This document shows, piece after piece, positions 1 through 64,000 of a stretch of 64,000 nucleotides of DNA. The stretch is from Craspedostauros australis (taxonomy: Eukaryota). The position numbers and the translations under genes were made by a program. The stretch spans positions 1 to 64,000 of the forward strand of contig JALAGF010002141.1 of the NCBI GenBank assembly GCA_030167865.1, given 5' to 3'. Position 1 is the first letter of the stretch; each line of letters begins with the position of its first letter. Under the pieces are notes generated by a model. That model did no database searches. It saw nothing but the letters and a program-made list of their open reading frames with translations, and had not been told where the DNA came from.

Positions 1-1
1 T

Positions 2-487
2 TCCAACCCAATCGTCTACATCTTCCTCCAGTTCTGTCTGTTGTTGGAAGCCACCGGTATCTGCTCTGGAGCCTGGGTCCTTGCTTCCATTCACAAGGCC
101 GTCTCCGGCTTCCAGCTCGATGAGGTGTACATTGGCACCCCAGAGGAGCGTGCCGCCGGCATGAAGCCAGACCACCAGAGCAACCGCAACATGCACCTTG
201 GAACCAATGTGCTTGTCGGCGAGGCCGGTTCCACCGCCATCCCACGCGAGTACCTCGAGCTCCAGAAGGCCCTCGCCACACAGAAAGAGTCTTACGCCGT
301 CCGTCGCGAGCGCATCCAGTCCAACATCGAGGGACTCCGCGAGGAGATCAACTCGTGCAGCAACGACGACGAGGCCCGCATCTTCGAATCTGCCCTTCGC
401 ATGGAGACTGCTGCCATGAACAAGCTGAACCAGGAGGAGAACGACAGTGCCGCCGAGAGTGACGAGGAGATGGGTGTGCAGAAGTAA
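2..487 (+). CDS. SIT: Diatom silicon transporter (SIT), 3' partial
   Basis: Frame is open from base 2: SNPIVYIFLQFCLLLEATGICSGAWVLASIHKAVSGFQLDEVYIGTPEERAA. This matches the conserved last-TM and post-TM motif of diatom SITs (LExTGICSGAWVLA.IHK...GFQ.DEVYIGT.EER), followed by a predicted coiled-coil tail. The 5' part lies outside the window. Confidence 0.9.
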   Translation, partial: SNPIVYIFLQFCLLLEATGICSGAWVLASIHKAVSGFQLDEVYIGTPEERAAGMKPDHQSNRNMHLGTNVLVGEAGSTAIPREYLELQKALATQKESYAVRRERIQSNIEGLREEINSCSNDDEARIFESALRMETAAMNKLNQEENDSAAESDEEMGVQK

Positions 488-1058
488 GCACTTGACCGAT
501 TGAGGTGAATTGAGGCGCAACGACAGCGCGCCGTTCCAATACATCATCACACCAACGCACCAACGAACCAACGCACCCACACAAATGCATCACGCCGCCG
601 ATGGCATCTTGAGATTTATCGTGGATTTCAGACCATGGCGCCGCTTTCCTCCAATGGAGGCAAAGCGAGATGGCATCTACACGTACCTGTCACAACAGAT
701 CACTGCGCATGAATTGAACTGAGGCGACATGATATCAGGAGCGAAGTACTTGAAGTATCATTGAGCTCGCTCCGTACAGCACATAGCGAGCACACCACAG
801 TGCCAATACTCCGCGATAATTGTAGCCACAGAACAATAGTCAATCAACACGCCACTTCTCTTGCAGTGCACAGGCATCGTCTCATGCACAGGACGTATCA
901 ATGGAATGGATAGCTGTGCTTGGTACTGGAGGACTTCATACCTCTTCGTGAGTACGACTAAGGAGGTTAGTATCTACTTTATTGCTTTTGCTTCGCTTCA
1001 TGCTGTCGTTCGGTTGTTCTCATACAATTTTTTCTGCTCGATTCAACGAGTGTCGCAC

Positions 1059-2081
1059 TTACATGCCACCTCCGGACATGGACCACAAGCCATCGGCCTT
1101 CAAGTTGGTTCCAGAAATGAAGGATGCTTCATCCGAAAGCAGGAAGGAGACCAAGGGGGAGATCTCCCTCGCTTTGCCTGGTCGGCCCCACAATGGCTGC
1201 AAGGCGGCGCCGACGAGCTGGTACGTGGCATCATCCACGGGCATGATGTTCGTGTGCACAACGCCTGGCATGACGCCGTTGACGCGGATGCGTGGAGCAT
1301 TCTCGACTGCGGCAGTCTCGACAAGGGAGTTCACGAATGCCTTGGATGCCGAGTAGATGGCGGAGCCAGCACTCTTTGGTCCGATCACCGCCTGTCCCAT
1401 GCAGCTACTGTTCACGACGATCGATCCCGTTGGTCCGTCCTCACCCACGGTCTTCTTGATGGCTGGAATCAGATATCGCATGGCATAAATGACGCCCTTC
1501 ACGTTGCTGTAAATGAGCATGGCACGAGTATGGCACGAGTATGGATATGGTAGAAAAGCGCGATTGAGGACGAAGAGAAGCAAGTAGAATAGTGTAGTAT
1601 AGTATGATAGATGCGGAGTGTGAGCGTTGATGTGGATGCGCTTGTACGTGTACGAGGATCATGTCTCGTGTATGATACCACATGTACAAATGCAAGTATT
1701 AGTCGTACTGAGGGATACTGCCAATACTTACATGTCCAAAAGATCATCAATATCTTGATCAGACACTTCGGGGATTGTTGCCCCTCCGCGGTAGGCACCA
1801 GCATTGATAAAGGCACCATGGATGCCGCCGAAGGTTGACACGGTCTTATCGACAGCGCGTTTCATGTCTTCAGCCGACGAGGCATCGCCGGCGACGACGA
1901 GGGTCTTGGTGTTCGGGTGCGCCTTGCTGATCTCATCTGCGACGACCTGGAGACGATCCTTGCCACGGGAGACAAGGGTGAGAGCCTTGGCATTCTTGGA
2001 GGCCAGGTACAGGGCAGCGTCTTTGCCCATTCCGGAGCTGGCGCCGGTAATCAGATAGATCTTGCCTTCTTGAGTGGTCAT
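1059..2081 (-). CDS. Classical short-chain dehydrogenase/reductase, 2 exons (2081-1732, 1506-1059)
   Basis: TGASSGMG Rossmann motif, NAG, NSS catalytic Ser and YSASK (YxxxK). GT-AG intron 1731-1507 joins in frame to give DLLD-I-NVKG. Confidence 0.92.
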
Positions 2082-2559
2082 GATTGTTGGTGGAGTAGAG
2101 TAGGAATATTTGTTGTTGTTGTGGAGACTGTGATGTCTGTGTTCGTTGTGGTTACGCTTTTGGTTGTTGGAGGATTGCTTTTTGTGAGCTGATCAGGATG
2201 GTTGGTCAAAGAGACACATGGAGAAAGAACGAGAAAGATGCTGTTGATGTCATAGTACAAGCACAAACAGAAGCACATGTACTAGCATTAGCACAAGTCC
2301 TCGTATGTGAGCATGATGCAATGCAGAGAGTTGAATGAAACAGTTCTGAACATCGCCGGAGCTCCTGTTGTGATAGTGACGACTGCAGAAGATGTCAACA
2401 GATGCTTCGTCGGAATTCGAAAGATCTCGATCATGTTCTTCGGCGAAGTTTAGAGACGGATAGCCACAAACCGACCATTGCGGGAGGAACCGCATTCATT
2501 CCATTCGGTTCCATCGTGGGCGCCTGTACATACCATCTAACATATTCTCTCTATCTATC

Positions 2560-2713
2560 TATTGACTGATTGACTGACTGATTGACTGACTGGTTGACTG
2601 GTTGACTGATTGACTGATTGACTGATTGACTGACTGACTGACTGACTGACTGACTGACTGACTGACTGATTGACTGACTGACTGACTGACTGACTGACTG
2701 ATTGATTGATTGA
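2560..2713. repeat. (TGAC/TGAT)n tetranucleotide microsatellite
   Basis: About 150 bp of tgac repeats with tgat/tggt variants, preceded by a short (ctat)n run. It generates the spurious SQSV-repeat ORFs. Confidence 0.95.
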
Positions 2714-3825
2714 CGACATGCTGGTAACGTAACGAGACGAGAACAACCAAATCGAGATCGCAACGGGGCAGAGCGCAGAACTGCCCTGTCTCTGTGTCTC
2801 TCTGAACCACCGCTCCTCATCAACCCGATCGACATAGTCTGCGATGATGTCACCAGCACCACCGCCACTATTCGCACTTCTATGGTACTATACGTGTATG
2901 GACTCCATGGTATTCTCTACCCTCGAAGAGGCCTCCTCGTTCTCTTTTGTCCATCGCCATTCGCCACGGTCACAGCGCGCCGTTCTGCCTCTTGTTTTGT
3001 TGCAGACTTGTTACGAATACACTGTGTGACACATGTTCCGTCTGGCCCTTCATCGTCGGAAAGCACAGTTCGACGAACACTTGTTCGTGTTGAAGCTGCT
3101 TGTTATCGGACGCGTTCGTCCATCGAGTCGTGTCAACATCTCAAACGTGGCAGTTCGTTTTCACGTTCACGTTCTCTTCTTCGGCGCGGAATGGGAACCA
3201 GTTCGTGGAGAAGTTCCACACAAAACAAACACACGAGCACACCAACAAGAGCATCCCTGCGAATCAAAGACCCGTGTCGCATTCACATCGTCGTGGAGTA
3301 CGACTATGTACGAGTGGAGTTGTTGTATCGACATGGCTCCGCCACAGATGATCCTCGGTGCTACTCAAGAATTCTTCTCTCGTGTCATCCATTCTCAGAG
3401 CGAACGCAATGGAGTCCGCGCCTGCTTGTACCATACACCCTCAGAGGGCAAGCAGCAGCAGCAGCAGCTGAGTGGGAAGATACTTCAATGCGCCCCTGCG
3501 TTGATCTTGATCATGTATTGTTGGAGAGTAATGCGATTACGTTATCTTGCAGCATTCCCCTGTACTATAGCCTTCATATCGCTGCTGACGTTTGTTCTGC
3601 TGAGCCTGCTCTCCCTCCCAACCACACTCTGTCAGAGCTACGTGTGTATCCCTTTTGGGTGTTCGTAAGTTTGCACCCGACGTGGAGTATCATATCTTGT
3701 GAGCCTGCCAAACATCCTTGGATGCCCAATGTGTATACTTGTACTTGTATATACGTGGCCCAGGCCTCCCCAATGCCCCTTCCCCCTGATGTTACTTCGT
3801 AAACTTTCCCTTTCTACCTCCTGGA

Positions 3826-6450
3826 TCACATGGAATCTCGACGGCAAGCATGCTGGCGAGGAAGCAATGGTGCCCGTGGAATCCTTGCGCTCTTGGGCTT
3901 CTTCGAGTGTACCGGACTCGCTGTCGATGATTGCTGAGCTTGTGGCGGGCTGTTCTTGTGATCAGATCCTTCGTTTGCAGTCTTGTCCGAATGGCCATGG
4001 CCATGGCGCCTGGAGCCGGATGGTTTAGTGCAGGGTGACGGCTTCCTCGTTCGTCCCTTCGCGTGACGAGATGGCAGGGAAGAACTGCGTGCGTTTCGCG
4101 GTGAAGATTTCTCCTTGTCTGCAGCCTCGTCCCCTACTCTTCTGTGACCGCTGCGCCGGCGCGGAGAGCTGTGATCAGACGATGTGGACGAAATGGAAGT
4201 GGATATGGTTTGCACCGTTCCTCCGTCACCTGACTTGCCATGTTTTGCGTGCGACCTGCCCGTGCTGTGCGTGCGGACTTTGTGGCTCCTTCGACCGCTG
4301 GGCGACCTGGACTTCTCCTTCCTCGAATGCCCATGAGCGTGATCGCGTGCGTGTTTTGCGCTGCCGCTGCCGCTACCACTGCTGCTGCCGTTATTGTTTG
4401 CGCCTGTGAAGTACTTCGTTTCTGAGATGCGCTTTCGGGACAAGCTACGTGGCCGACGGTTTGGATCATTTTCATCTTGTTCCGATGTCTCAGGGCGAGA
4501 TACGGAGAATATGTCATCGACCATATCATCCGTGCTGTCGTTGCTGTTGCTGCCCTTGATATCGTTAGAAGCGTGGCCCGAGTGCCTTTCAGGCGTGATG
4601 CAGGTGAGACAGGCTCGCCGCCCCGATTGCAGGGGTCTCTTCTTGTTGTGCTGCATGTCATCATCGCGGCCGTGCGTGCCAGCACATTCTCGCCGCCGTC
4701 TCATTTTGCCGCCCTCTTCCTTTTCGGTTCGACGACTGCTACTTTTGCTCGCTCTTCGTTTCTGATGATTGCTGAGCATCAAGTCAAGTGTTTCGCGAGC
4801 ATCGTCGAACTTCGCGCTGCGTCGGCTGCGTCGTCGTGATGATGGGCTTCGCAATTTGGAAACGAGGCCTCGTGAACGTCTCGATGGCGATGTCCCTGCG
4901 GTCGGTCCCGAACCTGCATTGCTCAAACCAGATGTCATTGACGGCATCGATTTGTTGCGCGCGCGCTGGTGCTTCCTCGGGAGCCTTGGTCTTGGCTGGC
5001 CGCGCCCAGACGGTGAATTGGTCGTGAGTTCTGGCGATGGACTCGGTGGGGACGATTCGTTCGGACCTGATTCATCTGCGGAGATTCCCATGCTGCCCAT
5101 GTTGCTACTGTCTGTCGACGCCGATCGGTGCCGTGGCGGTTTCGGAATTGGTGGCGGAGACGGGTCAGTCTTCCCGGACTGCTGCCTACGTCTGTGGCGA
5201 TGATGGTTGTGAGCGTGGGCAAGCGCTTGCCCATGCTGGTGGGAGTGGCGGTGGTAGTGATGCCGCTCGCCTTGCTGGCGCAGTTTCCGGAGGTGCTTCG
5301 GGCTCCCGCTGGCACTGTCAGCAGTATCCTCGCTATCAAAGCTGCTATCACGCAGGTCGTGCGGCTGTTCACGCTTCTTCGGAGAGAATAGGTCTCGGTC
5401 GGGAGTCCATGGACCATCAGCATGGCGCTGCGATGAAGCGTTGTCCCCAAAAGTGTTGTCGCCAAAGGCATGCTCATCAAAGGTGTTGGGGAAGATAACG
5501 TCCAAACCTTCGACGGAACTCGCGCCAGGAGATGCGGCGGTTCCTTTCTCTTTCCACAAGTTGCTGTCGATCGATGAGATGCCACCGCTGTTGCTGATTG
5601 TTTGGATTCTGGTGGGCGTGGAATCTCTGGACGGCCGCTGCAGGAAGTTGCGCTGGCTGCGCGGCGTCACGGACGTGGTCTTGTCGCGCCGGCCGGGTGA
5701 ATCCATCAGCATCTGCGTCGACTCGGCCGCATCATGATGGGCAGTGCTGGAAGGCGCGTACCGATCTCGCACTGGTGACGGAGACGATCTGGGCATGCGA
5801 GAACCAACCGTGCGGGATCCCGGTTTGCGACTGTACGGTTGTCGATGGTAGCCGGGCGTTTGCGTTTGCGCTTGGTCCAGATCCAGCACCCCCACCGATT
5901 TGGATGTCATCAAGTTCATCATTCGTCTCCTGGACATGGGTGTGAGCGTGGTTGACGGCGGAACTGATTGAAAGCTCCTGGTGGATGTGTCCCGAGCGAT
6001 TGCTGGTGGCTTGCTGAGGGGGAACCCAACGAGGCCCTGGAGCTCGGCCTGCATCGATGCGGGTCCAGACGACGCCAACGACGATGGCGCTTGTTTGCCT
6101 TTTGGCTTCGCGGTGGGAGTCTTCGCGATATCACCTGGTGAAGTATCGAGGGATTTCTGTGCAATATCCAAGGCCGACGCAACTGCATCAGCGGAAGACC
6201 CAGCCGGCATTGCGCTGTTGATGGATGAGATGGTGGGAAGGTTGTTGTTCTTGACCGAGAGGTTTGCCGATGTTGGTTTGGGGCTGGTGTCATCCCAGAC
6301 ATCAAAATCGTTGAGATCCTCACCGAAGACGTCGGAGGAGGATTCATGGAACCTTTGCTGGAACTGTGTTGGAGACAGTGCCCCTTCCATCGACGTCGCC
6401 GTGTCGAAACCGGAATCGGTGGCCTTTGCTGAGGTCCCCAGCAACGCCAT
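3826..6450 (-). CDS. Hypothetical intrinsically disordered S/R/H/P-rich protein (874 aa)
   Basis: 2.6-kb uninterrupted ORF of low-complexity composition with no recognisable domain. A possible acceptor (TTTCTCTTTCGGATAG) lies just upstream, so the 5' structure is uncertain. Confidence 0.65.
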   Translation of the reverse strand: MALLGTSAKATDSGFDTATSMEGALSPTQFQQRFHESSSDVFGEDLNDFDVWDDTSPKPTSANLSVKNNNLPTISSINSAMPAGSSADAVASALDIAQKSLDTSPGDIAKTPTAKPKGKQAPSSLASSGPASMQAELQGLVGFPLSKPPAIARDTSTRSFQSVPPSTTLTPMSRRRMMNLMTSKSVGVLDLDQAQTQTPGYHRQPYSRKPGSRTVGSRMPRSSPSPVRDRYAPSSTAHHDAAESTQMLMDSPGRRDKTTSVTPRSQRNFLQRPSRDSTPTRIQTISNSGGISSIDSNLWKEKGTAASPGASSVEGLDVIFPNTFDEHAFGDNTFGDNASSQRHADGPWTPDRDLFSPKKREQPHDLRDSSFDSEDTADSASGSPKHLRKLRQQGERHHYHRHSHQHGQALAHAHNHHRHRRRQQSGKTDPSPPPIPKPPRHRSASTDSSNMGSMGISADESGPNESSPPSPSPELTTNSPSGRGQPRPRLPRKHQRARNKSMPSMTSGLSNAGSGPTAGTSPSRRSRGLVSKLRSPSSRRRSRRSAKFDDARETLDLMLSNHQKRRASKSSSRRTEKEEGGKMRRRRECAGTHGRDDDMQHNKKRPLQSGRRACLTCITPERHSGHASNDIKGSNSNDSTDDMVDDIFSVSRPETSEQDENDPNRRPRSLSRKRISETKYFTGANNNGSSSGSGSGSAKHARDHAHGHSRKEKSRSPSGRRSHKVRTHSTGRSHAKHGKSGDGGTVQTISTSISSTSSDHSSPRRRSGHRRVGDEAADKEKSSPRNARSSSLPSRHAKGRTRKPSPCTKPSGSRRHGHGHSDKTANEGSDHKNSPPQAQQSSTASPVHSKKPKSARIPRAPLLPRQHACRRDSM

Positions 6451-8935
6451 GGTGCGCTGACCCTATCCGAAAGAGAAACAGGAGGGGGTGGTCCGGTGTC
6501 GTATTGCGCCGTGGAGGCGATCAGTTGGATGATGTGGAGATCGGGGCAATGCTCTCTGGATCCTTGTGCCGTGCTGAGCTATGCTGAGCTGTGTCTGTTG
6601 ACCCCACCGTCGATTAATTCTTGTGTGGTAAGAACAAAGCTTGAGCTTGGGGGTGATTGCGATTGTGATTGCTGTTGGTTCCGGTGATGCCTGTGCACGT
6701 GGCAATTGCAATTGCAATTGGTGGCGTTGCTGATCGTGTGAATGAAGCAGTTGCTGGTACCGCAGTTGTTGTTGGTGCTCAAACGCTTCCCCCGTTTTCT
6801 GAGTCCTGTCTCCTCCGATTCCACACCAACAAGTGCACTTGCCTCTCTGATTGATTCCCTCCTGCCTTCTGCCTTCAACAAAGACGTTGCAGAATCGATT
6901 CGCGGCGTGTTCTTTCCTTGTCGCTGCGGTCTCTGCGACCAATCGAACGGTCTGTGCAAAGTATTCTTTCAGTAACTGTGCTCGTATTGACGCGGTTATC
7001 CACGAGGATGTATTGTATGTATTCGTAATCCTCGGCTCGTGTGCCCTCTGTCTGCGAAGATGGAGGAGGAGGAGATGTCACCAATGTGATCGTCGATCGT
7101 ATTCGCGTCCACGATTGTGTCTTTGGAGACTCCAAAGGAACATCCAAAGGAGGGCAACAACTCGCTTCGATGAAGGCGCTGGAGCGGCTTCGAAGCCTTG
7201 TTGTGAATCCGGAGCGTTGTTGTGGATTGGATCGGTGTGGATGTGGATGATGACGGAGTAGAAAGTCCCGCGAGGTTCGATTCTGCCCAAACCAGAGACG
7301 CCTTCACTCACTCTGTGGGTGTGCGAGCAGATGGATCGGTTGTGGTCGCCCCTTTGCTTCTCTTTGTTGTTGTGGTTTGTGTTGGCGAGGTTGTTGTTGG
7401 CTGCCACCTTGGCCCCCTTGCAGTCGCTGTTGTGCTTTGGCTGTGCGATGCGCCTTCTCCCTCCAACGAGAACGGCTCTTGGCGAGGTGATGGTCGTACG
7501 AGTACTACTAATCGTACTCGCAGGGTGGGTGGAGAACTGCTTCCTGTGCTTGTGTCTGGACTAATAGCAGACACGGCTGAAGCAGGAGCGTCCCAACAGC
7601 AACCGCAGCGGTGGTGGCGCTTGTCGAGGCCAAGAAGAAGCACGCCTGTCTGTGTGGCTTTCGCCCAGAGAGTGCACAGCAAGGAGATGGTATCTCCTGC
7701 GCGCGTTCGTGATTGTGTGACCAAAGCCAGTTGCGACTGAGGTGAGTGTCTTGATACAGCAAGAGACTTGCTCTGTGGCGCCTCCGCTGCTCCATCTGCC
7801 AGAGAGAGCACAGCAGAGCAAGACCAACAAGTGGATCCTGCCATGGCGTACGACTACGATCTATGAGTACGGGGTACGCACACGTTCCAGAGATGCATCG
7901 TGGGATGAGGAAAGTCCCCACACAAAGATACAAAGGCCACTTGTCCAAAACACGGACGTTCCGGTTGACAAGGCACAGAGGAGCGCTATGCGAAGACTTC
8001 ACAGCATCAAAGACAGAATGCTCCCCAAAACGGCTCTCGCTCGCACAGAAAGGAAGAAGAGAAACGCGAATGCATCAACGAACTCATTTCGCGGCGTGGA
8101 AGAAACGTTTAATCTTCCAAAGTCTTTAAAACCATGTCTTGTCCTTTTTGAAGTCTTGGGTCATAGATCCGCTCAAAAACGTCAACCGAACATGTTCAAG
8201 GTGGCTGTTCAATCAAACAGGCACAAAGATCAGTCGCTGTTTCGAGATTCCGCCAATGGTTGTGCTCTGCTCCTCCACACGACTTGTTGTGAGGAGATCA
8301 CGCCTGTGTCTCATTCCCAGCCCTTCCCTTCTCTCCAAATTAGCGGGTCAGTGGGTCGTATCCGTGAGCACAGATTCTGCAAAGGTACACTTACGACCTA
8401 CGCTGGTGCATCCGTCTGTATCTACCAGCCATCGTGCGAGCTAGATCGTACGATTCCAAACAAGCGGTATCGGTCACCACAACGTCCACCAAGGCACGAG
8501 TTGCCCAACGACAACATCGCCTGCAGAGAGTGATAGGGTTGGCTTTGTCAAAGTTCTTAGCCAGCTACTCGGAGAAGTTCAATGCATCTTCGGCTCGCCC
8601 GTTTCTGGTATCCGTGAATGTGCAGGGGTCTTTGGGCGCCATGCAAGTCCGAGATGAGACAGATCAGCATTGAGGTTTGGAAGATCTCTCTGTCCACATC
8701 GTGGGAACCACAAGAGCAGAGTGGGGATGAATGGAACACTTCCCCTCCCTGATGCGCGCATCGCGCCACGGCGCGGGTATGACATGACACATGACGCAAG
8801 TTGGTCACGACTTTCACGCCACCGGCGCGAATGATTGGCCACAATCTCCATCACAAAGTGTGCTCGTATCCACCCATCCTTGTTTGCCTGCCATTCCAGT
8901 CCAGTCCAGAACAAAATCGCGTGAATGCCAACGCA

Positions 8936-11311
8936 TCACACCATGCGCAACAAGCATCGATGGACCGCGGTGCCCTGCAGCTCGCATACAACTTCTGTTT
9001 CGGTTTGACCACGCCGTGGAAGCAAGGGTTGGGAAGCCCAACCGGGGCCACGCGCTCGCTGTCCTCCGCGATGGATCCATTCCAGCGTCCTTTGGGGGAG
9101 ATTCTTGCTGCCATCGCCGTTTGAATTGGATCCTGCGCCAGAAGTGGAATTATCGTCGGGTATCCGATTGTCATCTACGGGATGGTCCATATCGACGATG
9201 GTGAATCCGATTTCCTCCACTGCCATCTTGCGCATGTTCACAGCGACATCCTCGCAATTGGATTGGAGAAGAAGGAGGCCGGCATGACCACCTTTCTCCT
9301 TGGAACGCCGCAGGACTGCTGCCGCCGTTTTCAGCAGCTGTGCGTTGGCCATGAAGTCCTTTGAGCGGACGCTCGATGGCAGCTGCGCATTTCCGTTGTT
9401 TGGGCTCATCATCTGGCTTCCACCGTTGTGATGTGTCTTCGTATCCTTTGCGACATCCTCATTCGGAACTTCGCTGTCCGATCTGCCCATTCGATACGGC
9501 GTGGGGAACTGCACCATGAGCATATCCACAACTCCAGGATATCGATCATCAATCTGCTGCAGCATCGCCTCCGCAGGATACGGCACGAAGCCAACACGGC
9601 CAGTCAGGCCCCAACGCTTCGCAATCCCCTGGCTGTAGCGGCAAAGCACCGTGTTCAGCTCTCCTCCGATAAAGTTGAATGCGCCTGCAGTTGGAAGAAG
9701 CAGTGAATCTGTGGCCGCGCAATTCTGCAAGATGGATGCGTTGGTTGGCAACGTCGCCAAGCCCAAAAGAGAGACGCCCATTCCGCTTCCGAGATCCACA
9801 ATTAGTGGCCGTGTCGTGTCATCGAATAAGGCGTCGAAATCAATCTGTCTGCACTTTTGTTTGATGGAATCTGTGTTGCCATCCAAAGGTGCCGTGCTGG
9901 TACCAATAGTAGCAGAAGTAGTCGTGTCGATTCTGGTAGAATGAACAGGTAACTGTTGAGACCAAACAGCTTTGTCTGGTAGCGCCTTGCATTTCGTGCG
10001 TTGCTTGGCCTTCGTTTGTCGTGCAGAGAACCTCCAGAGCCACAGTAGTGGACGTGTCGAATGAAGACCAAATGATGATCGATCATTGTCCTGCGTCAAG
10101 CGATGATGGCGGCGATGGAGCAACAAGGTTCTCAATTCCGAATGCTCGTATCCTTTCGATTCCAGACACCGTGCTGCCGCGTGATACGCGGCATCTGCGG
10201 TCGGACCGCTCGCGCCAGATGCTGCCAGCTTCTCGATGTGCTGCAAGATATGCTTCGCCAGAAAGGATGGCCGGAATCCGGTGCGATCCAACTCCAGCTG
10301 AGAGACTTTGGCAAGCTTTTCGTGGAGGATGGGATCGGAGACGCCTGCCATGCTGAAGAAGAAGGCAGCATCCGCTGACGCACGACCTCGAATGTCCGTC
10401 CCCAACGTCCAGTCGAGTCTCTGCATTGCCGTGCTCACCAGCTGATCAATCTCCGCTTGAAACCGCTCATCCCCTCGTCCCTGCGCTATTTCTTTTCCAT
10501 TCCCGGCACAATGGCCACCAAATCTCGCCTCTTCCTCCTCCTCCAAGTACTCGTTCGCGGATTTGTACCTCTCCGTGACGACACGTAGAACTTCTCGAGC
10601 AATCTCTGCTGTATGTTGGAATGGATACAGATCAGGCTCGATCGTGGTCCAGTCCGAATCCACCACCAAGTCACCTTCCTCTCGTTTCTCCTTCTCTGAC
10701 AACTGGCACAGGGGAACGATCTTCCATTCACAAGAGCCATCGTTTCGCAAAAGGAAGCGGCGGTCTCGCTTCAGCAGATACGTGAAGGCATGGAGGATGC
10801 GAGAGAGATTCGCTCGGCCGAGCAGTGCATCAGGTAGATTCAATGCCCGATCCAGCGCGAAGTACACCTGCGGGGCGGGACTCTGGAAGCACGGCAGCAT
10901 CTCCTTGCCGTCATTGGGACGGATCGTCCACGCTGTGGCTCGCCAACATTCGTCAAACGCTTCTAGGTGTTGCGGCATCCGACATGCATCAGTGCCCGCA
11001 TCGTTGCACATCTCGGATTTGCCATGCATGTCGGTGCGAAGGAAGAGGGTCGAGCATCGCTGCCGGCCGCGAAGCTTCTCATCACGTCTCCGTATCCGCA
11101 GTCGCAACGCTTGCGACTGCGAGCCGCCATGGTATTGAGAAATGAACGACGACGCTAGTCGCGTTGTGTGATCCCTATGCACCGTGCGGCTTGTCCAAAG
11201 AGCATCCGCAACCTGAAATCCGCTGAATGATGCAACGCTGCATAAAGATGCTGCGGAGAAGCGACCCAATGTGGCCCACAAGATCGGCGTTGGCATCCTG
11301 GATCGTCTCAT
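8936..11311 (-). CDS. SAM-dependent methyltransferase, TrmB/Trm8 (tRNA m7G46)-like, with long N-terminal extension
   Basis: PLIVDLGSGMG (motif I), FNFIGGELN, MVQFPTPY (cf. FPDPW), LLLQSNCEDVA and C-terminal TETEVVCELQGTAVHR occur in TrmB-like order. Start is uncertain (11311 chosen; ORF is open to 11530). Confidence 0.7.
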   Translation of the reverse strand: MRRSRMPTPILWATLGRFSAASLCSVASFSGFQVADALWTSRTVHRDHTTRLASSFISQYHGGSQSQALRLRIRRRDEKLRGRQRCSTLFLRTDMHGKSEMCNDAGTDACRMPQHLEAFDECWRATAWTIRPNDGKEMLPCFQSPAPQVYFALDRALNLPDALLGRANLSRILHAFTYLLKRDRRFLLRNDGSCEWKIVPLCQLSEKEKREEGDLVVDSDWTTIEPDLYPFQHTAEIAREVLRVVTERYKSANEYLEEEEEARFGGHCAGNGKEIAQGRGDERFQAEIDQLVSTAMQRLDWTLGTDIRGRASADAAFFFSMAGVSDPILHEKLAKVSQLELDRTGFRPSFLAKHILQHIEKLAASGASGPTADAAYHAAARCLESKGYEHSELRTLLLHRRHHRLTQDNDRSSFGLHSTRPLLWLWRFSARQTKAKQRTKCKALPDKAVWSQQLPVHSTRIDTTTSATIGTSTAPLDGNTDSIKQKCRQIDFDALFDDTTRPLIVDLGSGMGVSLLGLATLPTNASILQNCAATDSLLLPTAGAFNFIGGELNTVLCRYSQGIAKRWGLTGRVGFVPYPAEAMLQQIDDRYPGVVDMLMVQFPTPYRMGRSDSEVPNEDVAKDTKTHHNGGSQMMSPNNGNAQLPSSVRSKDFMANAQLLKTAAAVLRRSKEKGGHAGLLLLQSNCEDVAVNMRKMAVEEIGFTIVDMDHPVDDNRIPDDNSTSGAGSNSNGDGSKNLPQRTLEWIHRGGQRARGPGWASQPLLPRRGQTETEVVCELQGTAVHRCLLRMV

Positions 11312-11873
11312 CGTTACAGTGACAGCGATCACCGTGTTTTCTTGGCATCGCTGTTTACTGTTGTTGTTTCTGATGATGCTTCTGATAATGATAGAGTCAG
11401 TCGCATTCATCAAGAGTTCACTGTAGCAACAACATCGATGATGACCCATCGCGACCTCACTCCGTTCTACTGTTCTTGGAATCGTACCGCGGCAGCTCCC
11501 ACAACACAACTTCACATCACATGGCGACACATCACACCAAACATCGTCCGCTCGAAACGTGGATATGTCGGATCGAGAGGTGTTGCTTCTTGGCCTCCAC
11601 GATTGGGGACGGACACAATGACTTCAGTGTTCGTGACTGGACTCAACGGAGGCCGAGACAACAACGCGCACTTTGTGCGTTGTGTCAATTGTCACAGATC
11701 GTGTGAGAAAATCGTGGACAGAAATCGTGGGTGCGAACAGGGTGTTCCCCAAAGCACGATCTATCCACCAAGGTGTTGTACCACACTGTGGCATCACAGA
11801 TGATACAAGCATACGCAGCAGGCAACGCTCCCATTCAGAACAACAGACAAGGACCGAGCAGGATCTCCCCGCG

Positions 11874-12821
11874 ATGAGGCAGGACGACGACAACGAAAAG
11901 TACGGCAAGATCCGTGGCGAACAGGCCAAGTCAAGGAGGAACATCCTTGTCATTGTGCTGCTGTGCGTCGCGGTCGGATGCTTCTTCCTCACACAGCAGG
12001 ATGAAGCGGCGGGTTCCGTCGCAGGCGCGGCGCTGTCCGCGAATGGCGCCGTGCGCGGCAATGCCGTGGCAAAGAGCAATGCTGCAACGATCAGCAGCGC
12101 CGAATTCGAAGAACTGGAACAGAAGATGAATGCGCTGGATGCAGAAGTGCGGGAGATCAAGAAGACGGGAGTCATCATGGAGAGCGACGAGCACTCGCTG
12201 GAGGTCACGAAGAAGTTGCAGGACGCTACCAGGAAGGTCATCGTCGCCAAGTACGGTCAGCACCCCGCCTACCGGATCAAGGTCAGCCTCGAGTTCCCAC
12301 CCACCATCCCAGATTTCGCCGAGAAGGGCAAGGACGGTGAGATCGTCATCGAGATGGCGCCCATAGACCTCATCCCGGTCTCCGTCTACACCTTCCTGGA
12401 GGTCGCTCGCACGTGGGTGGGCGGCGAGTTCCATCGCAACGCCGGTCACGTCCTGCAAGCCACCACGCGATCGAGCGCCATCAAGCAGCACCTGCCATTC
12501 CAGGAATACTCCAAGAAATTCCCGCATCGCAAGGGCACGGTAGGCTACTGCGGTCGGCCGTCGGGTCCGTGCTGGTACGTTTCCATCAAGGACAATTCCG
12601 TCAACCACGGTCCGGGATCTCAGCAGCACAAGAATCCGTACGAGGCCGATGCCAACTTTGGAAGGATCGTGCAGGGCATGGATGATGTGGTGCCGCGGAT
12701 TCATTCGACAAAACAGTTGGGTTGGCTGGACAAGGACAAGCGCATCAAGATCGCAAAGATGGTCGTCATGGTCCCCACTGGTCGAGGTGGTGCGTTCGAA
12801 CCGTGGGTGCCATCGATGTAA
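11874..12821 (+). CDS. Type II membrane protein with coiled-coil stem and divergent cyclophilin-like domain
   Basis: N-terminal TM (NILVIVLLCVAVGCFFL) and a heptad stem, then GEIVIEMAP..P.SV.TFL, FHRNAGHVLQ, HRKGTVGY and FGRIVQGMD, matching the cyclophilin fold. Confidence 0.8.
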   Translation: MRQDDDNEKYGKIRGEQAKSRRNILVIVLLCVAVGCFFLTQQDEAAGSVAGAALSANGAVRGNAVAKSNAATISSAEFEELEQKMNALDAEVREIKKTGVIMESDEHSLEVTKKLQDATRKVIVAKYGQHPAYRIKVSLEFPPTIPDFAEKGKDGEIVIEMAPIDLIPVSVYTFLEVARTWVGGEFHRNAGHVLQATTRSSAIKQHLPFQEYSKKFPHRKGTVGYCGRPSGPCWYVSIKDNSVNHGPGSQQHKNPYEADANFGRIVQGMDDVVPRIHSTKQLGWLDKDKRIKIAKMVVMVPTGRGGAFEPWVPSM

Positions 12822-13185
12822 CGAGTCGATTGGAGCATCGCTGCATCGTCACGTCGGGGAAGATAGTCGAACTACTTCGAGAGTGTCGGTGGTACTCTGT
12901 TTAGTTTCACAATAGGAGATAGCGCTCGTACTCTATTCAATCCCATACCATTCATCTCTTTTTCTATTCACTTGCCAATGAAGGCAGCGAATTCATCAAA
13001 CACGCCATCGCCACCAACCCACGCGAAATGCCACACAGACGCAGTATCCGTGCCATGTATTGCGCAACAGAGCAGCCTCAGCTCTCTTTGCTCTAGTCTC
13101 TTCAGGTTAGTGCCACTCTACCGATGTGAGTATTGGAACTACGCATCTATGCAGCCTCGAAGCATCCGCTACTGTCTCTCTCTCT

Positions 13186-16100
13186 CTAGCGACGAGGCTT
13201 GCGACCTCGTCCTCGCCGTGAAGGAGGCAGTTCGCGCGCAGGCGGGGGCATGACACGCCTGCCGCCCTGCGGTTGATCTCTGTTCATGTTGGGCCCATCG
13301 TTGCCACGTGCCACACCGCCACCGGTACGCTGCCGTTTGGAGCTGCGGCCGTCGGGCGGTCCATCGCCGCGAGGTGCGCTGTTGCCGGCGATGTTGCTGT
13401 TGCCGTTGTTGCTTGGCGATGGTGGTCTGGAGCGCTTGCCGCTTCTTCCGTTGCCATCGTGGCCGTCGCCACCGCGAGGACCATCGTTCCCGGTCCAACG
13501 ATGCCCCATGCTGCGTCCTTCATCGTTGTTGTTGTTGCTGCTGTTGTTGCCAGGGCCATCCGGATTGCTGTTGCCCGGCACTCTTCCTCTGCGCAAGTTC
13601 CTGCCGGAATCCTCCGATCTCGAGGGAGGCTCGCTGGCCTTACCGTCGTCCATACCACGTCGATCACCACCCTGCCGCGAGGCGCGACCACCTGATCTTT
13701 GGTCTCTCTCTCGTTCTCTGTCGCGATCACGATCCCGTTCCCATTGTCGGTCACGGTCGCGATCACGGTCACGTCCCCGATCTCTGTCCCAATCGCGTTC
13801 TCTGTCGCGATCGCGATCTCGGTCACGAGGGCGATCCCGGTCACGGTCACGATCTCTATCACGGTCCCTGTCTCTGAGACGATCTCTGTCACGATCTCGA
13901 TCGCGATCACGGTCGTCCCGGTCGCGTCCCCTGTCTCTTTCTCTGCTTGGCGATGGAGAGAGGTTGAACTTTTGCCCATCGCCGCCGCGCCCGCCATTTC
14001 GGACTTCGCCAGCCTCATTTCCGTAACCACCACTGCCACTTCTTGCTGAGTCATGTCGAGATCTGTCCTTGTCGTCATTGCGACGCAAGGAGCCGAGGTC
14101 ACGTTTTGCGCCACCGCCGCTGGTACTATCGTCCACAGCTGATCTGCTCGTTGGCCCTCCTCCCGACCGTCGCTCAGTCACACCTTGTCCGTTGTTGTTG
14201 GTAGTGATGCTACTGCTGGCGTTTCTTGATTCAGGGCGTCGCTTGGGATCATTGATCTCGGCCTTTGTGGCAGAACTGCTGGTCGCCCCTGCAGACTTGG
14301 TGTTGAGATTCCCATCCTTGCTGTTATCGTTGCTGTTGTTGGTGGTGGTGTCGACATCCATAGCTGCCGTCTCATCGGCGTTGCCGTCCACTGCCTCTGG
14401 AACTGTGCCCCACGCGCCTTGCTCGCCTGCCTTCTTGAGCATCGTGGTGTACGCGCTTGCTGATGTCTTCAGATCAGCGCGAACGCGAGCATCGCTTGTT
14501 TGGAATGGAGCTAGTGTATCTGTCAACAGATTCGCCATGTTTTCGCTTGTGGGGAAGGCACTCACGATTCGGGTCAGCACGAGCAGAGCAGCACGCGTGT
14601 GCATGTACTCCTTTGACTTGAGTGCGCTGATCAACGACTCGCCCAGAGTGTCATGCCACTGATCGTACAGCATGGAGAACTGCTCATGAGAGATGGAAAG
14701 CTGTTTGTCCTCGTCCTCCTTCTCGTTCCCGTTCGATGCTGTTGCGACGAACGATCCGGGCTTGTTGGCCACTTCTTGTTCGTAGGCATCTTCATCTTGC
14801 TTCCAATCCTTAAGCTTCCTCCAGATCTCCAAAATGAAGATGGCCACGATAGCGGCTTCGCCTTCTGTCAATCCGTACAATGCGCCCTTCAGCGCAGTAA
14901 CGAATGAGTTGATGCAATGGATGATACTGAAACCAGGAGTTTCGATTTCGTGCAAAAGAAAGATGAATTTCGCGGAGTACATGGCGTTGGCAGGGCTCTG
15001 CAGACTTCGCGGGAAGACGCAGTGCGAAAAGAAAGTGGAAGCGGATGCACCGAGATCTGGTCCGCAAAAGAATCCACCCTTCGAGGTCTTCAAATCACGA
15101 ACGATGGAATCGATGTGCGCCTTCTGGTTTTTCAGGTCACCCTCGAGTTTGGCCAGGGTGCGCTTCGTTCGGTCGATCTCGGCTACTTCATTTCTGGCTT
15201 CTGAAGAACCTGCGGGCGCAGCTTTTGTGTTCCTTTGGCGTTGGAGCCGATCGATTTCCTTTCGGAATCTGCTGATCTCCACTTCGTAGACGTATTCGGG
15301 GTGGTAGATGTCGTAAAGGCTGTGATTCATGAAGCGTTCCAACAGGTCGATGGAGATGCACGACCACAGGGTCTCTGGCAAACGTGCTTCGTACACGGAG
15401 CGGACGCTTTCCGTCAGTTCAAAGCGCTTCGTGCTCTCGTCGACTTCTCCATCGTCATTCACGTATGTGGCCGCGTTGATCAATGGACGGCAAAGCATCC
15501 AGCTTGTCATGACCCCAAATCCGTAGTCTGAGCACAGCTCCTCCATCGTCGGCATCTTCTGCCATATCTTGGTGGTCTTGCCATTCGTTGCGTCGTCGGC
15601 TGGCTCGGCCGCCTTGCCTCCGTGGGATCCGCCTGTCAAGCATTCGAGCAAGATCGTCAGGACTATTTGGCACGTGTCGTGGAGGTTGCCGAGCAATTTC
15701 AATGGGCGTTTCTCGTTGTCTTCGTCGACCTCAAAAAGGAGTCGATTTCGGGCTTTGGCGACCAGGATGAGCATGAGCACGCCGATACCTTCGCCGTCCA
15801 GGACGTCTTTGATTTGTTTCACTGCGACGTTGTTCACGCGCTCCACGACTCCAAAGGACATTGTCTCGCGTTGCAAGAGCCTGGATCCGCCGCCGCCATC
15901 GAGCTGGGTGGTGGACAAGGATTCAGCCGGCGAGTAGTCCACGTACGACAGCGCGCCTGGTTTCTTCAGCAGAACGCGAAGGATGCCAAGCTCCATGACC
16001 GACCCTTCCCGCAGACGTTGCATGAGGTAGCTGAGCAAGCCTCTGAATTCCACGAACGGATTCTTTTGGTAGAAGGCTCCGCAGAATGATTCCAGCGATT

Positions 16101-19100
16101 GCAGCCATTGCGATACGTTGACTCCGTCCTCTGTTTACGTACGAGCATGATGTTGGTCGTATCGTATGAATCGTATCGCATCGTAGAGTATTGTGTCGAA
16201 TTGCATTGCATCACAATTCGCGGAATGTGACGAAAAGTTGGATGACGAGACAGGCATCCGATTGCATTTTGAGCAGAAGTTCAGACGATTTTGGTTCATT
16301 TGTCGGATATGTACGAGTGCGTGAGAATAACGCATCGATGTACGCGTGCATGTGTGTATGTATGTACGAGTTTGTTTGTTGTTTGTTTGTGCAATTGGTC
16401 AGGAGCAATGGTAGATAAAGTGGCAATAGAGTAGGGAGCAGGAGCAGTTTGTGAATGGATCGAAGCCACTGTGTCAGCGCAATGAAAGATGGTGTGGTGG
16501 TGGTGTTGGTGGTGGTAATTGTGTTGACGACGGAAGTGGAATCGTGATCATTGGCCTCCTGCGCTTTGTCCTTCTGCCTCCTCTTCTTGTTCTTCTGCAA
16601 GGAGGAGAGAGATTCATGCGCCGGCACGAAGAACCTGCAGCAACATGATTTCGTGTTGAAGGACTGTGCAATGTCGTACTCGCACGACGCACCGCAGCCT
16701 TCGCAGCAGACGAATACGACTGCCATGTTTGAGTATGTATGATGTGATGAATCCATTCGGAATCGAATTGTCGTGTTGTGATGGACGCTCCAATCTTGCC
16801 AATACTTGTGAACTGCGTGCTGTCCTGCTCATGTGCCTCACACTTGGTTGCATGGAAGTTCACACCACGCCGCATCGAGTGTAATGGAGCGGAATGGAAT
16901 GATATAAATAAACTGGGGTCGATGTTGGGGGGATCCTACCTTTCAAGCAGCTTCGATTCATGACGCCGCCGACGCCGCTGAGACGACTGAGGATGCTGTA
17001 TCCCAGGACGTCGAGACCCAGATGGTTGATGTAGTGGAGCGACTCGACGATGACGTCCACCAAGTTGTCGTAGCTTTCGATTTGATTCAGGATGAGCGCG
17101 AATAGGACCAAGGGATTCGAATGCGCCACCTTGGCCATCTGACGGCTCATCTCACGCACGTTGTCCCGTGACAAGCGCTTCACTGTGTACCTCGCCGCCT
17201 TACCAGCCAGCATCTCGCTTTCCACCAGCGGCAGCGGCTTTCCCGATTGCGATGACATCAGCCCGTTGCGTTCCAAGCCGATGCCCCTCCATTCTGTGTA
17301 CATCGTGTAGCGTGTTGCGTACGGCAGTCGAGACAGAATACTCCACACCTCCGAGGCCATGGATGGGTTGGCCCCGAAGAGCGAGATGGAAGGAACGATG
17401 AAGGTCTTGAAGAAGTCTAACGTCTTGTCGCTGAGGGACGCGAGAAGAAGTTGTTCCTGGCTTGCGGTGCCTTGCTCTGGATCTTGCTTCGTCTCTCCCG
17501 CGGTTTCTTTTTGGGTCGACATGACACTATCGAAGAGAGCATTCAGCAGTCTGCATATTTTGACGAAGAACAGTGGGCGCATCTTGATACTGCACGCCTT
17601 TGATGAAAACAGCAATGGTTCCGCGAATGTCTCCAACGCGTCATCGATCAGATTGTCACTGGTTGCTCTCGGAGTCTCACTTGCGCCGCCTCCCGTATTG
17701 TTCGTATCGGCTTGCACTTGGGTGGACTGCAGCATGTGCGGAGTCGCGACGTACTTGGCGTAGAGGGGCTGCATCTGGGCGTCGGCGATGTCGCAGAGCA
17801 CGGTGCCAAACGATTGTGGAAGCATTGAGGCTAACCGTCCCCATGACTCGGGGGTGGCGAGTTGCTTCGCAGTGCACCATTCGCCCCACCGCAGGAGCGT
17901 GCCGAGGATTTGGACCGTGTGATCACCCTGCAACTCCTTGAGCATCTCTGCAAGCTTGCGTTCCATGTTCTTCAACACAGTGTCCTCTTTGACGGTTCCT
18001 GACAAGCTGACTTTTGTCAGCGCCAAGATCCGTCTCTTCTCCTTCTTCCAACACAGATCGTGACTGTCCTTGATGAGCGTGTCGGCTGGTGGCAGATACT
18101 GCTGCACAAGCACGGCGAGGTCGAGAAGCTCATCCTGAATTCCAAGGTAGCAGACAGTAGCAGTGAAGGATGGAGACGCAGGCGTTGTCGCGGACAGCCG
18201 GAATCGGAGCAGCGAGGGGAGCTTGCTGATGGAGAACTTCCGCAAACATGCAATCAGGGACACGGTCGCGGGATTTCCAGCGGGACATGCAGCAAACGAG
18301 ACGCCCTGATCCCCAACTTCGTTGCTGCCCTGGCCATCACTGCGTTGCGAGGCCCCCTGCGATGCACCCACGTTGTCAAACAGCCGTCGTTCCAGAACAT
18401 CGACGATGAGATCCATGACTCTGTTCGGATCCAGCTGAAAGGTCCCAATCAGTTGACAGCACTGGTCAAACAAGGACGGCTGAGTGGGATCGATGGCGTC
18501 GCACCCGGCAAGCAAACGCAGCACCTTGGAGTAGCCCTCGCTTTCCTCCTGCAGCAGGTTGTACTTGTGCTGCTTGTAGTACGTCTGCGTGTTGTGCATT
18601 CGCAAGCGTTTGAGAAGATCCTGCTCGGTCGTGATGCACTTTGAGTTCTCCAACAGCTTTGGCATGAGGTTGGATTGCAGCTTCTCTCGCAGTGACTGGA
18701 GCCCCGATGGTTGCTTCGCAGTTTCAGCTCCTCCTTCTTTACTCTTTGTGCCTGCTCCTGCTGCTGCTGTTTTCGAAGTGGCTGTGGACGATTCGGCGTC
18801 CTCTCGGGCCTGCGCATCCAGCAGAGACTTGATGAGATGTCCCAGAGAGGCCATGCCATCCACACCATCCACAGGCAAATCCGCCTTCATGGAGCCGCAC
18901 AGCCACAGAGTATCAACAACGGCATCGTGCAAGTGCGAGCATCCCTTCAGCGCGCTGACAGTTTTCGTCACGGCCTTGTCGATCGATGGAGACTGCTTGC
19001 CGTCATGATCCGCCACGTACATGAACGCCTTCATCATGGTCACGCGGCAATCCTCTTCATCCTTGCCTGCCAAGGCCTTCAGTTCCTCGTCCGACGCAAA

Positions 19101-19118
19101 ACTCCAAACGGAGGACAT
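13186..19118 (-). CDS. THOC2: THO complex subunit 2, 2 exons (19118-16940, 16130-13186)
   Basis: YKQHKYNLLQEESEGYSK, LIGTFQLDPNRV and ILNQIESYDNL motifs. Intron 16939-16131 splices to give LK-E-DGVNVSQWLQSLESF. SKEYMHTRAALLVL motif and an RD/RE-rich C-terminal tail. Confidence 0.93.
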
Positions 19119-20137
19119 GGTGCTGCCTGTTCGTCACCTCACGAAGATGATTGTGATTGGTGGTGGTGGTGGTGGTGGTGGTAGCTACGGGTACAATGGT
19201 TGATATGGACCTTTGTCTGCGCCTGTGCCTTTGCTTGTGCCTTCCTGACGATGGCCTTCGTCGTATGGTACGAGTACGAGCACGAGTATGATACTGTGCC
19301 AGCTGCGACTACTCATGCAAATCTGTGCTCCATTTCACAACAACAATGGTGTTTGGTGGTCAAATCCTGGCAGCACTCTTCGTGCTGTGCTGCGCGCATT
19401 CGTGTTGTTGTTGTGTCTTTGCTGTCTTTTACCATGTTTTGCCGTGTTTTTGGTTTCGAGGCACATTTGTAGTCGATTGGGTCGACATCGCCTTTCTTTG
19501 ACTAATCGAGGAAGTCGATCGCTGCTTCGAATGGATCAGTCGTGACAAGATAAAAATGGCGCCAAATCCTCCCTCCGCCACCATTCCTGCATCTTGCGAT
19601 GATGTTTCGGATTTATTCATCCAGAATCACGATGCCTTGCTCCTCTCATGCAATGCAATGTGATGTGATGTGATGCGATGCGATGTGTTGGCCCAAGGCA
19701 TGCAATCACAGTTGCTGCGAAGGATTTCATTCGGGCATGAAGTGAATGGACGAAGCACACCAAGACAATTCGATAGTTTCATTCGTGTTGGGTCTTGCGT
19801 TTGTGGTGCCAACGTCGTTGCTACATTCAATGCCATCGTCGTCACTGCCGCTACTGGCTTCGCCACCGCCAAGCCTTCCTCTCTTCACCACCTTTCCTTC
19901 TTCTGCTGCTTCAATACGCACATTCGTTTCATCGGACACATCACAAAATTCAACCTTGATTGCATCACAATTCACGCCGAGTATTCTACCAACAAAACCG
20001 ACAGCAACAACATCCGTACCACATCAAGCCAGGCATCACGTACCGCACAAGATAGCAGACAACGTCAACACGCAAAGAGCAGATACCATTCTCCCAGCAC
20101 ACAAGCATAGAAGTATTGATACACGATGCGCAACACC

Positions 20138-21037
20138 ATGGCAATCAGCTTCGATGCGTTCCCCCGCGGGTGGCAGTCCTCCATTCAAAGGGGAAAGGAC
20201 GCCTGCGCCGCGCTTTTTGATGAAATGCGTTTGACGAAGCAAGGCGACGCCAACAAAGCACGTGGTGGTTGGAGCCTTTTCTCGAATGATGTGTGGGAGG
20301 AAGATCATCATTCCAACGTGGTTTGCAATGACGATGACAAGGATGGAAATTGCACAGACACAGATACGGACTCGGATACGGAGAGCGATAACGACAGCGA
20401 GCATGATGAGTGCGACGCGCCGCGCGCAGGAGAAGAGCGCCGCCCTGCTCACATGCCAAGCTTTGCGCCAGAGACTGACGATGTTGTTCTGGATGAGATC
20501 GTGCGACAGAGCAAGATCCAGAGTCGCATGATCATTACGCATCATTTGGAACAGTACCTGGCAGACCATGCACGCTACGAGAGCCGAAGCAAAGAGGAGC
20601 TGGCTCTGCGCGCCAATTGCAACAATGCCGATAGTCTCAGTGCATCCAACGACAGCAGCGACAATTTGCAATTGAAGGTGGCTCGGCAGGATGATGAATC
20701 CTGCTGCATGAAAGAGGCAAGGGGGAGCTCCGAATTGTGCGGGGAAAGTAACGCATCCTCCCCATCGAGCGCTCCACAACATGATGACAGCGGAAACGAA
20801 AGTCCGGCCACATGCATCTCCACAGCAGCGCAACATCCAACATTCGAAGATTGGATCGAGCAGCTATTTCCGGACAACGTGGTCATGGAATACGACGAAT
20901 TCTGCGGCGCGTATCAAAAGCAAGTCGATGCGAGGCTGTATTGGAAGGAGTCGGTGGTGATCGTGGTGTGGAACCAGAGGGTGCCGAAATGCCACCACGT
21001 GCAACCCGCCGACGATTCCGCTGCGACGAAACAGTGA
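20138..21037 (+). CDS. Hypothetical protein (about 300 aa)
   Basis: Long ORF with an acidic segment and a globular-looking C-terminal motif (PTFEDWIEQLFPDNV...VDARLYWKESVVIVVWN) that I recall from uncharacterised diatom proteins. CAACACC-ATG-G start context. Confidence 0.7.
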   Translation: MAISFDAFPRGWQSSIQRGKDACAALFDEMRLTKQGDANKARGGWSLFSNDVWEEDHHSNVVCNDDDKDGNCTDTDTDSDTESDNDSEHDECDAPRAGEERRPAHMPSFAPETDDVVLDEIVRQSKIQSRMIITHHLEQYLADHARYESRSKEELALRANCNNADSLSASNDSSDNLQLKVARQDDESCCMKEARGSSELCGESNASSPSSAPQHDDSGNESPATCISTAAQHPTFEDWIEQLFPDNVVMEYDEFCGAYQKQVDARLYWKESVVIVVWNQRVPKCHHVQPADDSAATKQ

Positions 21038-21107
21038 TGATGCAGAACGCCGCACATGCTCTGGGACGCGTGAGACACGACACCAATGGAACACGATGAT
21101 GCGAATG

Positions 21108-21154
21108 CAAATACAAATTCCAATACAAATTCCAATACAAATTCCAATACAAAT
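21108..21154. repeat. 12-bp tandem repeat (aatacaaattcc) x3-4
   Basis: Directly visible in the 3' flank of the hypothetical gene. Confidence 0.85.
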
Positions 21155-21584
21155 AGTCCCTGGAGAGTGCAGAATAGTAGAGCGCATGCTCACATCCCTC
21201 CACCCAATTTCTCTCCATGCATGCATGATGTGTTTGTGCTTGTGGCAGAATCAGTGCTTTCGGTTCACTCTGGTATCCATAAACTGTTTCTCATTATTCA
21301 AATCGATCGGTACACAGTTCGTTCGTTCGTCCGTTCTTCTTCACACGTAGCGGATGCAGGTATGGTACCGGCAGTACAGTCGAGCAGGGAATTGCAGGAG
21401 CAATAATGGAGTAGAGCATTCGTAGCAAATCACCTGTGGACGGTTGATACAGTGCTGCGCTGGATCCGATTTAATTTGCAAAGAGTATTCCGTGCATGTG
21501 CATGCGCCATCCATGCAGTCACCATGCCTGTGCAATTGCCCGTTGCTTTGATCCACTCTACCATGCCATGCTACACTGCGCGCC

Positions 21585-21682
21585 ATTGCTCTGTTTTGTA
21601 TTGCTCTGTTTTGTATTGCCAGTGTTGTATTGCCAGTGTTGTATTGCCAGTGTTGTATTGCCAGTGTTGTATTGCCAGTGTT
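21585..21682. repeat. 14-bp tandem repeat (gtattgccagtgtt) x5 plus two 15-bp variant units
   Basis: Perfect units start at 21613, 21627, 21641, 21655 and 21669. The array abuts the syntaxin stop codon. Confidence 0.92.
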
Positions 21683-22866
21683 TAAAACACACCCAGAACG
21701 AAGAGCAGGACGACGGAACAGATCAAGGCGAGGATGAGGATCCAGCACTGCTTCTTCCGGATGCTCTTCTGATACTCGATGGCTTCATGCACATCGACGT
21801 TGGCCTCCTCGACGTAATCACCTGCCTGCTTGACCTGGAACTCGATCTGATCCAGCAGCTCTCCCTGCTGCTCCGTCAGCAACGCGAAATCCAAGAACAT
21901 CTGATGCAGCTGCGCGACGCTGGATTCCAACGTAAGGACGTCCTGGTACTTGCCCGCCACCTTGGCGTAAGTGGTCTTGATCTGGTCGTTGACGCCTCCC
22001 GCCAGAATTCGTTCCTTGTACAATGCATCACGGCCGCCGTCGCTCTTCATGACGGCATCTATTTCATCATCGGTGGCATCTGGCTTGACGATCTGAACCT
22101 GCCTCTTGACCTTGCTCTTGATGTCAGATTTGTACTTTTGCTGCGCTGCCTGGTAGAGCTTCATCTCGTCAATGAATTTCCGCGTGAGTGTCGTGCACAG
22201 ATTTTCGCGGACGCTGTTTTACGCATGGATGCACAGCAAAGCATGGGAGTTTGGTATGGTCAGAGAGAGAGAGAGAGAGAGAGAGAGGGAATGCCCAAGA
22301 AGAGAAAGAAGGATGGAAGATGAGATTGACATCCATTGCACAGCGATTGAGCGATGAACCATAAATGTTGTTGTCCAAGAATCAAATGAAGAACCGAGCA
22401 AGCGCACACATGCAAAGCCAAATACATAGATAGAAGAGTGGAGCACAACTCACCGCGTATCGGAAGCATTGATCTGCTTCTCATCATTGAGCTTGGCAGT
22501 CTCCTCCTTGAGCAGACCTAACAGAGTCTTCGTCTGCTTGGCCCTCTTGTTGGTGTTCTCCACGAGCGGCCGCAGCTTGCGCGACAGTTCGTTCTCCTCG
22601 TTGGTCGTCGTCGCGCTGAGCGCCTGCTCGTTGATGCTTCCGATCTGCTTGGTGGCCTCCGCCACCGTCTCGATGTCGGCCTTGATCTTGTCCACGTCTC
22701 GAAAGAAGTTCTCCATGTACTTGGGCTGCGCATTGGCAAGCTCGATGTCCCCTGCGCCGTCGCCCTTCTTCTTGTCGTCGCCGTCGAACGGGCTGGGCAC
22801 GTCCGGCTCATCGTCGTCCGAATCCTCCATGGCCCATGCCGGGATGTCTCCCAATCGGTTGTTCAT
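21682..22866 (-). CDS. Syntaxin (Qa-SNARE, syntaxin-1/SYP1-like), 2 exons (22866-22454, 22213-21682)
   Basis: MNNRL N-peptide, Habc helices, SNARE motif LESSVAQLHQMFLDFALLTEQQGELLDQIE and a C-terminal TM. Intron 22453-22214 contains a (CT)n tract and gives DT-R-VRENL. Confidence 0.93.
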
Positions 22867-24113
22867 TGTGACTTATTGTGGAGTACAATATGATAGAATA
22901 GTACAATATGATAGTATTCTACAATACTTGATGTATGAACGAGTGCTGTTGGGATTGGTAATCCTGTTGATGTTGGTATTGGCGTTTGCGTGCTAGTTTC
23001 GCTTTTTCACAAACGGAATGCAATTGGTTTGCAGTTGTGCAGACTATGGTATGGTACGGTATGGTATGGTATGTGAGTGTCGGTGTGTGGTAGATCGTAT
23101 TTGGATGGTGTGAATCGGAGGTGATCCTTCGCTTCGCCTCTTGCTGTTGGTCTTGGTGGGGAGTGCACGTTTTGGTACTGCTCAGTAATATTATGCTATG
23201 CTCCTGAGAGAGGAGGTCGCAGGATGACTCTCTTTTCCTCTCCTTTGTCAGTCTCCAACGTGATGAACGATGGTGTGTCTCTGTCGGTGTGTCTCTGCAG
23301 CTTGGCGGCAATCAGTCGAGTGGGGTGGAATGGTTGTCGGGTGGAGAAGGCTTGGTTGGAAGACTCTCTTGCGTTCCTCCTCTGATCCAAACACACAGAG
23401 ACCAGGCGCCAACACCAACAACGACAACAACGACAACAACCGCGCGAACAAAGAGGACGCGCTCAGCCACATGTGTGCCAGTTTTGCGCGCCGATTGCGG
23501 ATACTGCGCGCACAGTCTTGCGAACAAACACTTTTTGGGCGTCGAGTCATTCGTGGCGGCATTGGGAGTTGTGCCTCTATCAGTACCTGAGACATGGTCT
23601 TCCTCACATTTTGCACACGCGATCTTGCTCAGTATTGTTCTCCCTACCTCTTCCTTCGGACTCTCTGGATTGACAGCTACTCGGAAGGAGACGCGCATCA
23701 TTGCGCTCGCTGCGCATACCTTGATGCGATGGCGCTCATCGTGCTTCATGCTCTTCTGCCTTCGCCGACGATCAAAGTGATTGTGAGGATAAGGTGATGG
23801 TTCATCAAGCGTGCATTTCCACGCTCCTGGTATTTCCACGCTGCTGCTATTGCATCATTCATTATGTGGGAGAGAGAGTACTATATGAATGCTCGTGTCG
23901 AGGACAGCTTCCGTTCACCAGGCGATTTGTACGTATTTGCGTTGTTGAATGTAGTTGCCGCGCATACTGTCATACAAGTATTGTTACGTAATATAATAGA
24001 ATATTATAGTTGGATGGGCTGCGGTGTCATGCCTGTGTGCATCGTGGCCATCAACCATATGTACTAATGCCACCTTTCATGTTCTCTCTTCCTCTGGTCT
24101 GGTCTGATTTGCT

Positions 24114-26505
24114 CTATGCGACCTTCGACTCATCTCCATGGTCCACACCATGCTGCCGATGAACCTTGCCTGCGTTGTTGGAGGAGACTGGCTCTTCGTC
24201 GTACAGATGCGCGATCACGTCCTCGTACGCTTGCATCACCTTGTGCCGGCGGATGCTCATCTTGGGCGTCAGCATGCTGTTGGCGTTGGTGAACGGAGCC
24301 ACCAGAGCCCATTTGGTGGGGATCTCGAACTTCTTGAATTGGGCGCAGTGGCTCGTCACCTCGCCGTCGATCAGCCGTCGCACGCGATCGTCCGAGGCCA
24401 GATCGTCCTCCGACACGCTGGCGGCAAAATCAAGCTCATCGCGCACCGCGGTCCAATCGGGCACCAGCAGCACCACGTTGTGCGGACGGTTGGCCCCGCA
24501 CAGCACGACCTGGCTGATGAACCGGCTCAGGCTGATCGCTTCTTCGATGGGGGTGGGGACGACGTACTTTCCGTTCTCGAGCTTGTACTGCTCCTTCAGC
24601 CGTCCCGTGACGCGGACCCAGCCATCGTCGTCCATCGTTCCCAGATCGCCCGTGTGAAACATGCGGGACACGCCATCGGGGGCCATCGTGATCACCTCCG
24701 CCGTGTCTTCCGGCTTGTTGTGATAGCCGCGCATCACGTTGGGTCCCACGCAGCAGATCTCGCCCTCCTCTCCGTTCGGCACTTCGTTGCCATCGCCGTT
24801 GATCACGAGCACCTGAACTCCCCCGATCGCTTTGCCGGTGCTGCCGACGCGTCGGTCGGTTGGCACGTTCAATGTGATGATGGGCGACGTCTCCGTCAGA
24901 CCGTACCCTTCGCAGACCGGAATGCCGATGGCGTCCATGAACTTCAGAACTTCGGTGGGGCACGCTGCGCCAGCGACCGTGCCGTATCGCAGGTTGCCGC
25001 CGAAACGGTCGCGGACCTTTGACAGCACCAGGCGGTCCAGGATCTTGTGCTGCGCGCGTTCGAAGAAGCTGAGAGGCTGGCGGTTGCCCTGCGCGGCATC
25101 GTCGTGCTTCGCGCCCATATCCAAGGCTTTCTGCATCATCTTGCTCTTGAGCGGGCTGGATGTTTCGATCATGTTGCGCACTCCATCGTAGACCTTCTTG
25201 TAGAGCGTGGGGACAGCCATGAGCACCGTCGGACGCACGAGCTGCAGATCCTCCAGGATGTGGGGCATGCCACGGCAGACCCCCGAGCTTGCACCCATGG
25301 CGATTCCCATCCAGAGCTCGCAGGTTTGACCGTACGAATGCGCCCATGGAAGGAATGCCAGCGATCGGTCGGACTCGCGGATCAGGTCGCGCTTGGGATT
25401 TTCGACCATGTACAGGGCGGGGGATTGGACGTTGGACACGAAGTTGCTGTGCGTCAGCTCAACGCCTTTGGGGTTGCCGGTGGTGCCCGACGTGTAGATC
25501 AGATCGGCAAGATCCTCCGGTGTGGGAGCCAGCGGCGCGTACGCAAAGTCTCCACTGTGATGCGACATCGCATTTGAAAAGGTGTGAGGCTCGCTGGCAT
25601 CGCCGTCGAGACAGATCAAATCGGCGACGTGCGGTGTGTTGGGCAGCACTTGGTCGCGGACTCTATCGTAGATGTCTTGCGTGGCGCAAAACACCGTGCG
25701 TGCGCTGGAGTCATTGAGGATGTAGGTCCAGTCCGATGCCAGCTGGGCCTCGTACATGGGGACGACCGTTGCGTTGATGGAGAACGCTGCTGTTGCGATG
25801 GCGGCCCATTCCCACCGATTGTTGGCGATGAGGGCAACCTTGTCATGTGCTTTGACATCTGCACGTTGTTGGTGATGTGTGGTATGGCACGATATGGCAA
25901 AGCCGTGGGAATCGGAGCAATACAGTGCGTTAGCGATAGTGTGGTGAGAGTCAGCATGGTGGTTGGAAGAGGCGTTCACTGCCATCGTCAGAACACTGCA
26001 CAATACGATAAGTATAATACGAGTAAAAGGACCCTCAGAGCACTCACGAGGGCACAAGGAGCTTCTCTACATAGCCACGATCACATACCCGCACATGTCA
26101 CTCACCCAAACTCCGCAGGACGGAATGGCATTGCTTGACCTTGGCATCGAACTGCTCAAAGGTCATGAATTCGAAGGAACTGCTTGCGTCGCTGTAGGTG
26201 CCGAACAGATCGTTGGTTGCGTAGACGGCGCAAGCTCGTTCCTGCAATTCGTGGAGCGTATTGAACTTGAGCAATCCTCTTTCATCCAAGTAGGCTTCGG
26301 ACGAGTTCAGCATGCATTGGGGTGCTTCGCTGGTTGGCACCGAACCGATGTCATTGGTGATGACGCTTGCGCTGTTGCTCGGTTGTGATGACGATGCATA
26401 TGCTCGAATGGCGGTGCTGCCCAAGGCACGGGAAGTCTTGCGCAGCAACGTTGCCGATCGATGCGCGATCTTCGTCCATTTCGCGTAACTGGTTGGGAGG
26501 ATCAT
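24114..26505 (-). CDS. Long-chain acyl-CoA synthetase (AMP-binding), probably mitochondrial, 2 exons (26505-26106, 25858-24114)
   Basis: IYTSGTTGNPKG, EGYGLTET, FHTGDLG and GRLKEQYKLENGKYV motifs. R/K/S/T/A-rich N-terminal presequence. Intron 26105-25859 gives SL-D-VKAHDKV. Confidence 0.92.
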
Positions 26506-28256
26506 GATGATGATCACAATTTACTGTGGATGGTGATGTGCTGCGGTTGTCGCCGTCTTGCTTCCTTTTCCTATCACGAGTACGGTGCTGCTCGTTCGTA
26601 CTATACTTGCACGTCGACTCGTACTTTGACTTGCGATGAAGATGGGATGGATGAGGCCTCTGATTTCGCTATCTATGGTGCTGCTCTGCTTGGTGCTGTT
26701 GTGTTTGATTCTACTACTCCGAACGAATTGCTGGGTGATCGCTGCTCTCGTCGATGCGTCGATTTTGTGAGCAGGCAATACCAGCCTGCATGAGAGAACG
26801 ATGACACATGGCCGCAAGGCACGATCATGGCAGGAACAGCATCAGCGAGGCTGATCTCGGCCACGCAGTTTCGCTCTCTGAGAATTCGCACATTGCGACG
26901 GCAATGACAACCAAGAGAGAGAGGTAAAGCACGTGCGAGTGTGTAGATGGTGGTGATGTGCATGATTGATGTCCGAACCTTTTTCTTCGCTCTTTCGTGA
27001 TGTTGACACCACCTTCCTTCCCCTGAGAGCGAACAAAGAACAGAAACGATTCCGCGAGAGATCAATGAATCAACACGTCAACGACACATCAACGAGACAT
27101 CGCTGGACCGACCACTCTTTGAGTTGACTGGAGTCCCCCCTCCCTTCCCCCGCTACGACCTGCTAACTGCGAGGACCCACCGCAGATGAATGAACCGTGG
27201 ACAGCCCGACTTGTCTGTGGGCGAACCCAGGACGAGAAGAACGAGTCGTGGCGAAACTGGTTGGGTTGTCAGTGCCATCAATGACCGCCCAGATTCGTGG
27301 GTGGCGTCAACGATGCCGCCATCCTCGGTTGACACGGTGTTCGCATGACTCGATTCTCACCATGCCAACCCACTCATGACGCGCACGGTTCGAGTTGACG
27401 CCAGCCAGGAAGAATGCAATTCCGCAGACACCAGCCAGCCCGAGGACTGCTATACTCATCATTCGTAGTTAGTAGAGTGCTTGGATGCCCTATTGTAGCA
27501 GTAGAGCAGAGTAGAATAGCAGAGCACATTGTGTACCAACCGACCCATCTCCTCAATATGTGCGTTACATCTCCCATCAGCCGCTGCATGAAGATGCAGC
27601 AAAGGAGAAGGCCTTCTTGTGTGACATTCGTCTCTCTTGGCCACAAGCCTCTTGTCTCTCTCTCTCTTTGTTGCGTGGAGAAGAATTCTCCATCCAACAT
27701 CACGATGATTCTTCGCCGCCACCAAGGCGAATCCACCAGGGATGAAGTCTCTGATGCCACGTGGAATATTGTTTTCGTGGCACGATACATGAGGTATCAC
27801 AAGGAGATATGACAAGAATCAACGAAATTACGTATATACTCTATTCTGAGTACCAAGTCGAACAAAAATGAAGCCAAAAGACAATTCCACCAAACCCCAA
27901 TGCACAAACACCACATGACGCAACACTACGCAACACGGCGCAACACGACATGACCACAAACGGAACGGCGTGGCGGAGCACGAGCCAAAACAGGTGGCGA
28001 CTCAACTGCGCGCATTTGAAACTTGGGGACTGGCAACTTGCTTCATCCCTCCCACCATTGCATCTGCTGCATACGAGCGCTCGAGTTCGTGCCATACCAA
28101 TTGCAACCAAGCATCAAAGCAGGTATCATACAATACAATACATCACTGAGACGAGGGAGAAACAGCAGCAGTTGCAGCATTAGCAGCAGCAACCAAAGGA
28201 CGAGAAGAAGAAGAAGAGGAAGAAGCCGACAGAGGCCAAGTGAAACGAGAGCAACC

Positions 28257-29715
28257 ATGGCGTTCAACAAGATGTTCGTGATGCTGCCGATGATGCTGGC
28301 AGCAAGGAAGATTGATGGGGAGGACCCCGTGATGGTGTACTGGCTCCGGGTTGCGTACGGTGTCATTCAGACGATCTGCGTCCTGCTGGTCATCTACACC
28401 TACATCCTGGCATCCAACCAGGCAGGCCAGCACAAGCAGATGATCTACGTCCCACCTGCTGCGACGGTGAGTACTATTACATGATGCAGGCGCTGCAGAT
28501 TGCTTCCGTGGTTTGCAACGACGCAATGAGGGAGGATTGAGGAATAGGAAAAGGGCGAGGTGAACGGGGAACGGGGTTTGACACGTTGCAAAACGATCCC
28601 TATGTGCCATGTTCGTCACCATCTTTACTCGTACCCAACAGTTTCTAACACCTTCTCTGCTATGCGCAAATTCGACCCGGCGTTGATTGTTCATAACACT
28701 CGAAATGTGTGTGGAATAATCATTCGATCATTACACGCGTACATGTCATACGTTATCACTATCGTACTCGTGCAATGCTACCCACAACAACGACTCCACT
28801 GTGCAACATGATGGACACGGAACGTTTTTGATCAATGAACTCTAAATGTTATTCGAATGAATGCGAATGAATTCACATGAACAAACAAATGCACAATCAA
28901 ACAAATCACACGTACAGCCATTCGCCGATCCAAATGCCAAGAAGAAGTACACCCAGGTGGCGTACAGCGCGCACGTCCTCACCACGGCACGATCTCTGGT
29001 AGGCAGCACGTTGTTTGGGGTTGCCATGACCGTCGGACTGCACCTGTACAAAGGCATGGTTGTGGGACTGGCCATGCAGACAGTCATGGCACCGTTGAAT
29101 CTCATCGAGAACGCTCTGGTCAAGGCCGTCATCTTCGGGGGTGGATTCAAGCCGGAAGACAAGATTTTCGAAGAAAAGGCATCCAGCGAGCTGACGGATG
29201 AGGATGAGATCGTGGACGATTCCGGCAACCCTGTGGTCAAGGAGATCGGAACCAACAAAACCAAAACATTCGAGGATCTGCTGCTGGATACGTGGGATGC
29301 CGGTGCCAAGGCAGATATCGGCCCCCTCATGGCGGCCATCACCAAGAAGAATTGCAATTTCAGCACCAAGGAGAACGGATGGACCCCGCTCATGGTCCTC
29401 GGAGGTCTCTCGGTCAAGGGCGTCGGCAGCGCCATCCGTCAGATCAAGGAGCTCGGGGGCAACCCCGCCATCACGGACGGCGACGGCTGGAACGCCATGC
29501 ATTGGGCCGCCTTCCACGGCAGTCCCGAAAGTGCCAAGGAGCTCGTCAAGGACCCATCCCTCCTCACCGTGAAGGACAAGGAAGGCAAGACACCCATCGA
29601 AATGGCAAAGGCGGAGAACAACAAGGACGTCTCGAGCATACTGGAGGACACGGCGGCGACCACCGACGCATCAGAAAAGACCAAGGCGGACACGGGCCTC
29701 AGAAAACGCAAATAA
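28257..29715 (+). CDS. Pho88/SND3-like membrane protein fused to C-terminal ankyrin repeats, 2 exons (28257-28466, 28918-29715)
   Basis: N-terminal KID.EDP..VYWLRVAY, TM segments and LHLYKG....LAMQ.VM.PLNLIEN.LVK match Pho88/SND3. GWTPLM, GWNAMHWAA and GKTPIEMA are ankyrin motifs. Phase-0 intron 28467-28917. Confidence 0.82.
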
Positions 29716-30337
29716 GCAGAATCCAGACAGCGTGGAGGAACGGCAAGGACCGTGTCATCTGGACAGTGTGCGCGCGTGATGCGATGTTGTGAAGCAAGCA
29801 AGAATGAACAAAGTAGAATCCACAGTTGGAAAACAAGAGAGTCACTCCACGTAATCGTAGTATTATGCCACAGAGGCGCCTTTTTCTCGTCGTCTTGATC
29901 TCGCATCTCCTGTTTGTTTTGTTCGTTGCCCTCTGTCTGTGCCGTTACTCGTGTTCGTCGGCACCGCCAAATCCTCATGCTTTCTTCATGGTGACCTCTC
30001 CTCCGGTTGCGGCCAGACAGCAGCAACAAGAGAAGCACCATGGTCGCAAGTATTGCTGTTATCAACAGCAACAGCAAACACAACCACCACGACGTCAATG
30101 CCAATGCAATGGAATTCTATGCATGTTGTTTATTTGTTGAGTAATTATGTATGAGCTGTTGCAATGTGCAACATATGTCGGTTTGACTTGTATTATTTTG
30201 CTTTGAATCGGTTGAAGATGTGTATTGGTGCAGTGAGTGTATTGATGCTCTCTCTCTCTCTCTCTCTCTCTGGAGCATGTATGCGTCTTCATGCGCCTTT
30301 CGGCATAGTGCAGGCGACAAACGCGCCACCACGATGC

Positions 30338-33218
30338 TTAGTTGCTGTATTTGGCCACGAATGCGGTGTGGTGATCCTGAATCTCTCCAACGACCCGCTT
30401 CATTTCATTCTCCGGGGGCAGGAAGGTTGTTCGGAATCCGTACCGGCCCTTCTCCTGTCCGAAGCCGGATGCTGGCACCACGCAGACGCCAGTCTTTTGC
30501 AGCAACGAAACGGAGTAGAGCGTGTCTGGCGTCACACCCTGGTTCCTGGCCTCGTCGATTGCCCCTTGTGGGATTCTCACAGATGGGAAGCAGTACATGG
30601 ATCCCTGCGCCGGTTGGCATGAGAATCCTGGAATTTCGTTCAATCCATCGCTGAGGATCTTGGCACGGCGCTTGAGACTGCTGAAAATTGCTGCCTTCTC
30701 CCCTTCGTGGCTTTCGTACGACTCATCGCCAGGCTCCGGACCTCGCACCATGAGACTGGTCATGATCTGACCTGAGACGGTGGAGCACAAGCTTGCGGAT
30801 GCCAACTTGTACAGATGGTCATGGACGTCTGGGTCGATGCCGGTCAGCTCCATGTAACCGCCGCGTCGTCCGCATTCGCCGTAGACACCCTTGGATGTGG
30901 AATGGAAGGAGAAGAGCTCGATGTCGTCATTCTCCAGCAGACCGGCGTCGAATGCGGCACGCTTGGTGCTGTAGAATTCTGCCTTCTCGTCGTACACGTT
31001 CTCCTGGTAGACCTCATCAGCGAGCAACACCAGCTTGTGCTTGGCGCAGAAGCGCACGATGTCCCTGACGGATTCCTTCGGCAGGACCTGCCCGGTTGGG
31101 TTGCCTGGGTTGATGAGGACGAATGAGTTGACCTTGATGCCTCTGCGCTTGGCATCCGCCAACGATTGCTCCATCTGTTCCATGGTGCAGTCCCAGCCTG
31201 ACTTTTCGTCGAGCATGTAGCCCACCTTTTGCCCACCGAGCAAATCGAGGGTGGCGCTGTAGATTGGGTACTGCGGGATTGGGATCATGGTTCCACTGTC
31301 ATTCCAACATATCCAATTTGGTTTGTTCGATTGTACGATAGTTGTATTTGGTTCATTGTAGGCCGTTGCGTTGCATTTCGTTGCGATACAATGGGAACAC
31401 AACATCACCATCGTGACAAGTTGTGATGTATGGCAAGAGACGGAAGCGGACGCATCGAAGAGGATACGAATCGAGTTGATTGAAGCATGCGAATAGGTGA
31501 GCAAAGCAAAAGGGACGGAAGGGAATAGAGCACGTCAACAAACGAATGAAAGAGCAGCAAGGCAAGCGCGCATGCATGGATACAATGTGATATACAATGT
31601 GATCAATACACGCTGGTGCAACGTACCATGTGTTGTCTGCCACGAGAGCATGCAGCACGTGTCCGATGGCAGCGCTGGCGCCGTTGGTGATGAAGATGTC
31701 ATCCGGGTTGCATGGCACACCACCATCACGATCCTCGATGAACTTGGCAATGTCTTCGCGGAAGATGCGCGCTCCCTGGCTGTGGGTGTAAGCGCCGGAT
31801 CCGCCGAGTCCCAGACCCTTCTTGATGGCACGCGCACGTCGGATGGCATCGGCTGGGAAGAGGCTTGTTGCGGCAGGGTGATCGACGCCGAACTCGCTGG
31901 GCAAGTCGACCAAGGCGAGAACTTGGCGTGGCCATGTCAACGGCTTCTGGCCGACGGATTGCGGGTTGCCAATGTTGGTGTAAACAATGTGATCGAAGGG
32001 GTACTTGCCGGGGTTGTGCTCCATGTCGTCGTTGATCTTGTCCGCCGCGATGACGACACTGCCACGCACTGCGTACTCCATCGATCTCAGATTGGGGCAC
32101 ATGGTTTGTTCGTTGAGGGTCTTCATCTTCAATTCTGTTGTCCAGGATGGATGGTATTGATGTTGCGATTGAGTTCAATGTCGATGATGATGTCGATGAT
32201 GATGTGGGTGACGTCAATGCATTCGTGGAGATACGTGAACAGTCGTCGTTGTTGTTATTTATGTGATGAACAAGGATCCAGAGCAATTGAAATCACAAGA
32301 GCACCCCATCAGAAGCAGATTGCGACAGTGATTACATAGTTGAAGGCGGTTGTGCGTTGTGCGTTGGTTGTTGTTGTTTGCGGCCGTTGGTGTAGTTGCA
32401 GAGTTGTGAGCCGCGCAATTGCGATGGATTTCGGTTCGTGTCGACGTCCCCGTTCGGTTTCGCAGTTGTGTGAGATGTGATGCGTGCGTGTGCCGACATG
32501 GTCGTCACCGTCAGAGAGAGCAAAGAGAAGAGGAGTGGATGTTGGTGTCAGATGATGTGCAGGCATCAGAGTCACCGAGGTGCCAATACGAACAGCAAGA
32601 CTTCGGCGCAGAGTAAGAGTTGTCTTGATTGCGGAAGGCCATCGGTGACACTCCCTCATAGGATCCAACTTGAGGAGACACGAGGTGACATGAGGAAGGG
32701 AAGAAGGGGAGAAGAGGCGGAATGCCGCTGCCGATCTTCCTTCTGAGGGGAGGGCATCCGGCGAGAAATCACCAGTTGCCGCATGGAGCGACCTTCTCAT
32801 CGAACCCGAAGAGGCGCGATGTCGCCTGGGCTGTTTGGCGCTGCTTCGGGTTCACCTGAGTTTTGCTCCGTTGGTCGCTGTTGAGGTTATCGGATTTGCA
32901 AGCGGCAAGTCCATCTTCCTTGTCGGGGTTCTTCTTCGTCTTCCTTCACCATTGCAATTTCCGCAACTCAGCTGTCTCCGCAAATGAAGAAGGCAGCAAC
33001 CCCCATGTCGACCAAGCAGAAACGTACGCGCATTGCGAAGCGCGTTGGCCGTATGCCAATGGAGCAGATCACTCTGCTCGCACTCTGCACGAGCACACCA
33101 AACTGAACTCACGTTGGTTGACCTTGGCGGGAGCCACGGAGGCAGCGCCGAGCTCCAGCACCAGCAGACATGCCGCCAAGAATGCGCCCATGCGCGTTGA
33201 TGATCTTCCTTCCATCAT
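30338..33218 (-). CDS. Alanine aminotransferase (PLP class I/II). Exons 33218-33113 (signal peptide, inferred), 32134-31627 and 31295-30338
   Basis: MEYAVRG, TNIGNPQ, GAYTHSQG, IPIPQYPIYSA, INPGNPTG, ADEVYQ and FHSTSKG..GECGRRGG motifs. Intron 31626-31296 is in frame. The upstream exon joins in phase through a 978-nt intron; an alternative start is ATG 32126. Confidence 0.9.
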
Positions 33219-34755
33219 GGTGGCGATCTCGATTGTATAGTATTCTTCGGCTTGCTGTGGTGGTGGTGTGTTTGTATTGTGTTTGTATTGCGCCACTTGA
33301 TTCTTCAACCGGCTCGATTCCTTGGCAGCTTCTCTCTTCTCGATTGCTTGCTCCTTCTCTCTTGGATTGTGTGTCGTTCTTGTGCAATCACAGGTCCAGT
33401 TGATGGCTTTGAAAATGCAAATGCCAGTTGTGCTTTGGTATGATGTTGTTGAAGCTGTCTCTTCTTGGCCTATTTTGTGTAATAACTTGGATAATGCAAT
33501 AGTACCGCGCACGCATTCACAACCACGCAGATTGGAAGGAATCAACGATGATGCAAGGAGACGGGAGAGTGACTTTGGGCAGGCACAACACTCTTTGGGT
33601 GTGAGGGTCGCAGATGGTGGTCTTTATTTTCGTTTTGTGTGATCTTTGGTGGATTGGTGTGGCGATGCTGTCTGATGCGCTGTGGTGACACCACCAACAC
33701 GCGAACAGATCGTAAAAGAAGCCCCAACAAAGAGGATCCATTCTGCGTGTTTGGCTTCTTCGCTTTCTCCCACTGTTGCTGATGCACACGTCATCAACCC
33801 GAATCAAAACATCAACACCAACGTCAACACCAACGTCAACACCAACTTCCCAAAAAACAGAGGAGACTTCGCGTTGCGAGCTGCCCACGATTGGCTCTGT
33901 CGTTCACGATCGTGTCTCGCTTTGATTGAACATGACAACGACAAACAAGACCGCGGACGAAGGTCGGTCGGAGGCCAGGCACGATTTGCGGACCATCCAC
34001 AACGAGTGTTCTTGTCTGCGACGAAACAAGCCTGATAAACTATGACGACGACGAGCCGTCAGAATTGCGGCGATGGTGATCTGACAACCGATCGTATTAT
34101 AATATAATACCACACTGCTCTAAAGCCTACGTGACGTTCTGCCCAGTGTGCGATTCCGAGGCTGCGAGCACACCCTGTTCCAGGAAACAACATCCCAACA
34201 AGTGTTCTGCAAACAGTAGCAGATTGTTTTGCTGCTTGGGTTCAGAGGTTGGTATCAGCTCCACGATGACGGACAGCACCCTCGTGCAGGATCATCCATC
34301 CCTTGATCCGCACGACGACAGTGGTCGTCCAGCAGAAGGAAACCGCATGCCTCCAGCATACTCGTACTCTGCTTGCAGAGTGCAGCGTCGTGGCTCGTGT
34401 CAGGAAGTGTTCTGTCATATTATACTTGCTATACTCTTCTAGTCGTACTCCTATTGGTATCTCTGTCGATTGTGATACTGCACGTTTCATCAGTGCAATC
34501 CAAACATCCAACAGGTAGCAGCCAGCAGCCAACAGTCAGCAACAGGTAGCAGCCGTCACGAGAGGCATGCATCAGTCGCTTACTCTCCGCAGCCGATACT
34601 GCTTCCACACCGCATCGCACTGCACCGCGATGTGCTGTGCTGCATAGTTCTCCTTCCCCTTGTGCCGCTTATGGTTCACTCACACGCAGCCTTGCATCAG
34701 CGTATCGCAGCAACCTTCGTCGCGCGTGTTGGATGGATGGATGGATGACAAATTG

Positions 34756-37700
34756 TCAGTTGCTCCTCTTCGAGGCGGCTGCGTGCATGCCCGTCTTGGA
34801 TTGGACCGACACGTGAACGGAGCGTTTGCCAGATGCCTGCAACTCAATCGCCGTGTTTTCGCCACCCTCGGCACCACCGCCGCTGAGAGGGACGCAGGGC
34901 TGCGAGAATTCATCAAAGAACCGCACGAATCGATCTGCGTAATCATCGGGGCGCACGCAACTGGGCTCTTCGAAGCCCTCCACCTTGCGGTAGCTCGTCT
35001 CAACGCGTTTGCGGACGTTGTACTGCTGCAGAATGTCAATGATTCCCATGTAGAAGATCTTGCCTGTGTAGGGTCGGATGCCGTTGGGTGTCTTGAAATG
35101 CATGGGCTTCTCCAATCCGGTTGTGTCCATCATGAATCCACCGTCCTTGCGGTTTGACAACGGCGCGACGAATTCAGGGATCTGCCAAGCCTTCAGCAAC
35201 TGCCCGTGTCCTTCGCACGTGCAGGGACTGTTGCTGCAGCGGTAACACGATTTTGGGGCCATGCGCCTGTGTCCATTGATGTCAAAGAGACGGTGGAACG
35301 GCCAGAAGATCTGCTCGATGGTGTGCTCCTTCTTGAACTCCATGTCGTCGAAGTTTTCGTCCGAATGGTATCCGGTGGGGTTGCCCTGCTCGGCGCCGTC
35401 AAGGTAGCTGTTGTCATCCTCCTCATCGAGCATGCCACCGATCGTGTCGCGCACTGTGGACGGGCTCATGGTGGAATCACGGAAATCCAGGATGAGCTTC
35501 TTCGTCGAATCGGACTGCGCGTCAGCTAGCTTGCTGTCCGATTTGAGCTGCTCCGCCTTGAGGTCGGAGACGTGCGAGCTGGCGTTGCTGCTGTCATCTG
35601 GGTGCTCGCCTGACCTGTGGTGGATGCCGCTGCCACTGCCACCAGCCAAAGACTGATCCGCGTTGCGGCTGTTGCGGCGGTTCTGCGGCTTTCTTATTCT
35701 GAATCCGGTCTTGGCGATGCTGCCGGGTGCCACGTTGTGCTTGGGTGGGATGTGATGGATGCCGACGAGGAGGGAGTAGTCCATGATCTGCATTCTCTGC
35801 AGGAATTTGCTATCGCTGGAGATCTGATCTCGCAAGCGCTTGCGAGCATCGGCGTGCATGGCCAACGACTCCTGCGGCAGCTTTGCTCTGAGGTCATTGT
35901 CTTTGAGGACGTCCTGCCCAGGCTTTGCTTCACGACCAAGTACAGATCCCTTCAAATCATAAAAAGTCTGGAGGTACTTGTCCGTGTAGTACACCGAGTT
36001 CATGATGACGAATTTGACGTTACGTCGGAGGTGGTAGAGTTTGACACGGTACATTCCGTAGAACTTTGGAAGCAAGGTGTTTGGGTTCTTCGTGCAGTGC
36101 TGGAAATAGTGCGGCAATACTGTAATTTGTTTGTTTTGGACGTCAGTGAATGGCATGGCATGGGTGAGTGAGTGGCCAGTGGAGGAGAACACATGAGCTT
36201 TTGTGTAGAGTTTGAAGTTTGCAAGGTGGTGCGCAGAAGACAATGCAATGCAATGCAGTGCATTGCGTTAGAATGCGCCACACACGGCACACACAGATAT
36301 GAACTTACTTCTTCGCAAGAATTTGCTCTCGGCGTTGGTCATGGTCTTGATCATGTACTTTCCGTCGCTGGAGTAAAAGAAGAATTGGCCACTCTTGGCG
36401 TTGGAGATGAATTCGATAAAGTTCGCATTGCCGCAGACGGAGAGGAGGAAGTCGAATTCGTTGACACCGAACATGCGGCGGACGTAGGCGAATGCCATGG
36501 GAGCGTAGTCCTTGAATTTGAAGGTGTGCTTGAGCTTGTGCGGCGGGGTCGTGGGTGATCCTTTGGGGGCGAATTCGTACTTTTCTTCCATCATGAAATC
36601 CTGTGGAGTGAGGGTTCTGCGTCCGTCGGCTGCCGTGATGGCGCTGTTGGTCTTGGCGATTGATGTGCGGACTCCCAGCATGACGGCGATGGACAAGGCG
36701 TAGAGCTCGTGCTTGCCGTCAATAACCTTGCCCTTGACGTACGACTTTCTGTCCTTCTTTTCGCCGTTCTTCTTCTTGCGACGCCAGCGCTGCAACGTCA
36801 AGAGGTTGTGAGGGTCCACGGCTCCCAGAACTACGATGATCATTTTGCATGGTGTGTTGTGATGGTCGCAGTGGTGCATGTAAACAGGTCAACAGGAATA
36901 TGTACGAGTGAATGTGGAAATGGATTTAGGACACCAATGAATGAGAAAATGAATGAATGAATGAATGCAATGCGAAGAAGATGGTGAGATGGTTGGAGAC
37001 GGACGCAAGGGAGGGCGTGCAATTCATCACGATGCAGCGCAACGGTATTTGCTGCAACACCACAGCCATTCATTCATCGACACTGATCATTCATGTATTC
37101 ATTCATTCACAACCCAATACTCACACTTCCTGCCTGCTTCCATGGTGGCGTTGTAAACGTCGGCAGGAATATCCTTGGCGTCATCGCTCTGTTGGGGATG
37201 GCGCTTGTGCCCCCTGTCATCATCCTCGGCTGGCGCGACGGCCGCTGCGCTGCCTATCGGTGGCGGCTTGAGAGACTGTGTTGCCTGATGGGGTTGCGAG
37301 TGCTGCTGCGGCTGGTGCACGTCGGTTGTTGCGGCAGCGGGGGCGACCTTTCGATTGTTAGCCGTGGAAACCGGGGTGACGAGGTCATCCTGCGGCAGCG
37401 GCTCGTCGGGCGGGGGCATTACAGCGCTGGGGACATCGTATTCCGCATGAAGGTTGTTGTTGTGGCTGCTGTTGTTGTTGCTGTTGACGTTGTTGATGCC
37501 GATGTGGACGTTGCCTTCGAGGGAGCCGTCTCCTTCATCTGCGCTGCCGTCATCGTCCTCCGCCTCTTCCTCGACGATGTACATCTCCGAATCGGGATCC
37601 TGGGTGGCGATCTGACCTGGCGGAATGCGCGGCGGCTTTCCACGCGCAGTTCCGCTCTTGCCACGGCCCGTGACCTTCTTGACGAAGCGGGGCACGGCCT

Positions 37701-38127
37701 GCATGTTGACGCTGCGGGCGATCTTGCTGACCTTGCCGACCTTGATGTTGGCATTTGCCCTGAGGGCTTCGGCGGCCTCCGTGTCCTCCTCGATGTGGGG
37801 ATCGAACTGCTCGAAGATGTCGGTGGGGAGGTGCGTGGGGCGCTGCTCCGGCGAGAGGTAGCCGAGCTCCAGTCCCAGCGCTCCCATGCGCGGGTAGACG
37901 TCATTGCCCTCTACAGCATGGCTGCTGGTGGTGCTGGTTGCTGGGGTGGCATTGTGGTTTGGGTGGGCATGAGCGTGCGTGTGCGCATGGGAGCGCGAAT
38001 GCGCCTGCGAATGGATGGCATCGTCTCCGTAGAGTGCGTCATTGTCGCGGTGGTTGAAGGCATCTCCGGAAAGACCGCTCGCGCCGCCGGAACGCTCTCC
38101 CACAACTCTCGATGGATCTGTTGACAT
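34756..38127 (-). CDS. Phosphatidylinositol-4-phosphate 5-kinase, 3 exons (38127-37125, 36830-36309, 36119-34756)
   Basis: FKFKDYAP, SNAKSGQFFFYSSDGKYMIKT, LLPKFYG, YDLKGS, LKDND, IMDYSLLVGIH and YMGIIDILQQY motifs. Both introns (37124-36831, 36308-36120) are GT-AG and frame-consistent. Confidence 0.92.
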
Positions 38128-39914
38128 GGTGGTTCTGGTTGCTTTGCACTTCTTTCTCTCTTTCTTTCTCACTCTCTTGCTCTGGTCTCCTTGAATCTGT
38201 GTGTGTCTCTCTCTGTCTGTCTCTCTCTGTTAGTTTATGTGTCTGTGTGTGTGGAGTGAGTTGCTGTTGGTTGGTTGTTGGTTGCGTGTGTGGATTGTGA
38301 TTGCTGCTTGCTATTGGAATGCAGAGTGCGTATGGTCGAGTGGAGTCCTGTTGTCAGGTGGCAGGTCACTGCTATGTCTCTTGTTGGATGAAGGCAGGCA
38401 GACGCAATGCCGTTTCCCCTCTACACTTGTGTGGGTTTGCCACGTCGGTATTCCGCCCCTTCTTGGTTACCTGTTGCCTGTTATCTGCACCAGTCGTAGC
38501 CTTGGTGGTATCGATGGTTTCTGTGCCTGGTTTGGCTTGCGCTTGGCTGTGCTTCCCACTATCTCCTGTGATTGTGCTGAGGTGGAAAGTAATGCGATGC
38601 ACTCACTTGGCTGAGGTCCGCTTCCAATCCAGGAATCCGACTTCTCTTGCTTCCGCTTCGGTCTGAGATCGGAGCTGCTTTGCTTCTTCTTCTTGCCTCT
38701 TTTGCTTCTTGGCTGCACTCTGCTGTATTCGCTATTGCCGCCAATGTGCTTGTCTCCGCAACACCGACTGCCTTGGTTGTGATCACTCTGGGGTACAGTA
38801 TTGGATGTCGACGATGTTTGCAATGCGATGGGATGATGTATGGTCATAAGAGGACCAATGGGTATGAGCTTTGTCGGAGTATGTACGAAACAATCCAAGA
38901 GGACTCCTTTCCGCGCGTTGTCCCCTTGGGAGATTCCTCCTTCTTTCCCTTGTGTTCTTGTCACAACCGCTCTGTTCCCAACTCCACACACACAAATGAA
39001 CAACCGCGGACGCAAACAGCGGCGAGTTCTGGCACTTTGCCAACGCGCACGCTGTCGCTGCCTTGCGTGCAGGTGCTCCTTCTCACACACACACGCACAA
39101 CAGTGAAAAAAGACGGAATGGTTTCGAGATGTCTTTGGTGCTTTGCGATGCTGCGGACAACGTGTCGCAGCGTTGTCTTGCGCATGTCTTATTGCGGATT
39201 CCCTTCCACGCAGATTCGTGCGTGACACATCGAGTGATAAAGTCCCGAGTAGGGACATGGCAGGTCGTGTTTTGGGAAAGCATGATTGGTTGAATCGTGT
39301 CGCATCCAGAGCGCGCCGCATCAACAGTCCATGCCATTTCTTCAGTACGCGAAACACATTCCATTCACGGATGATTCAATCGCGCTCTTGACTGAGCGGC
39401 ATACGGGAATGATGACGTCATGTATTGCGACAACGTGATGACTGCGTCAGTCACCAACACGGATCACATCGAACATCACCATGGCACCATGGCAAAAGGA
39501 GAAGTTGGTGATGACGATGGCCATGTCGGCGGTGGGATCGACAGCGATGACCGCCACAGAACCACCAGCTGCGATGCTGCGCGTGTCAGAAAGGATCCAA
39601 CCAAAAGGAAGATGGGGAGCGGAATGTTCTGCAAGCGAGAACAAATCACCTCTCTTCGAATTGATTTTCGGAAGCAGGAGGAAAGAGAGACAACACAAGC
39701 AGAGGAGTGCGGAGAGGCGCAAGAACTAAGAACAATATCCTTGTTGCATCCGCGTGCAGTCTCACATCACATCACTGCCATCACATCACAATCTCAACAC
39801 AATCCTATCTCTGACCAACGTGAAGCCAATTCAATCGAAGCAAAGTTGAGCAAACATCATCAAGCATCATCAAGCATCACCAACGGCATATCATCATCAG
39901 AATAGCGAACCAAC

Positions 39915-42851
39915 ATGAGGATCGCTCCGGCAGCATGGATCCTCGTTGGATCTGCGACGATGTCGCATGGTTTTGTCCATCCGACACCCAGCGGGTTCAT
40001 CGCCAACACGCCAAAGCAACCAGCATCCTCGTCTTCCATGCCTGACATCTTCGCCTTGCGGCAGAATCAAAGATCCATCCATTTTGCGGTGCGAGATGGA
40101 CTGACGTCCGCCGATGAAGGATCTGGAGCGGAACGTCCGCGGAAGCGCGATCGCTTCCAACGCGATATGTGAGTTCCATACTCAACAACACATGACGAGA
40201 GTACTCTGCTTTATTGCACTCTTCCATGAGGGAATGCATGCTTGGGATGCTGCGGAGTGCTTCTATGAAGCAATGACTGGGCACAGCATGTCGTCATCCA
40301 ACTGTCGCAATGATGCGTCCTTCGAATGCTCACATAATCCAACCCATTCTCTTGCACTACACCTCTCTCGACTCTCTTTGCAACTGCGGTACGGCCACTA
40401 TCAAACGACTCCATTCCTGACACTTGCCCAACACATCACCCACACTATCACCTGCCTTGCCATCGCAGATTGCGCAAGGTCGGATTTTCATCTCCCAACC
40501 GCAAACGTAGCTACAGAAATGGTGGCTTCGTTTCGTCAGATGCACCTGCCGCAGGACAATTGCAATTGCAATCGCGCAGCAAAAGCACTCTGCTGCAAGC
40601 AAAGAAGGATGACGGCACCGAGAATGAACAAACGAAGTCAAAGCCGAGCCGTCTGGCAGAATGGAAAGACTCCGTCGTCGCATCCATCATGGAACGCATC
40701 CCGCAGCCCGTCATCGACTTCCTCTCCAACCTCTTCATCCGATTCACCAACTTCTTCCCCAGCCTCAAAATCATGGTGCTCAGCTTCGGTTGCGGTGTCG
40801 TCTTCGCCTTCTCGGCAATCTTCGTACCCATCTACACCAGCCTCGAGTCGCTGTCGCAGCCCGTCGCGCTATTTGAGACCATTCTGGCGGATTTGGAAAC
40901 GGGATACGTCGATCCAGTGGACACGAACAGGCTCTTCGAGACGGGCATCTCGGCCATGTTGCGGTCGCTGGATCCATACACGGAGTTTGAGACCAAGGAG
41001 GATGCCCAGCAGCTCACCGAAGGCATTCAGGGCAGATACGGCGGGGTGGGATTGGTCATCTCCGGTGCCACTCCCAACGACCTCACCAAGTACAAGGACA
41101 AATACGGCGATCCCAAATTGGCGCAGCAGCAGCGGCAGGCAGACCAGGAGGAAAAGGAGCAGGACGGTGTTCCGATTGCACAAGATATGCCGTCAACAGG
41201 TGATGCAACGAATGGCAATGACGATTCTGCGGCAGATGATTTCACCACCATCTCTGCTGACAGCCTGGGCGATGACAGCAAGTCAACAACGAACAAATTG
41301 GACGCAGAAGAAGACAAGCGAATTCGACGTACGGTCCAGAAAGGCATTCGTGTCGTGTCGGCGTTTGAAGGATACGCCTTTGATTACGGCATGCGCGTCG
41401 GCGATCGTCTCGTTTCCATCGATGGCACGCCGATTGTGACGGGAACCTCGGTGGAAGATGTTCGCAATCTGCTGCGCGGTGAGCCCAACACGATGGTCTC
41501 CATCAAGTTCGAACGAGAAGGCGTCAAGGGCGTGCAGGAGGTGACGATGCCACGCACCATCGTGCGCCTACGCGACGTCAAATTAGCCACCCTGGTGGGC
41601 AAGCCTTCCGATGGCATCGGGTACATCCGGTTGTCTGGCTTTGCTGCCAATGCCGGGGCGGAAGTGCGACAGGCCATCTTCGCACTGGAGGGGGCTGTGG
41701 CGGACGCGACGAATGGGGAACTGCCGCTGCAGAGTCTGATTCTGGATCTGCGTGGCAATCCGGGAGGTCTGCTCACATCAGCCGTCGATGTTTCCTCTCT
41801 CCTCGTGCCCAAGGGCAGCGAGATCGTGTCGGCGAAGGGACGTGGATTCCCCGGTCTCCTCTACAAGAGCCGCGCTGATCCCATCCTCGATCCACGCACG
41901 AAGCTGGCTGTTCTCGTGAACGGCGGAACCGCCAGCGCCGCAGAGATCGTGTCGGGCGCAGTGCAAGATCTGGACGCCGGCATCATCGTCGGCAGTGACC
42001 GGACCTTCGGCAAAGGCCTCGTGCAGAACGTGGAGGAATTGCCGTTCGACACGGCTCTCAAGTTCACCGTCGCCAAGTACTACACGCCATCCGGTCGTTG
42101 CATCCAGGGCGTGACCTACACGGAGGGTGGAGGTCTCAAGTCCGAGGACAACGGCAAGTACAAGGCCAAGAAGGTGGAGGATAAGGACCGGCAGGTGTTC
42201 TACACCACGGCCGGTAGAGCCGTGCGCGATGGTGGTGGAATCGAGGCCGATTACAAGGTCGAAGCACCCAAGGCATCGGCCCTCGAAGTCACGCTGCTTG
42301 GTTCGGATGCATTCAGCGAGTTCGCCTCGCAGTGGAGCCGCCAGAACGAGCTGACGCAAAACTTCGAGGTCGACGACCGAATGTACGATGAGTTCCAACG
42401 GTTCGTGGCCAGCAAGCAGCAGAAGGGCGAGATCAAGCTCGAGGCGTTGTACTCGGGGCCTTTGGACAAGCTGAAGACCATCCTGGAGCAGAGCGAGTAC
42501 AAGTCTTCAGAACGCGAGGTGGAGCGGTTGCAAAGGTACATCGTGGAGGAGATCCAACGCGACTTTGGGAAGTACAGCAAGGACATCAAGGAGGACATCG
42601 CCAACAGCATCCTGGCAAGGTACCTGCCCGAGAGCATGCTGCTGGAGCGCGACCTGAAGACCGATCAGCAGGTGCAGGAAACGGTGAAGCTGCTGAAGAC
42701 GGACAATGGATTCGAGAAGGTGCTTGCCAAAGGTAACCAGCGAGATCAGGATGCGCCTCTCGCGCAGTCCCCAGGTGAGACGCAACTCGCATCATCCAAG
42801 CAGAACGCCGACGAAAGCACGAACGGAGCCAAGGTCACGATGCAGTTTTGA
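39915..42851 (+). CDS. S41A C-terminal processing protease (CtpA/Prc family) with PDZ domain, predicted plastid-targeted, 2 exons (39915-40168, 40469-42851)
   Basis: Signal peptide ending SHG-F plus a transit-like region. LDPYT, GVGL (PDZ), GYIRL, LILDLRGNPGG, TASAAEI (catalytic Ser) and TFGKG (catalytic Lys). Intron 40169-40468. Confidence 0.9.
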
Positions 42852-44042
42852 GATTAAGCTCGAGCAAGTTGTTGGGCTGATACTCGTAGATGGTGGGATT
42901 GATCATGTACAGAGTAGTCTACTAGCGCGAGAAGGCAACAAGAAGCAGAGATAACCCATGTACGACTAATCTACAGTACCTACTACAGCTCTATTCAACG
43001 TCCACCACCTCAGCCTGTCCTTGACACACTGCTCTCCTCTACACGCCTTCAGAGTTCACAGCACTATACTCTTTGTGAACCTGTGATTTGTGGCAACTCC
43101 TCCTGCTTCTTCCACAACTCTCCAGAGAGTATAGTACTCCCACGCAATCACTAACGCAATCACAGTTGCAACCACCATGGGTGCAGTTGTTCGCGAGTAC
43201 TCTGCGCACACCAAATGCTCTTTTTGGGCTGATTCTGATTGCCTCGCGATTTTGTCCGTGAGCCAGATTTTGTGAGCGGGACAGTTTCGTGCCGCCACGG
43301 ATTTAACGGTCATCTTCGGAAGCAGTCGTGACTTGCCAACAGCCAACTTATTTGTATGCATATATGAATAAATTGTAATGAAGCTGTGTTGTCTTTCACA
43401 ACCTGAAAATAACGAGCGTGTGTTGATCACGATGGTGGCATGGCGCTTGTAACATCAACGAACACAACAGGGATGGAGCGCGAGCGGAGCAACACAACCG
43501 CTGGAACATGTGCAGGCAACGCAGAGGCGAATGGGACGAGCAAAAAGGAAGACACCGTTATCATCTTGGCACTTCACAACGCAACACAATGGAACCTGAC
43601 AGACGCCAGAAGCGCACTCTACCATCATCCATCTCCACACCTTCTCCGACATCTGCATCTGCACCAACACATCCATCTGCAACAGCGTGCACATCAGCCA
43701 TCGCAGACCTCATCAACAACAACACCATTCACAGCAGCAGCAACAACAGCAAGAGCAACAGAGCGAATTGCCGTCGAGAGCTTGAGCAAGAATCACGCGA
43801 GAACCTCCCAAGAATAACGCAGACAACGACCAAATCACACGCCGATTCCCAACTTCCGAGTGCGAACAAAGAAGACGAAAGGCAAGGGTCAGAGAGCAAA
43901 GGAGCCAAGGAGCAAAGGACTGAACCCAAGGGACGAACAGGCGATCCAGTTGAATGCCCGGAGAACACCACAGACTCCAACAATCAAGAAGAAGTAACCC
44001 AGACGCCCACTTTCTCTGTAGAACGTCCCATCGACCATCAGC

Positions 44043-45250
44043 ATGGCAGCTTCACTTTGCGGACAGACAATATCGTCCACACGAGGCCTGTTGGCGTCGC
44101 TATGGTCTCTCGTGATACTACTCACGTGGATATCGTTCTTCTCGGCCTTGGTCTATGCCACTTCATCAGCCAATGACGACGACAGCAATCAGAACAACTA
44201 CAATTACAACAACGATCAGGACGAGAACAACAGTCAGGACAACTACGAGTACCAGCCCGAGCTGGTCGTCACATCCAGAGCGTTGGCCTTTGCGGCCCTA
44301 TGGACCTTCGTTCTGTCCCTGCTGCTTTCGATATTCGGCACTGTGGTCTTGGGATGGCAGAGCCCAACGGGACAGTACTACACCTGCTGCTCCAGCAACG
44401 TGCACCGAACGACGCCCTTGGGACTGGGGTCCTTCATCGGGGCGTTGATCATGTTTGGCAATCTCACGTTGATCTGCTCCGTCTTGTTCGGAGAATTTGA
44501 GGTACGGGGGTCAACGAGGAGTGTGAAAAGAAGCGAGATGCGGAGGTGCCGAGCCAATCTCAGAGAGGCATCGCTGTTGCGGAGTTGTCATTGCTGTGGC
44601 GGAAAGAACGAGTGTATCTGGAGGAACTGGTATTCCTCTGCACAACGATGGCTACATGCCTGCTTCTATCCACCATTTTGTGCGGAATATTGGTAGAACT
44701 GGTCTGAACACCACAGACGGTTCATTTTCCTCTCGTCCCAGCCACATGCGCACACCCACAACAGCAGATCAGCGATCGCACTTTTCATGTTCTCACTGTC
44801 TCTTTCAATCCTTTGCTTTTTCTGCTCTGCCATACTCTGCATCATGTTCACTCCGCTCCACATCAATTCACTGCAACTACTAAAACAACTTCAATTGTTC
44901 GCACCCGCGTCATGGATCAGGTCCGAGACTTCCGAGAAGGTGAAGATCGGGGCAACGGCGATGGGGGTAGCAGCAGCTACGCCAGAGCCGACCGATCATC
45001 AATAGCGTTCTCAATCATGTGCGTCTTCCTCACGTTGCTGTATGCTGGCTTTGCTGCGTTGACATTCTCCTTTGCGCACAACGTAATACAGGAGCAAGAG
45101 CAGGACGTGCTGGAGGAAGCGAGGATGCCACGCAAGAACACTGGAACCTTTGGCTACAACGGCTACATCGGCGAACGTTTCGATGTTGCACGGTCAAAAC
45201 GCAGCGCGGGCTTCGTTCCGCAGACATCACCTGACGCAACACTCACGTGA
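44043..45250 (+). CDS. Hypothetical four-TM membrane protein, 2 exons (44043-44501, 44921-45250)
   Basis: Four hydrophobic segments with an N/D/Y-rich first loop. Phase-0 GT-AG intron 44502-44920 gives GEFE-VRDF. Confidence 0.78.
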
Positions 45251-46649
45251 GGACGTCTGCACTGGCAGACACCGTGCGGTACAACACCGTCGTCTCTCGC
45301 TTCTGCGTCTGCGTGCATTCGCACTATGCAAGCATGAGGATGCGTCTTCAGGAATGGGTCGGTGCTGATGGAAGAATTGTCGTCACATGCACACAACCGT
45401 GAGCATACGTACGAGCGCGAACATACGTACTTGGCAATCAACGGAGATCGGTGTTGGATGTGACCATCAAGTGTGGTGCAGTATCAGCACAACAACCGTT
45501 GACATTGAGTGAACAAGCGAAGCAACCACACTTGTGCCGGTGGATACTCGCACCAGCAACCTCGCCGGCATGTATGCAGGCGCACATGCAAGTCGGATGC
45601 ACAGCACCATGCATATCGCATTCGGAGGCTGCTGCAGACGGACGCATTGGCGTTCCATCAACCGCGACCTCGTGCATGCGTAATCCTTCAATCGTACAGA
45701 GGACCCAGTTCTATACGGTAAAATAGGAAAGTGCAATCATATCAGAGATGGAACTTGTGGTTGCTGCAAGGATGGCTCATCATCGACGTGCACACGTAGA
45801 TGTTGGAGAGGATAGTGGAGTATCCCTTTTGTTCCATCGATCATGTATCACCTCATTGCTGCGTCAATCTGGAGGCCTCATCGCGACACATGTCGCTGCC
45901 ATGCACATACGAGTACAGCAAGGAACTCTTGCACTTCGCCGAACAGACGCTTCTTCTCCTCGTGAGGAGATGGATGACGATCACCAAGCAACCACATCGT
46001 CATCGTCATCCTACCTGGCATGACACCGGACAGCATTGGACAGCAACAAACAACACTCGACGACTCTGGACACCACAAACAAGACCGAAAAGCGAGGCGT
46101 TATCACCAAAGATACCTTTTCGGAGACATCCGATCGACTCGTACGACTAAATTATCCACAAGAACAAAAGGAAGAATCCAACGATCAAAAAACTGTCATG
46201 TGACTTCGTGACTTGGGCGTTGTGAAATGACCGATGGGTCACTCACACAGCCGCGGCGCGCACAATTTCGTTGAGAAAAAGATCCGGCTGGTCACAAAAC
46301 CAGAACAGTTGACCCACGCAGAGACCGTGAGGAAAAGAGTTCGTCGATCCTTGCCTTTGCCAATCTCGTCCCGTGTGGATACGAGCTGCCGCACCATTCA
46401 CAATCACTGCTCTGTTGCGGTGCAACCACAAACACACAACGCAACCGCACAGAGGAGATAATTGCTGCGACAGACAGAGCTTTTCGTGTCCTGTCACAAA
46501 TTAGTCACAACTTCGCAGCCCAGTGTTCGTACATTGCTCGACAACCCATCAGCTTCACTTCACTTCGCGCTTCAATTCACTTCGCATACCAACATCGACA
46601 GCGACAGCAACAACAACAACAACAGTAACAAACAAACACACACTCCACC

Positions 46650-48344
46650 ATGTCTGATGATGATTCCAACGATGGCTCCGAAGACGAGCGCATGAAGAAG
46701 CTCCTGGCAGCCTGGGACGACGACGGCGACGATGACGACGACGACGACGATTCCTCGGACGATAGCGACGACGAGGATGACGAGGGAGAGGCCCAGAGAG
46801 GGGCCACGAAGCACGACCTCAACCTTTCCGACAACGTGCTGGACCACATCGTCCTCGCCGCCCCTGATCTCCAGGAGGCCATGAAGGAATTCTCGGCCAT
46901 GACCGGCATCGAGCCATCCGTCGTGGGATCTCTCCGAGGTCTGGGAACCAAGAGCGCCCGCGTGGGCCTCGACAACAATGCCTACATCGAGATCGTCGCT
47001 CCCGATCCGAAGAATTCCGGCCCCATCGGAGCCTCCCTCGCCGCCGAGCTCGAGGAGGGAACGCTCGTTCCCTACCACTTCGCCATCCGATCCAGCGACA
47101 TCGAAGACATGAAGGACGACTACGTCCCCAACGAGCTCGGATGGCAGCCAGACCACATCTCCATGTTCGGCGCCAGCCCTGACGGCACGCCCAAGAAGTG
47201 GGAGATGCTCTACATGTACGGCCACAAGTGCGGAGGCTGCGTGCCATTCTACATCGACTGGGGCGAGTGCGACCACCCAACCGCATCCATCCCAGAGGTC
47301 GGCGCCCTCAAGGCGCTCGTCGTCCGAGCACCAGCAGGACACAAGGTCCACGAGCTGCTGGAAAAGGTCGACGGCATCGAGGTCCAGGAAGGAGATCCAC
47401 TGCTCGAATTCTCCTTCGGCAGCCCAGAGGGAACCATCACCTTCTCCGCCGACAATCCAAAGGGGATAAAATTCCCAGGCTTCGAAGAGGCCGCCGACAG
47501 CACCAACGACGACGATGCCCCATCATCCGACCAATACAAGTTCCCAGGTACGCCACCGACTTGTTTCGCTTCACAGCCTGCTGCTCCATGTTTATTTGTT
47601 CACGCATCTACTTGATCGATAGGAACGCTGCTCCAAACGCTTTGTGTTGATGAGCAACATCAATTCATATCAAAGATCCAATGCAATCCATCCGCTGGCT
47701 CACGCACTTGCTCGCTCATGCACTTACTCACACATACGTAAATACATCGGCGTCTCTTCTTCTCTATTTGTCTACCATCCATCCATCCATCTCTTTGCCT
47801 ATCCACAACTACAACGCGACCTCCCTCCCTCAATCTCACATCTCGCAGGCATGCCAGAGCTGCTCCCAACATCTGGAGCTGCTGACGCAGTCAAGACAGA
47901 CAAGGCGGACGATGATAGCGACGACGACGACGACGATGATGATGATGATGATAAGGACGACAGCGATGATGGCTCTGTGGAGGTTTCGGATGTAAGTGTG
48001 ACCGCTCGCCTACCGCCAGCAACAGAATGCAACAAGCACACAACAACGCGAATGGTTATCGCCACCATCGCCTCTAGTCTCGTTCAGTCATTGTGTGGTG
48101 TCTGCTGTCCATGCTTGCACACTCATGCTTTGACGAAGAACCTGTTTCTCACTTCGCCTCTCCGACGCCTTCCCTCTCTCTCCTCTTCCTCTTCTTACGT
48201 TCTCACCACGCATGCTCATAAACACCATATACAATGCACTGTGCTGTGGTACTGTGCCTTGTCTTATGCATACTTCCCTCACAACCACAGGTCGATGGCG
48301 GTGATAGTGACAGCGATAGTGACAGTGATAGCGACAGCGATTAG
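46650..48344 (+). CDS. Glyoxalase-like (VOC, Glyoxalase_3-type) domain protein with Asp/Ser-rich termini, 3 exons (46650-47547, 47849-47991, 48291-48344)
   Basis: LDHIVLAAPDL...GLGT...YIEIVAPDP...PFYIDWG...HP core. Introns 47548-47848 and 47992-48290 are in frame. The last exon encodes VDGG(DS)6D-stop. Confidence 0.85.
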
Positions 48345-49121
48345 GCATTGTACCCCTGCATCTCTACCGCAATCACAACCAAACTCGAACATAATGTCCC
48401 AACTCAAGGATGACGATGACAAGGTGCAGATGAAACGTCTCTGTGCTATCAGGGTGATGCCATCGACTGCGGTGTGCGATTCTCGTCATGGGAACGTTCG
48501 CTCGGATGACGCACGGCAGTGGGACGAGTATCGTACTTGTATGGGCACTCTCCTCTTGCCTACCTATCAAGGCACGACGTGCCTCGGCTGCATCTCCTCA
48601 ATCATCCACAATACCCCACTGCTCTCTGTGCTTCGTGTACCTCTGGACAGGATCCTCTCACGTGCTGGGTTCTACGAAGATCTGATACATCACACTTAAC
48701 AATCTAGCTTTCATTTCTCGACCTGCACAAACCAATCGAATGACAAAGGCTTCTCTTCGTTGCCACCGCACTCGTTCCTTTGTGTCACGTAGTACCATGC
48801 CAATACTGCACTTTCTTTTCATCACACATGTGCAACTCTCATGATCTTTGCTGCCATCAAGTCCAAGCGTCTTTCATCGTCACTGGAGTAGGTACGAACG
48901 AGGCATCCTCTGATCGTTAATCTCTGCTCGTGCCCCCTCAGCAGCACTGCCACTGGCACGATCGTGGTGTATTGATGGAGCAGAGTAGAACAGAGCGCAA
49001 CGAATACACACCATACAATGCTCATATGCTATGCAATGTTGTGGTATGCTAGCGTAGCTCCTATAATATGTTACATATATGCATTGTGCCATTTGTACCC
49101 AATGTGCCTTTCTTGTGTTAT

Positions 49122-51527
49122 CTATCTATTCCACCACAGTTCGGAGGCATCCAAATCCCGGATGTTGGTGATCTTCTTCATGTAAATCTTGCTTTTGCGT
49201 TTGGTATCGTAGACCGCCTGACGGCTGGGCGGCAACCTGCTTACATCGACCTCGTCAAATCCGCGTTCGATGAACCATTCCATCGTCTGCGTGCTGAGGA
49301 CGAAGACGTAGGAGGCCCCCTTCTGCAGACACAGACGTTCCAGGTAGCCAAGCATGGCATCGCCATGTCCTCGCGAGCGGTAGTTGCGATCCACGACGAG
49401 GCAAGCGATCTCAGCAAACCTGTTCTCGAACATCTTGAGCTGCCCGGACGCCACGACAAGGTCATCGCGCGTGTAGACGTGGTAAGAGGATACCGACTTT
49501 TCCAGGACGTCTTTTGGCCGATCCACCAGCGTGCCCATCTGGATGAGCGGCGTGATGAGCTCGTGGATGGCGCTGACGTCTTCAACCTTGGCCTGGCGGA
49601 TGCCGTCGTAGAGGTCGCGGGAGAGCATGGTGCCACTGCCATCTCGCGTGTAGAGCTCCTGCAGCAACGCCCCATGCCGCGGCGAGATGATGTGCGCACG
49701 TCGGACGCCCTGCTCGAGTGCATGCATGGCCCATCCGATCTTGATGAGTTTGTTGCGCTTGGCGCTTTCCCGAGGACAGCTCTTGCCCAAGGTGACGAGA
49801 CCGCGCTTGTGGACGTCGACGGTGCGGTGTTGAAGCAGGTTGTGGGCGTCCTTGACGCGCAGATGCTGGATCTGCTTGCCATGGACGTTGTGCCGCAGCT
49901 GCACGTCGCCTTCTGTGAAGAAGATGATCTTGCTGGCATCCATGGCACCTGCGACCGTCGCTGCCAAACTTTCCGAATTGACGTTGAAGACTTCGCCGCT
50001 GGGGCTGACGCCCAATGTTGTGAGCAGGACGATATCACGGGAGTTGTGGACCTGGCGGATCTTCTCGACCTCCACGCGACGCACGAATCCTGTGAATTTA
50101 TAATCGACGCCATCCAGGATGCCCATTGGCTGGGCTGTGTAGAAGTTGCCAGAAACCACATTTCCATCACTGCTGTAGCTGTGATCATTGGGGTTGCCGA
50201 ATGGATTCATTGTGTGTTGAGCATCCATGCGGCTGCCCATTCCACCCAGACCTTCATTCATGTATCCATTCTTGCTCGTTCTTCCAAAGTTCTGCTGTTG
50301 CTGTGACTGCTGTTGATAAGATCCATTTGGCGAGGACTGTGAATACTGCTGCTGCTGGTAGTTGCCATTGCCATTCGATGGATAGTCCGAATCGAACTGC
50401 ATGGTCTGCGTTGGCGTGCGCGAGTCGTTGGCACCCTGCATGCGCAAAGATCGCGCCAGCTGACGTTCGATCTCATAGCGGATATATCCTGCCACCTCCT
50501 TGACCACACGCAGCGCATCACGGTCCGTGACCGTCACGCCGTGATGCCGATCCTGCCCTGCGATACGTTGCTGCAGCTGGTAGCGGCATCCCGCGACGAT
50601 GACGATCTTGATGCCCAGCAACCACGACAGTGCGATGTCGTTCATGAGGTCCCGCAGGAAGTTGGTGTCCTGACCCTCCATGAGATCGCCCGGAATGTGG
50701 AAGACGACCAGGGTGTTGCGATGGTTGGCGATGTAGTTGGCGGAACCGCGGAACATGTTGACGAAGGTGGATTCTCTGATGCTGTTGGCATCCATGTCCT
50801 CTGGGAGTTCGCGACCGTTCGCTGCATCGAGATCCAGCTCGTCACAGTCGACGATATTGATGTCCTTTGGATTGATGGCGAGGAAGGATGTGTCTTCACG
50901 ATTGGAACCGTCTGCGTCTGCGTCAACATCAGCGGTTGCGGCTTGTGTTGCGACTGCTTCTTCCGCATCGGAAAGATCGTCAATGGCATTCGTTGAATTC
51001 CGAGACGATTGGATATTGGTCGTTTCCATTGTGGTATTGGTCAACGTGGACTGAGTCTGGCTTCCATGGTCTGATGCATCCTGCTGTTGCTGCCGTCGCT
51101 GATCCCGACGCTGATTGCGTGCCTGGTTGGCCTCGGCGTCATCCTGAATGGTCGAGAACTTGACAACATCCTTGGACCAACGGAATCTGGACATTGATCT
51201 CGTTTGGCATTGCGGCAACGCGGATTTTGGCACAGAAGCAGAGCCGATGTGGAGTGGGACTTGCCTCCAGGCAGCGAGTGACCGTGCTTGGTGCACCCTC
51301 TGCGGACCCCATGCCATGCAACCGAAGGAGGATGTCATCTTGGCGGACATGTGGAGCAGCATGGCCGTCTTGATCATCCTCGCCAGCCAGCGCGGAATGA
51401 CGGGATCCTGGCTTGCGCTTCGGCGTCTTCGTTCTTTGGTATTAGCAGGATTGGATCCGATGGGGTTGATGATGGGTGTGATCGCGGAGGTTGGCAGATG
51501 CGATGGCTGTTTGTTGATTTGATTGGG
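49122..51527 (-). CDS. argA: N-acetylglutamate synthase (AAK + GNAT domains)
   Basis: FRGSANYIANHRNTLVV, SGNFYTAQPMGILDGVDYKFTGFVR, GVRRAHII, ALLQELYTRDGSG, EIACLVV...YRSRGHG and WFIERGF motifs. Start is uncertain (51650, 51527 or about 51377); the N-terminal extension may be a targeting peptide. Confidence 0.92.
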   Translation of the reverse strand, partial: PNQINKQPSHLPTSAITPIINPIGSNPANTKERRRRSASQDPVIPRWLARMIKTAMLLHMSAKMTSSFGCMAWGPQRVHQARSLAAWRQVPLHIGSASVPKSALPQCQTRSMSRFRWSKDVVKFSTIQDDAEANQARNQRRDQRRQQQQDASDHGSQTQSTLTNTTMETTNIQSSRNSTNAIDDLSDAEEAVATQAATADVDADADGSNREDTSFLAINPKDINIVDCDELDLDAANGRELPEDMDANSIRESTFVNMFRGSANYIANHRNTLVVFHIPGDLMEGQDTNFLRDLMNDIALSWLLGIKIVIVAGCRYQLQQRIAGQDRHHGVTVTDRDALRVVKEVAGYIRYEIERQLARSLRMQGANDSRTPTQTMQFDSDYPSNGNGNYQQQQYSQSSPNGSYQQQSQQQQNFGRTSKNGYMNEGLGGMGSRMDAQHTMNPFGNPNDHSYSSDGNVVSGNFYTAQPMGILDGVDYKFTGFVRRVEVEKIRQVHNSRDIVLLTTLGVSPSGEVFNVNSESLAATVAGAMDASKIIFFTEGDVQLRHNVHGKQIQHLRVKDAHNLLQHRTVDVHKRGLVTLGKSCPRESAKRNKLIKIGWAMHALEQGVRRAHIISPRHGALLQELYTRDGSGTMLSRDLYDGIRQAKVEDVSAIHELITPLIQMGTLVDRPKDVLEKSVSSYHVYTRDDLVVASGQLKMFENRFAEIACLVVDRNYRSRGHGDAMLGYLERLCLQKGASYVFVLSTQTMEWFIERGFDEVDVSRLPPSRQAVYDTKRKSKIYMKKITNIRDLDASELWWNR

Positions 51528-51586
51528 CATCAGGAAGGTGCTGAATGGAGATCTCACCGCGATGTCGGATCCTTTTGGTGTGATGC

Positions 51587-51632
51587 TGGTGCGATGCTGG
51601 TGCGATGCTGGTGCGATGCTGTTGTGATGCTG
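51587..51632. repeat. 11-bp tandem repeat (tggtgcgatgc) x3 plus degenerate copies
   Basis: Visible near the 5' end of NAGS. Confidence 0.75.
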
Positions 51633-53081
51633 TTGTGCTGCGCAATCCAACTCTGAGAGGTGCGAGAAGGAAAGATTATGGCTGCTGCTTGTGAGAGTAT
51701 CGGTACGAGAAGACGCCAGAATGCAGTATGAGCTGGTGAGCGTGGAAGATGGAGTTGCAATTGCAACTGTGCGTTCAAAATGAAATGGGCGGAGTCGTCA
51801 ACCCGAACTGCAGTTCCGACGACTTGGTTCGTTTGTTGCCCTTCCAAGCTTGATTCCTTCTTGTCTTGGTGACTTGTTTTGTCTTGTGATCGGGTTCCCA
51901 ATGCTGTGGCCATCGGCAATTGCCTGAACTTTGTGTGGTGGTGGTGGGCGCTGGCAGACGTCATCGATGCGCCACTCGGATGACGAATATGTGCGTCATC
52001 GGTTATCGAACATATTGTCCGTTTATGGTTTTACGAACACAGTTGGTCTTCGCACCAACGACACGACCCGTCCGACCAACACGCAAGTTGTGTCACACAG
52101 CCAGCCAATTTTTTTCGACGCGCCGAACAGGCGGACCATTCACGATTTTGAAGTGGCGTCCCTCACTTTCGCGCCAGACAAACGAGTCAAGCGCGGCAAA
52201 AGCGTGCGGTGGATCGTCACGATTCCGAGCAGCGTCGACTGCGATGATGAATGAAGCGCACAACGGAACACGAGTGAAACCGAGCTGAGCTGGGCGTCAC
52301 TTCAGTCACCATTGGCAATACCCCGTACTATCGTATCATACATAGGAGTACAGCGCTCGGCGTACGGATAAGTGTACCTCCTCGACTATACTCAGCAGCA
52401 ACAGGAGGGTATCTGTGACGAGCCAACAATACTGGGAGAATAGAGAAGCGACAACAACGTTGAAGCAGCGCAACCACCAACTCGCCGCATCATCATTGTC
52501 ATCATCTTTCGCATTTGCAGGCCACCACTTTTGCGCTTTCGTGGAAGGAGAGAGATACCAGCACGGTGACTGGCATTCATTTGGCCTATCGCAAGTGCCA
52601 TACTACCCTACCAACAGGGGATCTTATCCATCTGTACCTGTTGCAGCGGCAGTTCGAACGAGAGAGAGAAGGAAAGAAAGATAGAGCGGGAGGATCGTCT
52701 CATCAATAGAAAGCAAGGAAAGGCAACGATCATCGGCCTATTATTATTATAGTTCTGAGGCAGTGAGGTACCCTGACGACCTCGTATCTGAGCGACCAAA
52801 GGTCTGACCGAATGATCCAAGGTAGAAAGAGAGATCTGGAAAGAGAGATTGAGTGTGCAACGAGAAAGGAGAAGCATTCCAGTGCAGATGGTGAGGAGGA
52901 GAAAAAGAAAAAGAAGTAGCAACAGCTGAGAACCACCTCCGCATCACGCTCGACAACTATCCACGGCAAGCCCCTGCTTCCATTCGAACATACTTGTGCA
53001 CTGAGTGAGACAGAATACCACAGGTATCCCTCGAAGGAAATTGCAACGCATCATCCTTCTCTGCCTCCACCAGCTAGGGTC

Positions 53082-56000
53082 ATGGACGGTGGCACAGGCA
53101 GCGAAGAGATGGATATTGGTATGAATAACGCAAATGCACAACCGAAAGCCGATGCGATGGACGTCGACAACACAAAGAATACTGGGGAAGCATCCTTGGG
53201 ACTGCCGGCATCGACATCGAGACTCACGGAACCTGCTGCCAAGCAACCGACGCAATTCCAAATGGGATTGCCGCCAAAGAACAACACAACAGAGCGCAAA
53301 CGCAAGTTGGGTGCATCGTCTGCTGATACAAACACTGAAATCTATAATACCGTGCCCAGCAAGGTTCACTCTGGCAGAAATTGCAATAAGCTTTCCACTT
53401 CTTCCCCATCTGATTTGGAAGAGGATGATCGGCATCACCAAAGGAGGCAACAACTCAATCAGCTCAATTTGCAAAATCTCGACAGCTCCCATCATCAGCA
53501 TCATCAGCAGCAGCAACAAAGCGCACTCAAGAAACCGTTCATGGCCCAAAAGAGCAATTTCAAACCAACCCAAGATGTAAGCCAGACAAAGCGACCCAAA
53601 GGCAATCCATTGGATAATGATCATACTGGCGACGGTGACGGTGATGGCAATAGTAGCGCTGATCATGGCGGTGTTGCTGCCAATGGCCGTGTCGGCGCTG
53701 GCAACTTTCGCAACAATCGGCTTCATGCTCCAAATCCACCAGCTTCTGCAATCACGCCATCCACTCCGTCCGAGCTCGCTCTGTCTTTCACTCCTCCGAC
53801 GCTTAATGGTGGCAACATGAGGCCGGGTGCGGGTGCGTCAGTCCATGCGCAGCGGCAACTTCATCCCACAACGAAAGGGCCACAATCGCAGCTGCATGCA
53901 CATCCGCACCCACACAGCCGGGCGGGGGCCAACCCTCTCGCCACGGAGGCACCATCAACGGAGAGCCAGGCGGAAGGCTGGAGGGTCAAGCTCTATAGAC
54001 TCAATGGGAATGGTTCGTGGGATGACTGCGGCACGGGGCGCATCCACTGCATGTACAAGCAATCGTCGTCCTCATCTTCGTCATTACCAACGACGAAGAA
54101 GGATAAAGATGCCATGTTCGAAAAAGACAAGGAAGATCTCAAGTACATGGGAGACGATGCGCCCATCTACAAGCAGCTGGGCGAACCGACTCTCTGTATG
54201 CAATCAGAATTCTTCCCTCCAACCACACCAGCCATGCCAACCGCAGCAGGTACGCAGTCACCATCATCCGATACCAATGCACCGCCGATACCCTCATCCA
54301 TATCATCACCGGCGGCACCATCCTTACCGTTAACAAGCACAATGGCACAACAGCGTAATTCAGCCAGCGGCGCAAGTTCTCAGGTCACCCTGGGACTTCC
54401 AACCGGTGCATCCACACCCGCACTGCCGGTAGCAACATCCGATCCAACCACATCATCCGATTCAGTGTCAACAACAACAGCGACCGCGACAACGACAACG
54501 ACGACAACCACGACTCCGCCAACACCAACAGGAACACAAACAGCTGATGCAGCAGCAACGCCAACGCCAACGTCAACAACTGAGGCGGACTCAAAGCAGA
54601 ACAGCACAACACGGATTTTGCTGCGAACGAGGATACTGCTGAGGGGGATGTATCAGCGACAAGGGGAAAACATCATCACGTGGCGTGAACCGTACATGAA
54701 CGAAGCCAATCCAGCCTCAAAGGGCGTGGATCTAGCCTTGTCCTTCCAGGAGGTTTCTGGCTGCATGAACATATGGAAGCAGATCAGGAGTGTCCAATTG
54801 AGGGCGGAAGAAATGAGCCGTGCGGATGGGGGCAATCCGCACGCACGACAGAATGGCGTTGGACCCAGCACTGGTAATCCTCCCAACAACAACAGCGACA
54901 CCAACAGCGGGGGCATGCGTGGCGGTATCGTGTTTGGCTCTGGTGCGGGAATCACAAGCGAAATGATAGATCATCGCCAGCATCACCATCAGCAGCAGCA
55001 GCAGCACCAGCCGCAACATCATCATCAGCAACGCAATCCTCCATTGAAGGGGCCTCGCCATGCTCGTGGCGTACCGATCGTCCACGGTGTGCCGAATGTC
55101 ATGAACGGCGCCCCCATCAACGACCATCAGAACAAGCAGGATGTGTGGATGAACATTGGGCCATCGCCGACCACCTCCTCGCCATCGCCACCCGTGCCAC
55201 CTCCTGGATCTGGAGCGCCAGGGACAGCCGGCGATGGTCCGCATCATCAGTTTCCGCCAAACCTCTCCCATCATCAGCAACCCCTTTCACACCAGCAATC
55301 ACTGTCACATCAACATCAACTGCAGCAACAGCACCCGCTGCATATGAATCACCAAAATCCGATGCTCAATCACCCGCATCAAGACGATTTCGAAACTGCG
55401 GTCGGTGGCCTCGTGGGAGGGTACCATGAAGGTCCCATGGAACAGGGTCCGCAATTGCCCAATCCACCATCGCTGGGGAATTTGGAGGAAATCGCCGACA
55501 GGATAGCCGCGGTGCAGGTGCGTTGGAAGCAACAGTACTATTCTCGATCTGGGTCCTGACTTTGTCTGTATGCAGCTGTGACTCGTTGGCATTGCGGTCC
55601 CGCGGCTGGCACTCGTATTGGCGCTGCCTTTGAAATTGGACTAGACATCGTGATGGTGGTACTTGTGCTTCATTTCATTTTCTTGCATCTCTCCGTCTTC
55701 TCGATGAATGAATGAAGGAATGAATGAATCAGCTCATTTCATGTCACCTTGCACAACCCTTGTGCTACGTAGCGGTAGTGACATGCTTCAACTGATTGGA
55801 ATATCTCCTCTCGCTCACTCATCCATCATCGTCATCATCATCTTCTCCTTTGACTGCTCTGCCTATCGCTATTGTCGCGATTCAAACGCACACTCTATAT
55901 TCCGCGGTATGCACTGTTGCGGTTTATCCTTTGCTGTCGTTTTTGTACCCATGCTCATGGAACGAACAGCACATGCAACAAAGGGAGTCGTTCTCCATGT

Positions 56001-58834
56001 ACATCTCGCAGAACGATTGCTCGTACCTGAAGTCGCTGCTCTCGCTCTTCCCATCTGCCGAAGCACGTGAGGATTACAAGTCGTTGGCAACTCTCGCAGC
56101 CTGCGTCAAGACCATACTGCTGCTCAATGATCCGTCCATCATCGATCTCATCGTTAATGACGAATTGATCTTCGAAGAGATCTGCGCCACCATGGAGTAC
56201 GATCCCGACTTGAGAGACAAGGCCAATCACCGTTGGTTCTTGCGGGAGCGCGTGAAGTTCCGCACGGTGGTGCTGATGAAGGATGAAGATTTGATAAGTG
56301 CCATACACAGGTCGTTCCGGGTGAACTTTCTGCGAGATACACTGTTGCGCCCAACGATGGACGAAAACAGTTTGTCGACGCTGTCTTCGTTGCAAACTTT
56401 CACCCATAGCGATGTCGTCAAGGGCGTCACGGTATCACATCAGCAGAACGGGGGTACTGGTTTCTTGCGCGGCAGTTACATTGAGCAGGTGATCAAGGTT
56501 CTGAAACACGAAGTCGACGTGGTGTGCAGGAAGGAATGGCGGGCGTTGGAAGGCCGGGAAACTCGGGCGGCAATCAAAAGGGCGATCGAACGCAGCGAGG
56601 ACGATATTCCTCTCGATACTTCCACGGTCGTGTCTTCGGGCACATACCTTCAGGCCAAGGAAAAGCTGAGCATATGGAAGCAGCATCTCGCACCTCAGGA
56701 TGGATCCTTGCATTCCCGCAAGGCCAGGCGCCGAGGCTGCTTGTCGTTCCTGCGTGAATTGTTCAGCATGGTGCGAACGTCGCTGCAGCAGACAGACAAG
56801 GAAGACTTTTTCCGCGCAATCGTCACGATGAACATCGACGTCACGATGGGGCCAGCGCAGCCAAATCAATGGAGTGATAAGCGGGGGAACGACAATGGCA
56901 CGATCGGCGGCAGCAACCACAGCGCAAGCAGGGACAGCAGGGGTGGGGGTATCGGCGTTGGCGTCGGTGCCCAAGCCAGGATTCCGACCAACTACGATCA
57001 AGATGATGAGGAGGTGCGCGATGAGAACGCGACCAGCCAGATTCGTTTGCTGTCGTTGCTCGCAACAGTGCTGTCCGACCCGAACATCGATGTCACCGAG
57101 AAGGGGGCTGCGCTCGAGATTATCGGCGGTATTGCCACGCATGATCCAAGCCTCGTGCGTGGTCATTGCAACGAGTACTTCCAGTCGTTGGAAACGCACG
57201 GATTGGGCATGAAGGGGAGACCAGCGCGACCGAGACCGAACTGGAACCGGCAGGTCATCTTCCATTGCCGCTCGGATGACCTCCTCGCGGCGTTGCTGTA
57301 TCTGCTGGCCATCGAAACCGATGCTGGCGTCCTCCTGCCAGTCTCCGAGATCCTTCGCACGGTGCTCGACACTGACATGATCGGCGATCACGGACCGTTC
57401 GGCGGTGGCTTCGCAGACGAGGCAGAGGGCATGCCCGCAGGATCCCATCAGTCGCCGTTGGATCATCATCACATGCACCCGCACACGGGGGGAACAACCA
57501 ACATGGATCAGAAGAAGTTCCTGAACATGTTCTACGATCACTACATCGAGTGGCTCGCCGCGCCGTTTCAGCATACCATTCTACGAACGGTGCGACGCGT
57601 TCCAAACCGCGCGCATGCCTCGCCGTCGAGCTCCAAGCTGTACCAGTCGGTGTTGGAGAGCTTCGACAAGGGGAGCATCGCGGAGGAGCCGCTTCTCCGG
57701 TCGATCCAGCCATGTGCCATCAGAAGTTCGTTCGGGGTGGACCTGCTGAGCTTCTGCGTTCGAGTGCATGTGTATCGAATGAAGACGTACCTGCTGCGGT
57801 CGGCGGTTCTATCAAACGTCCTCAAACTTCTGCGGCCGTCCGCTGATGACAAGAGCACGTCTGGCGATCGATGCCTCAAGCTGGCGTCGTTGCGCTTTCT
57901 GAGATCGGTGCTGTTCGTCAAGGACGACTCGTACCACCGTCACATCATCCAACAAAATCTTTTCGAGCCTGTGTTTCAGTCGTTCCGTGCAAACCCAATC
58001 GGCGACAACCTGGTGTCGTCCGCCATCGTGGAGATGTGCGACTTCATCCACAGCGAGAATGTGAAGGTGCTCATCGAGCATATCGTCACGAAGCACCTGT
58101 CGACGAGGGACGATGAGCAGCTGCAGCCGAGCCTCGAGGATGTGTCGAGTCCTTACGTCACGACGTTGACCGTGCTTCGCAAGGCATACGAGATGAACAA
58201 GCAGGGACTTGACGATGATGGTCCTGGCGGAGTCGGCCAGGGGTTCTTTGGTGACACCCATACTCAGTTGTCGAAGCCGCCAACAGGCCAAACATTGTTG
58301 GAGCTGGATGCGAAGGCCCGAGAGGATCAGGTGAGCATGTATCGTCGTCGATCGTTGGTTGTTGTCGTTGGGTGTGTGTATGTCGATTCCTTTCACCCCA
58401 TACGAGCATGGCATCATATTGGACCATCTACGATATCGTTCAGGACTTGCTTTGGTTTGCTTTGTTTTGTTTCGGTTGGTTTGCACGAGTACGAGTACAA
58501 GGACGAGGGCTGTTCCACATTGACTCATTTTTCTCATACGATGTTGCAACATGCACACTGAACACAACTCAACGTTTCCCACCTACAATTGTGCTCTGCA
58601 TAAAAAACGTTCTTCGTCAATCATCCGCAGCGCAAATTCCGAGAGATTGATCATGAGGAGTCTTACTTCGATTCAGACGATGATGACGGTCCGCCACCAT
58701 CGATCGAGCACCCACACACCCAAGGCGGCAGCCTGTCACGATCGCCGTCCTTCCTCTCCGGTTTTCATGCCCAAATGAGCATGGCTGGAACCAGCAGCAG
58801 CGACGACGACGATGATCTTGTCACCGCACCGTGA
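53082..58834 (+). CDS. PPP4R3: Protein phosphatase 4 regulatory subunit 3 (SMEK/Psy2), 3 exons (53082-55517, 55970-58330, 58631-58834)
   Basis: EVH1 motifs WRVKLYRLN..GSWDDCGTG, YQRQGENIITW and DLALSFQEVSGC..IW. SMK-1/ARM region EYDP...HR.FL, IHRSFRVNFLRD, LLSFCV and NLVSSAIVEM. Terminal exon EESYFDSDDDD. Both introns are phase 0. Confidence 0.92.
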
Positions 58835-60091
58835 CAACCACCGATGGGCCTTGACTCTTGAGCAAAGCACTCTTGCTACGGCCTGCAGACGACAAGTGGA
58901 TGGAGTATTCTACTCGGAAGACAACAAACCACCGCGAAAACACGCGCGTACAACAGTACGAGTACTCTACGCGTGTGAGTCGATTGAGGCGGAGGAGAGC
59001 TTGTCGCAAACTGTTGCAAACACATTGGCGTTGGCACCATTTCGCTCTCTCGAGAGCGTGCATCCTTTGCTGTCGTCACTTGGGGAGAAAGAGACGACCG
59101 AGCGCAGGCAATCGGGACATCAGACAAGCAGTCAAGCAAGGAGCCAACCGCCAATTTCATCAGGACCAACGCACAGCTACTCGCTCTCTCCAGAGGCTTG
59201 CCCTCGTGAAACGTCCAATCAACCGCCCTGCTCACCATGTATAAATATAACTGTGCGTCGATCCTTGCTCACCTTGGATCACTATACTGTATAATATTAT
59301 GGGTCGTACTACTATGAGTAGAGTGGTGTAGTTGTATTCGTACGCGTGAGCAGCTCGTACCACAACGTGTGGAGCGGCTGCGCCGGCGGTCATGTTTTGC
59401 GCTGTCCACGATTTTGTGACCGCAATCTCGGTTGCGCGAAGAACACGATTCAATCGTGTTTCTCATTTTATCTCAGTATGGCTTCTGTGCTCCGAAAACG
59501 AGTTTCGACTGAACCGAACAAGACTGTTCTGTATCGAATGAATCGGTTCAAATCGAAATGGCAAGAACATCCCTCCGCGCAGAACAAAGGCAGAATTTCC
59601 ACCCAACGACCAGAAAGAACAACAGAAACGAGAAAGTGATGCCGCCAACGCCAGATGTTCGCTTTGGTTTTGGTGTCAGAGAGAGAGGGCACAAGAGGGT
59701 TGATGTCTGTGTCTCCCTCCTCGATTTGGATTCTCACGCAGATCCTCACGCGAAAGATTCAACACATGTCACCACAGCATCACCACAGCATCACCAGAGC
59801 GCACTTGGAGAGATTGTGTTCCCAAATCATCGTTTTTGGCGCACGTCACATCTCCATTCAGTCATCGATCATAAACAGGACAGGCAGCAGCTCCAAACGA
59901 AGAGCCACGAACTGAACGCAAGCTGAGCATACAGCCATACTGGAGCGCATACCCAAGGATACAGACTCCGTAACCCTCAAGCGCAATACCAACCAATCTA
60001 CCAATCTGCTCGTAGTTATCACATAATACCACACAAGTAGGTCGTGCACATCCATCGTCCGTGCGAGGTATTGTGGCTGGAGAGCAGAACG

Positions 60092-63000
60092 ATGTCCCGC
60101 AGCGACACCTCGAAGTTCCCGTTCGTGGTGGATTATGCGAAGAGCGGCAGGTCCACATGCAACACCGCCAAGCGCCCCATCCCCAAGGGAGCGTTGCGGA
60201 TTGGGGTGATGGTGAAGAGCCCTCACTTCGACGGCTTCCAACCCAACTGGAGCAGGGCCAGCACCTTCTTCGGTTCCGGCAAGAAGATCGGAAAGAAGCC
60301 CGGCTCAACGGATGAGATTGGAGGATTCGACGATCTGCGCCCCAAGGATCAGGCCCAGGTAGAGGAGTACATCGTTAAGTACGCGCCCGATCAGGAACGC
60401 AAGGACCCCAACGAGATCGCCGAAGTCAAGAAGGTGCGCGATCAAGCGGAGCTGGTTTGGAAGCTTCGCGATTGCACCACCAACAAGCCCACCGCAATCG
60501 CCGTCAAGATCGTCAAGACCATCCTCGAAGCCAACGACATCCCTGCATCCAAGGGCATCAGCCCGGTGGATTTGATCCGCATGCTGGCGGAGGCCATCGT
60601 ATTCGGCGTCGCAACGCCAGGCAACAAGGAGGAAGGGTGCTGCGCAAGCCGTCCGCTGCGCTTCTCGACCTACTACTGCAGGTACGTCTGCCAGGCCACT
60701 TTGGAATGGGGACAGTGTCCCTACAGCCAGGCCGTGGATGACACCACCTGCTCTCCCATCGAGATCCCTGAAGAAGTCAAGACGAAGCAAGCCAAGTGGT
60801 ACAAGGCCATCAAGAAGGTGTTGGAGATGAAGGATGATGACGACTCCTTCGCTCCTCAGAAGCGCCTCTTCCTCGCCAAGAAGAATCTGCCCACACCGCC
60901 GCACGTGGAGCAGAAGGACAAGAAGCCCAAGGGCGTCACTGCCACGCCCAAGCAGGTCCGCGTGGGCGCCTCCAAGCTGCATTTGAGCAGAGCCCGCCTC
61001 GACCCTGAATCGGGGCTGGACAGCGGCTACCACGTCCTCGACGAAGCCTACACGATGATGAAGGGCAAGAAGGCCGCAGGAGACTCCGGGCGTCCGGATC
61101 CCAAGGAATCGTTCCCAGTCGAGCTCTACGATGCCATCCTGTGCCGCACGGATCTATCGACGGGAACGAACTCGCAGTACAAGTTGCAGATCCTGGTGCC
61201 AGACGGTCAGGCGAGGCCTGGCCACTGCTACCTGTGGCGCGTGTGGGGTCGCGTTGGAGGCACTGGCGGAGGTGGCAACAAGCTTGAGAAATTCAACACG
61301 CTCAAGCAGGCCAAGCAAGAGTTCTGCGAGCTGTACGAGAAACGCACAGGAAACGAGTGGAAGGACCGTAAATCTTTCGTGAAGCATCCTGGCAAGTTCT
61401 TCCAGCTGGAGATCTCACACGGAGAAGAGGACAAGAAGGCCGGCAGCGCGGATGGCAGCAGCATCGTGATCGGCGATCCCAATTCCAAGCTGCCACGTCG
61501 TCTGCACCCCGTCATTGCTTCCATCTTCGACAAGAACATCGCGGCGCAACAGCTGCTGCGGGTCAACTTCGACGCGTCCAAGATGCCGTTGGGCAACATG
61601 ACCGAAGCGCAGTTGCGCGATGCCTACTCCGTCCTCACGAAGATCGAGAAGATCCTGAATCCGCAGCAAGCAACTGCAGCCGCATCCACAGCAAGTGCAA
61701 ACGCGAGTACAAGCGGAAGCGGAAGCGCAGCCGCTCCGAGCAGCCCCACGTCGGATGCCATGAAGAAGGGCAAGCTGCAGCAGCTGTCAAATCAGTTCTA
61801 CTCCAAGTGCCCCAGCACGGACCCCAAGATGATCGACACCATGTCAGTGCTCAAGGAGAAGGTCGAGATGGTGGACGAGCTGATCAACTTGCAAGCATCC
61901 AACAAAGTGATGAAGGACGACGTCAAGCACGATGACGTGAAGTCGCCGATGGATGAGGCCTACGAGAAGCTCAACACGAAGCTGGCACCCATGGATCCGC
62001 ACGGCAAGGAGTACGCGATGCTGAAGAAGTACGTGGAGAACACGAGGAACGCGACCGCCGAAGGCGTCAGCGGTTGGGGTGGCAACGACTGGGGAAGTCG
62101 CGGCCTGCGCTTGCTGGACGTTTTCGAGGTGGAACGCGAGGGAGAGGCGCCAAGATTCGAATCGTCCAAGGCGCTTGGCAACAGACGGTTGCTCTGGCAC
62201 GGAAGCCGCATCAGTAACTACAGCGGTATCCTCAGCCAAGGATTGCGCATCGCGCCACCGGAGGCACCTGTGAGTGGTTACAGGTTCGGCAAGGGTATCT
62301 ACTTCGCCGATATGCTCGGCAAGAGCGCGAACTATTGCCGCACCAACGGATCGTCCGAGATGCTCGTGATGGCGTGCGACGTCAGTTTGGGCAAGGCATT
62401 CGAGACTCCCCATGATATGTACATGGACAAACCGCAGAAGGGCACCAACTCCACTCACGCATTGTCCGAAATCATCCCAGACCCAGACACCTATGAAGAG
62501 ATCCAAGATGACCCCAAGGAAGACAACACGATGGACGATACCAATATGGTGAAGGTCCCGTTGGGGAAACCCATCAAGTCCTCCCTTGCGTCGCAACCGA
62601 GCTGCGATGTGAGCGAATTCATCGTGTACGACATCGGCCAAGTCAACATTCGGTACCTCTTGCGTCTGACAACGAGCGATGAAACTGTCGCAGCAGACGA
62701 TGCAGAAGCCGAAGACGAGGTGGAGAACGAAGCCGACGCCAAAGCCAAACCCGCCAGTGACGCCAACGACGACAATGGTGACGACGCAAAGCCTGCTGCG
62801 AAGAAATCGCCGCCGAAACCATCAACAAAAGTACCTGCAACCGCAACCGCCACTTCCACCCCCATTGCTGCCAAGGCTGCGCCTGCGCCTTCTCCCAAGC
62901 GGAAGCGTGCACCCAAGAAACCAAAAGCAGCTGCTGCGGCTGCAGCGCCCAAGTCGCCCACTAAAAGCGGCGGCGCCAAGAGCAAAGCGAAGCCCGCAAG

Positions 63001-64000
63001 CAAGCGCGCCAAAATGGCCCACGTGCCTGCAACCGCTTCTGCTCCTGCATCGGCCAAAAGCTCCATGAGCAAGTCTTCCACCACTAAGGCCTCCACCACC
63101 GCCAAGAGCCCCACCGCCAAAAGCTCCAACGCCAAGACCCCCAAGAAGGCAGTGACACCTCCTTCATTCATCGCACTGGAGAAGGAAGACACTTCCGTGC
63201 CATCGCTCTCAGGCGAGAAAGTGATCGAAAGCCTGACATTTGAAGGTGGTCTGCGCATCACGCTTGTCAAGGGTGACGTCGTGGAGTCCAAGACTGATGC
63301 AATTGCTGTATCATGCGATGACAAGCTGCAGCCATTGGGTGCAATTGGTACACGTGTGAAGGCGGCAGCTGGGCCCGACTTTGTGGCCGAGATTGATGCG
63401 CTGGTGCCTCCACCACCTAGTCCAACCGTGGCACCAGTCGTCGTCAGAACCAGCCCTCCCGACACCAAGCTCCCAGCCAACTTCAAGAGGATCTACAGCG
63501 GCCCAACCGCAGACACAATCCGCAATGTCATCATGGATGCTGACGAAGAGTGGGAGGATATGTTCTACCTCGTCGAGCAGACGGAGAAGTTGTCTTCCAA
63601 CGACGAAATCGTTTGCATCGAAGCCGATGGCACCTTCCGCAAGGGCGAGGAGGCGAGGAAGTTGCTGGGAGTCGGACATAAGCGCAACGAACACATCACC
63701 ATGAAGCAAATCCCAACAGGCGCGGAAGTGTACGTCCAAAGCAGCCCGCATCGGCGCATCAAGCCGCGCACGCCAATCCTTTTGGAACAGCTGATGCCCA
63801 TGTCAGATGATGAAGATGACGCTGCTGCTGCTGCTACCACCGCCACTCCTGCTGATGCTAGCACAGCTCCAGCCGTGGCGCCTGCGGTCGCAACCGCATC
63901 TGCGCCTGCATCTGCAGCACCACCGAAAACAACCGCGGCGTCCAAACCAGCAGCTCCCGCCAAGCCACTTGATTTGAAGATGACAGACGTCCACGCACTG
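60092..64000 (+). CDS. PARP1-like poly(ADP-ribose) polymerase with C-terminal basic linker and macrodomain, 3' partial (at least 1303 aa)
   Basis: Own translation; no stop before the window end. zf-PARP-like VDYAKSGRSTC...SPHFDG, PADR1, WGR (61244), regulatory domain KMPLG..LSNQFYS. Catalytic LLWHGS (His 62198), GIYFAD (Tyr 62300) and SEFIVY (Glu 62615). Then a K/A/P linker and macro-like ITLVKGDVVESKTDAIAV. Confidence 0.93.
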   Translation, partial: MSRSDTSKFPFVVDYAKSGRSTCNTAKRPIPKGALRIGVMVKSPHFDGFQPNWSRASTFFGSGKKIGKKPGSTDEIGGFDDLRPKDQAQVEEYIVKYAPDQERKDPNEIAEVKKVRDQAELVWKLRDCTTNKPTAIAVKIVKTILEANDIPASKGISPVDLIRMLAEAIVFGVATPGNKEEGCCASRPLRFSTYYCRYVCQATLEWGQCPYSQAVDDTTCSPIEIPEEVKTKQAKWYKAIKKVLEMKDDDDSFAPQKRLFLAKKNLPTPPHVEQKDKKPKGVTATPKQVRVGASKLHLSRARLDPESGLDSGYHVLDEAYTMMKGKKAAGDSGRPDPKESFPVELYDAILCRTDLSTGTNSQYKLQILVPDGQARPGHCYLWRVWGRVGGTGGGGNKLEKFNTLKQAKQEFCELYEKRTGNEWKDRKSFVKHPGKFFQLEISHGEEDKKAGSADGSSIVIGDPNSKLPRRLHPVIASIFDKNIAAQQLLRVNFDASKMPLGNMTEAQLRDAYSVLTKIEKILNPQQATAAASTASANASTSGSGSAAAPSSPTSDAMKKGKLQQLSNQFYSKCPSTDPKMIDTMSVLKEKVEMVDELINLQASNKVMKDDVKHDDVKSPMDEAYEKLNTKLAPMDPHGKEYAMLKKYVENTRNATAEGVSGWGGNDWGSRGLRLLDVFEVEREGEAPRFESSKALGNRRLLWHGSRISNYSGILSQGLRIAPPEAPVSGYRFGKGIYFADMLGKSANYCRTNGSSEMLVMACDVSLGKAFETPHDMYMDKPQKGTNSTHALSEIIPDPDTYEEIQDDPKEDNTMDDTNMVKVPLGKPIKSSLASQPSCDVSEFIVYDIGQVNIRYLLRLTTSDETVAADDAEAEDEVENEADAKAKPASDANDDNGDDAKPAAKKSPPKPSTKVPATATATSTPIAAKAAPAPSPKRKRAPKKPKAAAAAAAPKSPTKSGGAKSKAKPASKRAKMAHVPATASAPASAKSSMSKSSTTKASTTAKSPTAKSSNAKTPKKAVTPPSFIALEKEDTSVPSLSGEKVIESLTFEGGLRITLVKGDVVESKTDAIAVSCDDKLQPLGAIGTRVKAAAGPDFVAEIDALVPPPPSPTVAPVVVRTSPPDTKLPANFKRIYSGPTADTIRNVIMDADEEWEDMFYLVEQTEKLSSNDEIVCIEADGTFRKGEEARKLLGVGHKRNEHITMKQIPTGAEVYVQSSPHRRIKPRTPILLEQLMPMSDDEDDAAAAATTATPADASTAPAVAPAVATASAPASAAPPKTTAASKPAAPAKPLDLKMTDVHAL

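Follow-up and report, generated by a model that had tools for sequence, protein, structure and literature searches.

Sequence comparison indicates that the fusion of a PARP1-type core to a C-terminal macrodomain, encoded at the 3′ end of the 64,000-nt stretch of diatom DNA analysed here (the window), is real. The fusion had been proposed in a preliminary description of this DNA, and three of the 26 full-length homologs (P0002 from Seminavis robusta, P0003 and P0004) bear it out: each has the same core together with a Pfam Macro domain (PF01661, 52–76 bits), and P0002 aligns to 95% of the query with 46% identity. We favour, with moderate confidence, the fuller reading that one gene encodes a PARP1-type, DNA-break-activated polymerase, a disordered linker and a macroH2A-type macrodomain that is split by an inserted domain, X (Table 1). 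Because the tail appears to be a macroH2A-like macrodomain of the ADP-ribose-binding type, this enzyme probably recognises the ADP-ribose that it makes.

Table 1 Features of the PARP-macro gene, with positions in the window and the evidence for each
Feature	Residues	Position	Strand	Evidence
PARP-macro gene ORF		60092..64000	+	From first ATG, 1,303 codons; 3′ open, C-terminus past window
zf-PARP-like domain, Zn1 type	14-94	60131..60373	+	Pfam, 56.2 bits
PADR1 / third zinc-finger region	110-220	60419..60751	+	PADR1_N; PDB alignment to PARP1 Zn3
WGR	346-429	61127..61378	+	Pfam, 54 bits, above cutoff
PARP regulatory (helical) domain, PARP_reg	465-624	61484..61963	+	Pfam, 96.4 bits, above cutoff
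PARP catalytic domain	639-859	62006..62668	+	Pfam, 180.6 bits, above cutoff
Acidic patch	863-898	62678..62785	+	Net charge -14
Basic H1-tail-like low-complexity linker	899-1024	62786..63163	+	Composition; net charge +29
Macrodomain, N-terminal part	1026-1105	63167..63406	+	Custom macro HMM positions 3-82, 77.5 bits
Pro-rich tether before X	1106-1125	63407..63466	+	Translation, alignment
Inserted domain X (~111 aa)	1126-1236	63467..63799	+	X HMM, E 4e-43
Post-X tether, acidic then Ala/Pro-rich	1237-1303	63800..64000	+	Composition; ends at expected macrodomain restart

The frame contains no stop codon from 60044 to the end of the window (1,319 codons), and its first ATG is at 60092. As had been described, it runs uninterrupted from that ATG to 64000, where it leaves the window, and the predicted N-terminus aligns with that of Seminavis P0002. 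The stretch from 63200 to 64000 was open in none of 5,000 shuffled sequences, so the open frame exceeds what is expected by chance. An artefact of the gene model would require that the PARP end soon after 62670 at a splice-made stop, with the tail either belonging to another gene or being non-coding DNA that its low T content keeps free of stops. The basic linker is indeed T-poor (11% T), stayed open in 58 of 5,000 shuffles when taken alone, and is nearly open in its remaining frames too. However, the conserved N-terminal part of the macrodomain and X share the frame with the PARP, any intron would have to preserve that frame, and the PARP C-terminus, linker and macrodomain belong to one protein in the three full-length relatives and in the fragment P0029. 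We regard an artefact of this kind as very improbable.

Judged by domain matches and alignment, the N-terminal portion of the gene encodes a PARP1-type (clade 1) core. Its zf-PARP, PADR1/Zn3, WGR, helical regulatory and catalytic domains follow the order seen in human PARP1 (e.g. 9mi8, 4opx), and PDB sequence matches to PARP1 reach an E-value of 2e-107. Pfam recovered all the domains that had been named from the sequence, PADR1_N (residues 110–172) scoring 20.6 bits, under its cutoff of 25.7; in this PADR1/Zn3 region Cys183, 184, 200, 209 and 220 are invariant in a four-protein alignment. Likewise, the H-Y-E triad said to be intact (H703, Y737 and E842) is invariant in the same alignment, within a region that aligns to human PARP1, and the Pfam PARP match ends at base 62668, where an end at about 62670 had been estimated. 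The reported lack of a BRCT domain and a second zinc finger agrees with a Pfam scan at E ≤ 1, which matched neither BRCT nor a second zf-PARP. The description of the N-terminal domain as zinc finger-like holds only in part: zf-PARP is recognised at 56.2 bits, but three of the four zinc ligands are gone, human PARP1 C24, H53 and C56 being replaced by A, R and T. The same loss is seen in 6 of 19 aligned homologs. The equivalents of the PARP1 DNA-contact residues R34 and F44 are retained as R36 and F46. In contrast to PARP1, the protein has a single zf-PARP-type domain depleted of zinc ligands, no matched BRCT, and some 440 or more residues of linker, macrodomain and X beyond the catalytic domain. 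The clade 1 domain lists in the available text of Citarelli 2010 include no Macro.

Downstream of the catalytic domain, the acidic patch, the K/A/P/S-rich linker and the GGLRITLVKGD... stretch of the preliminary description are all present. The basic linker consists of K (21%), A (27%), P (16%), S (15%) and T (11%), lacks D and E altogether, and carries five S/T-P-x(0-2)-K/R motifs. It had been called H1-like, and the basic composition stands, but the resemblance to H1 is one of composition only: the winged-helix globular domain of linker histone H1 is not among the Pfam families that the protein matches. The linkers of the three orthologs (52–83 aa, net charge −2 to +5) lack the H1-like basic part, and on this comparison that part is specific to the present lineage rather than conserved.

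Pfam detected no family in the tail of the window's protein even at E ≤ 10, Macro (PF01661) included. A word search with the tail among proteins of 716–2,281 aa returned none at E ≤ 0.01, the relatives being recovered afterwards with the full-length query; AF2, given the tail as a lone sequence, yielded a poor model (pLDDT 48.5), and the ESM Atlas gave no usable match to it. We used a macro HMM of 215 positions made from contiguous relatives. In the window this profile matches positions 3–82 only, which cover the lead-in strand, β1–β2, loop 1 and helix 1, whereas in Seminavis it matches positions 3–83 and 85–212, 147 residues apart. The assignment of 63220–64000 as a macrodomain was consequently not upheld, the match being confined to residues 1026–1105, and bases 63467–63799, taken as macrodomain sequence, proved to encode a different, inserted domain, X. 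Judging solely by the orthologs, the rest of the macrodomain (HMM positions 85–212) should lie past base 64000; in Seminavis, a tether equivalent to that following X leads directly into these positions. We infer that the macrodomain is split in the loop between helix 1 and strand 3 by the tethered X, its C-terminal two thirds, loop 2 included, falling beyond 64000. The fragments P0028 and P0029 have the same split form. On the macroH2A1.1 chain 7ny6 the two halves of P0028 adjoin at residues 90 and 92, and since they abut in this way the fold would lose nothing.

X is predicted to be a compact α/β domain with a conserved VQSxSxxR core. Its AF2 model has a mean pLDDT of 92.7 (pTM 0.85) and its HMM matches 44 of the 76 proteins fetched; the pLDDT and this distribution argue that X is a real domain. 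BRCT proteins carry it too, as do VWA proteins from phages and metagenomes. X matched no family in Pfam or NCBIfam, its profile matched no PDB sequence under E 0.6, and its fold found nothing in BFVD at E ≤ 0.001. Foldseek against the PDB gave no match at E ≤ 0.001 among the at least 500 matches listed, with a best TM of about 0.2. VIA-align against 48,161 chains gave none at Z ≥ 5; the best matches (Z 4.1) were to MoaD/ThiS/TGS/L23-like β-grasp folds over about 50 residues. These structural searches do not in themselves make the fold a new one. In the ESM Atlas, X met only unnamed bacterial clusters (best 0.93) and family rows that were low in share or below 0.9. Pattern scans produced 11 pattern matches each in genome and viral contigs, none of them confirmed, and PADLOC matches were confined to HTH, ankyrin and BRCT parts, with none on X. 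A homodimer prediction reached no verdict (score 0.00), the alignment being unused and the fold uncertain in at least one run. At E ≤ 0.01 the window's X matched no PHROG family. All seven X relatives scanned matched phrog_26613 at positions ~234–343 (E 6e-24 to 4e-4) and align with the window's X, P0032 (6e-24) and P0056 (9e-22) among them. Such shared relatives would link X by homology to the final ~100 positions of phrog_26613 and to the VWA-X proteins, where it follows a VWA domain, whereas here it sits inside a macrodomain. The neighbourhood of the VWA-X gene in Rhizobium phage RHph_I1_18 is one of nucleotide metabolism and is uninformative on function.

The parallel with macroH2A that had been drawn from the sequence is supported by the solved relatives of this macro family, among which macroH2A1.1 ranks first (73 bits, E about 2e-19), followed by the PARP14 two-macro chain 3vfq (67 bits), PARP14 macro-1 alone (3q6z, 44 bits) and MacroD types (38–42 bits). 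P0036 and P0028 stood in for the window's macrodomain in this comparison, and for both the macroH2A1.1 chains came first (E 2e-19 and 3e-16, respectively), before PARP14 and MacroD types. The window's own N-terminal part gave weak matches, to PARP14 at 9e-5 and macroH2A1.1 at 0.044. Residues D1062, G1083 and G1086 are invariant, and the first two align without gaps with macroH2A1.1, where they correspond to D203 and G224, residues that contact ADP-ribose. The equivalent of macroH2A1.1 G223 is Leu, and ligand binding could be weakened as a result.

AVSCD and LGAIG had been said to replace the hydrolase motifs NAAN and GGG; they were named correctly, but it is the final D that matters, not the whole motif. 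This residue, D1076, occupies the position of the catalytic Asn, where all four PARP-macro proteins have Asp and the standalone P0036 has Gly. A gap-free alignment to PARP14 macrodomain 1 pairs Asn with Asp, the water-holding His with Pro, and GGG with L-G-A. According to the available text of a preprint (10.64898/2026.08.12.744356), N-to-D mutants keep or raise ADP-ribose binding while hydrolysis is cut or lost. The Asp at the catalytic Asn and the LGA loop favour a reader over an eraser, as had been suggested, and that reading is plausible; the motifs, however, cannot settle activity, because one residue may be all that separates a reader from an eraser. We consider it unlikely that the tail macrodomain is an eraser that acts on the enzyme it belongs to, removing mono-ADP-ribose or shortening chains, in the manner of PARP14 macrodomain 1. 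In favour of an eraser, a reader can gain activity through one substitution, the first NAAN position is Asn in P0003, a PARP14 two-macro chain is the second-best PDB match group, and some protein de-MARylation is, in the available text, left in PARP9 N140D. The accessible part of one source (PMC10470015) describes macrodomain 1 of both PARP14 and PARP9 as hydrolases inside PARP proteins, but lists macroH2A1.1, the closest family here, with binding domains and not with hydrolases. An eraser also sits poorly with the substitutions of Asn, His and GGG, and with loop 2 of the orthologs, GSG(R/Q)AGY, which resembles GSGRNGF of macroH2A1.1.

The macrodomain of this protein might instead be a degenerate, non-binding remnant, or be truncated past the window, in which case the tail would do no more than scaffold the basic linker and X. 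Several features are in keeping with such decay: Pfam Macro is absent in the window, Leu replaces G223, several motif positions diverge more in the window's copy than in the other three, the C-terminal part of the domain lies beyond the window, and third-position GC falls from 0.79 in the PARP core to 0.51 in the macrodomain N-terminal part and 0.42 in the post-X tether. However, the N-terminal part scores 77.5 bits on the family HMM with its three invariant residues in place, and the C-terminal part is full and well conserved in the split-form proteins of Seminavis and P0028 (164–170 bits on the macro HMM). Moreover, the frame is open to the window's end (none of 5,000 shuffles), and a 721-nt contig of uncertain kind, which covers only 63852–64000 and is identical over those 149 nt, continues for 572 nt. 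The last 39 bases of the window had no exact match in the metagenome contigs scanned. A remnant seems to us quite unlikely, and we retain the reading of a binding-type macrodomain.

The protein shares with macroH2A1.1, which consists of an H2A fold, a basic unstructured linker and a macrodomain, the lead-in strand, the GSGRxG(F/Y) loop 2 and a basic disordered linker ahead of the macrodomain. It differs from macroH2A in that Pfam gives no histone family and the N-terminal 860 residues form the PARP1 core, so that the PARP partner is in cis; the macrodomain is broken by X, the catalytic-Asn position is Asp here and Asn there, and G223 is Leu. The macro-PARPs PARP9, PARP14 and PARP15 (clade 3) likewise combine a macrodomain and a PARP catalytic domain in one polypeptide. 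In the available text of PMC2964712, however, their macrodomains precede a catalytic domain of the mono-ART type, and WGR, regulatory domain and PADR1 are absent, whereas here the core is of PARP1 type, with WGR and regulatory domain, and the macrodomain is C-terminal. The catalytic Asn and GGG loop of MacroD-type hydrolases are replaced by Asp and L-G-A.

These features suggest a mechanism in which the Zn1-like, Zn3 and WGR modules would detect DNA breaks and free the catalytic domain, and the enzyme would then ADP-ribosylate itself and its neighbours. The tethered macrodomain could bind ADP-ribose, or the ends of PAR chains, carried by its own or an adjacent molecule, and this binding may damp further NAD+ use, retain the enzyme at modified chromatin, or both. 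Such damping would be akin to that in animals, where macroH2A1.1 binds and inhibits PARP1 in trans (PMC6189284, available text). The basic linker might supply non-specific affinity for DNA or chromatin, and X may have an accessory role, possibly in directing the enzyme to DNA or chromatin. More tentatively, and with doubt prevailing, all of this may be read together as a self-contained writer-reader, a macroH2A-type brake built into a PARP1 enzyme with X as a new targeting module. X would then be a previously unnamed fold common to phage VWA and eukaryotic BRCT proteins, would act in DNA-damage or chromatin targeting, and would have shifted between the protein N-terminus and the macrodomain interior in related diatoms.

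In the literature we found no PARP1-type enzyme with a C-terminal macrodomain, apart from one supplementary figure, outside the material seen, that may show it; the available portions of Perina 2014 and Citarelli 2010 do not mention such an enzyme. X is a confidently folded domain that bears no family name and occurs in eukaryotic and bacterial-type proteins as well as in those of phages. A macrodomain, it appears, can host a whole domain in a surface loop, and standard Pfam scans of the window miss a macrodomain split in this way. Animal macroH2A1.1 acts in trans to hold back PARP1 and the consumption of NAD+ in the nucleus, and the diatom fusion would be a cis version of this arrangement, offering a simple test system for how a tethered ADP-ribose reader affects PARP1 activation, chain growth and release. 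The PARP-macro fusion is also relevant to how the macroH2A macrodomain arose: if the writer-reader reading is true, the partnership of the macroH2A-type macrodomain with PARP1 would predate, or be independent of, its fusion to histone H2A.

A single frame is open from 60044 to the last base of the window (1,319 codons), with its first ATG at 60092. The preliminary description had proposed one frame encoding PARP1-type domains, and this was borne out: Pfam recognised five such domains, with PADR1_N below its cutoff, a sequence search of the PDB with the window's protein returned PARP1 matches down to E 2e-107, and the H-Y-E residues (H703, Y737 and E842) are invariant in the four aligned proteins. 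Since the N-terminus lines up with that of the homolog from Seminavis robusta (P0002), the ATG at 60092 is the likely start codon. The open frame is not a product of chance; positions 63200–64000 were open in 0 of 5,000 shuffles, and the T-poor linker (11% T) in 58 of 5,000. At third codon positions, the GC fraction reaches 0.79 for the PARP core and 0.76 for an inserted domain, here called X, as compared to 0.51 for upstream non-coding DNA, and it is lower in the linker (0.61), the N-terminal part of the macrodomain (0.51) and the final 200 bases (0.42). Elsewhere in the window, positions 1–59000 contain numerous long single-exon-like ORFs on both strands, for example 55796–58561 (921 aa), 53082–55559 (825 aa) and 13186–16053 (955 aa), which fits an intron-poor eukaryotic genome.

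Features of the PARP-macro frame, with residues counted from the ATG at 60092
Feature	Residues	Window positions	Basis or character
zf-PARP, Zn1-like	14–94	60131–60373	Pfam (56 bits) and alignment
PADR1_N	110–172		Pfam, 20.6 bits, under its cutoff
WGR	346–429		Pfam
PARP_reg	465–624		Pfam
PARP catalytic	639–859		Pfam, 181 bits
Linker	863–1024		36-aa acidic part (net charge -14) and 126-aa basic part
Domain X	1126–1236	63467–63799	Independent module

The zf-PARP domain lacks three of the four zinc ligands: in the PDB alignment, human C24, H53 and C56 are replaced by A, R and T. The same loss is common to the homologs P0002–P0006, giving six of 19 aligned PARP1 homologs in all, and the other 13 retain CxxC...HxxC. 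Equivalents of R34 and F44 are retained in the window's domain, which looks like a zinc-free form of the DNA-break finger.

The tail of the protein, previously taken to be a macrodomain, matched no Pfam family, even at E ≤ 10, and phmmer against the PDB gave only weak matches of its first ~65 residues to the PARP14 and macroH2A1.1 macrodomains. A PARP1 core and Pfam Macro do occur together in three of 26 full-length homologs, namely P0002 (1,298 aa; 46% identity across 95% of the query), P0003 and P0004. The macrodomain of P0003 and P0004 is contiguous (Pfam Macro profile positions 1–117), whereas in the Seminavis protein positions 35–116 alone were matched, far downstream of the GLRLTVVKGD start. 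We built a 215-position macro HMM from three contiguous macrodomains. The Seminavis protein matched this profile at positions 3–83 and 85–212, with 147 residues between; the split-form fragment P0028 matched at positions 42–87 and 86–212; and the window matched at positions 3–82 (residues 1026–1105, 77.5 bits), stopping before the second half. Thus, the macrodomain assignment holds for residues 1026–1105, but residues 1126–1236 are domain X. When P0028 is aligned to the macroH2A1.1 chain 7ny6, its first half stops at residue 90 and its second resumes at residue 92; the insertion therefore lies in the helix1–strand3 loop and takes nothing away from the macrodomain fold. General macrodomain topology would put this loop at a distance from the ligand cleft. 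The other two thirds of the window's macrodomain, on the C-terminal side, are expected beyond position 64000. One public run, of uncertain kind, contains a 721-nt contig that is identical to the window over 63852–64000 (149 bases) and extends 572 nt past its end; this contig should cover the missing part.

X is an independent module. An exhaustive HMMER search gave 17 protein hits at E ≤ 0.001, among which some cover the macro start alone and others X alone. A profile search with X yielded 37 proteins from 7,999 candidates, to which precomputed Pfam annotation assigns VWA (14), BRCT (2), PARP-macro (1, P0003) or nothing named (20). With an X HMM, the domain was present in 44 of 76 fetched proteins, six of which have two copies; the window has one. 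X lies inside the macrodomain in the window, Seminavis, P0028 and a second split-form fragment, P0029, whereas in P0003 (residues 5–120) and P0004 (residues 1–68) it occupies the extreme N-terminus, ahead of the Zn1-like domain, leaving the macrodomain uninterrupted. X has therefore changed place, in one direction or the other, within the PARP-macro gene family.

Family scans placed X in neither a Pfam family (0 of 10 members at E ≤ 0.01) nor an NCBIfam family. Relatives of X match phrog_26613, which has no assigned function, over its C-terminal ~100 positions, and full-length VWA-X proteins, in which X follows a VWA domain, occur in two of 54 matched phage records. The VWA-X gene of Rhizobium phage RHph_I1_18 (L001, 5974–7077) directly follows genes for RNA ligase 2, a homing endonuclease, thymidylate synthase, DHFR and a deoxyribonucleotidase. 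An AF2 model of X from a 35-sequence alignment was confident (mean pLDDT 92.7, pTM 0.85); structure searches with it gave no convincing match, the best (Z 4.1) being to beta-grasp folds over about half of the domain, which does not in itself make the fold novel. Two relatives, P0058 and P0062, have a long K/A-rich H1-tail-like linker after X and then a LigA-type BRCT, with ankyrin repeats also in P0062. They provide a second example of X next to a basic linker, in apparently eukaryotic proteins, and the X-linker-BRCT order points tentatively to a chromatin or DNA-damage context for X. Six X-bearing relatives (P0030, P0037, P0044, P0047, P0058 and P0062) carry, next to X, a conserved domain of ~150 aa (LIWND..DLDL...LDVDMN...EPVENIFW) that had no Pfam match; in P0047 and P0058 it matches phrog_1735 and phrog_23228, neither of which has an assigned function. 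Presumably, this domain resembles YfaP/DUF2135.

The basic part of the linker (K 21%, A 27%, P 16%, S 15%, T 11%) has no acidic residues, a net charge of +29 and five S/T-P-x-K/R motifs. Its description as H1-like stands for this composition but does not extend to orthologs, whose linkers are 52–83 aa long with net charges of -2 to +5; hence, the H1-like character is lineage-specific and a matter of composition alone.

To place the macrodomain among solved relatives, we compared P0036, a standalone relative with a contiguous macrodomain, to the PDB. The best matches were the macroH2A1.1 macrodomains 1yd9, 1zr3 and 7ny6 (72–73 bits), followed by fusion-construct chains with the same domain (about 71 bits), a PARP14 two-macro chain (67 bits), macroH2A1.2 (55 bits), PARP14 macrodomain 1 alone (44 bits) and MacroD types (38–42 bits). 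The relatives' macrodomains also share with macroH2A1.1 a lead-in strand and a similar loop 2, PSIGSG(R/Q/A)AGY as compared to PSIGSGRNGF. In alignments, D1062 and G1083 of the window, both of them invariant, correspond to D203 and G224 of macroH2A1.1, a numbering whose spacing agrees with the printed alignment; the window has Leu in place of G223.

Eraser determinants named in the available text of two sources are a catalytic Asn, a water-holding His, a Gly-rich loop and a loop-2 aromatic (PMC10470015; preprint 10.64898/2026.08.12.744356). At the first three positions, a gap-free alignment to PARP14 macrodomain 1 gives the window Asp, Pro and L-G-A, and Asp occupies the catalytic-Asn position in all four PARP-macro proteins. 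According to the preprint's available text, N140D in PARP9 MD1 binds ADP-ribose about four-fold more tightly and loses most activity, SARS-CoV-2 Mac1 N40D, as cited there, is inactive, and a single substitution can turn activity on (10.64898/2026.08.12.744356). Because such N-to-D mutants bind ADP-ribose or lose activity and the window has Asp, a reader is favoured over an eraser; because one substitution can turn activity on, residue patterns alone cannot decide.

The architecture is already in public databases, unremarked, the Seminavis protein being named only "Poly [ADP-ribose] polymerase". Full-text searches found no published description of a PARP1-type enzyme with a C-terminal macrodomain; Supplementary Fig. 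1e of Grau-Bové et al., whose main text lacks the word PARP, may already show the fusion. In the portions available, Citarelli 2010 gives clade 1 a set of domains without Macro and places clade 3 macrodomains N-terminally, and Perina 2014 mentions diatoms solely for PARP gene presence or absence.

The observed architecture, homology and residue patterns are best read as those of a PARP1-type writer, activated by DNA breaks, to which a macroH2A-type reader predicted to bind ADP-ribose is tethered. This reader would target what the enzyme itself produces, either in cis or on a neighbouring molecule, and may thereby limit NAD+ use and/or keep the enzyme on modified chromatin; the linker and X may also have roles. 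Such a cis writer-reader would parallel the relationship in trans of macroH2A1.1, which binds and inhibits PARP1 (PMC6189284, available text).

What the first reader, a model, noticed from the sequence alone, without database searches (positions are those of the whole stretch)
63405..63965. Macrodomain apparently split by an inserted globular domain resembling the C-terminal module of vWA proteins
Seen: after the macro helix (AAAGPDFVAEIDAL) come a Pro-rich spacer and a compact segment, FKRIYSG...IRNVI...MFYLVEQTEKLSSNDEIVCIEADGTFRKGEEARKLLGVG...AEVYVQSSPHRRIKPRTPILLE. An Ala-rich spacer follows, then PLDLKMTDVHAL, which resembles the point where a macro fold resumes. From memory, the pattern FY....E.....EI......G.EAR.LLG...VFVQS.S.NR.L...T..L belongs to an uncharacterised C-terminal domain of bacterial and some eukaryotic vWA-domain proteins. 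Inference: a domain-in-domain insertion that links this module to ADP-ribose signalling.
Basis: partly seen in the sequence, partly recalled or inferred. Interest (0 to 1): 0.7.

Follow-up and report, generated by a model that had tools for sequence, protein, structure and literature searches.

The report
PARP with split macrodomain and insert
A PARP1-like enzyme, probably from a diatom, ends in an ADP-ribose-reader-type domain that is split by an unnamed folded module otherwise found in bacterial and phage proteins, and a related enzyme carries the same module at its opposite end, which suggests the two work together.

The parts
60092..64000 (+). PARP1-like ORF, 1428 aa, open without intron; continues past the window to the stop at contig position 64378
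60131..60373 (+). zf-PARP zinc finger (aa 14-94); only one found
   Evidence: Pfam PF00645 E 6.6e-15
60419..60607 (+). PADR1 N-terminal helical part (aa 110-172), followed by a Cys-rich segment
   Evidence: Pfam PF21728 E 6.7e-4, below curated cut-off
61127..61378 (+). WGR domain (aa 346-429)
   Evidence: PF05406 E 2.1e-14
61484..61963 (+). PARP regulatory domain (aa 465-624)
   Evidence: PF02877 E 2.1e-27
62006..62668 (+). PARP catalytic domain (aa 639-859) with H703, Y737, E842 triad
   Evidence: PF00644 E 3.6e-53; motif positions
62669..63166 (+). Low-complexity linker, acidic then K/A/P-rich, about 160 aa; about 100 aa longer than in the paralog
63218..63403 (+). Macrodomain N-half (aa 1043-1104): strands 1-3, helices 1-2; KGD motif kept; LQPLGAIG where relatives have xSLS/GG-type loops
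63404..63478 (+). Pro-rich spacer, disordered in the model
   Evidence: pLDDT <50 at model residues 77-86
63479..63796 (+). Module X, 106-aa globular domain; family of the C-terminal domain of vWA proteins (C-terminal part of phrog_26613); no Pfam, NCBIfam or PDB family
63797..63964 (+). Acidic then Ala/Pro-rich spacer, disordered in the model
   Evidence: pLDDT <50 at model residues 210-247
63965..64000 (+). Start of macrodomain C-half (aa 1292-1428, continuing to contig 64375); diphosphate loop reads GFDVVGSTI and last strand CIGHARS in place of SIGSGRAGL and CLYDDES of the paralog
   Evidence: (PF01661 E 5e-8)

Best explanation
A clade-1 (PARP1-like) poly(ADP-ribose) polymerase with a C-terminal macroH2A-type macrodomain, into whose loop after helix 2 a self-contained module X was inserted once, before the gene duplicated. 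Shown: domain order, completion of the macro fold around the insert, X as an independent fold, same split in paralog and P0008, intact macro plus N-terminal X in P0026, faster change of the window copy's tail. Inferred mechanism: DNA breaks activate the enzyme through ZnF/WGR; the fused macrodomain binds the enzyme's own ADP-ribose at 1:1 and restrains it or holds it on PAR, as macroH2A1.1 does to PARP1 in trans; X hangs on flexible linkers and binds a partner or anionic ligand through its conserved Y/K/R/Q/S/S/N/R residues, so it works from either position. After duplication the paralog kept reader and X intact; the window copy lost the pocket motifs and some invariant X residues, giving an unrestrained PARP whose tail is kept as a folded scaffold. 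Anatomy about 0.95; single insertion about 0.75; this mechanism about 0.4.
For: Fold completion. X homology; pLDDT 93.6. Coding constraint: window vs paralog insert pN 0.43, pS 0.72, like macro halves (0.33/0.76, 0.38/0.64). Three split copies group together in the X tree (86/65) and the macro tree (SH-aLRT 80) with the same branching; in-macro and diatom N-terminal X form one group at 98/98. Rate test, window-unique vs paralog-unique changes: core 50 vs 43 (p 0.53), macro 37 vs 10 (p 1e-4), X 25 vs 6 (p 9e-4). Pocket motifs kept in paralog, P0008, P0026 and lost in window. macroH2A1.1 inhibits auto-modified PARP1, pocket-dependent, near-equimolar (PMC7300387, passages).
Against: No binding or activity was measured. 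X's ligand is unknown. 0 macro/PARP neighbours in 128 prokaryotic/viral loci; 14 of 60 phage neighbours had a Pfam family, all different, one a SLOG family. The N-terminal placement rests on one unnamed protein from one 4150-nt contig (P0026). Only 4 PARP-macro proteins are in hand; support for one insertion is modest (86/65; 80). P0008 is a fragment, so its PARP core is assumed. pN/pS values are uncorrected and the low-complexity spacers gave similar ratios, so this test alone is weak.
Confidence: 0.45

Rival explanations
1. Neutral passenger: X is a mobile diatom module that landed in a permissive macro loop and is tolerated; it has no function tied to the PARP, and the whole tail of the window copy is decaying.
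For: X occurs on unrelated diatom proteins; flexible spacers decouple it from the macro (pTM 0.62); window tail is rate-accelerated and has changed K42, S90 and G28, conserved in 56, 56 and 48 of 58 copies; no ADP-ribose context in prokaryotes.
Against: X is on the same PARP in two positions; paralog and P0008 X are 58% identical; in own-genome searches X was found only in the two PARPs (lower bounds); frame and fold are kept in the window copy.
Confidence: 0.25
2. X itself reads ADP-ribose, PAR or nucleic acid and adds avidity next to the macrodomain; bacterial and phage vWA-X proteins would act in ADP-ribose conflicts.
For: Conserved polar/basic residues (Y30, K42, R60, Q87, S88, S90, R93); two copies per chain in several diatom proteins; association with PARP in two positions.
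Against: No macro/PARP genes near 128 loci; six annotated Streptomyces plasmid and phage regions show no ADP-ribose enzymes among named genes, most phage neighbours being hypothetical; window X is net acidic, 15 K+R vs 18 D+E.
Confidence: 0.15
3. The macrodomain recruits the enzyme to PAR made by others (positive feedback, as in macroPARPs) and does not inhibit it.
Against: Best sequence matches are macroH2A1.1 (E 4e-27); fusion fixes the 1:1 ratio that favours inhibition in that review.
Confidence: 0.12
4. The insert is an intron, intein or assembly artefact and the protein has an intact macrodomain.
For: 26 frame-preserving GT..AG pairs could remove it; no RNA evidence over the insert was obtained.
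Against: None of the 7 donors reads GTRAG (consensus recalled); the insert encodes a conserved domain in frame in three independent sequences; GC3 0.75 like the core; no intein family in Pfam scans.
Confidence: 0.03

Closest known systems
Clade 1 PARPs (human PARP1; Citarelli 2010 PMC2964712, Perina 2014 PMC4245714)
   Same: zf-PARP, PADR1, WGR, regulatory and catalytic domains in that order; H-Y-E triad
   Different: One zinc finger, no BRCT found; long linker and a macrodomain after the catalytic domain; the passages and section read list no macrodomain for clade 1
macroH2A1.1 macrodomain (PDB 7ny6, 1zr3, 1yd9)
   Same: Closest solved relative by sequence and fold; paralog, P0008 and P0026 keep the D, G, SxGxG and FD/YD motifs
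   Different: Fused to a PARP, no histone fold; split by X in three of four proteins; pocket motifs lost in the window copy (more like non-binding macroH2A1.2/2 in outcome)
macroPARPs PARP9/14/15 (clade 3)
   Same: Macrodomain reader and PARP domain in one chain
   Different: There macrodomains precede a catalytic domain without WGR/regulatory domains; here a single macro follows a clade-1 core
vWA-X proteins of Myxococcota, Cyanobacteria, Planctomycetota, Streptomyces plasmids and large phages (phrog_26613, e.g. Myrna gp18)
   Same: Same about 105-aa domain with FY..E..KE..G..AR.LG..F.QS.S.NR.L pattern
   Different: There it is C-terminal to vWA; the diatom subtype is N-terminal or macro-inserted and forms its own group
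ThiS/MoaD/TGS minimal beta-grasp folds
   Same: About 46 residues (first strand, helix, next strand, last strand) superpose at rmsd 2.0-2.5 A

Membership tests
Clade 1 PARP | WGR + regulatory + catalytic domains | tested here: met
   Pfam
Clade 1 PARP | H-Y-E catalytic triad | tested here: met
   H703, Y737, E842 in HGS, YFAD, EFIVY motifs; motif identity recalled, triad named in PMC2964712
Clade 1 PARP | Placement of catalytic domain in the clade 1 tree | not tested
   No reference PARP set was fetched
Human-type PARP1 ortholog | Two zf-PARP fingers and BRCT | tested here: not met
   One zf-PARP stretch, no BRCT
Macrodomain (macroH2A-like class) | Complete macro fold | tested here: met
Macrodomain (macroH2A-like class) | ADP-ribose pocket motifs (adenine Asp, loop-1 Gly, SIGSG diphosphate loop, FD) | tested here: not met
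   Window keeps Asp and the G224-equivalent Gly but reads GFDVVGSTI and IGHARS; met in paralog, P0008, P0026. G224 from PMC8232725; its placement in the motif is recalled
Macrodomain (macroH2A-like class) | Binding of ADP-ribose | not testable with these tools
   Needs ITC or a crystal structure
macroH2A histone variant | H2A histone fold N-terminal to the macrodomain | tested here: not met
   No histone family in Pfam scan of the whole protein
MacroD-type hydrolase | NAAN...GGGVD motif | tested here: not met
   Present in 4 bacterial rows of A10, absent from all 4 PARP macros; role of the motif recalled
macroPARP (PARP9/14/15) | Macrodomains N-terminal to catalytic domain, no WGR/regulatory domain | tested here: not met
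C-terminal domain of vWA-X proteins (phrog_26613 C-terminus) | Profile match over the domain | tested here: met
   38.4 bits vs 8.1 best shuffle; phrog_26613 E 0.018 window, 5.5e-7 paralog
Beta-grasp (ThiS/MoaD/TGS) | Full beta-grasp topology | tested here: inconclusive
Intein | HINT domain and splice-junction residues | tested here: not met
   No intein family; insert is bounded by low-complexity spacers

The most novel reading that the evidence does not exclude
Diatoms have a self-restraining PARP1, with the macroH2A1.1-type inhibitor/reader fused in cis, served by an undescribed binding domain of bacterial/phage ancestry with no close solved fold. X would be a new reader or adaptor class in ADP-ribose signalling, testable as a 106-aa protein.
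Probability: 0.25. Interest if true: 0.78.

Novelty: new variant of a known kind. Interest (0 to 1): 0.56.

Why it matters
macroH2A1.1 restrains PARP1 in trans by a mechanism that the review read here calls unresolved (PMC7300387). A natural PARP1-macroH2A-type fusion, with an intact version, a split version and a pocket-dead duplicate, is a ready series for testing one-to-one cis inhibition. It also shows that the macro fold tolerates a whole domain in the loop after helix 2 (useful for engineering ADP-ribose sensors), and it gives the first functional handle on a widespread unnamed domain of bacteria, large phages and diatoms.

Full report
Host gene. The finding lies in one open frame from window 60092 to a stop at contig 64378, 378 bases beyond the window (1428 aa). 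Pfam gives zf-PARP, PADR1_N (below cut-off), WGR, PARP_reg, PARP and Macro. The H-Y-E triad is present (H703, Y737, E842). The genome is a 65.9-Mb eukaryote. I infer a diatom because the named proteins with the same X subtype come from Odontella, Seminavis and Pseudictyota; no marker gene was tested.

Related architectures. A paralog on contig C3431 (1286 aa; 69% identical over the PARP core) has the same split with X 37-38% identical. JGI fragment P0008 has it too. P0026 (1335 aa, one unnamed 4150-nt contig) has the same PARP core and an uninterrupted macrodomain (E 4e-27 to 7ny6), with X at residues 9-119. Diatom proteins carry this subtype N-terminally on X-vWA-X and X-(phrog_1735-like)-X chains. 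In a 28-row tree the 3 inserted and 5 N-terminal copies form one group (98/98); the inserted three group at 86/65. The macro tree has the same order with P0026 outside (SH-aLRT 80). One insertion before the duplication is the simplest reading, not proven. Relocation within the gene and two recruitments from other diatom genes cannot be told apart: P0026's X joins the other N-terminal copies at only 82/30. In the own genome X was found only in the two PARPs (lower bounds), among 13 PARP-domain and 5 macro matches.

Coding status. Between paralogs the insert shows position identities 0.50/0.67/0.35 and pN 0.43 vs pS 0.72, like the macro halves, though the spacers give similar uncorrected ratios; GC3 is 0.75, like the core. 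26 frame-preserving GT..AG pairs exist, none with a GTRAG donor. Splicing remains untested.

The window copy is the derived one. Paralog, P0008 and P0026 keep the macroH2A1.1-like SxGxG.AG loop and the [YF]DD motif; the window reads GFDVVGSTI and IGHARS and keeps only the adenine Asp and the G224-equivalent Gly (G224 from PMC8232725 passages, placement recalled). In X it has changed K42, S90 and G28, conserved in 56, 56 and 48 of 58 copies. Relative-rate counts with P0026 as outgroup: core 50 vs 43 (p 0.53), macro 37 vs 10 (p 1e-4), X 25 vs 6 (p 9e-4); two other outgroups for X and one for macro agree. None of the four macros has the MacroD NAAN/GGGVD motif, so a reader is more likely than a hydrolase.

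Mechanism. Established for the families: clade 1 PARPs with H-Y-E make PAR and mostly act in DNA damage response (PMC2964712, passages); the macroH2A1.1 macrodomain binds auto-modified PARP1 and inhibits it, needing an intact pocket and near-equimolar levels (PMC7300387, passages). I give this 0.45. Against the ADP-ribose link for X: 0 macro and 0 PARP hits among 3716 ORFs around 128 loci (80 bacterial, 48 viral); of 60 immediate phage neighbours scanned (60 of 67, near-duplicates dropped) 14 had a Pfam family, all different, one of them a SLOG family; six annotated plasmid and phage regions named no ADP-ribose enzyme.

Literature seen: PMC4245714 (passages and section 3.1.1), PMC2964712, PMC7050489, PMC8232725, PMC7300387 (passages), PMC9503650 (passages and section 3.8). 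Seven searches listed no description of a clade 1 PARP with a C-terminal macrodomain, of a macrodomain split by a folded domain, or of X; figures and supplements were not seen and most subscription papers are not held.

Verdict. A new variant of known parts, with an unnamed domain and a natural intact/split/pocket-dead series. Interest 0.56.

Noticed in passing
L007:4207-8067 (-), G000 contig C3431: Paralogous PARP (1286 aa) with the same split macrodomain and intact pocket motifs; the better experimental subject.
   Followed up: yes
L009:1063-3018 (+), G000 contig C1652: Macrodomain (Pfam E 6e-27) fused to a C-terminal region that looks sirtuin-like by eye (GAGMS, NVE, GAGFNTP motifs, recalled), resembling macrodomain-fused SirTM; Pfam named only the macro.
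   Followed up: partly
G000, loci L204-L216: 13 PARP catalytic-domain matches (12 over cut-off), a large set for a putative diatom; several have in-frame stops or introns.
   Followed up: no
G000, loci L196-L203: At least 9 weak matches to the vWA part of P0012 without X, in open frames of 322-719 aa: an expanded vWA family.
   Followed up: partly
L115:4368-6116 (+): Giant-virus MAG protein with RING finger + vWA, matching the vWA-X query to its C-terminus; L135 has a SWIM/RING neighbour.
   Followed up: no
P0058, P0060, P0063: Acyl-carrier-protein-like domain fused N-terminal to vWA-X.
   Followed up: no
P0010, P0014, P0019: Diatom proteins with X at both ends around a phrog_1735-like middle domain (YfaP-like by recall); the two X copies belong to different subgroups.
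   Followed up: partly
window 62669-63166: Linker with an acidic stretch followed by K/A/P-rich SPK/TPK motifs, like histone H1 tails or the macroH2A linker (recalled); about 100 aa longer than in the paralog; possible DNA-binding or auto-modification region.
   Followed up: no
window 55796-58561 (+): PP4 regulatory subunit 3 (SMEK) gene upstream, Pfam PF04802 E 7e-98.
   Followed up: partly
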